NCBI GenBank assembly: GCA_965603825.1 | Contig: CBFDEM010000016.1 | Location: forward strand, 463,695-527,694 | From: Blepharisma stoltei ATCC 30299 | Lineage: Eukaryota > Protista > Ciliophora | DNA length: 64,000 bases | Direction: 5' to 3' | In this document: piece by piece, positions 1 to 64,000 of the stretch | Layout: every line of letters begins with the position of its first letter | Position numbering within the stretch: position 1 is the stretch's first letter | Notes under the pieces: generated by a model | What the model was told of the DNA's origin: nothing | Seen by the model: only the letters and a program-made list of their open reading frames with translations | Database searches by the model: none | Program-made: the position numbers and the translations under genes

Positions 1-325
1 CGCTGGGGTTCCGAGAAATGAGCATATTACCCCAAAAGAACTCAAAGAAATTTTATATAATCAGAAAGATAGAAATCTTGTTGAAATGTTTTGCTCTTTT
101 AATTTAATATAAGACTTATTGAAACTCATCTTATTAAAATTGCTTTATTATATTTTGTGCTTTAAGAAAATGCAAGCCATATGTATTTAAATAAGAATTT
201 ATTATTCAGCTATTAAACTTTATGATTTTTTCTACAGAGAGATAGCCAAAATAAATTTTATCAGGCATGACATGTATATTTTAAATCTATTTGCAATGCA
301 ATTAATAGCATTAAATTAAAAATAA

Positions 326-2494
326 ATGAATGAAGAGATGTATTGGGAAAAATTAATAAATGTGAACGAGGACTTGAGATATGAAATTGGCGAACTAAAT
401 AATAAACTAATAGAAGAATCAGTCAAAAGTGAAAGCCTTGCTATCGAAATCTCAATGCTAAGAAGCCAGCTTGAGTATCAAATGAAATTTAAGCCAAACA
501 GCACAGAAATCGAGGATCTCAAAAGAAAAAATGATTTGTTGCAGGCACAATTGAAAAGTATAGAAAATGATCATTTAGAATGCGCGCGGTTTTTAGAAGA
601 AAATTGTATATTGAAAGAAGAAATATTGAAACTAAAAGAAGAGATACAAAAAAAAAATTGTTTGTTAAATGATCAAATTTATGATAATAAGAAGATAAAG
701 CTATTGGAAGATACTGCTCATTTAATAAACCAAAAATTATTAGCACTTGAACTTATTGATAACTGCGAAATGAAAGAAAAAGTATTCAGTGATCTAGCTA
801 TGAATTCTAATAAATTAATTCAAACGGTAAAAAACAAAAACAAAGAAATTAGAGAAAAAAATATAAAAATCGAAGAGCTATCAATTGAAAGAGATCTTCT
901 CTTTAATGAAAATTCGAGTTTAAACAGTTCTCTGTCAAGAAGAAGTACTCCTTTGCGAGAAAATAGATCTAGGATTGATAGACTTGAAAAGCAATGTGAA
1001 GAAAAGGATGAAAAAAGGGTACTTATAGAAAATTTGTATCAGAAAACGTTAAAAAAATTAGAGCAGATTGAGTACGAGCTCGAAAATACAAACAAGATTA
1101 ACCACGATCTTCAAGATAAACTACGGGTTTTAAATAATCTTTGCAGCAAACAACAAGAGACTTTATCAATTTCTGAATGTAATGAAGAAAAATTATTAAG
1201 AAAATTAGAAAAATATAAATCATTGCTAATTAGCAAAGAAAAACAATTTTCTGAGCTTTGTTTAGAAAAAATAAATCTGGAAAATAAAGAAAAAATTGGC
1301 ATAAAAGCTCAAGAAGACATAGAGAAGCTAAAAAACCAAATAATTGAATTGAAAAACAGCCACTTAAAAAATCTAAAAATTAAAGAGGATATAATTTTAG
1401 AATTGGCAAAAGCAAACAAGGCAAGTCTAAATGAAATTCAAGTTTTAAAAGCCAAGGCCAGTAATTATAAGCAAGATATTGAGCTAAAAGATAAAAAAAT
1501 ATCTCAAATAGAATATGATTATAATATTTCATTAGAGAATTCGAAAAGCCACAACGAAAATTTTAAAATATTGGAAGAGAAATTAAGGCAAGAAATAAAA
1601 GAGAAAAATGAAATGTCTATTGAAATGCAAAAACTTAATACACAGCTTGATGAAAGTATCAAAAAATATAATGAAAATTTAAGCATTAATGAAGATATGA
1701 AATTACTCAATATTCAACTAGATAAAAGAGTCTCTGAAGCCACTGAGAAATATCATAAAGTCAATCAAGAATTAAGTAAATATTTTGAAAAATATAATAA
1801 CAGTTTAGAGACTATTAAGTCAATGAAAAATCAAAAATCAAAGCTAAATGAAGAGCTATCTGAACTTAGAAAAGAAATAATAAGTCTCAAAAATCAATTA
1901 GAAATATCTGAATCAATAAAGAATAATTTAGAAAAAAAATATGAACTTTATAAGCAATCATCACTTAAAGTCATTGAAGGTCAAAAACAAAATATCACTA
2001 ATTTGGAGACTGAAATAAATAATTTAAGACAAAATATCAATGAAATAAAAGAAGAATCCATTAAAAAAATAGATAAATTGCAAGATATAATAAATGACCA
2101 ACAACATGTAATTTTAAAATAGAAAAATATAGAAGCAATCCTTGCAAAAAAAAGGGAAAAAATATTAAAGCTTAAAGAAAAAATAATTGAGGTAAATAAC
2201 TCAAATAAAGAATTGTTTGCAAGTGTACAACAACTTAAAGATTTTTTGCAAAATCAAATTGTTTTTGAAGATTCAGTAGAAGAAGATGAAGAAGGTGGTA
2301 AAAAAGAAATTGAGAGAGAATTTATGTTATTAAAAGAAAAATATTCAAGTTTGGCTAAAGATTATGATGATTTATACAAAAAACTTGAAGCTTTAACAGA
2401 GGAAAATAAAAATTTAAAGGAAGTAATTAATGAAAAAGAGCGAAAGCTGAATGAATGAAATTTTGTAATGAAATCAATGAACAAAAGATTTTAA
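326..2494 (+). CDS. Long coiled-coil protein (one 15-nt intron at 2108-2122; UGA=Trp at 2456-2458)
   Basis: The K/E/L/N-rich heptad ORF 326-2122 ends in a TAG lying inside gtaattttaaaatag. Removing it joins in frame to the 2213-2458 ORF, which reads through TGA to TAA at 2492-2494. Confidence 0.75.
2108..2122 (+). other. 15-nt spliceosomal intron
   Basis: gtaattttaaaatag: GT..AG, A at position 10, contains the in-frame TAG; coding composition continues on both sides. Confidence 0.85.
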
Positions 2495-3158
2495 AGCGAA
2501 CTGGTATGAAAGAATGTAAAGAAAATGAACTAGATAAAATGTTTGGATTTTTATGCTGTAATTTAATATTTAATTTGGCCTTGACCATAATAATTATATA
2601 TAAAAAATGGCATAGTTTGCTTCTACAATTAGTACATTAGAGTATTATCTCGGCTCTTCAAGTGATAAAGACGTTGGTCTTAAAATCTCAAGGTATTTAA
2701 GTATAACCTTTAAATTAAATATTTAATCTATTGCATAAGCATTTTCGATATAGTATATAAATTATATAAAAATTGGTAACAAAATCTGAATCAATTTATA
2801 TCTGGTTTTAAAATGGCAAAAGCCTGCAATTCTAGTTTTAACATTTGATGAAAGCTTAATACATTTAAATTAGTGTTGACTATTAATGTGCAAAGAGAAA
2901 TAATTTTATATAGGCATATTTTGGTTATTTTGAAATGCATAAAATTAATTATACTCTGTACTTATAATCTAGCCTTCTTAATTGAATTATTAGAAAATAC
3001 CCCCATATTTTATATTAGAATAAATACTTGTATAATTACCTAAATAAATTTTCTTGTATCTAATTCAAAATTTTTTTAACAATTAGGTAGTTCTCTTATC
3101 AAATACCTTCTTTTCTGATATAAAAGCATTTACATATTATAAAATTTTAACAATCAGA

Positions 3159-3608
3159 ATGCAGGAGTTTCGCATCGGGATTACCTACAATTCTTGGCTT
3201 AGTCCAAATTGCCAAAATACATCTATTCAGATACCAACTGATATAATAGAAAGCTCTAAAGAAGTAGATTTTACGATTAAGTATAAAACCGAAATTTGCA
3301 GGAATTGGGAGAATGGCATATGCGAGTTTGGGGATCAATGTGCATTTGCTCATGGAATCCATGAATTACGAGAGAAGACAGCCCTCCCAAATAACTACAG
3401 GACTAAAAGGTGTAAACAGTTTTATGAATTAGGCTATTGTCTTTATGGGACAAGGTGCCAGTTCAAGCATCGAGAATTTTCTCCATCATCTGTAAAAATA
3501 AATTCAAGTGAGTCCAAATTTCTTTTAGGAAAAGGGTGTGATGATAACACTAAAAGAAGGCTCAGAATTTTTGAAGAGCTTGAATGTAAAGGTCAGGCGC
3601 AAAAATAA
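3159..3608 (+). CDS. Tandem CCCH zinc-finger protein (TIS11/tristetraprolin family, ARE-binding)
   Basis: KYKTEIC-x8-C-x5-C-x3-H and NYRTKRC-x8-C-x5-C-x3-H; C-terminal RRLRIFEEL resembles the TTP-family NOT1-binding motif. Confidence 0.9.
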   Translation: MQEFRIGITYNSWLSPNCQNTSIQIPTDIIESSKEVDFTIKYKTEICRNWENGICEFGDQCAFAHGIHELREKTALPNNYRTKRCKQFYELGYCLYGTRCQFKHREFSPSSVKINSSESKFLLGKGCDDNTKRRLRIFEELECKGQAQK

Positions 3609-4107
3609 GAATTTTCATCATTTTATTTAATTCAAATTTTAATTAAATTTGACCATTTTATTTAACATTAAACTTCAATAAAAGTTTAGCATATGCATTG
3701 ATATTATCAAATGATAAGATAAAGTGAAAATGTTAGGCTTAGCATATAGAATTAAATTATTTGCACCCTATGTTTTAATATATATATGAAATAATCCTTT
3801 AGATATTCTTAATAGCACTATAGAAGCTACGATATGCGTGATTTCATAATTTTGCTATCACACTTAATCTTTATATTAAGCTTCGTATTTTTAAGTAAAA
3901 TTTGCGAATTAATTCGTGTTATTGTTTATCAAGTATTTTATCACTTTTATAAAAGTTGGCACTCTAATAGTCTTATATGCTTTTCATTATTATCAATTCT
4001 TTTAACAGATGATATTAAAAATCATTTATGCTTATAAGTTTAAAAATTATATAAAATCTTATATCCAAAATATAAATCTATTATATTTAAATAATTGCTG
4101 ATAAATA

Positions 4108-4839
4108 ATGTATCAACAAATACTGAGATATATATCAAATCTTTACTCCAATCTCAAACAGAAAATCAATCAGGAAAACTTATCAACTCCAACCCGCAAA
4201 AGGCTTTTTTATTCAAGAATCATCATAATGTTTGTTCTTATGATAATTGTAATAACGAATACTTTTACTGCCACAGCTGTTCAGACTCGTCGTATCTCTT
4301 GCCTTTGGGATTTTTTATTAGAAGCAACTAGCTTGATCAATCAGTATTTTTTTAAACATGAAATTGCTAGGAATATTTTGTTGATCATAACTTCTGCTGC
4401 AATGGATATTCTTGTCTTATATCATGCAATAAGCTTTATGCTCTGAGGCAACTCTTTAAAACCTGTTATTTGGCTAATTTTATATATTGGGCTATGATTT
4501 TTATTTCAGTGGATTTTCCTTATGAGGTTTCCCAGCGGCTTTACATGGGGATATCCTGGATTTCCATCATTAACTATTTCATATATAAAATCAGCTGATT
4601 TTTATTTTTCAGCTAGAATGGGTGCATTAGTCTATTTTGGTATTTTAAGTCATGAGAAAAAGAATAAATATCTAACTTGGGCAGCAATTATTAACATTAT
4701 TCTAAGTTTTTGGATGATGATTTTTTTCAGAGCTCATTATTCAATAGATTTGATTTTTGGAGGAATTTTTGGGCATTATTGTATAATCATAAGTGAAAAG
4801 ATTTCGCCTTGGATTGACAAGAAAACCAAACTGCAGTAG
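4108..4839 (+). CDS. Multi-pass membrane protein of the sphingomyelin synthase/PAP2_C-like family
   Basis: ORFs 4108-4446 and 4522-4839 are in one frame across TGA 4444-4446 and 4495-4497; motifs DFYFSARMG and RAHYSID; several hydrophobic helices. Confidence 0.75.
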
Positions 4840-5103
4840 CTAGAGAAATGTAAATTTATTTATCTTTAATTATTTTGATAAAATTATGACAATAATGGTA
4901 TCGTTCTACTAATTTCAGACATAATTTTAATGGATTTAGTAATTTTCTTCAACAATCTAAATCAGTTATCAACATTAAGATTTAATGATTTCAAAATTAA
5001 AATCATAAAATAATTCATTCTGAATCCTAAAATCATAAATAATCTAAAAAGCTATTAACAATGAAAATATTTAAGTTTACCTTTATTTCATTATTGATAA
5101 ATC

Positions 5104-5946
5104 TTAATTTCCCTCTGATTCCTGCTCTGATTCATTCGATCCTTGAGACATATCCTCAGTTTTTTCTGGCAAAATATTACTTACTTTTCCTTTTTCTCTC
5201 CATCTTTTGCAAGTCGTTTCTTTAGCTTTTATCACAAGATGCTTTACAATTAAAGGCTTTAGTTTCAAGCCTGTCTGTTCTAAAAATTCGCAAGGCGTTT
5301 GAGGCTGGATTACAAGAAAAACCCAGCCATTTCGAAAATGAGATGTAACTTCATTTAGTTGGATTTTAAAGGAAGCTGTGTGCTTCCTTTCAGATTCATC
5401 ATAAGTCAGCCAACTGGTACTGTGCCCTTTTATCATTCCTCCACCGGACATGTTGTGGTTAATCAGTTTTGGGGGATTTTCTGCTGTATATAAAGCTACT
5501 CCAAGCTGAATTCTTTCTTCTAGAGGAATTTTGCTTTCTCCAAACGGCTCAAGTAATACTTTAATAGAGAAATATTTTCCTTTACAAACCGGATTAGGTA
5601 CTGACCCTGATAGCTCGAGGGAAAAATCGAATTTTGCATCTTCACCTGCCAGGAGGTCTAAGAGATTCTGCTTTGAAGGAACTGTGCCACTTTGAGGATC
5701 TGCAGGAAGGCCAGGAACTTGTAGATTTTCTATCTCTCTTCTTATATCTGCTAGTTTATTATGCAATTTTTCGTTCTGTTCAGCTATCTGCTGCATCAGT
5801 TTTCCTTGAATCATAATAGCATTCATAATTTTTTGTCCTTGAAATATATTTGGACTGCCATTTGGCTGTGAGGGGTTTGGTACACCAGGAAATTGGCATC
5901 CCATCGAATTTGGGAAGAACGGGGGTCCATTGAATGGATTTGCCAT
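5104..5946 (-). CDS. Hypothetical protein (P/Q-rich N-terminus, short coiled coil, beta-rich C-terminal domain)
   Basis: Open frame with ATG at 5946 (MANPF) and TAA at 5104; divergent from RagA. Confidence 0.75.
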   Translation of the reverse strand: MANPFNGPPFFPNSMGCQFPGVPNPSQPNGSPNIFQGQKIMNAIMIQGKLMQQIAEQNEKLHNKLADIRREIENLQVPGLPADPQSGTVPSKQNLLDLLAGEDAKFDFSLELSGSVPNPVCKGKYFSIKVLLEPFGESKIPLEERIQLGVALYTAENPPKLINHNMSGGGMIKGHSTSWLTYDESERKHTASFKIQLNEVTSHFRNGWVFLVIQPQTPCEFLEQTGLKLKPLIVKHLVIKAKETTCKRWREKGKVSNILPEKTEDMSQGSNESEQESEGN

Positions 5947-6083
5947 TTGTTTTTTTACCAATTATAATCAGTATCAAAATTTTATAAATTAATTTTTATC
6001 AATTAGGAAAGTTCAAATTAATAATGCTCCACAAATTTTCCTAATGTCAGAAATAATTTTTCAAAAGAGTTTGTAAAAGAAAT

Positions 6084-7010
6084 ATGGAAGAGAACGACCC
6101 AAATAAAAAGGTTCTCCTAATGGGTAAAAGTGGTGCAGGAAAAACTTCAATGAGGAGTATTATTTTTGCAAACTTTATGCCTAAGGATACCATGAGACTT
6201 GGTTTCACAAACTCTATCAATCAATCCAACATCAGATTTTTAGGAACTCTTTCGCTAGCGCTTTGGGATTGTGGTGGACAAGATCATTTTATGCAGCATT
6301 ATTTCGAATCTCAAAGAGACACCCTATTCAGAAACGTACAGGTGCTTATTTACGTCTTTGACGTGCATTCAGAAGATCAAAGGGACATGAACTATTATCG
6401 AAGCTGTGTTGACGCAATCCAAGACCACTCCCCCACTGCACACATCTTTGTGTTGATTCACAAGATGGATTTAATCCCTGTGGAAAAACGAGACGAAGCT
6501 TTTAATAAAAAAGAAAGAGAAGTTGTCAAAAACAGTGCAGGGCTCAATGTGATTTGCTTTAAAACTTCAATTTGGGATGAAACTTTGTATTTAGCATGGT
6601 CAAGAATTGTGCATTACTTGATACCAAATTCAGATGTACTGACTCAGAGCTTGAACCGCTTTTGTTCTGCATGTGAAGCTGATGAGGTCGTCCTTTTTGA
6701 AAAATCAACATTTTTAGTTATCTCAAATTTTTCATCAAAGCAGCATAAAGATGTGCATAGGTTTGAGAAAATTTCGAATATTGTGAAGCAGTTTAAATTA
6801 AGCTGCAGCAAAGCTGCAGCAAGGTTCAAGTCGATGACTGTGATGAACACTAATTTCTGTGCATTTGTTGATGAATTTACCTCGAGCACATATATTATGC
6901 TTATAAGTTCAGATTCAACGATTTTGCCTGCGCTAACGCAAATGAACATTGATTTAGCGAAAAAGCATTTTGAAGGTGTTGTGAGGGCATCTACTGCGGT
7001 AGCACAATAA
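6084..7010 (+). CDS. RRAGA: Rag GTPase RagA/B (Gtr1), TORC1 amino-acid signalling
   Basis: [62 protein letters not shown]. Confidence 0.95.
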
Positions 7011-7179
7011 AAATAATTTACCAGTATTAAGAAAATTAATTTTTATTTTTAAGAATCTTTACGATAATGCTATAACAAGAAGTCTGTCCAAATTAGTTTA
7101 TTTTTATAATAACTGATATTTGAAATATTATTTAGATATAACTTTTTTATTCGTTTTTGGCTTATTTATCAAAAATAAT

Positions 7180-7896
7180 ATGGGCGATTGCAGCAGCAGA
7201 CCTACTAAAGCCGATATGGAGCAGCATATCCACGACTATAATGCAAAAAACGACCTATTTTTCCAAGCAGTCCCATTTGATAGAAAAATCGAAGAAATGA
7301 TTTTGGAAGAAAATTCAAAAAAAGGTCTTCAAGAAAAGCTTCAACTTTATCAAAGGAAAAAAGTTGAATACCTAACTACTTATAGTACAATAACTGCTGG
7401 GGAACCTCATATCCCTGAATTATCAATAGAAATTCAAAAAGGGCTCGATCTTCATACAAACAACTTATGCTTTACTCAAGGAAAACCTTATGTTACTGTC
7501 ACATTAGAGCCGAAGGGACCAATTTATGAAACTTTTGAATCTGACAAGTTTATTCCTTATTGATTTCAGTTATTTCAAATAAAGCAAAACATGAACAGTT
7601 TTAGTCATTTATTAATACAAGTATGACATAGGAGAAATGTAGCAGACGATTTACTGATTGGAGATATGGCAATCAAAATAAGCGATTTGGAAGACCAGCA
7701 TGTTAAAGAAGAGTGAGTTGAACTGACAAGTCTGTATAGTAATGATCTGCTTCGACCATCTTTGAGAGTTAGGATTCAGCTGATGCATGATAAAAAAGCA
7801 CTTTTGCACAGATTGTCAAAAAGATGCCAATATATTATAGATTTGATAAGAGCAGAACTAACACATAGAGAAAAACCTAATGGCACAAAGCATTAA
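7180..7896 (+). CDS. C2-domain protein with a possible N-myristoylation/palmitoylation signal (MGDC)
   Basis: Reading TGA 7561, 7624 and 7714 as Trp gives PYVTVTL...IPYWFQLF...LIQVWHR...DDLLIG...EEWVEL, with the three Trp at canonical C2 positions; TAA at 7894-7896. Confidence 0.85.
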
Positions 7897-8081
7897 TAAA
7901 CTGAAATGAATATAATCATAAAAAAATAATTTATTATGCTAAAGTACTTAAAATTGATTTTCAAAACATATTATAGCTTGTGAAAAATTAAAATTGAGAG
8001 CTATTGAAGTCTCATTTTTAAAATAATTTTTCAATCTTTGCATAAGCGTAATTCTGAAAAATGGGTGATTATAAATATAGC

Positions 8082-8294
8082 ATGGGTATTTGTTTTTCAC
8101 AAAGGAAACAAATCATGCAGTCATGAAGCAGCGGTAGGCTAGAAAACATTGCTTATATGAGACAAAAGGTAGCTGAAACAAGGATACTTAATGCCCCAAT
8201 TCTTAACTTGCGCAATAGTTCATTATATTCAAGAAGGAAAGCTGAATTAAATCAAATGTGCGATAATTCACAAGACTTAACACAAAGTACATAA
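8082..8294 (+). CDS. Putative 70-aa microprotein (MGICFS...), one UGA=Trp
   Basis: MGICFSQRKQIMQSWSSGRLENIAYMRQKVAETRILNAPILNLRNSSLYSRRKAELNQMCDNSQDLTQST*; higher GC than flanks; an upstream in-frame ATG at 8061 is also possible. Confidence 0.55.
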
Positions 8295-8716
8295 AGCACA
8301 GTGAATAACCTCTTCGATTCTTCATTATACAAAATTTTTGTGTTGCTGAAGGGGTTATTTATATTTATATTAAATAATTTATTTTTTATTTTGGTTAATC
8401 GTTCTTCAAGTAGCTCTATAATAAGAAAGTCCCTGTAGACGTTATAATAATTTGAATTTTTTTAATTTAATTTTTCTAAAAATCTTGTTATCTGATTTTT
8501 TAGCTAATAAAGCAGTTTGTGCTCATATCTTGGTATCTATAGAACCTTGACTCCATTTATTAAATTTTTCATATCATAATAACAATTAATTTCTTCACCA
8601 GAAGTGCTTATAAAGTATTATAGTTGTAAAAAATAGATACAATCTTAGGAATCAAATTATACAACACTAATAAGCTTCAAATTAGTATCAGCATTTTAGC
8701 CTGATATAAACGTAAA

Positions 8717-10105
8717 ATGATGGATAAATTAAAAGAGTGGAAAGGAGTCATTGCTCTTGTCGGCTGTTTTGTCACTAACATGGTAAACCCTATTAAGATT
8801 TCTGGTACAGTTAATACCTGGGGAGCAGTCAGCATTTATTTTACTTCATACTTTCATTCAAAAGACAGCTCAGTGACGTCATCTTCTATGTATCTCTGTT
8901 TTATGATCTCATATTTGTTAGGAACTCCTTTTTTCAGTAAGAAATATTAAGTGCTTGCCAGCTATTTAAGCAACAAAATTGGCTGCAAAATCACCGTGTT
9001 TTTAGGGTCCTGGGCTTCAGGGCTTTTTATGTTAGCTAGCTCGTTTACCACAAACCACTATTTATTCTGCGTTCTTTATGGAATATATGGAGCAGGTGTT
9101 ACTGGAATTATCAATATTCCAATAATTTGGGCATGCTGGGGATTTTACCCACAACGTATAGGGATGATTACAAGCCTAGGACTTGCTGGGTATAGCTTAG
9201 GGCCAATGGTATTTGGCTTTCTATGGACGATGATGATAAACCCTCATAATGATTCTCCACACAAAAGCCATGACGGAAACGCCGATTCTGGGCTTTTTGG
9301 CCATGAAGTTTATGATAAGGTCCCAGCCTCTATTAGATGGGCAGCTTTAATTTATGTTGTAATAGCAACCTTGGGCACTTCTATTATTTGGAACAAAGGA
9401 CTTACAAACGGCAGAAAAGGGGTAGGAAAAAGCTTAAAATTAAAAGATGTAATAAAACAGAAGAACTTTTGGCTTCTGTTGGGCTGGGTTTTATTTTTAT
9501 TTTGTCCTTATGCTTTTACTTTTACGAACTATAAGGTTGCCGCGATATCAAAAATAAAGAACGATCACTTTTTCGCCTTTTTGGGGTCTGCTGGATTTTT
9601 ATCAGCTTGTCTTGCAAGACTAGGATGTGGGTTTTTAGTAGACAAATATGGATGGAAAAGACTAGCTATGATTTCTGCTTCAGTCCAAACAATTATTAAT
9701 GCAACAATTTACTATTCAATGGAAATTGAAGAATTATATGCAATACTAGTCATAATTGAGTTTATGTGTGGAAGCAACGCATATCTATTATTAGTCATGG
9801 CGTGCAAAGAGATATACCCAAAAGACTCTTGGATCGTCTCATTTCCAGGATCAGGAATCACCTTGGCTGTCTTTTTATTATACTTGATGCAGCTATTTAT
9901 TTCTCCTGTATTTTTTACATAGACAATCGGCTATGAGTTCACATTTGACATCCTTGCAGGTATGGCGTTTTTAAGTTTGATATTAATCTACTACACACAA
10001 AATCCATCTGCTAATGCCCAAGCAGATATATCTTTATTAAGTGTAGAACCTTCTTTAAGTGAAGCAAAAACCGAAAATTCATTATTACCTAAAACTTTAA
10101 GTTAA
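8717..10105 (+). CDS. MFS transporter (OFA/monocarboxylate-like), three 15-nt introns
   Basis: About 12 hydrophobic helices; MFS motif-A-like LSNKIGCK and GFLVDKYGWK; introns 8783-8797, 8937-8951 and 9908-9922 give one frame to TAA 10103-10105. Confidence 0.85.
8783..8797 (+). other. Probable 15-nt intron (stop-free, in frame)
   Basis: gtaaaccctattaag with A at position 10; if retained it inserts VNPIK into the first TM helix. Confidence 0.65.
8937..8951 (+). other. 15-nt intron
   Basis: gtaagaaatattaag; removes the in-frame TAA and joins the two MFS ORFs. Confidence 0.85.
9908..9922 (+). other. 15-nt intron
   Basis: gtattttttacatag; removes the TAG and restores the last TM helix (GYEFTFDILAGMAFLSLILI). 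Confidence 0.85.
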
Positions 10106-10140
10106 AGTGTTTAAAAATGTATTTTTATTAAAAAAATGCA

Positions 10141-10917
10141 CTACATTATTTGGCACTTTCCGGTGCACCCCTGGCGCTTTTCTTCAGTTTCCATTATCAG
10201 CTCTCTGTTCATGTTTACTCTTTGCTCTATTGATTTCAGCAATTCTTTCAATTGATCATTTTCTTGGCCTTTATTGTGTAACGCAAGCTCGCTTTCTGTC
10301 AGCCTAATCTGCATAAGCTGAATATCTTTTTGCAGACTTTTTATTTGTTCATGAATAAAAGACTCTGGAGAATAATTGCACGCAAATGAGCTTTTAAAGT
10401 GCTTATCAGCAGAAGCAGGGGAGCTGGATCTTCCTCCATCAGATTGGCATGAAATGACGCTTTCTTTCATTCTTTTTGTAACTGTTGAAAATTCTTGAAG
10501 AGCTCTATGGCTGCTGTCCATATAGAGATTTGCTTCTTTTCTTAATTCTTGGAGGCTATGTTTGATTCTTTGATTAAGCTCTTCTGTTTGGTTTTTTAGC
10601 ACACTTTTTTCAGATTCTTTGTTATGATGGATATGGCTGCTTGAGAAACTCACTGAGATTTCACTATCACTATCTGATATTTGAATCGGTGACTGGTTTT
10701 TTGAATCTTCTTTAAGCTCTTTTGCTATTTTTGCTAGCTCACTACGCTCAGAAAGAGTAGTCGCGTTTGATGAAGGGGGTAGAGCTCCTTGGTTTGAGCT
10801 TGCTCTGAGGTCTGGGAAGGAGTTATCAGAGTTGCTTGATATTGAAAGAATTGTGTTTGAGGACTTTTCACGTTTCCGATTGAGTTTTCTATGCTTAGTT
10901 CGATATGATTCTTCCAT
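10141..10917 (-). CDS. Ser-rich/coiled-coil protein with C-terminal CaaX (CQIM)
   Basis: 258-aa ORF ending GCTGKCQIM*. Confidence 0.8.
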   Translation of the reverse strand: MEESYRTKHRKLNRKREKSSNTILSISSNSDNSFPDLRASSNQGALPPSSNATTLSERSELAKIAKELKEDSKNQSPIQISDSDSEISVSFSSSHIHHNKESEKSVLKNQTEELNQRIKHSLQELRKEANLYMDSSHRALQEFSTVTKRMKESVISCQSDGGRSSSPASADKHFKSSFACNYSPESFIHEQIKSLQKDIQLMQIRLTESELALHNKGQENDQLKELLKSIEQRVNMNRELIMETEEKRQGCTGKCQIM

Positions 10918-11164
10918 GCTGAAGTTGTTAAATTTATATTTTTTTTGATTTTGTAAATAAAATGAGTTACTTTAAGGAATTTCTTTTAATTCCCATAATT
11001 GTTAACCAATAAAGGTCTAAAATGAAATCATATCAAAAAATGTGCTAAACTAATTTATAGTTAACCCAAGAAATTCGGTATCTAAAAATGCAAAATTAGC
11101 TTAATAATTTATTGTTTTAATTTTATAAGTTTTAATTTTCCTTCAAAGATTTAAAAGTAGCAAA

Positions 11165-13072
11165 ATGGAAGTCCTAGATGATATCATTGAATTTCTCAGA
11201 GAAAACCACCTAGACGGAGTCGTCAAAAGTATCAACCAAGAGCTCACAAACCCAAAAAAGCCAGTTTCCTCTGATCAGCTGATCGTGAAAGCTATCGAAG
11301 AAACCGCAAAGGCTCCGATGAACTCCACTGATCAAAACACCCTTCACAAGTTCCTGAAAAAGCTTTCAAAGAAGCCAGTGGTTTCACAGATTCCAAGCGG
11401 TCTCTCGGACCTCAAAGCTTTTAAAAAATTTTTAAATCCTCAGCCTCTTCCAGCTCCAAAATCGCCTGCGAGAGAATCTAAAGTTGAAGAGCTGCCTCAT
11501 TTTGGAGGGAAAATTGAAGCCAACCCTATACCTGCCAACGATCCACTTCCAACTAATATGAATTTAGATGAAGACGAGCTTTTTTCAGCATCCCAGATTG
11601 AACCAAAGCAAGAGCCAAGTTCCATAATGCAGCATTCAAATAGATCATTTGGAGCTTTAAGCTTAGAAGAAGAAGAAATCATTGACGAATATGAAGACGA
11701 TGATGACCCTGGGTTTATCCTCTATGAATCTAAAACAGACGACATCAATGTTTTCAGTTCAGAAATTGCTGCAAAGCATGGCTTTCCAGAAAAAGCAATT
11801 GCAAAATCAAAAGCGCCAGACAAAGACAAGCTGCTGCTTAGAGAAGATTCTATCCTCAGCGAGTCCGAAAAGAAAGGCCAAAGTAGTTTATTTCCATCAA
11901 ATATAAAATTCCCTGATTCTAATGATAAATACTACCCTGTGGAGTTTGAAAGTGTTATTTTTGACTGCTACATCTTAAAAGTCATATATGACAGAGAAAA
12001 GACTGGGTTTGAAGAATCTAAAGATTTCCAAATTGTTATTAACAGCGTTATTGCAGGACGATACCAAGTTATCGAGTTTCTAGGCTCCGCCGCATTTAGC
12101 AAAGCAATACAGTGCTTAGATTTGATCACAAAAGAAATGGTCTGTTTGAAAATTATAGAAAATAATAAAGATTATGTAGACCAGAGTATCGATGAGATCA
12201 AGCTTCTGAAGTATATAAACGTCAACGCTGATCCTGACGAGAAACACATTTTAAGACTCATTGACTACTTTTACCATAAAGAGCATTTATTTATTGTTAC
12301 TGAGCTATTAAGAGACAACTTATATGAATATTCAAAATATAATAGAGAGCACGAGGAAGAGAGATATTTTACTATTGGGAGGCTTCAAAAAATTGCATAT
12401 CAGGTTTTGTGTGCGCTTGAATACTTGCATAGCTTGAAACTGATACATTGTGATTTGAAGCCAGAAAACATTTTAATTAGATCATATTCGAGGTGTGAAG
12501 TAAAAGTAATTGACTTAGGAAGCAGTTGCTATATTCATGACCACTTAGGCTCATATGTGCAAAGTCGCAGCTATAGAGCTCCAGAAGTAATCATGGGGTG
12601 TCCTTATGACTATAAAATCGATATTTGGTCCTTAGGGTGCATTTTGGCAGAATTGTATACAGGCTATGTTTTATTCCAGAATGACTCAGTCCAAGGACTT
12701 TTGGCAAGAGTCTTGGGGATTATTGGTCCATTGCCAGAAGAAAACTATAAAACAGGAAGACATACAGACAAGTTCTTTACTAAAGACAGACTGCTTTATA
12801 TAGAAACTGAAGAAGAAAAGAAGGTCGACAACAAACACTTGAGTGAAGAAATGATCGAACTGATCAAGAAACATAGAAAACCCAAAAAAGTTGTCAATGT
12901 TTTGGTACCAAAGAAGACTTCGTTAAAAGCGAGGCTTCACACTGACGACTCTATGTTTATTGACTTTGTTAGATGCCTTCTAGACGTGGATAAAGATAGA
13001 AGGCCAAGCGCTCAAGAAGCGATGAAACACCCATGGATCACTGAGTGTAAGTATGAGGACGGAATTCCTTAA
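11165..13072 (+). CDS. DYRK-family protein kinase (DYRKP/plant-like subgroup)
   Basis: KTGFEE, LGSAAFSKA, IHCDLKPEN, DLGSSC, YVQSRSYRAPE. Confidence 0.92.
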   Translation: MEVLDDIIEFLRENHLDGVVKSINQELTNPKKPVSSDQLIVKAIEETAKAPMNSTDQNTLHKFLKKLSKKPVVSQIPSGLSDLKAFKKFLNPQPLPAPKSPARESKVEELPHFGGKIEANPIPANDPLPTNMNLDEDELFSASQIEPKQEPSSIMQHSNRSFGALSLEEEEIIDEYEDDDDPGFILYESKTDDINVFSSEIAAKHGFPEKAIAKSKAPDKDKLLLREDSILSESEKKGQSSLFPSNIKFPDSNDKYYPVEFESVIFDCYILKVIYDREKTGFEESKDFQIVINSVIAGRYQVIEFLGSAAFSKAIQCLDLITKEMVCLKIIENNKDYVDQSIDEIKLLKYINVNADPDEKHILRLIDYFYHKEHLFIVTELLRDNLYEYSKYNREHEEERYFTIGRLQKIAYQVLCALEYLHSLKLIHCDLKPENILIRSYSRCEVKVIDLGSSCYIHDHLGSYVQSRSYRAPEVIMGCPYDYKIDIWSLGCILAELYTGYVLFQNDSVQGLLARVLGIIGPLPEENYKTGRHTDKFFTKDRLLYIETEEEKKVDNKHLSEEMIELIKKHRKPKKVVNVLVPKKTSLKARLHTDDSMFIDFVRCLLDVDKDRRPSAQEAMKHPWITECKYEDGIP

Positions 13073-13153
13073 ATAAATCATCTTTTAAATAATAAATAAT
13101 CAAAAATCGTTTATTTCTTATCTTTAACTTTTTGTTGACTTTATTCCATAAAT

Positions 13154-14407
13154 ATGAAGGCATTTTATCTGCTGTGCTTTCTTTCTCTATCCTACCTAAG
13201 CAATGCTCAATACTCCAAATTCCTATTAGGAGTCCTCAGAGGTGCAGATCTCGTTGGTGAATCATTTACTCGCTATTGCAAATATGAACCAGAAGGCTCA
13301 AAGCCATCAGGCCAGATCCAGCCATACTGGGAGACTTTAATGACTGACCTAATCGACCTTTCCCAGAACTGCAGATATTTGGACGCCCTAAAAGTCCTCA
13401 CAACTTTCCAGAGCTCAAAAGATTTGATGGATCTCACCCTAACCCATTTAGATGAAGCAAGAAATAATAACCAAATAAAACAGTCCTCAGATTCCTATGA
13501 AGCTGGATACGCAATTGGAGCTTTTCTTGAGCAGTATTTCAGGATGGTCGATCCTTATGCATTCAGATTTGTGGAAGACCCAACAGCTTATAAAGATTTA
13601 GGCACTGCCGCCTATCCTGTAGCAATATTCCATGGGCTGAATCAAAATTGCAACGATTCAACCTATGTGCAGTTTACAAGCTATTTGGGAAAGCAGCTTA
13701 ATACATATACAAGATGTGTGGAAATTGGAAATGGAGTTGCCACAAGCTTTTTGATGTCTATGACTGACCAAGCCAAAGAGGCTTGCCAAAAAGTAAAAGC
13801 AGACCCTAATTTCGCAAATGGGCTAAATGTAGTTGGACTGTCTCAAGGAGGGCTAATAGCAAGATCACTACTACAAAACTGTGATGGGCTTAAGATCCAC
13901 GTCGTCAACACTGTAGGAACTCCTAATAATGGAGTCACTTCAATTCCAAACTGCTTTGTTGGTTTCACTTGTAAAATCTTCAACGATGCTCTTGAACTCG
14001 GAGTCTACAGACCTGTTGTCCAAGGTATGGGACCAGCTGGCTACTATAAAGACCAATACAACTATGATACTTTCCTCCAAAGCAGCAGCTTCTTAGCAGA
14101 ATTCAACAATGAAAAAAGCATCAATCAAGAATACATTGAAGACTATCAAACCTTAGACTGGCTTGTTCTGCTTAAGTTCACCCAAGACGAAATTGTAGAC
14201 CCACCAGAAAGTGAATGGTTCGGGTACTATGCCTTGAACTCTCAAACACTTTTACCATGGAATGAAACCCTTGACTATACAAACAATTTGCTAGGGTTTA
14301 AGGATTTAGATGCACAAGGAAAGATCGTGAGACTGTCTTTGAATTCTGGACATTTGGACTTCACTCAACAAGAATACACTGAGATGGTGGTTCCTTATCT
14401 TTTATAA
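13154..14407 (+). CDS. PPT1: Palmitoyl-protein thioesterase (PPT1 family) with signal peptide and ~130-aa N-terminal extension
   Basis: PVAIFHGL, GLSQGG nucleophile elbow, DEIVDPPESEWFGYY, C-terminal GHL. Confidence 0.88.
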   Translation: MKAFYLLCFLSLSYLSNAQYSKFLLGVLRGADLVGESFTRYCKYEPEGSKPSGQIQPYWETLMTDLIDLSQNCRYLDALKVLTTFQSSKDLMDLTLTHLDEARNNNQIKQSSDSYEAGYAIGAFLEQYFRMVDPYAFRFVEDPTAYKDLGTAAYPVAIFHGLNQNCNDSTYVQFTSYLGKQLNTYTRCVEIGNGVATSFLMSMTDQAKEACQKVKADPNFANGLNVVGLSQGGLIARSLLQNCDGLKIHVVNTVGTPNNGVTSIPNCFVGFTCKIFNDALELGVYRPVVQGMGPAGYYKDQYNYDTFLQSSSFLAEFNNEKSINQEYIEDYQTLDWLVLLKFTQDEIVDPPESEWFGYYALNSQTLLPWNETLDYTNNLLGFKDLDAQGKIVRLSLNSGHLDFTQQEYTEMVVPYLL

Positions 14408-14435
14408 CCTAATCAGTTATCTTTAATAATAAAAT

Positions 14436-14606
14436 ATGGGAGGATGCTGCTGTAAAAGAGAAAAAGGGTTTAAACTGCCTGAGGATAACCAGATAAAAGT
14501 GGATAAGTCACAAGTCAAAGAAAATGAGATACAAAAACCGAACTATTCTGAAAGGACGACGCCATTTACTTCAGCTAATGATGAAATTTTCGAAGATAAT
14601 TCTTAA
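14436..14606 (+). CDS. Putative 56-aa dually acylated microprotein (MGGCCC...)
   Basis: MGGCCCKREKGFKLPEDNQIKVDKSQVKENEIQKPNYSERTTPFTSANDEIFEDNS*; AT-rich leader (aataaaat-ATG) like other genes here; below the ORF-track length cutoff. Confidence 0.65.
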   Translation: MGGCCCKREKGFKLPEDNQIKVDKSQVKENEIQKPNYSERTTPFTSANDEIFEDNS

Positions 14607-14875
14607 AAATCGAGAAAGCACCTATAGAATTCTAATTTCTTGGGTGGAAATTTTAATTCATTATATAATTTAACATATAAGCGAAAAACGGATTTCCCTT
14701 TTAATCTATAACTATTTATATAGTTTTGAAAAATTAATTTTATTATTGAGATTTCTTTATTCTTAAGATTTAAGTAACTCCCATCTACTAAACGAGCAAA
14801 ATTTCAGAAATAATGTTTTTATGGTTTGATGTACAATTATAGCTTCAGTCAAAACAAATTTTAAAAAATGATAAA

Positions 14876-14933
14876 CTATAGAAATTGCCCGAGGATGGCG
14901 CTGTATTGCGCCATCCTCGGGCAATTTCTATAG
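14876..14933. repeat. Perfect 26-bp inverted repeat with a 6-nt spacer
   Basis: ctatagaaattgcccgaggatggcgc-tgtatt-gcgccatcctcgggcaatttctatag. Confidence 0.97.
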
Positions 14934-15487
14934 AATTTTTCTACACAGAAACCACCAAAAAAGCTCCATGCAAAGCATTTGGATCACAAAATAGAGCAAG
15001 CAGCCAAGAAAATTTCAAATGACCACAAAAGACAAAATATTCTGGAAGCTAAAAAATCTAAACTTTTTGCTTCTAAAATTTTGCTTTCTAAAGTTTTTCA
15101 GAGTCCTTTTTTTTGGAAATTTCTTAGCTAATTATTTTGTTTGTGAACCAAAATACTTTTTAAGAAGTATTATTAGTCGCTTTGTGTGTGCTCACATATT
15201 AAATGCGCTCTCCTAGAAAAATTTGCAAGTTTTCCCATTTTTAAAGCTGTTTTTACTCAGCTATAATTACATTATAATAATATATTAGATCCTCCTTATT
15301 GGAATATATTTAAAAATCTCACTGGAGAAATTATCTTATTTGCTTAAAGGGACTAAGGAACGCTTTCAGCATTCTTCATTTTTATAAAACTTATCAGATT
15401 AACAATAAAAAAAATAAATTTTTAAGACCAGAAGATTTGAATAATATTTAATAATCTTTACTATAAGTTTAGATAATTTTTTATCAT

Positions 15488-17689
15488 CTATAGTATCCAA
15501 GGATCGTCCTCCAAATCTTTTTTGTCAAGAGTGTGAGTGCTTCCTCTCCTCAATGGAATATATTTATTAACTAATTCTTGGTAATCCGAGCTTGGTTCTA
15601 TTGAACAATGCGATAGCATTCTATGCTTATTTGACATAAATTCCCAATTCGATTGGTTTATTTTCAGTTGCTCTATACAGTTTTCATCTATTGCAGACGA
15701 TATTAAATAGCTATTTAGAGCTTCATATAAAGGCAACGCAATATTTTTAATAAAACCAGCTTGAGATTTTGATATATCAGTTGTATCTCTATCACAATAC
15801 ATCGAAATAGGCTGATTGAGCGTTTTTTCTATATCCCCTTGATTAAAGAATTCTTCTACAACTAAAACAGACCATCTTTCATGCAATTCTCTTACCTTTG
15901 CTGCGTGGCCAATATCAGCTGCTTTTATCGTCATTCTTAATACATCAATCCTATTTTCTGGAGTTTCTAAAGGTCTAGAACTATTGTTCATAATTTTAGC
16001 TCGAAATTGTCCTAATAAATCGAAATGTCTGCCCATATCAGTCGCTAAGATCATTTCCACGATAAATTTCCTGGCTGCTATTCATTGGTCTTTATCTAAA
16101 GATATAAAAATATTGGTTTCTGGAGTAAGGACAATTTGAAAAATGGTTGAGCAATGCATGCTTTCAAGCACTGAAGCATCGTTATATCTGATAGCTAGCT
16201 CATCTTTTTTATTTATAAGGAATCTGTTTGTAAACCCTGGATGAGCGACATCATGGCCAAGATTTGCAATTATTGAAGCCAAAATTTCTACTTCTAATAG
16301 TGCATCTGATAGGCATGATTTATTGGTTATATATAAAAATGAGGCTAAAACGTCAGCTGCGTGGGTTGAATTGTGATAAGGGTTTTGCTTATATAAAGAT
16401 TCTAATTTTTCGAAAAATTCGATATAAATTTTTTCTTGAATGCTAAAAGCTTCATCTAGTCTGTATTTTTTAGCACAGTATTTACCTGTAATTAAAAGTG
16501 GCTTGTTTTCTGTACATTCTTTCAAGAAAAATGTATCAAAATTTCAATTTTTCCCTATTTGGCGTAAAATTCCGTTTAACTCGAAAACATCATAAGCCTT
16601 AAGTTTAAATAACTCAGACGTTTTACGTACCCGTATTCTGTTAGTTGATTTCGAATTAAGGCTATTTTGATCACTTCATGCTTGTTTAATAAATTCTCTA
16701 TCATCTTTATCCATATGCTTAGTGATGATTTCAATATCTGTAGAATATATATTTCTTTTTGATGTAATAGTTTTCGAAGTTTTATTTAATAGCTCTAGCA
16801 CTCTAGCTAGTTGTAGCTTGCTGGCTGCTGAAGCTTGGCTTATAAGACTTTCAATTAATTCTAAAGACTCGATCAGTCAGCTTGTAACCTCTTCAATTTC
16901 TGATTTTGGGCCATCATTAGTCCCGTTATCCTTTTCCAGTTCTGCATCAGCTTGCAATAACTGAAAATGGTATCTAAGCTTTACTTCTACCTGATAAAAT
17001 TTGGCAGTCTCATATACTATTTGGAACACATAAATTGCAAGCTCTAACAGAGTTGTGATTAATGACTGTTTTGAGGGCAAGTGAGAAATTAAGTAAATTA
17101 TCGCGAGACATATATTGGTAATCCCAAATTCAAAATAATTTGTATATAATACAAACTTAGAGACTCCTAAAATCACTAATAGGCCGGGAAGACTTGAAAT
17201 ATAAACATCAGCTTCATCTCCAAAAATAGCTACTTGCACAGGAGGATTGTTAAGAATTAGAAATACTCCAAATGAAAAATAGTTGAATTGTAAAATGTCA
17301 ATTCGAAATTTTCTGAAAATTCTTGTGTGATATGACAGACAAAAAATAATGATGCTGAAAATCAGTACCAAGGCTAAAGATATTACTTGGAATTCAAAAA
17401 TTTTACTATACAAATTATCGGTTGCGTACACCAGTATGTACATCAAAATATACACCAGCATTGTCCCATAAAAACTCAAAAAGAAGTGTTTTCCTTGCAT
17501 AGGATAAAACTCATGAAACTTCTTTTTACCAAATAAAATTGATTCTTTAAATTCCTTTTCAAGACTTTTATTTTTAAATTTTAACGTAATTCGGTAAAAG
17601 TCTTTTAGCCCACATTCGCTGCTGAGTGAGGAGGTCGATAATGGGTCAGAAGTTAATGTTTGAGTAGGAAGGTTAGGATCTTTAGGCAT
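15488..17689 (-). CDS. Membrane-anchored class I cyclic-nucleotide phosphodiesterase (~733 aa)
   Basis: Three ORFs lie in one frame across TGA codons; about 6 N-terminal TMs; YHNSTHAADV, HDVAHPG, LESMH, ATDM, KAADI, EEFFNQGD. Confidence 0.92.
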
Positions 17690-17963
17690 TTATTTTATTA
17701 GTAAATCAATTTTTACCTAAAATCGTCACGTGAAAATATTATGGCTATAAAGGTAATCTGATCTTAATATCCAAAAGATATACTTTTAAAGTGGAAACCA
17801 CAAATTACATCTGGTTTCAGCGAATTTAGATACTTTAATAGCTTCTATTTATAAACTGGCCTATAATTGGAATTTTTTTTAACCAGTAAAGATTTCTATG
17901 AATTATAGCTATTAGCATCGAAGCATTATTTTTAGCTTAATATGCAATAAAATTGTATTAAAA

Positions 17964-20900
17964 TTACTTCTCATCAATAGTTTCCCGATTAAATCTTTTG
18001 AATTTATCTTTCAATTCTTCTAGCTTCCCTTCAATTATACTAGCATTTTCTAATAAATATTTATTTTCTGTATTTTCATCTTCTTTGATTGACAACGCTC
18101 TGTGCTGAGGAATCCACATGAAGTCTTTACAATCAATTTGTTCCCTTACATATGACTCAATTCCTGTATATTCAGTCTCATCTTTGGCTTTTAAATACGA
18201 AATATATAGAATATAATTCCACTCTTCATGCTCTTTCAATGTGTGGTATTTAAATGGCCTCTTTGTGGCTCTTTCAATATCTTCTCTTTCAATTCCACAT
18301 ATGAAGCATTTATTTTCTCTGTCATCAGTATTCCTCTCATGCTCCTCTCTTAAAATTGCAAAAGTATCAATGATAATACCTTGGACTATATTTAGCATGA
18401 TAATCATAATTATGATGTTATAAGCATTATCGAAGAAAAACCTACCATAATCAAGGCTCCCTGCTTTCCAAGGTTTTAGTCATGCTCCAATCCCACCATT
18501 ATTTTTGAATCCTTTATCGAAAATTGTGACAGTACACATATATAGACTTTTGCAATCACCATTGAATTCATCGTGGTATTTCCAAAACCCGACGATTCCA
18601 AATATATACACAATAACTAAAGAGAACAGAAAAGTTAAAGCTAAAGCTTTCCTTGGTCTCACAATAGCTTTGATCACATTTTGAAGCGAAGGATAAGTAT
18701 GAAGCATGTCAAGCATTAATAAAGTGAAAAAGAATGGATGTACAGCTATCCCCAGACATGAAATTGTCATGTATCCAATATAATATCATACGTCGAAAAT
18801 ACTAAAAATATATGTCACTGTCAAAATCGACTGATGAATTCTTTTTAGAGCTATCTGGAAATTTGACGGATTTTTTCTCCAAAAATCATTGCCTGGGCTT
18901 TTTTCTTTCCAGCCTCTGACTGCAAGCACAGGGCCTTTTTTAAGCAAGAAAAATGATACAATTAAGCAGCAGCATACCAGTTGTATAATGCCAACAGATC
19001 GAATAAAGTTAAGGGTCTCTTTTTTATTTAGCCCATCATCTGTATGATTAGAATCATAATAAAGAAACGAAGGAGAGTTATAAGCATCTTCACCGCCATA
19101 CGAAGAATACGACAGCACAATGATAAGATTCAATAAAATGGTCATCATAAATGCAAGATCTCTCCATAAGCTAATATTTGATGCGATTAATGCAAGCATT
19201 CTTTGCCTGTCAAATAATTTTTTCAGCCAGTAATCATGTTTGATTTGTTCAATCATTGCGTCAGATTTTACTATCAAATATTTTAGCTTTGTTTGGTCAG
19301 ACGTCCTATCAGCATAATAGTGGAATTCTTCTTTGATTTCATTCCCCAAGCCTCCAAATTCTGGTGGTAAAGAAAAATAAACTTTGGTCAGCACATCATG
19401 AAACATTAACTCAATGCTTCCTGTATATTTCCCAAAAAAATCATAAGCGTCACCTAATAGCTCAGCTTTATCGATTTCTTCTTTTCTGTCCTCACTTTTC
19501 AATGCTAGCTTTTGAGCTGATTTTGATATAACGTTAGCTCCAGCTTTGACTGCATTTTTTAAGAAAGCGACTCCAAATTTCCCTAGCCCTTCTATAAGCT
19601 TTGCCCCAAAGAATGAACTTTTGCTTTCGTCTTCTAGCTCGAAAAATTCATCGTCAAAAAATTCATCTTTTTCTCTGTCATCATTTTCTTGGAAAATTTT
19701 AATTAAATGGAAAATCATGAAACCAACTTCTATTACACATGTGTAGTAGTCAGGGTTTTCGTCTTGAGGATTATTTCGAGATGCAAAATCATAATCATCA
19801 TTACCAGACGTATGGTTGAAAATTTCATAGTCGTATAATGGCTTTTTATACAGCACAATAAAATTCTTGTATATATTGATAAGATTTTCTTTAAACAGCT
19901 CTATATTAAATGAACGAATCATGCGGCTGACAATATAGTTATCGCTTCTTCCTTCTAATAAGCTATTGATGGTAATCATGCATTTATATTTTAAGTGGGA
20001 AATCATTCAGCCTTTAATACGCTCATTGGTATCAATATTTCCAGACAGCATGCTTTCTGACCTAGAAAATTTATCGCTAAAAATTGAGCCTAAGGATTGG
20101 ATTTTTTCACTGCTTTCGTCCAATGATAATAAATTTGAAGCAAGCTCAAGGAATTTCCCATCAATAATACTTTCTTGATTCTCTAAACAAGGACCTTGAA
20201 TAAATTCAGTTAGTGAGTCAAAACATTGAGAAATTACTGGAAAAGTTTTCAAATATAATTTTCTGGTCAGAATTTCCAATAAAGAAATGCAATCAGCAAT
20301 TAAGTCATAGCTTACCCTTGATTTTTCTTGATGCCTTATATAGTTTTGAAGCTTCGAATAATGCCCCTCACAGAATAGCTGCAGGAGTCTTAAAACACTG
20401 ACAATCTTATCAGATTTTGCTTTATAAATCGGAATTCTTAAAGCTTCATTTACATGTCCTCGTGAAAGTTTTTCAATTTTTTCCAAAAATAGCTTGTGGA
20501 GCCTTTCAAAAAATATTTCTGAATTTGGGACATTCACAAAAAACTGGTAAAAATCGCATTGGATTTTTTGGTTTCCCCCATCTAACAAATTTATGGAAAA
20601 GTCAAGTAAAGATGCAAAAACGCGGGGATCTGTTTCTTTATCACACATAAGTGTTAAAGCTACCTTGCTAGCTCCACAGCCATTAATTTCATCTTGAATT
20701 TTAAGTTTTTCTTCATCAACATCATCATATTTATCAACAACTTGTTCAGAAATAAGAGACCCTAACAAATCAATAGCATTTATAAGGATTTCAATAGATG
20801 GATGCTGACTTCTGCTTAGCCTGATATAATTAACAAGGGCTTGCACAAAGCTCTCAAATGTCAAATCTTCAACAAATTCTTCAACCTTATAAATAGCGAC

Positions 20901-23900
20901 AATTAAAGCTTTCCATTCTTGCTTTAAGCAAGATTTCATGCTGTCTGAGTAAATAAAATTGTTTTTAAATTCTTTTCAGAAGGTAGAAACCTCGTTTGAT
21001 TTTTCGGTAAGTCCGTATCGAGATCGGCCTCTCTTCAGGTTACCTTCGTGTGAAGGAGCTGAGATTATTATTGAACTTTCATCATAAATTATTGAGCTGA
21101 ATTCAAGATTAAACCTGTCACAAAGTGCTGTTATGCTATTAATGAGGGATTGAGGTAGCTTCTTTGTATAGAACGCCTGATGGTTGTCAATTAACATTTG
21201 TACATAAAACTGGATTGATGCAAAATCCTCTTTATCTGATAGCAAATCTCTACTGTTTAAGTATGAGAGACAGTATTTTGTTAATATTTTTATTCATATG
21301 TTGAGGAATTCTATATATGAGCTATCAAGCTGATGTTTATTTGCAAAAATTTTCGCTTGCTCTCTGATATAAGCAAAAAATTCAGTGCAGAGTTTCACAT
21401 CTTGGTTAATTTTTTCAGTATCAATATAAATATTAAACAAGAAATCCAATAGTGGGATTTTCAAAACCTGATATGGGCTATTTTTATCTTCAGCTAAAAC
21501 CAATAATTTCATTAAGGATTGGATTTTTAGGATTTTTTGACATTTACTTTCGTTTATATACATCCCATTAACACCAAAACCACATAAAGAAATAACATTA
21601 ATAAGCCTAGCATGATACTCATAGGGTATATCTTGATAAGTCCAGCTAGAATAATGCGGTTTCTGTGGCTCGAACATAAATTCTGGATCAGTTTCATCAT
21701 TCATAAATAATAAAAATCTGTTATAGTCTACTTTAAAAAAGAAATTCATGACCATACTTTGCATTTCGATAACAGGTGTCCCTTTAACTGTTTGAATGGT
21801 TTCTAAAAATTCTAGAAATGCTGGTTGTCTGCCTTCATTGTAAATGAGCGTTTTAAAAGGTTTTAAAAGATCTTTATTGATAGTCAATATCAATTCTATG
21901 TTGTCTTTATATATTTCGCATATTAATGGAATTTGATCAACATTGACTTTTAGATGCTGGAGGAAGACGTGAATATCTTTACAAAGCCGCTTTTGGTTAT
22001 TTGAATGACAATATACAAATTTTCGCAATATTTTGTGGCATTGCTTGAATAGATCTGAAAGAAGAGTTCTTGGTTCTTCAATTTCTTTATTTGGTGATTC
22101 ATAGAGACTAACTAATGTATGCATTCCGTCCTTTAACAACCTAATAAGAAGAGTATGAGCAGCGAGATAATATAGAATATCTTGTCTTTCTTTTGAAATT
22201 GATACTTTATTTCCTAATATCAATTGATTTGATTCAATCTTAGTATCTTCGTAAAATAAATGATCAAGATTGACTAAGAATTGCATAATTTTTTGAAATT
22301 TTTCAAAGTATTTTTGTCTCAAATTCCCACTATGTTTCCAATAATTCAACCAAAGCTCACTTTGTTCGCTTTCCTGCTTAAAATCTTTTAAATTTTCTTT
22401 AAGCCATGCTAATAATAGTTTATCATCAGCTGTGCTTATCACATAAAGTTTTTTAATTGAATGAGTAAGCTCTTCCCTTTGTTTAAAACATCTAATAATC
22501 AAGCTCAGGGTTAAAGACTGCAGCTTGTAGTCTGACGAAGACTTGAATATCATAAGCAGTGGATGAATTACTGACCCATTTGATATAATATTTAGATCCG
22601 GTATTAATGGTGAGCTGTACTGTTTAAATTTATTTGTATATATATCACTAACCAAATCAGCAAGCCTCGAAAACCTATCAATATACCCAATTTGCATGAC
22701 TTCTGGGAGCAGATTTTTCAGAACTTCCGTCTGCGTTAAAAGCGATTTATCATACTCCAGAGACGAAAACCATTGGCTTATATTTGTAATTAAAAATTCT
22801 TGTCTTCAATCCATATAATAATGGAAAATTTTGCATATCCTAATCTTTATCTTTGTTTCTGAGTCCTCAACCTCCACATTCTGCATCGTGCTTTGCTTAA
22901 GTGAATTTAAAAAATTCCTTAAATTCGAAGCACAACGGATAACTGGATTTGATAGTCCTGAGTTATCATTTAACAAGTTCATAAGAAATCCTGCTTTTTT
23001 ATTCTTTTTTTGGGTTCGTTTTTTCTCATTTGCGTCAGTTTTAAAAAAAATATTAGATATCATTTTTAGATTAAGCTCTGATTTTCTCTTTTGGGCGTGT
23101 ATGCTTTTTCCTACATAAAAATAAAGTGGGGCTACTGATTTAAGGAATCTGATAATATCCATTTTCTCTGTAGAAAAAGCAATGCTATTGGAGTTGCAGA
23201 TTGTATAGTGATTGTTAAAATCAGTACACTCTGTGCCATAAAGTTCAAATCTGACTAGTTTATCTGCAAGTCTCAAAAGTTCTTCAGTAAAAATATCATA
23301 ATTCGGACTTAAAACTTGACTATTGAAATATTCCAATACTGAGTTCAATAAGTTTTCTTCCACCATGTCTTGTTCGGTAAACCTAACTATATCGCTTTCC
23401 TCAGGGGCAATGCTCCCTATTTTAAGTACATTCCCAGCAAATCCTTGCACTTTTGCAAAAATTGACCCTTTTTTCATTATCCGGCGATAAGACTCTCTGG
23501 AGTCAAAGCTAATTGATTTATTTTTATTAGGAGAGCTCAGTGTTTCTAGCTGTCCTAAATTTGTTCCCATATTGATGACTTTTATTAGCTCAGGCTTTAT
23601 TGACTCTTCCCTTGGATATGTATCTATATGGATCGTTAATAATAGCTTGCAAAATGCTGCCCTAAACTGATTGCTGATATTGCCATTCCACATCATTATT
23701 TGCAATATTTCTTGTGAAAAATGGTCTTTTAAGGACTCAGTGCATATGAAATTCCTGCTTAAACACATATTTGCGAACAGCTCAAGAAGCTTGTTAAAAT
23801 AAATGATTTCTGATTGATGAGAAACAATTATCCCTCCTTGAAAGCAGCTATCTAAAGAAATAATTTCATCTCTGTTTTCCCCTAATGAAACATATAAAGA

Positions 23901-26093
23901 ATCCTCATAGACTGACACTGGTATCAATGCTTTTTGATATATAATAGGATTGGCAAAAATATACTCATAGACTTTTTCTTGATTTACTGTCACTCCATCA
24001 CCTTTAAATGAACAAATTGTGCTCAGAAAATCCAGTAGCTGGGGCTTTTTATTCCTGTAATGCTTTTTGAGTAATTTTGCATAATACATAATTATGTTAT
24101 CAGATTTTGATATAGTTGCAGGATCGTGAATCTGAAGCAAAAGTTTTTCGTGGTCTTTTAAAATCCCCAGCATGCAGTTTGTAGCACCTAGCCCTAAACC
24201 GGCATGATTTATAAAAATTTTAAAAAAACCGAATGCGTAGTTTTGATTTTCTTTATTTTTATTGCAAATTGTACAGATGATCTGGTAAATTTTTTTGACG
24301 ACAGGAATCAGCATTCTTGCTCGGATCACGTCAATGTCTATGTCTACAAAAGGCTCTTTTCGGTCAATTGAAGTGTTTATGCTCATTGTTTCGATGTTCA
24401 TTATTTTCATCACAATGGCTTTTTCTTCTTTTGTCTTGAAGACATTGTTTAGTATTTCTGCTAAAGCTTCGAAAAACCTATGCTCTTTCAGCATTTTTTG
24501 GCGAGCGAATTGGACTTCTCCATATTGATTGTCCATCCCAACCATACTTTGGAGTTTATTATTGCAGAAAAGCTCTAAGTCTTCTATGCACTTTTGGATT
24601 AGCAAGATGTATTTTTCAAATTCTCTCAGGGATTTTCCTCCTTCTCTTGCAGCTAAATTGTAATATCGTTCCATATATTCAGGGAAACTGTATAATATTG
24701 GATAGCAATGAAGTAAAAATAGAGTTTCCCACACAACGTCAACTCCAGCTCTGGAAACTTTAAAATAGGAAAGCTCATCTTTTACAAAAGCAATCAAAGG
24801 AATAAAGCTGGCGATGCTTTTTTCAGTGTTAGAGTCTTTTCCTGTAATAGTAGCTTCATAGCAGTTAATATTTAAAAGTCTGCATAGCTCATCTGGCTGT
24901 ATAAAAGAATTTTGCCTTTTCTTTTCAAACGTATCAAATCTTCACAAGCTGTTTTCACTGTCATGGCTTCCTAATTTCAATTTATATTTTTCTCCTGATG
25001 GGCCTGGCTTTGCCCTTTCTTTAATAAATAAATATCTCCCTGTTGATATATGTTTAAGCCTATAGCTTTTCCCAATCGTTATAAGCCCACCTTTCCTAAC
25101 TTCATCATTTTCTATTAACCATAGCCCATTTGTATCAGTCAGATTATCGCTATACACAATTTTTATTCCTGCTGTGTCTGACTGTTTGTACCCAGCACTT
25201 AAGCAAACTTCTTCTTCAGACCTTGTAAGCCAAATATAATCCCCGCATGCTAGATATTGCATTCCTTCATCAGTTGTATTGGACTCCTGCCGATTATTTT
25301 TATCTGAAATAATTTCTTGAGAAATTTCATCAAAATTATACTGACTGATGTCTTTTACAAAAGGAGAATACAAATCAATAACCCATCGAGTTTTCTTGTC
25401 AAGAGATACATTGATTTCTAAAGAGTTGCTTGGCCCTTGGGACTCAGTTCTTAGAATCATTCCTGTCAATAGCCTACTAATAGGAGGTATGACTAAGCTG
25501 TTTTTGCTTGAATGCAAATATCCGACTCTGTTGAGCTCAGGGATCATGATTTCGAAATGGATTTTTTCGTTTAATCTTACGAGACCAGTCCCTTCTTTTT
25601 GATACTTATAACTTGGCTCAATTCGAAAATGAGAATACTCACTTCCGTAATCCTCGAGAGATAGCTTTAAATTTTCTCTCTCAACTTCAGCACTTTGTTG
25701 GCTTTTTAAAGTCAAAAATCTGTGACTTTGGATGTGTTCAAGCTGCACCAAAGATCCGTATTTTATTGCAATTCCTTTAAAGTTGTTGTAAGTATGAATA
25801 TTTGTTTTAACTTCTCCATCGAAAGCTTCTTCTAAGCGGTTGAGTTTTGCTAGCAAAATTGCGCTTTGAGAATCTGAAATGTAACGCAGAATTTCTTTTT
25901 GAGTTGAGGAAATACACTGAGGGACTATTCGAAAGACAGAGCCAAAGAAATCAGTTACATGGTCTGAGCCATCTTGAAGAATTGGAGTGATATCTATGAA
26001 GCCACGGGAGTATAAATAAAAATCATCGTGTGTTTTGATTGTTACAAGGGACCCATAATGCAGGAAAAGATTTGAAGAGCTGCTTGATTCCAT
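17964..26093 (-). CDS. IP3 receptor-like Ca2+ release channel (~2709 aa, 7 in-frame UGA)
   Basis: Eight ORFs are co-frame (all gaps are multiples of 3). N-terminal IP3R/MIR motifs (YGSLVQLEHIQS, YRLKHISTGRYL), RIH-associated LRLLQLFCEGH, SLTEFIQGPC, pore GGIG, GIIIDTF, CFICG, EYTGIESYV; TAA at 17964. Confidence 0.93.
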
Positions 26094-27238
26094 TTAATTT
26101 ATTTTATATATAAGAAAATCAGAAAACCACTTGAGAAGGGCTATATAAATAGAAAATATATAGAGTGAATTTAAGTAGTGCATTTTTCTTATTTATATTA
26201 TATTTTGGAATATAATTTTAACTTAAATATTGCATGTGGGAATAAGAATATTAAATCTCTATTTTATAGAGCTTTATTGAATGCAGGCACAGTTAATAAA
26301 AGAATAAGGCACAATTTTTAAGATTTCTTGAGTCCAGCCACAATATTTTTGTATTAAAAGGTTTCATATCATAAAATATTTTTTATACTGCAATTTTACC
26401 TGCTATGTCAATTGCAGCTAATTTAGTTACTTGACAGACAATTGCTGAGAAAGCAATAATGCTAGCTCTATCAAAATAAAGCTTAAAATTTTATTATCAA
26501 ATCAAGTTTAATTCCTTGCTCTCATTCGCAAATCATGTCTGGTCCTGGCCTATTTTTCTTCAATATTCATATTAGGCTGGCATTTTCATATGTTTGTATA
26601 AATAAATTTAACTTAGTATTAAAGACGCATGATATGTGAAACTATATTTCATTATATCATAAGCTCGTGTATATGGACCTCTTAAGGAAAGTTTATAAGG
26701 GACTTCTTTTTCGACATTTTTTACTTCCAAAATATTTAGATTATATTAGATGTTCCTGTGAAACCTTGCGATGTCAAGGAATAAATATTGCTTTATATTA
26801 GAATTTTGCTGAATAAAACTCGATTCCTGGGCGAAAAAATCCATGGATCCTAGTTAACATATTTTTCTAGCAGATCCATTCAAACTTGATCCTTCACCAG
26901 GTCTATCGCAATCTCTGATAGTTTCTAGACCTTGCCGCTCATAAAATAATATAATTTAAAACTTAGAGAATTGCGCTCTTAAAAGCCTTGTTGAGTCTGC
27001 TTCTGTTTTTTCTCTGGTTATCCAAAAAATGCTTGTGCCATTAAGAGCAAAAAATACAGTAATCTACCAAGCCATTTTGGTACAGCTTGTGCCTAAGTAT
27101 TTTTGGTAAAAAATTCGCTTATCAAGTCTAATTATCCCCAAACAGAGCAGTAGAGTCTATAAATCATTTCAATTAGATAATATAAAGAATGAAAAGTACA
27201 CTTATTACCTAGCTTTATTTTTTAATTTCAATTAATAA

Positions 27239-27637
27239 TTAATTGGCGCTAGAATTGCTTCCTCGGGATTTAGCATCATCTAAAATCTTTTTCAATTGAA
27301 TTTTCTCTTCATCATTTATAACTGGTGCAGGTGAAGGTAAATAATTTATTTGCAAGCCATAAGCTTCATATGGATTTGGCTTTGGCTGATTTTGAGAAAA
27401 TGAGGGGAATTGAAAATTTTCATAATCATATGGCTGATTTAGAGATTGAGATTTAGGTTTTGGCTGTGGGAAATTTTCAAAAGGGCCTGAATTGTTAATT
27501 TGATCTATATCACACTGCTGATGACCTTGAGATATATCCATGCTGGCATTAGGGAGTTGAGAAACATTGCTAGCTTGTAAAAATCCATTTGCTTGGAGAT
27601 GATCGGCTGGAGGATTTGAACTCTGATTAGATGACAT
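27239..27637 (-). CDS. Truncated tandem paralog of the upstream vWA gene (N-terminal low-complexity part only)
   Basis: Same start MSSNQSSNPP; PAPVINDEEKIQLKKILDDAK aligns with PEPLIMNDDDEIQLRTVVEETK; stops before the vWA domain. Confidence 0.7.
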   Translation of the reverse strand: MSSNQSSNPPADHLQANGFLQASNVSQLPNASMDISQGHQQCDIDQINNSGPFENFPQPKPKSQSLNQPYDYENFQFPSFSQNQPKPNPYEAYGLQINYLPSPAPVINDEEKIQLKKILDDAKSRGSNSSAN

Positions 27638-27754
27638 CAGTTAGTTTAATATTATATTATTAAAAATGAAAAAATAATTGAAAATTCCTATTAAACTCAT
27701 GTCTATACTTTTTTTATAGTATCGATTTATCCGAGAATATATTATTATTTAAGA

Positions 27755-29815
27755 TTAAGGTTTGCTGAAATAATCCATAGCCATCTCTGAATAGGCTGCT
27801 TGGCATCCATTCTGATACATCATCGCATTATTTGAAGCTTTTTGAGCAAAGTGGCTGCTTTGTACTGAAAACACTTGAGCTCTCCCTCCTTGCTCCCAAC
27901 TAGAATATGATGACGCTCTATTTGCAGCATCTTCAAGATCGCGTATTAAAGCTTTCACAATTGGATGATCATTGACAATGCATCCTTTAAATTCATTTGC
28001 TGCTTTGATTGCAGCTTCTTTTGCCTCATTGTATTTATGGCTTTCTGCAAGACTCGCAACTTCTTTCAAAATTTCTGCTCCCAAACACCTATAATAATTG
28101 ACCATAACATCTTCGTTGACTTCAATTTCTTCTCTTCCTTCATTGACCACCAAAATAGTTAATTCTGTTTCAATTATTTTATTTTCTCCTAAATTAGTCT
28201 CATAACTAATTCTTGCTTTGACTGGCCTTATAATTTCATTATCTGGAACCCTGTCAGTTATAGGTGGGAATTTCAATAAGAAAACTGAGTCTTTTTTGTC
28301 ACCTGCATGTACTTGTGCCATTGAAAAATTGCTATCACCGTTTTCTGAGTATACTTTAGACAGATGGAAAGGGATACTGCATGGCTGAGTTATCAAAGCG
28401 ACTTGAATTTTATCAGCTACCAAAGAGGCCAGCTCACCAAAGCAATTAGCAAATGCTATTGGGATATCTTTTGGATCTTCAACATAATAAAAATTTCCAC
28501 TATTAGATCTTGCGATTTCCTGCATAACTTTGGCATCGTGATCTGCTCCATACCCAAAAGTATGGACTGTGTATGAGCTTTTAATTAATGACTTAAACTC
28601 ATTAGAGCATCCAGCAGCCCTAGACAAAACTGTATCGCCCGAATCATCACATCCATCACTTAATAATAAAATTGAAGTGACTTGATTGACAATTCTTCTA
28701 TCACTTGCAACTTTTAAACCTTTTTCAAGGCCTGATACAATATTTGTACTGCCAATAATATTCATATTGTTAATCGCTCTTTCAACTTCAACTTTTCCTA
28801 CCTCATTAATTGCTGTCAATTTAATTATTCGTTGAGCGTTATCCGAAAACACAACAATACTAACTCTATCCCCATCATTTAATAGAGTCAGCATAAAGTT
28901 CAAAGTTTTCTTTACCAATTCAAGCTTAACCCCTGACATACTTCCACTTACATCAACTACACAAATCAAGTCTAGTCCTTGCCTGTTTTTTTGAATATCA
29001 GCAACTTGTGCACTTGAGCCTCTCAAAGAAAGAGTACAAGGGATTTCTTCTTCAGTATTTTTTAATTCTAAATAATTTAGAAGGAAATTCATTGACACTG
29101 TGATGGCTTCTTCAGGAGTCTTGGTCTCCTCTACAACTGTTCTCAATTGAATTTCGTCATCGTCGTTCATAATAAGAGGTTCAGGAGCTGCGGAGTATTG
29201 AGCTGGTGAAAGCGAAAAGTTGGATGATGAGTTATACGATAGGTATGGAGATGGCTGATACATCATTTGTTGTGGCAAATATTGCATTTGAGGTGGATAA
29301 TTATATTGCTGGTTTTGCAGTGAGCTAATTTGTTGAAAAGCATCATCATTGATTTGGATATTTTCAACTTGGGAGGATAGGTCTATGTTGAAACTTTCAG
29401 TAAGATTTAAGTCTGGTAAAGTTTGGTTAAAGGTGCTGTAGGTAAAGTTAGGCTGTTGGAGGCCTGCAAAGGGGTCACTAGAGCTAATGCTAGATTGATT
29501 TGTATTGGATTGCTGGGGAACTCCAAACAGATCTGCATCGAGCAGGCTAGTTTGGTTTATATTGGATTGTTGAGGAGCTTGAAACGGGCTTATATTAGAA
29601 TAATTTATATTGGATTGTTGAGGAACTTGATAGAGGTTTATGTTAGCTTGATTTGAACTTGATTGCTGAGGAACTTGAAACAGATCTACGTCGATACTGC
29701 TTAATATATTGGTATTTTGCGGCTGGGCGGCAGGTTGGCTTGAATCAAATAAATCTGACAATAAATCGACTTGAGGAGGATTGGATGGAGGATTAGAGCT
29801 TTGATTAGACGACAT
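27755..29815 (-). CDS. von Willebrand factor A domain protein with a Q/S/N-rich repetitive N-terminus
   Basis: DLICVVDVSGSM (MIDAS), GSTNI, LLLSDG, HTFGYGADHD; N-terminal repeats of type xF/YQVPQQSNxN. Confidence 0.9.
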   Translation of the reverse strand: MSSNQSSNPPSNPPQVDLLSDLFDSSQPAAQPQNTNILSSIDVDLFQVPQQSSSNQANINLYQVPQQSNINYSNISPFQAPQQSNINQTSLLDADLFGVPQQSNTNQSSISSSDPFAGLQQPNFTYSTFNQTLPDLNLTESFNIDLSSQVENIQINDDAFQQISSLQNQQYNYPPQMQYLPQQMMYQPSPYLSYNSSSNFSLSPAQYSAAPEPLIMNDDDEIQLRTVVEETKTPEEAITVSMNFLLNYLELKNTEEEIPCTLSLRGSSAQVADIQKNRQGLDLICVVDVSGSMSGVKLELVKKTLNFMLTLLNDGDRVSIVVFSDNAQRIIKLTAINEVGKVEVERAINNMNIIGSTNIVSGLEKGLKVASDRRIVNQVTSILLLSDGCDDSGDTVLSRAAGCSNEFKSLIKSSYTVHTFGYGADHDAKVMQEIARSNSGNFYYVEDPKDIPIAFANCFGELASLVADKIQVALITQPCSIPFHLSKVYSENGDSNFSMAQVHAGDKKDSVFLLKFPPITDRVPDNEIIRPVKARISYETNLGENKIIETELTILVVNEGREEIEVNEDVMVNYYRCLGAEILKEVASLAESHKYNEAKEAAIKAANEFKGCIVNDHPIVKALIRDLEDAANRASSYSSWEQGGRAQVFSVQSSHFAQKASNNAMMYQNGCQAAYSEMAMDYFSKP

Positions 29816-30281
29816 CAGATATTTATTAGGATTTTAAAAATGAAATTCAGATTATCAAGATTTAATAGTAAATTTCTATTATTTAAGCCAATTGAATTTT
29901 ATTATTAGATATTTGGTCCCTATTTGCTAATTTCTCTCTGATTTATATAATTTTTATTAAGCTTAAATTAAAGACTTATTTTAAATTTTTTTAGTCCATA
30001 ATTTTATTAAGCAAAAAACAGTTACTATTTTATTACCGATAAGTGGTCAAATTATTTTAATTTAACGCCAATTCATATCTAATTTTTGTTCTCTTGATGA
30101 CTATCTATTTATTTTAATGCTCCTTTTCTCAAAAAAGTCATCCATTAATCAGAACCAGTTCACCTAACCCCTACCACTCCAACATACCTTAAAATGTTTT
30201 ATATGGCTGATTTCTGCTCATATCCCAGGCAATTCATTAAGAAAATATTCAGACTTAAATTAAACATGGACTATACTAAAT

Positions 30282-31595
30282 ATGTTTGATATTCCCAGGC
30301 ACAAACGATCTGAAACACATCAAATAAGCCCTTCCTCCTCAAAAGGTTTTTCGTTATCCCCTACAAATGCAATACCTAGAAGTCGTATCATACGAGATAT
30401 TCAAACTATCCGGAAAGTTTCATCCAGAGGCACTTTACTAAGTCCAAAAGTAGCGTGAAGTGAAGAAAAGCCAAAAGCAATAAGGATCACCAAATCTCGC
30501 AGCAACCGTCCAAGCCCTGAATCTAACGTCCGCAGCCGCAAACTTCCACGTCTTTTGATCCCTGACCAACTCCTTATTGAAGAACAAAAAAAGTTGCCAT
30601 TCACCCCTTCAGCTTCAATAATAGCAGAAGCTAAATCAAAGCCGCCAAGTGCCAAAAAAAGGACTGCAAGTATGATTACGCCTCCTATGTCTCCAACTTA
30701 TACAAATTCAGTTATAAATGTAGTCACCAGATGCGCGTATAAAACTCGTGCAGGAAGTATGCTGGGAAGGCCAAAAAAATATAACCAAGATGCTTTTATA
30801 ATTCAACCACTATTGCAAGGTATTAAGGGGCAATATCTTTTTGCGGTATGTGATGGACATGGAGTTCTTGGCCATGATGTTTCAGGGTATATCAAAGAAA
30901 AGCTTCCTATTACTGTAGAGCAAGGAATGCCAGAAAATGAGTCTCCGTTGAATGCTTACTCGCAAGCATTGGCCAATGGGATCGTAAATGTAGATAAACT
31001 TGTACAGGACAGCACAATAAATGCAGAATTCTCAGGAAGTACACTGGTTTCTCTGCTAATAAGAGGGTCTTCAGTTATTTGTGGGAATGTTGGGGACTCC
31101 AGAGCAGTTTTGGCAGAGAGAAATGAAAATATGTGGAGAGCGATTGATCTGTCAAGGGACCATAAGCCAGATCTTCCTGATGAAGGGACAAGAATTATTA
31201 AAGCGAACGGTAGAATTGAGCCTTATTTTGACGACAACGGACAGCCTTTAGGCCCTTATAGAGTTTGGCTTCAAGACCAACAAATTCCTGGCTTGGCGAT
31301 GTCGAGGTCTATTGGAGATTTCGTCGCAAAATCAGTTGGCGTAAGTGCTGAGCCAGAAATGCTCATAAAACAATTAGAGCCAAAAGATAAATTTATTATA
31401 CTCGCTTCTGACGGCATATGGGAATTCATCAGTAGCCAAGAAGCTGTAGATATGGTTAAAGAGTCTTGGGAGACTGGAAAAACAGAAGCATGCTGTGATA
31501 AGTTGGTAAAAGAAGCAGTTATGAGGTGGCAAAAAGAAGACGACTCAATTGATGATATCACAGTTATTGTGATTTTTTTAAATGTTTTAAATTAA
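30282..31595 (+). CDS. PP2C/PPM protein phosphatase
   Basis: NQD, CDGHG, SGST, NVGDSRAV, DHKP, GLAMSRSIGD, ASDGIWE, DDIT; extends upstream through one TGA to ATG 30282. Confidence 0.92.
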
Positions 31596-31672
31596 TTCTG
31601 TTCATAAAGTCTATTTTTTGGAGAAATCTTTTTTATCCATTTTATCAGTATTTTAAGCATACTTATTTTATT

Positions 31673-32962
31673 ATGATGAAAATTGTTGCTGATTACAAAG
31701 TAAAGCACCTACCTAAGCCTATTGTATCAACTAGACTCCCCAAGGCATTTTCGCAGCCGATAAAGAAAACTATGAAAAAAGACATTGAAGAAATTTACGA
31801 AGGCGAAGAGTACAAAAAGATGAAAAATTTGCTATCACCTATAAAAATAAAACCAAATGACCATTCAAAATTAACAAAAGCATTAAAGCAGCTGGAAAAG
31901 CTTCCTGCTAACCCTGACAACATAGATCTCTACGAGCCTTTTTCGAGACTTCGAAGCCAAGCACAAATAATTCTTCCCCAATGCCAAGTGCAGCTTGAAG
32001 AAATGATTACCCTTTCACATTTAAATTCCCAGTCACTCACTGGGAATATCCGAAAAGTCCTTCATGCCCAGACTCTAGAACTTTTCGCAATTAAACAAAT
32101 CCCAATCAGTACACGGGACGAAAGGGCTCATCTCAAAGACTGGATCAGTAAATGGCAAAACATCCAGCAAAGACACAAAAAGCTAATCAACGTAAGCGCA
32201 ACATTTTGGAACTCTCCTGAAGGTGTAGTTAGCATAGTTATGGAATATTTGCCTGGAGGGAGTTTAAAAGATTTAATAGCCACCTGTGGAAGTCTACCAG
32301 AAAATCTAGTTTCACTTATTGTAAAAAAAATTTTGGAATTCCTCATATATCTTCATAGAAAAAATGAAGCCTATGGAGGGATTTCTACTACACAAATTCT
32401 TTTTACAAAATCTGGGGCAATTAAGTTTGGATTAGGCTTTACACAGAGGCTGCAGTCTAAAATTCATACCTTAGAAGACGATATTTATACGCTTGGGATA
32501 TTAGTTTTAAATTCTGTTCTAGGGGATTCAGATATAATTCCTTCTACTACACAGGACTGTTGTGTTTTCCACACAATGGAATCAAACCCTATCATAAAAA
32601 GACTGACACCTCAGGTCAAAGAGTTTATATGTTTATGTTTAAGGGAAAAAAAGCCAAGTGCTGATGACTTAATGAAGCATGAATGGTTTAATTTAGAGAG
32701 CTATCCAGGGCCTGCGGTAGAATTAAAAGAAGTCATCGCAATTAATTATAACTTAGGGAGTGGAGAATACTTAGAAGCTGCTGATAAGATGCTAGACAGA
32801 GTATGTGAAGCTTTAAAAGTAGTCATTTTAGGACAGACTATTTCAAAGCCAGCAGATTCAGCAATCCAGCAGCTCGCAATAGATCTTGGGTTGCCATATG
32901 TTGTAGTTCATGAAAAAATTAGCAAAGTTTATGACGAAAATATTAGCGTTTTGTATACATAG
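31673..32962 (+). CDS. STE/MAP2K-like pseudokinase
   Basis: FAIK, IVMEYLPGGSL and LIYLH are present, but HRD is replaced by YGG and DFG by GLG; the activation segment is short. Confidence 0.75.
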   Translation: MMKIVADYKVKHLPKPIVSTRLPKAFSQPIKKTMKKDIEEIYEGEEYKKMKNLLSPIKIKPNDHSKLTKALKQLEKLPANPDNIDLYEPFSRLRSQAQIILPQCQVQLEEMITLSHLNSQSLTGNIRKVLHAQTLELFAIKQIPISTRDERAHLKDWISKWQNIQQRHKKLINVSATFWNSPEGVVSIVMEYLPGGSLKDLIATCGSLPENLVSLIVKKILEFLIYLHRKNEAYGGISTTQILFTKSGAIKFGLGFTQRLQSKIHTLEDDIYTLGILVLNSVLGDSDIIPSTTQDCCVFHTMESNPIIKRLTPQVKEFICLCLREKKPSADDLMKHEWFNLESYPGPAVELKEVIAINYNLGSGEYLEAADKMLDRVCEALKVVILGQTISKPADSAIQQLAIDLGLPYVVVHEKISKVYDENISVLYT

Positions 32963-32992
32963 TTTATTAAAAATAAATTAGAATAATTGGAA

Positions 32993-34066
32993 TTAGCTTA
33001 GCATCAACAGGTAAAGAGAAATAATAAGTGAAGCTGCCCCGGAGTAAGTTTTGGAGTAATAATTCGAAAAATAAATCGTTTTAGTACAAGCATCATTATT
33101 TTGCAATTGAGGATAATTTTCTATTTGATATTTAGACACGTATAAATTCGTATAATTCTGCCCTACAGTCATTTTCCAGCAATTATCATCAAACCTTCTC
33201 ACTGTATTACACTTATCAAGAGCCTCACTCCACATAAAAGTCCTATATGAAGAAATATAATTCAAATAAGGCGAATCTCCATAGAATGGCTGACAATATG
33301 ATAATCCTGATGGGTTCATCCCACATTGGCAGCTCGTGAAATAAGTATTTGTTTCTGTCTTCCCCATGCATTGGCTGTCACTCGTACATTGCTGTGGGGT
33401 TGTTGCTACTGATGTAGGTGCATTAGAACAAGTTCCCTTGGTTGAAAATAATGAAGTGTATAAGCAAACTCCAGATTTACACAAATTAGAATAGCCGCCT
33501 TGTTTAGTTTTGGTGCAATTGGAAATCACACTGCTAAGTGGTAAAGAAAAATATTCTACACAAACCCCTCCAGTACTTGTAATATTGCATCCTGCTTTAG
33601 GCACACAATCATAATCCGTAGTACAGCCCACTTCATTTATATTTAATAAAGCTTTGCAAGTTCCTGATGCACACCTCAATCCAGGGCCACAATAATCATG
33701 CTTGGTGCAAGTTCCATTCAAGCTAACCCCCACACAATGAGCCTTCGTGCAATTATTTGAAGCACACATGCTGTTCGCTGAACAAGTTTCCCCTGGATAT
33801 AAATTAGTCACTGCTGTTGTATCTGGAATAGTTGTGCATGAAGAGTTTTGGTAAGTTCCATAAATAGGTGGGCAATAAGGAGTAGAAGATGATGTGCAGG
33901 CATTCAGGACGTAGGTTGAATATAAAGTGTTAGGGTAGATACAGGTTGATGAGTTAAAAGTCGTGGTATTTGTCTTGCATTGATAAGACCAACAGTAATT
34001 TTTTTCAATTTCTTCGACTGCGTAAGCTGAAATGATGAAAATGAGAAGGAGTTTTAGGCTCTCCAT
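32993..34066 (-). CDS. Cysteine-rich secreted surface protein, probably GPI-anchored
   Basis: N-terminal signal peptide, many C-x5-C-x4-C-x4-C modules, C-terminal SGA plus hydrophobic tail. Confidence 0.85.
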   Translation of the reverse strand: MESLKLLLIFIISAYAVEEIEKNYCWSYQCKTNTTTFNSSTCIYPNTLYSTYVLNACTSSSTPYCPPIYGTYQNSSCTTIPDTTAVTNLYPGETCSANSMCASNNCTKAHCVGVSLNGTCTKHDYCGPGLRCASGTCKALLNINEVGCTTDYDCVPKAGCNITSTGGVCVEYFSLPLSSVISNCTKTKQGGYSNLCKSGVCLYTSLFSTKGTCSNAPTSVATTPQQCTSDSQCMGKTETNTYFTSCQCGMNPSGLSYCQPFYGDSPYLNYISSYRTFMWSEALDKCNTVRRFDDNCWKMTVGQNYTNLYVSKYQIENYPQLQNNDACTKTIYFSNYYSKTYSGAASLIISLYLLMLS

Positions 34067-34111
34067 ACTTATTAGATATAAATTGAAAAATCAGAGAGAA
34101 ATTACATAAGA

Positions 34112-35212
34112 TTAATAATTATTTCAGTCAGCGGGGGAATCTGCACCGTCAATAAAGTGGTCTGATGCAGCCTCAGTTTGTTCTTTGCTAGGGTTTCAGC
34201 TTTCGTGTGAAATTAAAAAGTCAGGGATCCACGAACTTTTTGAATTATTTTCGTTGCTATACAGCGCGTGTAGGTCAATTCTGTTATTTATACTTCTTTC
34301 AGTAAAATTCCTTTGGTTTAGCTTAAATCTTGTATCTACCATACTGAAAACTTCATCAGAAACTAGTTTATCTTCTTTCAGCTGCTGGGTTGAGGAGTAT
34401 AAAGAATTGGTTTCGCTGAAATTTGAAGTTTTTAATACAGTTCCAATTGTTTTACTAGTCTTATCGTTAGTTTTGCTAAGTCTTTTCATTAATTCTTTGA
34501 TATTTTCTGACAGTTTGCTATCTGATTTTTTAAATTGATATAAATTTTGGATTTTTTGGACTTCTTTTTCTCTTTTTCTGTCAGCTTCTTCCATCCAATC
34601 TGAGACTTTTTTTATCGCTTTTTGCTTTATTTCATCTTTTTGGGCTTTTTCAGTTTTAGTTATAGCTTTCCCTTCTTTGAAAATTTCAGGAACTTTTGCT
34701 TTGGTTACTGCACTTAAAGGTCTTTGAAGAGTTTTGGGCTGATATAACGCTTTACTTTGGGGGTTTTCTATCTTTCTTGGTGCTTGAGCCATAGTTGCTG
34801 TGGGTTTTTCTTCAACTTCTTCAAATAGCATTAGCTTTTCTTCTTGGTTTTCGTCAAGAATGTCTTCTTCTGTTGATATATTTTTATCATTCCATTTTGG
34901 TTTTGCGGTATTTGGCCTTATTTTTTGAGGTTTTTTCTCAGAATTTCTATCAAAATCTGTTTTGCTATCAGTAGCCTCTGAATCTTTTTCTTTTGTGTTA
35001 GAAATTAGCAAATTTTTTGGCATTTGAATTTTGATTTTGGCTCCAGGTGCAGCCATGCTTGAATGCTTTGCTTTATTTGCTTGCTTTGTAGGAAGTTTAG
35101 AGACCAATGCTTGAGCATTTGGACGGTCTTCATCATTTTCAAAAGCATCATCAGGGACTACAAAGTTATAGGCTTTAACTGGAATGTAATAACCCTCGAC
35201 TTGTTTTTCCAT
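34112..35212 (-). CDS. Hypothetical hydrophilic (K/E-rich) protein
   Basis: The ORF reads through TGA 34196 and 34124 to TAA 34112-34114. Confidence 0.75.
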
Positions 35213-35345
35213 TTTGTGTTTAAATTCATAAGCTATTACAGAAAAATGCTTATAAAGCAGATTCTTTATAAAAATATTTAAATTAAAAACTTGTGTGTTT
35301 AACCAATCTTCATATAAAAATTTATAAAATCATCAACAAATTTCT

Positions 35346-36128
35346 TTAAGCCAGTTGCGGCTTAATAATAATTTTTGATGGCAGCACATATGACTCAGTT
35401 TCTATTACCCTCTCAGGGCTATTTTCATTTGATTTTTTTATTTTCTTAATCCTAATATCCTTTTTATCCTCTTCTTTTGGATATATCTTTTTTTCAATTT
35501 TTACAGTCAAATCTCTGATTTTATCCCAGAATTCATTTTCCTGCCTCAGCACTCTTTCTTTTTCTTTGATTTGTTTTAGAACCAAATCCAGCCCTGCCCC
35601 AGATGGAGGAATAATATATTCTTGGTGAGTTTTTCTTTTTCTAGGACTAGAAACAGTTTTAGACCTTACTGAAACCAAGCCTGTGCTATCAGTTTCTGTT
35701 AGCATATTAATCAGCCTTGTCCTAGTCGATTCTTTAAGTGAGCTTTGGCTAGAGATTGCTCCAATAGGAATAGGCAAATTTGGCTTTGGCTGGATTTTTA
35801 AAAATGCTTTAGAAGTCTTGCTTGTCTTTGATGACGGAGTTGATGAAAATCTCATAAAATTGAACCCATGCTGATGTGTGATATTTGGGGTATTAGGAGA
35901 CTTGGGAGAATGTACTGAAATTTTGGTTTTTAAGGAATTAAAGCTAATATTCATGCTATTGCTTAGCCCTTGCAAAGTATTTAGACTGATTTTTTGTGAA
36001 GTTTGTGATGACAATTTTTCAATTGATTCAATTTTTTGTATATTGTTGTGTCTAATGTGCTTTCTTGACGTTATTGAATTCTGAAGAGAATCAATAAGTC
36101 TTATTGGTTTATCAAAAGACAGATTCAT
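35346..36128 (-). CDS. Hypothetical basic, Ser-rich protein
   Basis: 260-aa ATG-to-TAA ORF. Confidence 0.7.
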   Translation of the reverse strand: MNLSFDKPIRLIDSLQNSITSRKHIRHNNIQKIESIEKLSSQTSQKISLNTLQGLSNSMNISFNSLKTKISVHSPKSPNTPNITHQHGFNFMRFSSTPSSKTSKTSKAFLKIQPKPNLPIPIGAISSQSSLKESTRTRLINMLTETDSTGLVSVRSKTVSSPRKRKTHQEYIIPPSGAGLDLVLKQIKEKERVLRQENEFWDKIRDLTVKIEKKIYPKEEDKKDIRIKKIKKSNENSPERVIETESYVLPSKIIIKPQLA

Positions 36129-36144
36129 CTTTTCAACTATAAAA

Positions 36145-37590
36145 ATGAACTATACTGAATTATGGGATAAATTTTCAGAGATTAGACTTCAATGGAAATC
36201 CTCTAGAAATTTACTTGAGGAATGTACCAATTTTATGCAAGAAAAATCTGAATTAGACAAATCATATGCAAAAGGACTTGAAAGATTAGCCCAGTCGTCA
36301 ATATTTGATAATAGCCAGCAAAGCAATCTTTGCCTCTATCTATCACTAATACAAACTTATATAAACCAGCAAGCTCTTATATTAAACAACATTTCTGCAG
36401 AATTCAGCAATGGATTCTCAGCTTCTATAAAAAAATTATTGGTTCATCAAGATTTTCTTATCAGAGAAAAAAGTGAAATGGGGAAAAATTTGGTAGAAGA
36501 ACGAGAAAAATTGATAAAAAACCACTTGAGAGCTAAAGAAAAATACTTGGGTGCGTCTAAGGACTCTGAAAAAGGGCACAAACGAAAAGAAAGCAAGCAA
36601 GAAGAAGACTACCAAAAGGCTTATTTATGTGCAATAGAAGAGCTGAATAATTTCAACAGGCCATTTGAAGAAGAAATGAATAAAATATTAATGTTCTACC
36701 AAAAGCAAGAAGAAGAGAGAAAAAGCTTGATTAAAGAAACGCTTATAAAAATCACAGAAATAGAAGGCTCCTATTTAAAATCTCTTTTTTTTGAAGTTGA
36801 AAGTATCACCAAAGTATCCAATATATAGGAAATAAAAAAGTATAATCCCCAAACAGAAATTGAGCTATTTATCACTAATTTAAGAACAGGGAAAAGGGTA
36901 GAAAACGTCCAATTCTTCTCTAGCCAGTCTTCGTATAACGAAAGGCATTCTTTAGAACTAAAAATCGCTAATCAAATCGAAATCATGAGGAAAATTATCG
37001 ACAAATGCTGGAAAGGAAAACACTTGACCTCTCATGAAAAGTCAAAATTTTCAATAATGATTTCTGACCCTGAGGGAAAAAAATCATGAGTTTCTGTATT
37101 AAACGAAAAACGAAACCATGGCCAATTTGTGCTTCCAGGAGAAACTTTTTACCAATTAGGAACACTAATGTATGAAGTCTTATCAAAATTGACTATAGAA
37201 GATTTTATCTGCGCAAGCCAGTGCATTATTTTATCCCAAACATTTTATAAAGAAGAAAACAAAACAAAAATTTTTTTGCAGACTTTGATAATAGCACATC
37301 CGTATTGGAACCAAGAAAATTTTTGGGAAAAAATGCTGGAAGACTCTTTGGAAAATGAAATGGAAAAATTTGCTGAGTATTGTATTGGTGAAGGAGAAAT
37401 CCATGAAGATTTGCCAACAAGACTTAGAGAAGTCGTGGTCGCTCAGCTGTCCTCGTATATTGCGATAATGGAAAGTTTTCAAATATCAGAGTCAATTGTA
37501 TCACAGATTATTAATGGCTTTGTGAAAAAATACCATTTGCCAGAGGATGCGATAGCTATACTTGTTTCATACTGTAGTGCTATTAAATAA
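36145..37590 (+). CDS. F-BAR (FCH) protein with a C-terminal SBF1/SBF2-like helical domain
   Basis: YTELWDKF...EKSELDKSYAKGLERL (FCH); 15-nt intron 36814-36828; TGA 37087 read as Trp; CIILSQTFY...HPYWNQENFWE. Confidence 0.8.
36814..36828 (+). other. 15-nt intron
   Basis: gtatccaatatatag; removes the in-frame TAG. Confidence 0.85.
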
Positions 37591-38050
37591 TGACACAAAT
37601 TAATTTATTTCTCCTAGATTTTGTTGTAGCATATATAGTTTTTTAAGAAATCCGTAGCATTGCATTATTTTAATGAATAAATCTCTTATTGTAAGCAATA
37701 AAATCTAAAAATATTGATCAAGCTTAGATAAAATCATTTTCAGCTTTCAATATATGTCTAAGTATCTCCTATCAACAATTAAAATACTCTAGAAACCTTA
37801 AATAACAATTTTTTTTGATATAATATCCATAAGTAAATCCTATCAGCAATAAAAAACAGCGCAGAAACTCAAAAAATACTATATTATCATAATAAATCAA
37901 CAGCACTGCTTCACCGCATTATCTATAAAGTGCTTATTATCCAATCAAAACCTTTCAGCTCATCACTTTTTTTATTTCATTCATCCTATTTAAATAATTC
38001 AAATCCCACAATACATCAAAAGTTTCATCTTACTCTAAATCATTTTCAAA

Positions 38051-39736
38051 ATGGTAGATCGAGACCAGAAAATCCAAGTGATAGTTCGCAAAAGACCTCT
38101 AAACACTAAAGAAAAGGCCCGAGGTGAAGTTGATATTCTATCTCAGCGCTCACCTCAAACAATAGTAGTCACAGAGGAGAAAGTCAAAGTGGATTTGACA
38201 AAATATATAGAAGAGCATCATTTCACATTTGACGGTGTATTCAGTGAAGACGTTACTAATGAGATGCTCTATAGAGCTACAGTCCAGCCAATAGTCCAAG
38301 CAGCATTCCAAGGAGCCAAAGTCACGTGTTTTGCATATGGCCAGACAGGCAGTGGAAAGACATATACAATGATGGGAGAAGGACAAACCCCAGGACTTTA
38401 TTTGTTGGCAGCTAATGATCTTTATTATTATAAGGAGCAGCTTTATCCAAATATAAAGCTATGGGTTTCATTTTATGAAATTTACTGTGGGAAGCTTCAT
38501 GACCTTTTAAATGAAAGGCATATTCTTCATGTTAGAGAAGATGCCAAACAAAATGTCAATATTGTGGGACTCCAATATAAGCCAGTTGATGATGTGCAAA
38601 CTTTAATGCACATTCTCACCTTAGGGCTTTCTAATAGGACAACAGGGACTACAGGTGCAAATGATGACTCTTCAAGGTCTCATGGAGTTTTAGAAATCTC
38701 TTTGCGCGAAAAACGCCGTGCTGTTGGTAAGGTTACTTTTATTGACTTAGCAGGAAGTGAAAGAGGTGCAGATACAATGAACTCTGATGGAAAAACCAGA
38801 ATAGATGGGGCAGAAATCAATAAATCTCTGTTAGCGCTAAAGGAGTGTATAAGGGCTCTCGATCAAGATAAAAAGCATACCCCATTTAGAGGAAGCAAGC
38901 TGACATTAGTCTTGAAAGACTCTTTTGTAGGAAACTGCAGAACTGTTATGATTGCAAATGTTTCACCTGGACTTACTAGCTGTGAGCACACATTGAATTC
39001 TTTAAGATACGCTGATAGAGTTAAAGAGCTTAAAAAAGGTGGAGGAGGTGCAGGGAAAAATGCAGATCAGCTAGCTAATGTTTTGATGCTTCCAAGACAA
39101 AATAATAATATTGTACGATATGTCAAAAATGAGGAGGAAGATGAAGATGAAATTTCTCCAAAAAATACAAATAATGTGCCCAAAATGACTTTTAAAGAAG
39201 AAGCAGAAAGGATTAAAACAAACGGCACAAAGCCTGCAAATAAGCCAAAAAGCAGAATTGGAGGTGGCTTTACATCGCCAAGATCTCAACAACCAAATCC
39301 AGTCCCACAGCCGCAGCCTCAGCCTCCAGTTCCTTCATCAACTCCTATTTTCGACGAGTCTGAAAATATGGATCTTGAAGAGCTCACAGCATCTCATGAA
39401 AATTTAATTGCTGTCATTTTATCAGAAGAAGAGCAGCTCATTAATACACATAGAAAGACCATCGATGATATGGTCGACGCAATTAAAGTCCAAATGGCGC
39501 TTCTCAGTGAAGTAGACAAGCCAGGAAGTGACGTTGACCAGTATGTATGTGAGCTTGACAAAGTCCTAGCTATGAAAGAAGAAATGATAAGAAATCTCCG
39601 AAAACAACTGAAGTCCTTTAATGACCATTTAAGGCAAGAAGAGGCAATGGCTTCTGCATTTAATGCAAGAAAGTCTGCTATGGATGTTTTTGATTTAGAA
39701 ACTCCTGACGAAGATTTACTGCAAGATATGTGATAA
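38051..39736 (+). CDS. Kinesin-13 (microtubule depolymerase)
   Basis: VRKRPL, KVKVDLTKY (KVD), GQTGSGKT, SSRSH, DLAGSERG, KECIRAL; ends TGA TAA. Confidence 0.95.
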
Positions 39737-39773
39737 GCCTAACATTTTAATACATAAATTTCTTATAATAAAT

Positions 39774-40508
39774 ATGAGGCATGGAAAAGTCCTTTTGAAG
39801 CTCAGTCGCAAATCTAAGCCTAGGAATAAGCTTTTAAGAAACCTTCTGACTTCTCTTATAGAGCATGAAAGAATTGTGACGACCCAAGCCAAAGCGAAAG
39901 CTATAAGTGGCCTAGCAGACAAAATTATTACTTTTGGGAAAAAAACTAATATCACGGACGAAAGAAAAAGGATCCTTTTGAGGGCTTATTTATATACTGA
40001 CAGAGCTGTCGAAAAAGTAATGAGTGAGTTGGTCCCAAGGTTCCAAAATAGAACTCATAACTATACAATGAGGTCTTTTGAAGAAAGAAGAAAAGGTGAT
40101 GGAGCAGTGATGCATACAATTCAGTATTTTGGGAATAAATATTTAGAAGAAGAACGTGAGAATAGATATGTCAATGCAATGCCTGATTTTTCGCTGGGGA
40201 TTTTAAACGAAGAATTAGGATTCTTCCAAAGTGCGCTTAGTGACTTGACTAAAAAGGAAGAAAAAATAAATTTAGCAGATGCCTCAAAAGAGATGGAAGG
40301 AAAGCCAGTTTTAGGGACAAAAGAAGTGGAGGATAAAATAAAGTTTTTTGAAAAACAAATTGATAGGGTTAAGAGGGAGATTGAGAAATGGCAACTAAAG
40401 AGAGATCCTAACGAAGAGCCACCAGGAATGGAAGAAGAACCTAAGAAGGAAGGAGAAAAACTAGAAGGAGCTGAAGCTGATAAAAGCAGCAAAAAGTGGC
40501 TAAAATAA
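39774..40508 (+). CDS. MRPL17: Mitochondrial ribosomal protein bL17
   Basis: MRHGK...KLSR...RNLLTSLIEHERIVTTQAKAK, RRKGDGA. Confidence 0.88.
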   Translation: MRHGKVLLKLSRKSKPRNKLLRNLLTSLIEHERIVTTQAKAKAISGLADKIITFGKKTNITDERKRILLRAYLYTDRAVEKVMSELVPRFQNRTHNYTMRSFEERRKGDGAVMHTIQYFGNKYLEEERENRYVNAMPDFSLGILNEELGFFQSALSDLTKKEEKINLADASKEMEGKPVLGTKEVEDKIKFFEKQIDRVKREIEKWQLKRDPNEEPPGMEEEPKKEGEKLEGAEADKSSKKWLK

Positions 40509-40947
40509 AATAATTACTTAAGATTTGGCTAAATGAGAGAAAATTAGGATTTTAATTTCTGGGTATTTTGTGAGTTGACTAAGTTGGAACGTTAGGCTTA
40601 TTTCGATTTTTAGCGCACTCTTCTTACTTAGCCTTGCCTCAAAACAGTTATAGCATTTACCTTGTTAAATATATTATTGGAAACTAAAATCATGAATATA
40701 AAGATATCTATAGATATAAGCTTTATAATAACGGATTAGGCTAATTATTAGATAAATGGTATATATATGCTTACCGCAATACCAATTTATCATGAACTAT
40801 AATATTAATTTATTATAATAAAATTCTTCTTAATCACTACCTAACATATTATAAGCAATTAAATAGGAGAGCTTGAAAGATCAAAAAGCTCAATTTTAAA
40901 AGGTTTTAAAACGAGAAATATAGATTCTATGTTTATAAAAAATAAAA

Positions 40948-41829
40948 ATGAGTGATTTAGCATATAACTTACTTATTATCTCACTAGAATCTTTGATTTG
41001 CAAAAATATATACAGCCATAGGATACTTTTTTTTGCAGAGCTCCCTGATAAATCCTCAAAGGAGCCTGTATTAGCAACAAATCAGCCTGAATTAGCAGAA
41101 TCCCAAGATTCTCGTTCCAACCCAACAAACTCTATAAATCCTCCAGAAGTATCATCTCAAGCTCCACTTACAAGCCAAAATTCAAAGTAAACTCCAAATA
41201 GCACTATCCCAGATGCTCCTCCTCAGCCAAGCTCTCCCAATCTCATCAAAAAAGCTAACTCAAAAAATGACCCTGAAGACAGCAACCAAAAAGAGCATGT
41301 CTCAAAATTGCCTCACAGAAAAGAAAATATCTCTACAATTCCTATGAAAAGGTTTAGATCAGACTCGACAGATAATAGCGATGATTCTCCTAATAAGAGG
41401 AAGCCTCACATTCCTGTTTACTCTCTTCCCAGTCAATACTCTTCAATAAATAACTTGAGGGAAAGTTACAATAAAAATCCTGAGCGTGGGAGTATAAGGC
41501 TTCAACAAGTGCAAGAAAATAGACCGTTGCCGATTAGCCTTGGAAATATTCAAGGGGAAACTAATAAAGCTAGTCAAAATATAAAACAAATCGAATTAAA
41601 GCCGAAAACAGGCTATGTTTTGAAAAAAATCAAAGAGCTGCCTATAAGAAAAGCTTATCAAGGAATTGATAGTGTGGAGAAACGACTTTTGCATCCTTAT
41701 GAGCCTGCAGAACAATTTCAAGAGGAAAAAGCACTGAATCCTGATAAAAATGACGATTTTTGCATGGATGTTGAAGAAAATCATTCAAGAAATGACTTAG
41801 CCGGAAATGAAGACAAAAATGAAATTTAA
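40948..41829 (+). CDS. Hypothetical disordered S/P/N-rich protein, 15-nt intron at 41187-41201 (start uncertain)
   Basis: ORFs 40948-41190 and 41308-41829 are co-frame; the TAA lies in gtaaactccaaatag. Confidence 0.6.
41187..41201 (+). other. 15-nt intron
   Basis: gtaaactccaaatag; A at position 10; contains the in-frame TAA. Confidence 0.75.
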
Positions 41830-41905
41830 TATGTGCAATAGTCGATTTCATTATTAATTAAATAATGAAAATTATAGTGATTTCTGAATTATTTATTAAT
41901 TATCT

Positions 41906-44230
41906 CTACATCTCTCTGAACTCTCTGATTTTTGGAACATATCCATTTGAATTATTCGCAATTTGCAATATTTTCTCCTGCAATGCTGACAGCTTCGCTT
42001 TATTATTGGTATTCTCATTTAATTTTACTGAATTTACGACATCATGCCAAAGCTTTTCATTTTCCCTCATAATTCTTTCATAAAAGCTTGTATTTTTTCT
42101 ATCAATAACCTCCTGTATATAATCATTAACCATGCTTTCAAGTTTATCACTCTTTTCACTGATTTTATCAACATCAAGCTTCAACATTTCTACGAGTCCT
42201 TTGGCTTCTTTTTCTCTAAACCCAATAATTCCTCTCAGTTTCTCTATTTTCTTAGTTGTTTCTTCAACGTCTGCTTTGCTGGATAAATCATTAATCGTTG
42301 CATACTTTTCAGCTTCTGCTTCTTTCTGATTTCTTACTTGTTCATTATGTTCCATCTCATTTCTTACATCAGAAATTTTTTCTTCCACTTCTTCAAATTT
42401 TTTAGTAATTTTTTCTTCAATTTCAGCTTGAGCTTGCTCTTTTTCAATTAACGTCTCAATCAGCTTGTCAATTGTTTCTTTAGTCTCTTTTATATTTTCG
42501 TCAAACTCATCAGCAACTCTATTAATCATATGCTCTCTCATCAATTTTTCTGTAGACAGCCACACAGCAGTTTGTGATTCCACGACAGCAGACTGTTTCG
42601 CTACATTCTGGATTTTTTCATTTAATTGCTCATCCAATAGTTCTATCTCAGACTGTAAAGTATCAAAACACTCATTTAATTTCCCGAAATCTTCACAATA
42701 ATTCTGATGCTGCTCAAAAATATCCTCATTTAACTTATTTATAATGCTTGAAAACACTTCTCTATCATGAGCAAGAGACTGGTCAAAAGCTCCAAGACTG
42801 TTATCAATCATTTTTGCTAAATTTTCAATGCGGTCTTCTAATATTTTTGTGTTATTTGCTAAGTGGGCTTCTAAGCTTGCTTGCAGCTGCTTTGTTTTGG
42901 CAACAATTTGGTTATCGCCTGACATGGCAAAATTATTCATTTCTGTCCTGACTTGGAGTACAAGTTTTTCAAGCTTCACAATTTTTTTACTTGCATCAGA
43001 TTTTCATTTTTCATTAGCAATTATAGTTTGCTTTAGGCTTTCTGTTAAAGCTGTTACTATTTCTTTATTTTGGCTGTGCTGCTGCTTGAGGTTTTCTGAC
43101 ATTCTTGAGCTTTCACCTTCAATATATCTACTTAACAAATCAGCTTTTTCTGAAAAAGATTTTGAGGCTTCTTTTACATCATATTCTGCTTTAACTCTAT
43201 TTTTGTCCATAGTCTCTTTATGTATAGCTAGCTCTTGTAGCAGCCCTTTTACTGTATTTTGTATCATATTTTTTAAGTCATTTTCAGACTTCAGCCTGCA
43301 CTCAATTTCTGTTTTTACCATTTCAGTCATTTTTTCATTAATCGCGGTTTGGTGCATTTTATACTGCTCAAGCCCAGTTCTTGCAGCGTCACTTACATTG
43401 GCCATATCGTCCCTTAGCCCTCCTTCTGCTTGGAATCTTGCTTGTTCTTCTTGCTTAATGGCATCATAAATCCCTTTAATTTGCATATCCAGAGTGGAGC
43501 TGATATGATTAATTAATTCTTCTTTTCTTTGAAGCTCAGTCTTAAAATAGCTCTCAAAGCTTGAAAATTTATCCCGAAATTCGTCTCTGTCAAATTGGAT
43601 TTTTTCCTGTGTCATTTTATCTTTAAGCTCAAAATTGTTCTTGAGATCTTGATGATGCCTTAGCCTTTCTTCTTGTTCGAGCATTAATTTGTTTAGCATT
43701 TCGCTTGATCGTATTTCGAGTCTTTGCTGTATGTCAATCTGTAACTGCTTTAGGAAATTTTTTAAATCATCTTGAAGCTTTTGAGAGTTGACATTGACGT
43801 TGTCTATTAGTTTGTGGTCGTATTGCTGCTCAGAGCCTAAAGCCAGAATAGCTGTTTCTATCCCTTGGACGCGGTTTTCGACTTTTCCTGCTAAATCCAT
43901 AAGTAAGGAGACGCCTTGATCACTCTTAGAGTCCAAGCTTACAACTGATCTTTCGCCAAGACTCAGCCGACTTTCAAGCTGAGACAGTCTATTTTCTACA
44001 GTTAATGATAAATTTTGTAGAAAGCCGCTTGTTTTTTCGTTCATTTCGCCTAATCTTACAACTTCACTAAACAGAACTTGAGCTTTTTCTTTGTTTTTTA
44101 ACTGCTCTTTTGTCATTTCTGTAAGTGTGTCTTGGATTAAGTTCCTCATTTGACCCATTTCTGAATCTTCTTGCCTTTGAGCGTCAAGTAAAAGTCGATT
44201 ATCTGAAGGAGACCTGAAAATTTTCCTCAT
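41906..44230 (-). CDS. Long coiled-coil protein (~774 aa), possibly cytoskeletal
   Basis: Two co-frame ORFs joined across TGA 43004-43006; heptad-rich. Confidence 0.85.
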
Positions 44231-44339
44231 AATATTAATAAAAAATTTGAAATTTTGAGAAGCTCAAACATAAGTTAATATCAATTTTTAGGTAAAATGA
44301 TTTTTCGTGAATATTTAAAGTTTTGTATACATAAAAAAC

Positions 44340-46700
44340 ATGAGTGTTGCTGGTCCTGATCAAACTATTATTTCTTCGAGAATATCTTCAAGAAGAAACT
44401 CTACGAGAGCTGCAGAAGAAAATGTTTCTGATAATGAAGACATCGTTGGGCAAATGCAACAAGGTGCATCAAATATTCTTGTCGCTGTTAGATGCAGACC
44501 ACTTACCAAAAAGGAAAAAGAAATAGACGACACCAACCTAATCCAAATCATTGAAGAAAGAGTAGTTTTGCTGCTTGACCCTCAATTTAAATACGGTGAC
44601 AAAGGCAGCCGCGCCAAAGAAAAGCAATACGCCTTTGATTATGCATTTGACGAAAACGCATTACAGAAGGACATCTTTGACAAAACTACGAATTTCCTAA
44701 TCGACGGAGTCCTTAATGGTTACAATGCAACTGTTTTTGCATATGGGGCAACAGGGGCAGGAAAAACATATACAATGCTTGGAGAAGTCAACAGTCCTGG
44801 ATTAATGCTAATGACTTTTATCGAACTCTTTACCAAGGTGGAGAAATTAACTTTAGAAAGAGCTTATAAGGTGAAATTAAGCTATTTGGAAATTTATAAT
44901 GAGGTTGTCAAAGATCTAATTCATCCCACAACCAGTGTGCTAGATATTCGTGAAGATCCAGTTAAAGGAATTGTGGTTGCTGGGCTTGCGGAGCTTATGG
45001 CAACTTCGCCAGATGAAGTTATAGAGTGTTTGCAGCTGGGAAATATGAGGAGAACATGCGAACCTACAGAAGCAAACCAGACTTCAAGTCGGTCTCATGC
45101 AGTTTTGCAAATTACTGTTGAATATAAAGATAAAGCTTCAGGGACTGAATCTGAAATAATTGTAGGAAAACTATCACTTATAGACTTGGCAGGGTCTGAA
45201 AGAGCATCTCATACAAAAAATCGAGGAATTAGACTAATTGAAGGAGCCAACATCAATAGGTCTTTGCTTGCATTAGGAAATTGCATAAATGCGCTATGCG
45301 AAGCTACAGAAAGGGGCGGAAAAGTTTATATCCCATATAGAGACTCCAAACTTACCCGTTTGCTTAAAGATTCCTTAGGAGGAAATTGCAGAACCGTCAT
45401 GATTGCTTGTATTTCTCCATATTCTGGAAGTTTTTTCGACACAAGTAATACGTTAAAATATGCAAACAGAGCAAAAAATATTAAAACAAATCTGCAAAGA
45501 AATGTTGTGAACGTTTCATATCATATTGCAAAATATACAGCAATAATAGCGCAGCTACGACAAGAGGTCTCTGATTTAAGAAAACTTTTGAAGTCAAAAA
45601 ATCCGAACCCAGCTGCATTTAACAATGAAAAATACCAAATTGAGTTAAACACACATTTTCAAGATGAAGCAAAAATAAGAAAGAAAATACATGAATGCCA
45701 ACAAACAAAAGAAGAATTAGGCTTCATGCTATTTTCAAGACAAACTGAGCTGGATCGAGCTAAAGCAAAAACTGGAGAAGACAGTGCTGCAGCTAGAGCT
45801 TTAAATAAAGAAGTAGAAAGGCTAAAAAAATCAATTGAGGAGCAAACTCAAGTAAATAATACATATGAAGACGTACTTAAAGGACTAGAAAATAAAAGAG
45901 ACGAAATTAAATCAGAATGAATCAGAAAAGGCATCCCTGAGCCTCATTTATCAAGCTTACAACTTATGATGCAGCAGCAGGTTTTAGCCATGAATTCTAT
46001 TGATGCCCAACGAGACAAAAACCACGACCAAGTGGTTTTAAAGCAAAAAGAGCTTTATATACAGCTGCTCATGAATCAGCTGAGATTAAGAGATAATGTA
46101 ATTGACATTCAAAATGGCATTTTCAAAGAAGAAAACATAGGAATGAAGCCTGATCTTAAAAAAGTTTATAGTCAAATCCAAAGCATTGACGAAATTACTT
46201 CCTCTTCAATTGTATCTTTCCCTGATCTCCATATGAACTCTCCATCTTTATATGGCCGTTCAAAGCCCAAAGCATATAAAAGTGATCATTTTTTGCCTCC
46301 AATTACTCAAGCTCCAACAGCTAAAACATCAGCCCTAAATACTCCTCATTCCAGGATACCTAAAATTGCTTCAAAGCGATATTTATCTAATGAGCCAAAA
46401 GATGAAAAATTCTCCAATATTAATTTATTGCATCCCAAAGCGAAAAGATTGACTTCAAATGATAATAAATTGAAAGAGCAGAGATCGAAAACAAATTCAG
46501 GGCTTTATGAAGACTCAGATTCAGAACAGTCAAGTGTGAAACAGGTTGCAATAATTGGAAAGACAAGTGATAAATATCAAAAAAGTCCGAAAGTTGGATA
46601 TAAAGGAAGAGAAGTAGGACATGTGATTAAAAAGAGGATAAAACCTAGAGAAATCAAGTATGGAGTCAATATTAGGGGTATTGAGAATTTTGAAGGATAA
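44340..46700 (+). CDS. Kinesin-8 (KIF18/KIF19-like)
   Basis: VAVRCRPL, YGATGAGKTYTM, SSRSH, DLAGSERA, EGANINRSLLALGNCINAL; joins its tail across TGA 45918-45920. Confidence 0.92.
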
Positions 46701-46887
46701 GGGAGAAATGTACAAATAGTTGTATTTTACAAATTTTTAAAATTGTATTTTTATGATAAATATTAAAGAGATACTCACATTCGCATAGATAATCGGGACT
46801 TGTATTAAATTCTGTCTTAATTTTTTATCAAAAATGTCATGTATTTTCTAAGCATCTAAATTATCTCTTATCTTATTGGCTTGATAA

Positions 46888-48090
46888 ATGGAAAGTGATC
46901 TAAAAATAGGCTCCCGCGTGCTTTGTAAGTGGACAGACGGGAAATATTGTAAGATTTAATTAGATCCAGCAGAAATTGTCCATGAACGTTCAATCCCCAG
47001 TCATGAATTTTACATCCATTATCTTCCTTTCAATAAGCGCCTCGATACCTGAATAGCTCAAGATCAAATTGCTCCTTTACCTCCAGACAGCGATAAAACT
47101 GCAGATTCCATGGTGACTCGCTACAATAAGAGGAAAAGAGAGGAGCAAAGCCCAACCAATCAGTCCGAAAATTTCAATAGTCCAGAGCTTACCCAGTTCG
47201 AAAAAGATCATGAAGAAAACACCAAAGTAAGAAACGTAGACCGTATTATTCTGGGTCGATATGAAATAAGTCCATGATACTATTCACCATATTTGTCAAG
47301 ATATCCACATATACCTACACTTTATATATGTGAATTTTGCCTTAAATATATGAGGCATGGGTCGACTTATAGAGAGCATGTCAAAAAATGCTTGCATAAA
47401 AAGCCCATGGGGAAAATGATATATAGAGATAACGTGAATTTTGGAAAAGTTAAGTCAGTCAGTGTGTATGAAGTTATGGGAAATGAACATAAACTTTATT
47501 GCCAAAATTTCTGCTTGCTAGCCAAGCTGTTTTTGGACCATAAAACACTATATTATTATGTCTCACCATTTAAATTTTACGTTTTAACAGAAGATTCAGG
47601 AAAATGCTCCAGAGTTGTAGGGTATTTTTCTAAGGAAATTGGGAATCATGATTATAATTTAGCTTGCATTTTGATATTGCCACCTTATCAGCAGAGAGGA
47701 TATGGAAGGTTTTTAATTTCTCTTAGCTATGAGCTGAGTAAAAGAGAAGGAAAAATCGGAACACCAGAAAGACCACTATCAGATATGGGGAGAATTTCTT
47801 ATAAATCTTATTGGACTGATACAATTTTAGAGGTGATCAGAGATCGAGGGAATTTAACCATTAAAGAAATAACAGACATTACTGGAATAGCAAACCATGA
47901 TGTTATGGAAACTTTGACTTCTTTGAATTTAGTTAAGTACTGGAAAGGTCAACATATAATGAATATTGCAAATCCAAAAATGATTGAAGAGCATTTCAAG
48001 AAAAAGGAACAGAGAAAAAAGAAACTCAAAATTGCTCAGATTAAGTTTGATCCGAGGAGATTAAATTATACTGTTACACCTCAGTCTTAA
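46888..48090 (+). CDS. MYST histone acetyltransferase (Esa1/Tip60/MOF type) with chromo-barrel domain
   Basis: FYIHY...NKRLDTW(TGA); YEISPW(TGA)YYSPY; C2HC finger CEFCLKY..H; FLDHKT; QQRGYGRFL; PERPLSDMG; intron 46949-46963. Confidence 0.95.
46949..46963 (+). other. 15-nt intron
   Basis: gtaagatttaattag; splicing restores DGKYYPAEIV of the chromo-barrel. Confidence 0.92.
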
Positions 48091-48503
48091 TTTGATTTTA
48101 TTAGTAATAATTAAATTCGAATTGATTCAGCAACTTATTAAATTTATAATAAAATATCTAAAATAAAATTCTTATGATATCTTTTATTTTACTTCAAAGT
48201 TACTGTCTTAGCATTCCGGGCAATATTCATTAAGATCTTATCGCTTATAGAATCTGCTATTTCAACTCCTCAAGATTAATAAATAATTGCTTTACATATT
48301 GACTTGTATGTACCAATTATTATTGTTGCTTTTACTTGAATAATTATCAATAATTATACCAAAGCTTCTTTTTCTTATTCATTTTTTAAAAAGTTTGTTT
48401 ACTAAATTGTTTCACAATCTTATAACACCAGACTTTTTTTCATATTTGTTTGGAAAAAAATTAGAATTATTTTATTTTCATTTGACTTCAAAAAATATTA
48501 AAT

Positions 48504-49487
48504 TTAATTAGTGCTATCTTTACCAGACTTCATCTCAGGTGAAGGGCCACCAGACTTAGCTATTTTATGAATTTTCTCAGGAGAGTTCTGAGCGCCACTT
48601 ATAATTGCAGGAGGTGCTTTAAGACAATGCTTAGCTTCAAAATTGATATTTTGATTATGCTGCACAGAGCTCGTCACTTTCTTTTTAATTTTTTTAGCAA
48701 TACTTTGCTGCCTATTAAACTTGATTTTCTTATTTATTTTTCTCTGTTTATAATTCCTCCAGCATCTCTGGATCTTAATTGCACTAATTCTTCTATTCTC
48801 CTCTTTAATTTTTTCAAAAAATTGCAAATTTTTCATTAAATCATTTTTTTCTTTAATAATCATATAGCTGCTCCTAGATTTATACCCTTTTCACATTTTC
48901 TGAATCATTATTGCTGCATTTATTTGTGATTTTCTCAATTTCTTTGGCTCAAGCTTGATGCCTTTGTATTTATTTCAAGCATTTTGTATCATTTTTGCAC
49001 TAATTTCTCTTTTGAGTAGAATCTGCTCTTGGAGCTTTTTTCAGTTATATTTTTTTCATTTATTCTGTATAGTCACAGCAGCTTGTTTTTCTTTTAAATA
49101 TAAATTCTTTTTTAAAGCTTTTTTAAGCAAATCATCTTCTGTTAAATTTTTTATTTCTTTGGGACTAAATTGGGTTCCATACTGTTGAAAAATGTTTTGA
49201 ATTATCCGCTCTTTTGAGATTTTTTGTTGCATTCGTTTGATTTTTTCTATTTCTTTAGCCATTCTTGCTTCTCTGGTAGGAGAGTCAAACATTGATCTTT
49301 CTCTTCGATGATATTGCTGATAATATGCTTTTGGAAAATTAAATGTCCTACCCAGATTAGAATATTGTCTTTTCACAATTCGGTTTCTTGGGGTCACTGT
49401 TGGTAAAGTTATATCTGAACTAATAGGTGAGACTTTTGATGTCCCAATAAACACTTTTGGCTTATTTAATATTGGCAAATGCTCCAT
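48504..49487 (-). CDS. IQ-motif (calmodulin-binding) protein
   Basis: Four IQ motifs: IQNKW(TGA), IQNAW(TGA), IQKMW(TGA)KGYKSR and IQRCW(TGG)RNY. Confidence 0.85.
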
Positions 49488-49553
49488 TAAAGTTAAATTT
49501 AGAATCAAAATTAATTGTCATAAATAGCAAGGACTTGGATTTTTATATAAACA

Positions 49554-50099
49554 TTATTTTTTATGTGAAATTGTCCGTGAGAGCCAAGTTAATCCTTCTC
49601 TTAGCCCTTGATTATTAATTATACTAGCAGGTTGAATATGCCAATTTCTTCCTCTTATCAAATCAAGTCCTAATCTTTCTCTGATTTGATCAACATTCAT
49701 AGCATTAGGTAAATCTTGTTTATTAGCTAATATTAATATAGGGACACCTATAAGTTGATTTTCATTACACAAATCATCTAGTCCTTCCCTTGCATAACAG
49801 TCTTTTACGTCATCGTTGGAATCTACAACAAATATTATCCCTTGAACGTTTTCATAATATTGTCTCTGCACTGATCTAAATTTTTCAGGATAAAGATCAA
49901 AAACAGTAAATGTAATATTTTGGTATGTCGCTTGCTCAATACAGAATCCCATTATTGGAATTTTTACTGTAAGAGTGTTTTCAAGGTTTAGTCTGTAAAG
50001 GATTGTGGTTTTTCCAGCATAATCATTTCCTACTATCAATATATTGATTAGTTTGCGACCAAATATATGTTGCCAAAATTGAGAGATTGATGCACCCAT
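49554..50099 (-). CDS. Divergent ARF-family GTPase-like protein
   Basis: 181 aa; MG start, GNDYAGKTT, NKQD; G3 motif altered to FDLYPE. Confidence 0.85.
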   Translation of the reverse strand: MGASISQFWQHIFGRKLINILIVGNDYAGKTTILYRLNLENTLTVKIPIMGFCIEQATYQNITFTVFDLYPEKFRSVQRQYYENVQGIIFVVDSNDDVKDCYAREGLDDLCNENQLIGVPILILANKQDLPNAMNVDQIRERLGLDLIRGRNWHIQPASIINNQGLREGLTWLSRTISHKK

Positions 50100-50465
50100 C
50101 AGATTTATGAATATTTAATTTTTGCATTTTAAGTTAGATTTATCTAAAAATACGATATTTTCTGACTCTGAACTAGGACATTTTATTTTGAAAAAAATAC
50201 AATTGCCAAAGAATTTTAATAAAATAGAATAAGAATTATAAGTAAAATTAATTCTTTATATTCCTGCCTGTTTAATTTTCTAACCACATAAGCCAGGTTC
50301 AAGCCCACTTCCGTTCTTAAAAGATTATGCTTGAATTATCCTTAAAAGCCAGGCTATTTTACTTATAATAAAGTAGCTTATTTTAATTAAAATATTTTAA
50401 ACCTTTTTATTTACAATATTAAATGTGATAAATGAAAAAAATTATAAAAATGATTCTTACATTAT

Positions 50466-51011
50466 TTATGCTTTCCCAGTCAATGCTCTAGAAAGCCAAT
50501 CTAGTCCTTCATATAGCCCATCCCCACTAACAGCACATGTGCTCTGAATATACCATTTCTTCCCTCTTATCGCATGTAGCCCCAATTTATCAGTTAACTC
50601 CGCTGCAGTCATCGAATGAGGCAAATCTTGCTTATTTGCCAGCACTAAAACACAAGTATCTCTAAGCTGATCTTCATTAACAAGCCTATAAAGCTCTTCT
50701 TTTGCATCCTCAATTCTTTTAGTGTCATTAGAATCGACCACAAAAATGATCCCTTGGATATTTTCATAATAATATCTCCACAATGGTCTTATTTTGTCTT
50801 GCCCACCAACATCCCAGACTGTAAAAGAAATATTGCGATATTCAACTCTTTCTACGTTAAATCCAATAGTCGGAATGGTTGTTACAACTTCGCCTAGTTT
50901 TAGCTTGTAAAGAATGGTTGTTTTGCCTGCTGCGTCAAGGCCCACCATAAGAATGCGCATCTCTCTGTGTGAGATAAGTCTTTGCCAAATTCTTGAAAAT
51001 AATAAACCCAT
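50466..51011 (-). CDS. ARF1: ADP-ribosylation factor (ARF1-like)
   Basis: [41 protein letters not shown]. Confidence 0.95.
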
Positions 51012-51337
51012 TTATTTATATATAATTTTTATTAATTCTGCTATTTATAGTAATGGTCAGACCCCTGATATTGCAAATACAAATAAAAAATGGGGGTAAA
51101 AATGGCCTATAGGGAAATCTCGAATAATCATGCTTTTTCCTACGTCATAAAAAATGGATATGAAAGGAACTATTAAAATTGTTAATGTGGATAAAATAGA
51201 AAATTAAGATTATTTTTACTATTTAAAGCAGCAGAATAAATGCTTTAAATATTGAACAAATTTAGTAGTGATAGACTGCTGTTTTCAGATATAAAAAATT
51301 GATTTTTTTAATTTAACGTATACAAACTCTGATATTT

Positions 51338-52747
51338 TTACTTCCATGCTCCATATAAATTATGCTTGGCAAGAGCATTTTCATCCTCCTCACGCCTTCA
51401 CCTATTAACTACCCTGGGAGCTAAAAACCCTCCCCAGGCTCCCAAAATAAAAGCAATAACCAAAATGCTCAAAGCAATTACTCCAACTCTCGTATTTTGC
51501 ATGATATCATTGCATGTCTTTGTATTCACATCTTTACAGAAATTCAATACATGATAATTCCTATTAAAAAACACAAGATCGTCCATAGCATTTTCAAGGA
51601 CCTTAAGAATTTTCCACAATTGTAATATCTTTGCATCGTTATTTAATAGCTCATGCATTGATCTTAAACTATCAGAGTTCGTGATTGGGTTAATCTGATA
51701 TAAATTAAACAATCTTGAATTTATTAATTTCAAGTCTGCGTCAATTGATAATGATATTTCTGCTTGGATTTTTGTTAAATCATGTTTAGATTCATTTGAA
51801 AGGTCTGAGTAGTAATAGCTTAGTCCTGAATTTCCTAAAGGAATATAGCTATCATCTAAGCATTCAGAAATAGACTCGCAATAATCAATACTCCCAGTCA
51901 ATTCCATTATATATGGAACGTACGTCAAAGTTGTAAGGACTGCCATAACTCATAAAGAAATCCCAAAACCCAAGGCAACAGTTTCTTCTTTTATTACAAA
52001 AGCAACGAAACCTATTAGATACAGTACAAACCCAACGCAAAATATGATAAAACTTGCAATTAACCTTGTTTTATCTAGACTATTTACATCATCTTCAAAA
52101 TTATCTGCTTTATCTTGCATTTTCTCTGCTTCTTCTATAGATTTTTCAAGCAAATTATAGTGAATGTCAGCGAAACTGCTATCTTCTTCATGGGACTGAT
52201 TAGAAATTTCTATTAATTCTTCTTTAATTTGGGATAAAGTGGAGTAGGTAGCTTCTGAGTGGGCATTTGTGATTTTAACTGCGCTGTTGGCTTGATTAGA
52301 AATCTGTCCGCTTGCAAATAAGAGGGTCACTCCTCCAATTAAGAATAAAAGGTAAGAAATAAAACTCAAAGTACCTGGGGTCCATTTTAATTGTTTTGTA
52401 AATTGCTCATTTTTTAACTGCTTTCCTCCACAGTATCCTAGCTTTAGTCGAAAAATAATAGTCACAATCAATGCCGTTAGCATGATAAATGATGAAAGAA
52501 ATGCCCACCACGCTTGCATTATTAATCCTTCACTATAATTTGGTGATTCAGGGGTAAAGACATTCGGCAATGGTTGAAATTTTGCATCAAATCTTGAATT
52601 CTGGTCTTTTCAGCTGATTCAGGAATCCAGATTTTGGGATGAAGGGGATAGTTCTGAAGTCTCTTTTTCGAGAAATGAAGGTGATAATTGATTTTGTATA
52701 GCAAAAATACATACAACTTTAAACAGCAATAATAAGGTTAGCTTCAT
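51338..52747 (-). CDS. Tweety-like multi-pass membrane protein (~469 aa)
   Basis: One frame from ATG 52747 across four TGA to TAA 51338; signal peptide plus 5 TMs with two long helical luminal loops; FTPESPNYSEGL and GSIDYC resemble Tweety F.P...YQQ.L and SDFC. Confidence 0.6.
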
Positions 52748-52852
52748 TTTTTGTTATGACAGTTAGAGTTAAGAATAAATGTTAAAATGCTTAATAAGAA
52801 AAATTAGCTGGTCATTTATTATTTATTTCTAATTTCCATCATCATATAATTA

Positions 52853-53960
52853 ATGGGCAAAACTAATAGAACAAAGCACGTAAAAGTATCCCACAAAGAC
52901 ACAGTCTTAAAGCGCAAAATTGAAGAGCCCAAGGAAAAAATCAAAGACCCTGAAGATCTGATTGATGCTGAAGGCTTTATTTGTCTTCCAGCTTCAGAAG
53001 AAGTCCCTGAAGAGGTAGAGAATGAGCTTCAAGCATTCAGAGCCAATCGAGTCACATTTAACACAGAACTCAGCGAGAAGCTTAAAGACACAAGTTCTTT
53101 GGACCCAAAGATAAAAGACGTCTATTCTAAGGTTGGGAAAATTCTTCGAGGATATCGAAGTGGAAAGCTTCCAAATGCTTTCAAAATAATCCCAGGGCTT
53201 GAAAAGTGGATGGAAATCCTCGAACTTACCAGTCCAGACGACTGGAGCCCACAAGCTGTATATCAAGCCACCAAAATTTTTGTATCAAGTATGGGTCCTA
53301 AGCAGTCACAAAAATTTTTATACAGAACCCTTTATAATGCGGCTAAAAAAGACATTCAGAAACACAAAAAATTAAACTACCATCATTATTTAGCCTTGAA
53401 AAAGGCTTTTTATAAGCCTGCGGCTTGAATAAGAGGAATTCTGTTTCCCCTTTGTGAAGAAGACTGTACTCTAAAAGAAGCAACTATAATAGGATCAGTG
53501 ATTTCAAAGGTATGTGCATGACATTAAGGTGGTGCTTTTCTTGGCATTCTCCATTTCACCCGTGCTACATTACGTGCCGGATGATAAAAAATCCAGCGAA
53601 CAGTTATTAACTATTTAGGTATCAATTCCCATGCTTCATGCTGGGGCTGCTCTTATAAAACTTTCAGACATGGAATGTACAGGCCCAGTCATACATTTCA
53701 TCAAAGTTTTACTACAAAAAAGATACGCATTGCCTGGAAGAGTCCTTGCTAGTGTGTGTAAATTTTTCTATAAGCTTATTATGGATGACCGAAGGATGCC
53801 TGTTATGTGGCATCAAGCCTTGCTAACCCTTGCTCAATATTATGGCAAAGAAATTGAGCCTGAGTTAAAAGACGAAATCCGGGAATTGATAAAAATCCAT
53901 AACCACCCACAGATTACTCCTGAAATCAGAAAGTATCTGTTTAATGAAGGGAGAGAGTAA
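52853..53960 (+). CDS. BYSL: Bystin/Enp1 (40S biogenesis factor), with a 109-nt intron at 53510-53618
   Basis: YRSGKLPNAFKIIP, KKLNYHHYLALKKAFYKPAA; splicing gives CTLKEATIIGSVISK|VSIPMLH; KRYALP, PVMWHQALL, ITPEIR. Confidence 0.95.
53510..53618 (+). other. 109-nt spliceosomal intron
   Basis: gtatgt...actatttag, phase 0, with A six nt from the 3' end as in the tiny introns; exact removal restores the conserved bystin sequence. Confidence 0.92.
53516..53605 (+). ncRNA. Candidate intronic box H/ACA snoRNA (18S rRNA pseudouridylation guide)
   Basis: Hairpin with pocket (ACAUUAA / AUUUCACC), H box ACAUUA at 53567-53572 14 nt from the pocket top, a small second hairpin, and ACA at 53600-53602 plus 3 nt. 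Confidence 0.78.
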
Positions 53961-54001
53961 TGAGTTAATAAGTAATACACAATATTTTTATGCAATAAAT
54001 A

Positions 54002-55111
54002 TTAATACAAAGGGTCATCAGATAAAGCCTGCTCTATTCGTTTGGAGATGGAATTAAGCTGATAGTCAAGCTTCATGTAGCGCTTTACTAAGCCATCCTG
54101 ATGGAAATACTGACCAAGAGCGCTTTGTCGGCCTTTAGAAGAAATGTTGATTTTTGGCTCAAAACTCAAATGACTGAAGCTTTGCTGCTCGATTTTTTCG
54201 ACTTTTGACTCGACTTGGGATTTCCACTTCATATTTCTCATATAGACGCCTAAGCTTTTTAATGGGCTTTTTGCTTTGGAATGGACTTTTGGTCGGAATG
54301 TGCACCCTTCTAGCTCTTTCATGTGCTTTTTTATAGCATTTTCTTCATTTTTTAGCAGGGCTTGCTCTTTTCATTTCAGCTGTCTTGTGTAGATATCCTC
54401 ATCTTGATAGTTGTCGAAGTTTATTTTATCGTTTAATATAGGGTAAAATGAGCAGTCTTTCATCTCAGCGTCTTCATTTTCTTTTTTCTTTTCGTTTCAT
54501 TTATTCTGTGCATTTAATTTCCACTTAACTGCTCTCTCACACAATGGCTCATTTGTATCATATTTTTCTATGACTGCAGGCTCAGTGATTTTTTGGTCCA
54601 TTTTTCGTTTAAAGTCATTCTGAATATCTTTTGAAAAGCTTACATTACTGGAGGATACTTGGTTTAATGAAATTTGTCTCAAATGAATTGAGGAAACAGA
54701 AGTGTTAGCTTCTTGATTTTTGTTAGAAATAGCTAATGATTGATTTGAAAAATCCCGCCGAGGCGTAGATGGTGTTGAACTAAATTTCTTTTCAGGAGTT
54801 TTTTTAGATGATTTTTGTATAGAGTTTACTGAGGATCGTCTGGAAAACGCTTTTTTCGGTGTTTCTGGAGCTGAATGATTAGATGCGTTAACTATAAAAG
54901 AGTTAGAGGTTTTGCTGCTTTGCATTTTAGCCTTTTGGGGTGATTTTTTTACTCTAAGTGCTGCTTTTATTTGTTCTCTGCGGGTAGCAAATGCTGATTC
55001 AGCGTCTTGTTCAGACATTTGACTATACTGCCTAGAATCGCTAGAAATGCTCTCATTTTCAATTGATAAAGGTGAGTTTTCAGGCAAATCGTAAATGTTT
55101 TTATTTGCCAT
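54002..55111 (-). CDS. Hypothetical protein with CxFxP repeats (DCSFYP, GCTFRP, LSFEP)
   Basis: ORFs are co-frame across TGA 54497 and a second TGA near 54371; ends in TAA. Confidence 0.8.
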
Positions 55112-55181
55112 ATTAACAATTATTCAAACTTTTCGTTCTGACTCCTCGTCATAAAATTATTAAATAGCTTATAAAAATTTT

Positions 55182-55631
55182 TTACATGAAATTATTTAGC
55201 GTTTCGATCGTTTTTGATAAAATTTCTTCTTCCTTATCACCGTTTGGTCCTAAGTATTTATCAAAAGTATTTATGCTTTTATTTTCGACTCTTTCGTAGC
55301 TTTGTAATTTATCAAGCTCAAATTCGCTGATAACTTTATTTATGTAAGTTTCGATGCAGTTTTCTTTTTTTTCGAGCATTGATGAATGCCGCTTATTCTT
55401 TCTAATATGGGGAGGAGAAAACTCTTCTGACTTTTCTTTTTTGGCATTTCGAAGCAGTATTTTATTGGCACACATTTTTATTGTATTTCGTCCAGTAAGA
55501 TTGCTTATTTCTTCGGATTTTTTGGAATCAGGACTAATCGAGTTCATGATTCTGTCCAATTTTCTATTTAGCTTTAAATATCCAAGCATTGATAGAGAAT
55601 TTATTGAGGATTTTCTTCTCCGGAACTCCAT
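55182..55631 (-). CDS. Hypothetical basic protein (149 aa)
   Basis: ATG-to-TAA ORF with K/E/S-rich composition. Confidence 0.65.
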   Translation of the reverse strand: MEFRRRKSSINSLSMLGYLKLNRKLDRIMNSISPDSKKSEEISNLTGRNTIKMCANKILLRNAKKEKSEEFSPPHIRKNKRHSSMLEKKENCIETYINKVISEFELDKLQSYERVENKSINTFDKYLGPNGDKEEEILSKTIETLNNFM

Positions 55632-56118
55632 TTATAGGCTTGCACTTATTTTATTTAATTAATTGAGCTGAAATAATAAAATTAAAATTCTTGGAAATGG
55701 TATAAAATTATTATAATAATATAATTTCCTCATTAATCTGGAGCATATGATAATTACTATGTAACCTTTGAGTATTAACGCCTATTTTTCACTGTAAAAA
55801 TAGAAAATTAATTATCAAAGCATTGAGAAAGCATTATAGTATTTTAGATTAAGTTTTAAAGCAGGATTTCATTATTATCTAATTTGAAATTCTATAAAAA
55901 AAGGTATTAGGATAACTTATTTCAGATTTTTATAATTAAAATCAATGCTTTGCTGATTAATCAATTAAACTAATATAGATATAAAATAGGCATATGCAAA
56001 TATTTATGTAGATTTTTTGTATTATCTAAGAAGAAGACTTTTGTATCTTTCTTAAAACCAAGTATATTAAAAATTCTAAATTTATCAATTGAGCAGAAAT
56101 CAAATTATATAAAGAGAT

Positions 56119-57348
56119 TTATGCCACAGACGCAACGACAACCGTAACATCGTCTGGCTTACCCCCAGTCCAGCCATTTCCATAATTCTTCTTGACTCGC
56201 TCTTCAAACGGTGAGAATAATTTTGATTTAGATTTAAAATAAGCATACCTTCCCAGAAGATTTGCTAATTCAATAGGATTATAATTACCTTCTTTGTATT
56301 TTGATAAAAAGGCCAATATTTCCTTTGGGAAAACATTGTCCCACAGCCCATCGGACGCCATTATTATTAGGTCTCCTGCCTTTACCTTCAAGCAATAGTC
56401 GTCTGAGTCCCAAAGGCTGTCTTTAATGATATTTTTCATTTGTTCCATGACTTCTATATATTTTTCATTGCTTAGCTTCTCTTTTAACTGCTGAATTTGT
56501 GTTAAGGAAAGCTCACGAGAAATTTGATAAGGTGTATTAAAAAAATGTTCTTGTGGGGATGACTGAAAAATAATTCTTGGATTTCCATTAACTTTTCTAA
56601 TTGTCATTATACCACAATCACCAAGATTGGAAATTTTTAGTTTATTTTTTTCTAGATTAGCTAAAATTCAAGCTGCACTTCCTCCACTGTTAATGTTTTT
56701 AAATGCTTCCTCAGCACATTTCTTTATTTGTAAAAATTTTGATTTTTCAGCAAATTTTTTGCAATTTTGCATAAATTCATTTGCAAAATCTTTACTGGAG
56801 ACTCCATATTGATTCCAACCTCCAACACCATCAGCTACGCCGATACAATGAGCTGTAGTAAAATAAGCATCCTCGTTCTTCAAATGGCTTTTTCCCTCCG
56901 AATAAGCTCCAGTTTTCAAAACTAAATTATCAGTGTGATGATAAGGTAGAGGCTTTCTTAGAGAAGTATTTCTAAAGAGTATAATATTAGAGATACTACC
57001 TTTTTCCATATTGAGGATATTTTCTGCGATTTGAGGAAAATTCGGAATAGCAAACGAAGTACCTTTCCTAAGCAATCTGAACTGATTACCTATGGATAGC
57101 CATAGCTCAATGAAGTATTCTTTATAGGACAGTGAATATGCTAAAGGTAACTTTACTCTCCAAGGTGGATTTGTAAAATTTCCTATAAGAAAGATAGGCT
57201 CCAAGGTATCGTTTTTACTGATAAAAATTCTTACCAGCTGTTTTCCTTTTAATCTGTTTTGTCTTGCTTGGTAATATTTGAAAGCGTTTTTAATCTTAAT
57301 TTGGCAATTGTTCAGGTATTGAGCTATACTGTTCTGTGCAATTATCAT
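56119..57348 (-). CDS. PTC7-type PP2C phosphatase with an N-terminal CBM48/AMPK glycogen-binding-like domain
   Basis: EDAYF, GVADGVGGW, NLGDCG, QEHFFNTPYQI, ASDGLWDNV, GGKPDDVTVVV; joined across TGA 56668-56670; N-terminal FLIGNFTNPPW. Confidence 0.85.
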
Positions 57349-57829
57349 GTATAATTATAACCATTGGAATTATAAATTTTAAAGAGTTCTAGAATTTTTA
57401 AAGATTTATCCAAAAGAAATGATCTGATATTATAACTTAAAGGAAGTGTAATTAAAATTAATTTTCAATCATGCTTATTTATATAAAGCCTCATTATTAA
57501 TCTGCAGCCTCAAATCAAACTTAAGCCGCTTCATCAAAAATGGAGTCCTTGAGAAACTGGATTTTTAATCTAATAAGTTAGCTTTAAAAAGGAATCATCT
57601 CTATCTTTAATTAGCATGAGTTGACAATATAATAATAAAGCATTTAACTCATTAGCTTTATCGAAATAATATTTTAGGATTTTCAAGGATGAAACTGAAC
57701 ATTTTAAGATGAGCGATAGATATATTTGAAAAGAAGACAGACATGCTAATAACATGAAATTAATACTGAAATGGCCTTGAAATATATTATAAGGATGGTT
57801 TAGCATGAATTTTGAGTTAAATTTACCAA

Positions 57830-58109
57830 TTTCTTTTATGAGATCTGATGCTTCTGCTGTGCCTCGGGAATTTTGATAAAAATAAGCCGAGTGCGTTTGC
57901 AAGCTGGGCACGCTAGAGTTTAATTATACAGTGGCCACAATATTCATTTCCACAAGAAGCGTTGACTGATATATTTACTTTGTTCAAGCAAAGGAAATAT
58001 TGTCGCTTTTGAATATTTTTCCAGGTTTTCCAACAGCTTCATCATTTTTTAAATTCAAGAGGCAGCAGACATAAACTGCAACTGCCACATAATGAGGTAT
58101 TTTAATCAT
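57830..58109 (-). pseudogene. Degenerate RING-finger gene remnant
   Basis: Minus strand reads YFLCLNKVNISVNASCGNEYCGHCIIKL*, then ACPACKR after a 1-nt frame change; the first Cys appears as Tyr and the His as Asn. Boundaries are approximate. Confidence 0.5.
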
Positions 58110-58401
58110 TATCGAATTGCATTTTTATTCAAATAAATAAATGAAATTTCAAAGTAATTTATCACTTTTGGAATTATTAAAATTGAAAACTATTATTGAA
58201 ATTATAACTTAAACGAATTGGATTATTTCATGCTAAACTGGGCTAAAGGCGATTTTTTAAATTAAAATTTAGAGAGTTTAATCAAAAATAATTTAAATTA
58301 TTTCATAGTTTCTTAAATAATATAATTCAAATTTATTATTTTTCAGTTATTATCGAATATATTACTACATTTTCTTTTTATATATCTAAATTTAATATTA
58401 A

Positions 58402-59454
58402 TTAATAATTCATTCTATTTGAATGCTGCTTATACACACTCATAAACCTCGCTAAAAATGCCTCAAGATGGACAATTGGTTTGCTGCCACTTTTCATTTG
58501 AAGTTCATAATCAGCTGCATGTCTAACCACCACCGTCTTGATTGCTGCGTCACTTCTTGTCACTAATTCTTTACAAAGTGTATTAAAAACCGTTGTTGGC
58601 GGTATACAGCTAGCTAAAACCTCATAAAGTTTCCCTCTCACAATTTTCAATGACTTCGGAGTCTGTTCATCCAGTACATTTGTCGCTATTTCTTTAAGAT
58701 ATTTTTCCCACTCAGGAATAGGAACACTTGCATCAGGATTTAGCCTTGAATTTTGTATATAAACTGTCTGCATCATCATAATAGCTCTTCTTATATTTCT
58801 ATTCGAAGCATTTATAAGCTTATTTTCCAAACTCATCGGCAATTCCAAATTTTCACTTGAAGCAATTTTTCTTAAAACTTTTCTCATATCGTCAGCAGAT
58901 GGAGCTGGGACCCTAATACTTAAACATCTGCTTCTTAAAGGCGCAATGACCCTGCATAATGAATTGCAAATTAAAATTACACGAGTTGTGGCTGTGTATT
59001 TTTCAAGAGTTCTTCTGAGTGCAGCTTGGGCTTCATCAGTTAAATAATCAGCTTGATTCAGAATGACCACTTTAAAAAATCTTTGGTCTGGATTTTTGCT
59101 GCTGCCGATTTCTTTAATTATCTGCTGGACAACGATTTTATCACGATGAGCGACATCAGAAGGGGTCATATCAATGTGATAATTGCTTTGAAGGATCGAA
59201 ATTTCGACGTTGACTGTCCCAGCTTTGAAATTTCGGACTTCGCATTTGACTTTGTTGACACCTGCGCCAAATACTCCATTTAATAAAGCAAGAACGCGCG
59301 TCTTTTTTCCTGCACCTGAAGGGCCGTAAAATAGGAGATGAGGAAGGTCTCCTGAAGTGCTGAGCCTTTCTAATATAGCTGAAAGAGTGCTGTGGTAGTC
59401 AAGTTGGTCAACTGTGAGAGGGCGGTACTTATCAACCCATAGTTTGGAGGCCAT
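58402..59454 (-). CDS. RFC3: Replication factor C subunit 3 (yeast Rfc5 orthologue)
   Basis: LWVDKYRP, HLLFYGPSGAGKKT, AQAALRRTLEKY, LRSRC, HLEAF. Confidence 0.93.
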   Translation of the reverse strand: MASKLWVDKYRPLTVDQLDYHSTLSAILERLSTSGDLPHLLFYGPSGAGKKTRVLALLNGVFGAGVNKVKCEVRNFKAGTVNVEISILQSNYHIDMTPSDVAHRDKIVVQQIIKEIGSSKNPDQRFFKVVILNQADYLTDEAQAALRRTLEKYTATTRVILICNSLCRVIAPLRSRCLSIRVPAPSADDMRKVLRKIASSENLELPMSLENKLINASNRNIRRAIMMMQTVYIQNSRLNPDASVPIPEWEKYLKEIATNVLDEQTPKSLKIVRGKLYEVLASCIPPTTVFNTLCKELVTRSDAAIKTVVVRHAADYELQMKSGSKPIVHLEAFLARFMSVYKQHSNRMNY

Positions 59455-59566
59455 TTTAGTTAATAATAATTGATAAAATTTGGGTGTGCTAATTGTAAAA
59501 TCTTATATAATTTTGCACTGTTTAGGGTTTAATATTTAAATCAATTATCAGCAATTATATTAATTA

Positions 59567-61672
59567 TTATCTTACTATAAGTCCTTTCATAGATCGAATT
59601 TGCGACATAATTGATTTTTGGTCTTCTTCATCAATATTAAACTCTTTTAAAGTTTGTTCATATATTTCTGCATAGCATCAGTATTCACTATCAGTTATCC
59701 CTCTTCCTTGATGGTTTTTTCTCATAGCTCTTCTGAACTCCAAGCTCATTTTTCCATTAAATATCTTAAACATCCCTGAAACGATTACTTCAAAGTCTTC
59801 CATTCTAGTGTTTTTGAAGTATTTATTTAATTTATCGTTTGAAAGAACTTTATTATACAATGATACAATAAGACTGTTTCAAAATGAAATTCCTCCATAT
59901 TTTTCTACTAAATTTTGCCTTTTTACCTTAGAAATTTCGACATTCATAGCCATTTCATCAAAATTATCAATTGCATCACGAAGAGCTCGTTGAGCGCAAG
60001 CTATACTTTTTTCATCCATAGAAGAAAGAACTATCTTATTCTGTACTCCTGCACTATAGCTTTTGAATGCTGGACATTGAGGTGTTAAAGAATCATTTGG
60101 TAGCCTGTGATTATAGCGTTGATAATATTGGATTGATTCTTGCCTTATATCTTTATTTTTAAAGCATATAGGAGTCTTTTGAGTAATTATATGGCCAAGC
60201 CTTTCGTTTACTATATTAGCCCTTTCAATTAGATCTTTATCGCTACTCACACTTTTCTGTGCTGATTTGCAAGGATAATTTTCTTTGAATTTGAAAGGCA
60301 GAGTGACATTAATTAGATTGCTTTCTTCAGTTTTCCCTTGTTTTGGTTCTTGCTGATTACTTCTGTGCTCTGTTTCTGTCGAACTTGATTTTTCAGTTCT
60401 GCCTGTTGATAAAGATCTTCTTGATGGCTTTAATTTTAATTTGAGTTTTGAAACTTTGTCAATATCCAGTGGAAATTTAAAATCAATATATTGTTCTCTG
60501 CAACTCAAAAATGCCCAATTATTGTCGTTTTTATCTTGAATAAAATCAAAAACCATCCCATTGATTGATTGACGAGGATAAATGTCTGTTGTTAAGAAAG
60601 TAATTATTTGGTTTACCATAGCTTCAATTTCAGGAATTTTTATAAATGTTTCTACTGCATAGCAGCTTTCTGAATTTTTTGTGTTTATAATCAAATCTTT
60701 GCTTGATTCTTCTCTAAGAATTTCTATTCTTTTAATACTTTCTGGATTATGCATTTCTTCTTTATCATTATTGACAACTTCAGACATTGTTTGTGACAAA
60801 TTAATTGAGTTTGAGTTTATGATTGAATTTGCTTGCTTAATATTATGAAAACAACTTGTTGATCTTGACAGCTTTGAGCAGCTCGGTTTTCCAATTAATT
60901 TATATGGGTTATTGATTGATTGGGTAGTTGGAAGAATCATATTTGAGTATTTAAAATCTGATAAGCTGCTAAACGATTTATTTTTATTGATCATAGCTTT
61001 TTTGTATCTCATTTTTTTGCTCATCCAGCTGCTATCATATTTATTTCTATTCACAATAGTGAAGTATTTGTTTTTCATATTTTTTTTCCATAAAACTCTG
61101 ATTACTGATACAGGATTTGATCTGCATTCAATATATCTTTGCATCATAGCTTGCCCATCAAAAGAATCCCATACTTCTTCAGCGTTTTCTTTCGAAAATA
61201 ATAAAGCCGGTTCTTTATTGTGAACTCTGTACACGAAATATGGATAGCTTTCGTCTGTCTTTTTTGGATATTCAAAAAAATTTGTTTTGTTTAAAAAAGG
61301 TTTTGATACGATGCAACCGTCTTTTTCTGTTTGAATTAAATATGGCCTTGATGATTCATCTGTTCTTATGATTGTCTGAGGTATATTTATAAAAATTTTT
61401 TGATTTGGAGTAATTCTTGCAAATAATGAAAAAATGTTAAATCGAATGACTTGGGACTGTTTTGGTAGAAGGCAATTTATTTTATTTATGTAATTGTTTT
61501 GAGAAAAATCCGGAACTGAAATGGTGCGCTTGCCGATACCACGGAGATAACCTTTCTTGCATGATTCATGGATAAGTGACAATAAATCCTCTCTAAAGTT
61601 CGTAATCTCATCTCTTTCGAAAGCAATTTTATGCTTATCTTTAAGATCTTCTAAAATAACTGGGATTTCCAT
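59567..61672 (-). CDS. ~701-aa protein: ATP-grasp-like N-terminal region plus C-terminal group I truncated (2/2) hemoglobin
   Basis: Reads through TGA 59879 and 59678 to TAA 59567; C-terminus LVEKYGG...LYNKVLSNDKLNKYFKNTRM...MRKNHQGRGITDSEY...TLKEFNI. Confidence 0.8.
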
Positions 61673-62395
61673 TCTAATGTTGTTTTTTATATTTTAATAG
61701 ATTTTTTTAAGTTATTGGAATTCGCAAAATAATTTTGGGAATTTATCGTCTATGTTATTCAGTAAGAAATTAAAATATATAAATTGAAGATCAATCCTAC
61801 AAATGGCATACTCTGTGCGAAAATAAATTACTTAAAATTTTATTTAAAAATTAACACAAAATTGAAGTAAAATTACTTTTATAAATTTAATTATTAGAAT
61901 GAAATTTAATTGAATTAATTACTGTATTGCTATTTTCGGAATGATAATCCCTAGCAATTTTTTTTGGAACGTGAAGGTCTGTAAAGTTCAGCCAAGAAAA
62001 TGACAAGTGCCGCCGATCAGAAAATAGTGCTGCGCTATAGAGATTTCTTTATGATAGTCGCCCTTTATATATATAAAATAATTTTTTAATATTAAACTAA
62101 TTTTGCTCTCATGGATATTAGGTTTTTCTCTAGCAATTCAATTTTTTGCTAGCATTATGTCTGCTCATGTAGGGAAGGGTTAGGTTCTCTAGAATTGTAT
62201 GCACGATAAGATTAAAAAGCTGTAATACCCGTAGCTATAAACAGAAATAATTTAAATTTTATAGGAAAGAAGCTAAAGTGCACCAATGTGCAGTATATTA
62301 TTAGGTTTTTATTTTCTTTAAATAAATTTATAAAGCATGACTTGATATAAGAATTTTATTTAATTCAAAGATATATATTTAAATTATTTAAAAAT

Positions 62396-64000
62396 TTAGG
62401 GTGTTAGGGTGTTAGGGTGTTAGGGTGTTAGGGTGTAGGGTGTTAGGGTGTTAGGGTGTTAGGGTGTTAGGGTGTTAGGGTGTTAGGGTGTTAGGGTGTT
62501 AGGGTGTTAGGGTGTTAGGGTGTTAGGGTGTTAGGGTGTTAGGGTGTTAGGGTGTTAGGGTGTTAGGGTGTTAGGGTGTTAGGGTGTTAGGGTGTTAGGG
62601 TGTTAGGGGTTAGGGTGTTAGGGTGTTAGGGTGTTAGGGTGTTAGGGTGTTAGGGTGTTAGGGTGTTAGGGTGTTAGGGTGTTAGGGTGTTAGGGTGTTA
62701 GGGTGTTAGGGTGTTAGGGTGTTAGGGTGTTAGGGTGTTAGGGTGTTAGGGTGTTAGGGTGTTAGGGTGTTAGGGTGTTAGGGTGTTAGGGTGTTAGGGT
62801 GTTAGGGTGTTAGGGTGTTAGGGTGTTAGGGTGTTAGGGTGTTAGGGTGTTAGGGTGTTAGGGTGTTAGGGTGTTAGGGTGTTAGGGTGTTAGGGTGTAG
62901 GGTGTTAGGGTGTTAGGGTGTTAGGGTGTTAGGGTGTTAGGGTGTTAGGGTGTTAGGGTGTTAGGGTGTTAGGGTGTTAGGGTGTTAGGGTGTTAGGGTG
63001 TTAGGGTGTTAGGGTGTTAGGGGTGTTAGGGTTAGGGTGTTAGGGTGTTAGGGTGTTAGGGTGTTAGGGTGTTAGGGTGTTAGGGTGTTAGGGTGTTAGG
63101 GTGTTAGGGTGTTAGGGTGTTAGGGTGTTAGGGTGTTAGGGTGTTAGGGGTGTTAGGGTGTTAGGGTGTTAGGGTGTTAGGGTGTTAGGGTGTTAGGGTG
63201 TTAGGGTGTTAGGGTGTTAGGGTGTTAGGGTGTTAGGGTGTTAGGGTGTTAGGGTGTTAGGGTGTTAGGGTGTTAGGGTGTTAGGGTGTTAGGGTGTTAG
63301 GGTGTTAGGGTGTTAGGGTGTTAGGGTGTTAGGGTGTTAGGGTGTTAGGGTGTTAGGGTGTTAGGGTGTTAGGGTGTTAGGGTGTTAGGGTGTTAGGGTG
63401 TTAGGGTGTTAGGGTGTTAGGGTGTTAGGGTGTTAGGGTGTTAGGGTGTTAGGGTGTTAGGGTGTTAGGGTGTTAGGGTGTTAGGGTGTTAGGGTGTTAG
63501 GGTGTTAGGGTGTTAGGGTGTTAGGGTGTTAGGGTGTTAGGGTGTTAGGGTGTTAGGGTGTTAGGGTGTTAGGGTGTTAGGGTGTTAGGGTTAGGGTGTT
63601 AGGGTGTTAGGGTGTTAGGGTGTTAGGGTGTTAGGGTGTTAGGGTGTTAGGGTGTTAGGGTGTTAGGGTGTTAGGGTGTTAGGGTGTTAGGGTGTTAGGG
63701 TTAGGGTGTTAGGGTGTTAGGGTGTTAGGGTGTTAGGGTGTTAGGGTGTTAGGGTGTTAGGGTGTTAGGGTGTTAGGGTGTTAGGGTGTTAGGGTGTTAG
63801 GGTGTTAGGGTGTTAGGGTGTTAGGGTGTTAGGGTGTTAGGGTGTTAGGGTGTTAGGGTGTTAGGGTGTTAGGGTGTTAGGGTTAGGTGTTAGGGTGTAG
63901 GGTGTTAGGGTGTTAGGGTGTTAGGGTGTTAGGGTGTTAGGGTGTTTAGGGTGTTAGGGTGTTAGGGTGTTTAGGGTTGTTAGGGTGTTAGGGTGGTTAG
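62396..64000 (+). repeat. Telomere, (TTAGGGTG)n = (CCCTAACA)n, about 200 units
   Basis: A continuous 8-mer array runs to the window end, with the G-rich strand oriented 5'->3' towards the end. Confidence 0.98.

What the first reader, a model, noticed from the sequence alone, without database searches (positions are those of the whole stretch)
53510..53618. Exceptional 109-nt intron in a tiny-intron genome hosts a compact H/ACA snoRNA predicted to target 18S rRNA
Seen in sequence: every other intron found here is 15 nt, but bystin needs exact removal of 53510-53618 (GT..AG, A at -6) to restore SVISK|VSIPMLH. The intron is GC-richer than local non-coding DNA. It folds as lower stem GCAUG(53516-20)/CGUGC(53561-65), pocket ACAUUAA(53521-27)/AUUUCACC(53553-60), imperfect upper stem GGUGGUGC/GCAUUCUCC, H box ACAUUA (ANANNA, 53567-72) exactly 14 nt from the pocket top, a miniature second hairpin (GGAU/AUCC core) and ACA+3 nt (53600-05). 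Established: H/ACA pockets sit 14-16 nt from the box, and ribosome-biogenesis genes often host snoRNAs. The conserved SSU rRNA stretch GGUGAAAU-U-C-UUGG pairs 8/8 with the 3' pocket strand and 4 bp (two G-U) with the 5' strand. From memory, the human equivalent site is guided by SNORA14/ACA14 (needs verifying). Inference: a spliceosome tuned to 15-16-nt introns still excises a 7-fold longer intron kept to release a ~90-nt snoRNA with a vestigial 3' hairpin. Gene predictors limited to tiny introns would miss both the intron and the RNA.
Basis: partly seen in the sequence, partly recalled or inferred. Interest (0 to 1): 0.92.

Follow-up and report, generated by a model that had tools for sequence, protein, structure and literature searches.

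The report
Long intron carrying a compact snoRNA
In a ciliate whose introns are nearly all 15-16 letters long, one ribosome-assembly gene keeps a real, conserved 109-letter intron that almost certainly carries a shrunken guide RNA for modifying ribosomal RNA, showing that this splicing machine can handle long introns.

Summary
The finding holds. Window 53510-53618 is a spliceosomal intron in the bystin gene of (by inference) Blepharisma stoltei. The exact 109-nt skip appears in RNA-type contigs of this and a related organism; two related DNA runs are continuous, so it is not an IES. A 103-115-nt intron sits at the same codon in three other heterotrich loci. All keep the lower stem, the pocket strand AUUUCACC, a box 14 nt away, a small second hairpin and ACA+3, while the upper stem changes sequence but still pairs. 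Stentor-clade genes lack the intron; one lineage has a 15-nt intron there. The predicted target is SSU U865, the site vertebrate SNORA14 guides (psi966). Two corrections: this rRNA reads UAUGA after the target, not UUGG, and the guide strand matches that; and the best U2-pairing branch A is at -9, not -6. The mature RNA and the pseudouridine are not shown. Paramecium has a precedent (~80-nt snoRNA introns), so this is a new variant, not a new kind. The scan noted another H/ACA-like RNA with a miniature second hairpin elsewhere in this genome (s1-629759, not tested).

The parts
52853..53509 (+). bystin (Enp1) exon 1, 219 codons, one UGA read as Trp
   Evidence: Pfam PF05291 E=2e-45 on the part before the UGA; alignment with heterotrich homologs
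53510..53618 (+). 109-nt phase-0 spliceosomal intron, GT..AG
   Evidence: exact skip in RNA-type contigs X8 and X15, absent from X13 and X18; orthologous introns of 109, 103 and 115 nt
53510..53515 (+). strong 5' splice site GUAUGU (G at +5 in all long orthologs)
   Evidence: sequence; U1 5' end ACUUACCUG in this genome
53516..53605 (+). predicted 90-nt H/ACA snoRNA (ends inferred)
   Evidence: conservation and folding in four lineages; single copy in the genome
53516..53520 (+). lower stem 5' arm (pairs with 53561-53565)
   Evidence: paired in all three rows counted, one U-G to C-G change; same in L028
53521..53527 (+). 5' pocket strand ACAUUAA; pairs with SSU UAUG (867-870) with one bulged U; UUCAUAA in two other lineages pairs 5/5
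53528..53552 (+). upper stem-loop of the guide hairpin; sequence differs between lineages, pairing kept
53553..53560 (+). 3' pocket strand AUUUCACC; 8/8 Watson-Crick to SSU 857-864, the only such site in SSU, 5.8S region and LSU
   Evidence: invariant in all orthologs; target scan
53567..53572 (+). H box ACAUUA (ANANNA), 14 nt from the pocket; AUAGCA, ACAGCA, ACAGCG in relatives
53575..53598 (+). miniature 3' hairpin with no conserved pocket
   Evidence: stem kept with one two-sided change, loop not conserved
53600..53605 (+). ACA box plus 3 nt (ACAGUU)
   Evidence: invariant in all orthologs
53605..53611 (+). canonical-type branch site UAUUAAC, predicted branch A at 53610 (-9); overlaps the last nucleotide of the snoRNA
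   Evidence: 6/6 pairing to GUAGUA of this genome's U2; changes in relatives mostly keep pairing
53612..53618 (+). 3' end UAUUUAG, same as the tiny-intron consensus end, with A at -6
   Evidence: sequence; consensus in PMC13685798
53619..53960 (+). bystin exon 2, 113 codons plus stop
   Evidence: Pfam PF05291 E=1e-34

Best explanation
The bystin pre-mRNA is a host transcript. The major spliceosome removes a 109-nt intron (shown), recognising it by strong sequence signals: GUAUGU at the donor and a fully U2-complementary branch site at -9 (inferred). The lariat is debranched and trimmed to a ~90-nt H/ACA RNA protected by dyskerin-complex proteins (inferred). Its 5' hairpin guides pseudouridylation of SSU rRNA U865, the equivalent of human psi966 (predicted). 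The shrunken 3' hairpin guides nothing and serves as the docking and end-protection site for the ACA box (inferred). The intron is about as short as an RNA plus splice signals can be: 6 nt before the RNA, 13 nt after. Selection for the guide keeps this intron long.
For: Exact splice junction in two RNA-type runs. Long intron at the same codon in L005, L007-L010/L035 and L028/L031-L034, three well-separated branches of the bystin tree. Intron identity 82/67/64% against 45/39/34% at third codon positions of exon 2. Pocket-to-box distance 14 nt in all. Unique 8/8 rRNA match, about 0.02 expected by chance, and U865 is the top site for the L005 and L007 pockets. The 5' strand differs from the SNORA14 consensus (UCCAA versus UCAUA) in the way this rRNA requires. 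SNORA14's 3' hairpin targets 18S-966 in all vertebrates (PMC6984369). Dyskerin and DBR1 genes present. No snRNA-type promoter element upstream.
Against: No direct evidence of the mature RNA or of the modification. In this species the 5' strand needs a bulge, and a simple scan without bulges ranks SSU U1506 (6+5 pairs, three of them G-U) above U865. Formal covariation on three sequences is not significant (190/500 shuffles). The fold alone is not unusually stable. Box 1 is ACAGCG in L028/L034, not strict ANANNA. The branch point is predicted only. No DNA run of this same species was laid.
Confidence: 0.85

Rival explanations
1. The stable product is a single-hairpin guide of about 57 nt that ends three nucleotides after the first box (ACA-UUA, 53572), as in trypanosome or Euglena H/ACA-like RNAs; the small hairpin and ACAGUU are a splicing element that shortens the effective donor-to-branch distance.
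For: Box 1 starts ACA or AUA in every ortholog and its sixth A is missing in L028/L034. The hairpin aligns with the terminal, ACA-bearing hairpin of SNORA14.
Against: A second invariant ACA follows a conserved stem and lies 3 nt before the branch motif, the usual H/ACA end. ANANNA holds in most orthologs. No single-stem H/ACA RNA was seen in Tetrahymena (PMC3273799).
Confidence: 0.08
2. The intron is a cis-regulatory structure only: it folds to control splicing or retention of bystin mRNA, and no snoRNA is made.
For: Intron-containing contigs exist beside spliced ones in both RNA-type runs; all long versions are 3n+1, so retention breaks the frame.
Against: Does not explain the invariant, unique 8-nt rRNA complement, the second strand matching UAUGA, the 14-nt spacing or the terminal ACA.
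Confidence: 0.05
3. The segment is a retained IES (germline DNA), bounded by the 6-nt repeat AGGTAT.
For: The joint is ambiguous over 6 letters that contain TA.
Against: Seven DNA-type runs of this organism hold 99-100% of the sampled words; X13 and X18 cross it in one piece and only RNA-type runs show the skip; the repeat is not kept in L028; the segment is conserved in distant relatives.
Confidence: 0.01

Closest known systems
snoRNA-hosting ~80-nt introns of Paramecium tetraurelia (Chen et al. 2009, as cited in PMC5485702)
   Same: A ciliate with tiny introns keeps a handful of much longer introns that contain snoRNAs.
   Different: Typical introns there are 20-30 nt, about 3-fold shorter than the hosts; here the gap is about 7-fold, in a lineage where longer introns were put down to mis-assembly or mis-prediction (PMC9942806 SI). 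The Chen paper itself was not available, so its snoRNA types and hosts were not checked.
Vertebrate SNORA14/ACA14 (Rfam RF00397)
   Same: Same predicted SSU site; the AUUUCA strand, the lower stem pattern and the following ACA align with SNORA14's 3' hairpin.
   Different: Score 14.6 bits against a cut-off of 36; here the guide hairpin is the 5' one, the RNA is 84-97 nt rather than about 135, and the 5' strand reads CAUA/CAUUA. Homology or convergence on the same target cannot be told apart.
Canonical two-hairpin H/ACA snoRNAs of Tetrahymena (TtnuHACA, 124-136 nt; PMC3273799)
   Same: Hairpin, H box, hairpin, ACA+3 layout; occasional intronic location.
   Different: The second hairpin is cut to about 22-32 nt with no pocket.
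Single-hairpin H/ACA-like guides of trypanosomes, Euglena and archaea
   Same: One functional pocket per RNA; small size.
   Different: A second stem and a second box are kept and conserved.
Heterotrich 15-16-nt introns (Stentor, Blepharisma, Fabrea)
   Same: GT..AG, same UAUWUAG 3' end; L006 has such an intron at this very codon.
   Different: Seven times longer, G at +5, and a branch site that pairs fully with U2.

Membership tests
U2-type spliceosomal intron | GT..AG segment removed from RNA but not from DNA | tested here: met
   (RNA status of X8 is a guess by the tool, but its contigs start and end at the gene's ends; X15's type is not on record)
U2-type spliceosomal intron | branch site complementary to U2 | tested here: met
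   6/6 at -9 against this genome's U2; actual use not testable
box H/ACA snoRNA | H box ANANNA after the first hairpin | tested here: met
   ACAUUA, AUAGCA, ACAGCA; ACAGCG in L028/L034 deviates
box H/ACA snoRNA | ACA three nucleotides from the 3' end | tested here: inconclusive
   ACAGUU invariant after the second stem; the real 3' end is not mapped
box H/ACA snoRNA | bipartite pocket complementary to a target around U-N, 14-16 nt from the box | tested here: met
   8+4 pairs (one bulge) here, 8+4 in L005, 8+5 in L007 and L028; 14 nt in all. Relatives were tested against this genome's rRNA, not their own.
box H/ACA snoRNA | two full-size hairpins, about 120-140 nt | tested here: not met
   84-97 nt; 3' hairpin without a pocket. 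This is the variant feature.
box H/ACA snoRNA | stable RNA bound by dyskerin, Nop10, Nhp2, Gar1 and directing pseudouridylation | not testable with these tools
   only the dyskerin gene was checked and found
SNORA14 (RF00397) | score at or above the Rfam gathering cut-off | tested here: not met
   14.6 versus 36 bits, E about 2; not recovered in the genome-wide search
SNORA14 (RF00397) | guides the 18S psi966-equivalent uridine | tested here: inconclusive
   predicted site is the homologous motif; modification not shown
Blepharisma IES | absent from most somatic DNA, TA-bounded | tested here: not met
   present in DNA assemblies, skipped only in RNA-type contigs

The most novel reading that the evidence does not exclude
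Heterotrichs run two modes on one spliceosome: length-defined 15-nt introns and rare sequence-defined long introns with a canonical branch site. Their H/ACA guides use a lineage-wide 'one-and-a-half-hairpin' format, intermediate between two-hairpin and single-hairpin guides. Because the ACA tail overlaps the branch helix (and in L028 the first stem overlaps the donor site), snoRNP assembly competes with splicing and tunes bystin output by feedback.
Probability: 0.25. Interest if true: 0.85.

Novelty: new variant of a known kind. Interest (0 to 1): 0.63.

Why it matters
How a spliceosome excises 15-nt introns, and whether it has lost the ability to handle longer ones, is an open question: published work attributes longer heterotrich introns to assembly or prediction errors and calls Blepharisma introns largely parasitic (PMC9942806 SI). 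This is a natural, conserved, spliced counter-example with an identifiable function. It gives a ready substrate for testing length- versus sequence-based recognition, and three natural states at one codon (long, 15 nt, none). It also offers a minimal eukaryotic H/ACA RNA for asking what the second hairpin is needed for, and warns that tiny-intron gene models will split such host genes.

Tried and rejected
IES: rejected. Rfam at the locus: nothing near a cut-off; only the weak SNORA14 alignment was informative. Own promoter: the snRNA-type upstream element found at U1, U2 and U3 has no match within 500 nt upstream of the intron. Other long snoRNA introns in this genome: three donor/branch/acceptor pattern scans were at or below their controls; ten hand-picked hits gave nothing in Rfam; a C/D-box scan gave 37 hits against 7 controls, but most lie in open frames and none had a convincing guide. 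These scans are narrow and do not show that the bystin intron is unique. Paralogs of the RNA: none. Relocated copy near intronless bystin genes (Stentor locus +/-2 kb, two other loci +/-10 kb): none. One search used a mis-indexed structure and is void (redone). Chen et al. 2009 and Slabodnick et al. 2017 were not held; the Tetrahymena target tables were not held.

Full report
Setting. The genome is 41.5 Mb in 64 contigs, reads UGA as Trp in this gene and has TGTTAGGG telomere repeats at the window's end. These match the Blepharisma stoltei ATCC 30299 somatic genome (PMC9942806); the identification is an inference. Its supplement reports 97% of introns at 15-16 nt, says most ab initio predicted introns over 16 nt were wrong, notes that other lengths in Stentor were put down to mis-assembly, calls the introns largely parasitic, and never mentions snoRNAs.

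The intron is real. Both exons match Pfam Bystin in consecutive profile parts, and homologs read straight across the junction. Laying public contigs on 52800-54050 shows an exact 109-nt GT..AG skip in X8 (this organism, RNA by the tool's guess; its contigs begin and end at the gene's ends) and X15 (a relative, type not on record). X13 (DNA) and X18 cross the region in one piece. Seven DNA-type runs of this organism hold 99-100% of the sampled words. The IES reading is therefore rejected, although I did not lay a same-species DNA run. Contigs that contain the intron are also present in X8 and X15 (depths 31 versus 68 and 53 versus 85); contig depth cannot measure retention, so this is only a hint.

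It is conserved. Exon-by-exon protein searches led to other bystin loci, placed among heterotrichs by their grouping with the Stentor gene. A long intron lies at the same codon in L005 (109 nt), L007-L010 and L035 (103 nt) and L028 and L031-L034 (115 nt). These form three well-supported branches about as far from each other as from Stentor; the Blepharisma-Stentor split is dated near 400 Ma (PMC13685798). The species behind these loci are not known; L007-L010 may be Fabrea-like, which I did not test. Stentor coeruleus and its clade have no intron there, and L006 has an ordinary 15-nt one. The tree is unresolved at its base, so one gain with later losses is plausible but not shown. Intron identity to the window is 82, 67 and 64%, against 45, 39 and 34% at third codon positions of exon 2. 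None of the 39 listed differences (of 41) in X13 falls in the intron.

What is conserved looks like an H/ACA RNA. The lower stem, the pocket strand AUUUCACC, a box 14 nt from the pocket, a short second stem and ACAGUU are kept in all lineages, while the upper stem changes sequence and still pairs. Limits: the window sequence alone folds no better than shuffles, formal covariation on three rows is not significant, and pocket-plus-box patterns are common by chance. The case rests on the joint conservation.

Target. This genome's SSU has GGUGAAAU once, at 857-864, followed by U865, C and UAUGA. The 3' pocket strand pairs 8/8. The 5' strand is UCAUA in two lineages (5/5), CAUA in L005 (4/4) and CAUUA here (4 pairs, one bulged U). 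The Rfam SNORA14 consensus has AUUUCA and UCCAA in its 3' hairpin, which aligns weakly with this hairpin (14.6 bits, cut-off 36), and that hairpin targets 18S-966 in all vertebrates (PMC6984369). So the guide strand differs from SNORA14's in the way this rRNA requires. A bulge-free scan ranks U1506 first for the window's own pocket, but with three G-U pairs and not for the relatives. I file the RNA as an H/ACA variant that works like SNORA14's 3' domain, not as a member of RF00397.

The second hairpin. It is about 22-32 nt, its loop is not conserved and it has no pocket. Tetrahymena H/ACA RNAs are 124-136 nt with two pocket-bearing stems and no single-stem form was seen (PMC3273799). In yeast the second hairpin raises activity (PMC8096250), which gives a reason to keep a stub; that step is inference. 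An unchecked scan note (s1-629759) describes another 98-nt H/ACA-like RNA with a miniature second hairpin in this genome; I could not locate it.

Splice signals. The donor is GUAUGU (GUAAGC in L028), with G at +5, where the tiny-intron consensus has A or U. The 3' end matches the tiny-intron end with A at -6, but UAUUAAC just upstream puts an A at -9 that pairs 6/6 with this genome's U2 sequence GUAGUA, against 3/6 for -6. Relatives keep this through wobble changes (5/6 in L028, at -10). I infer that the long intron is recognised by sequence. The RNA's last nucleotide is the first of the branch helix, and only 6 nt precede the RNA (4 in L028), so the intron is minimal and snoRNP binding could compete with U2; this is a hypothesis. 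Dyskerin and DBR1 genes are present. The upstream element seen before U1, U2 and U3 genes is absent here, which favours release from the intron.

Extent. The RNA is single-copy. Narrow pattern scans found no second long snoRNA intron, which is weak evidence only.

Comparison and verdict. Intronic snoRNAs are known in ciliates (PMC3177221; PMC3273799), and Paramecium's few ~80-nt introns hold snoRNAs (PMC5485702). In the papers I could search I found no report of this for heterotrichs. Shown: the intron, its splicing and its deep conservation. Predicted: the RNA's ends, the target and the branch point. New variant of a known kind; interest 0.63. Method note: the spliced model was searched exon by exon by reference and the joined step was left out.

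Noticed in passing
L113, L121 (U2), L115 (U1), L081 and L082 (U3), position about 1501 on the gene strand: A shared upstream element GTCCC(A/T)TAACAA lies about 55-60 nt before two U2 genes, one U1 gene and two U3 genes: the probable snRNA-type promoter element of this genome.
   Followed up: partly
L006 860-874: A 15-nt intron sits at the same bystin codon as the long one and starts GTAAGC like the L028 long intron; it may be what remains after loss of the snoRNA, or the site before its gain.
   Followed up: partly
L037 1648-1662, minus strand: The dyskerin gene has an ordinary 15-nt intron with A at position 10.
   Followed up: no
L108, L109, L110 (contig C11, 63541, 71401, 75735): Three similar stretches begin with the same upstream-element-like motif; no Rfam match; nature unknown.
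   Followed up: no
window about 62000-64000: Long telomeric repeat tract (TGTTAGGG)n with a few irregular units.
   Followed up: no
orthologous introns in L005, L007, L028: All long versions are 3n+1 in length (103, 109, 115), so retention always shifts the frame; only three distinct lengths, so this could be chance.
   Followed up: partly
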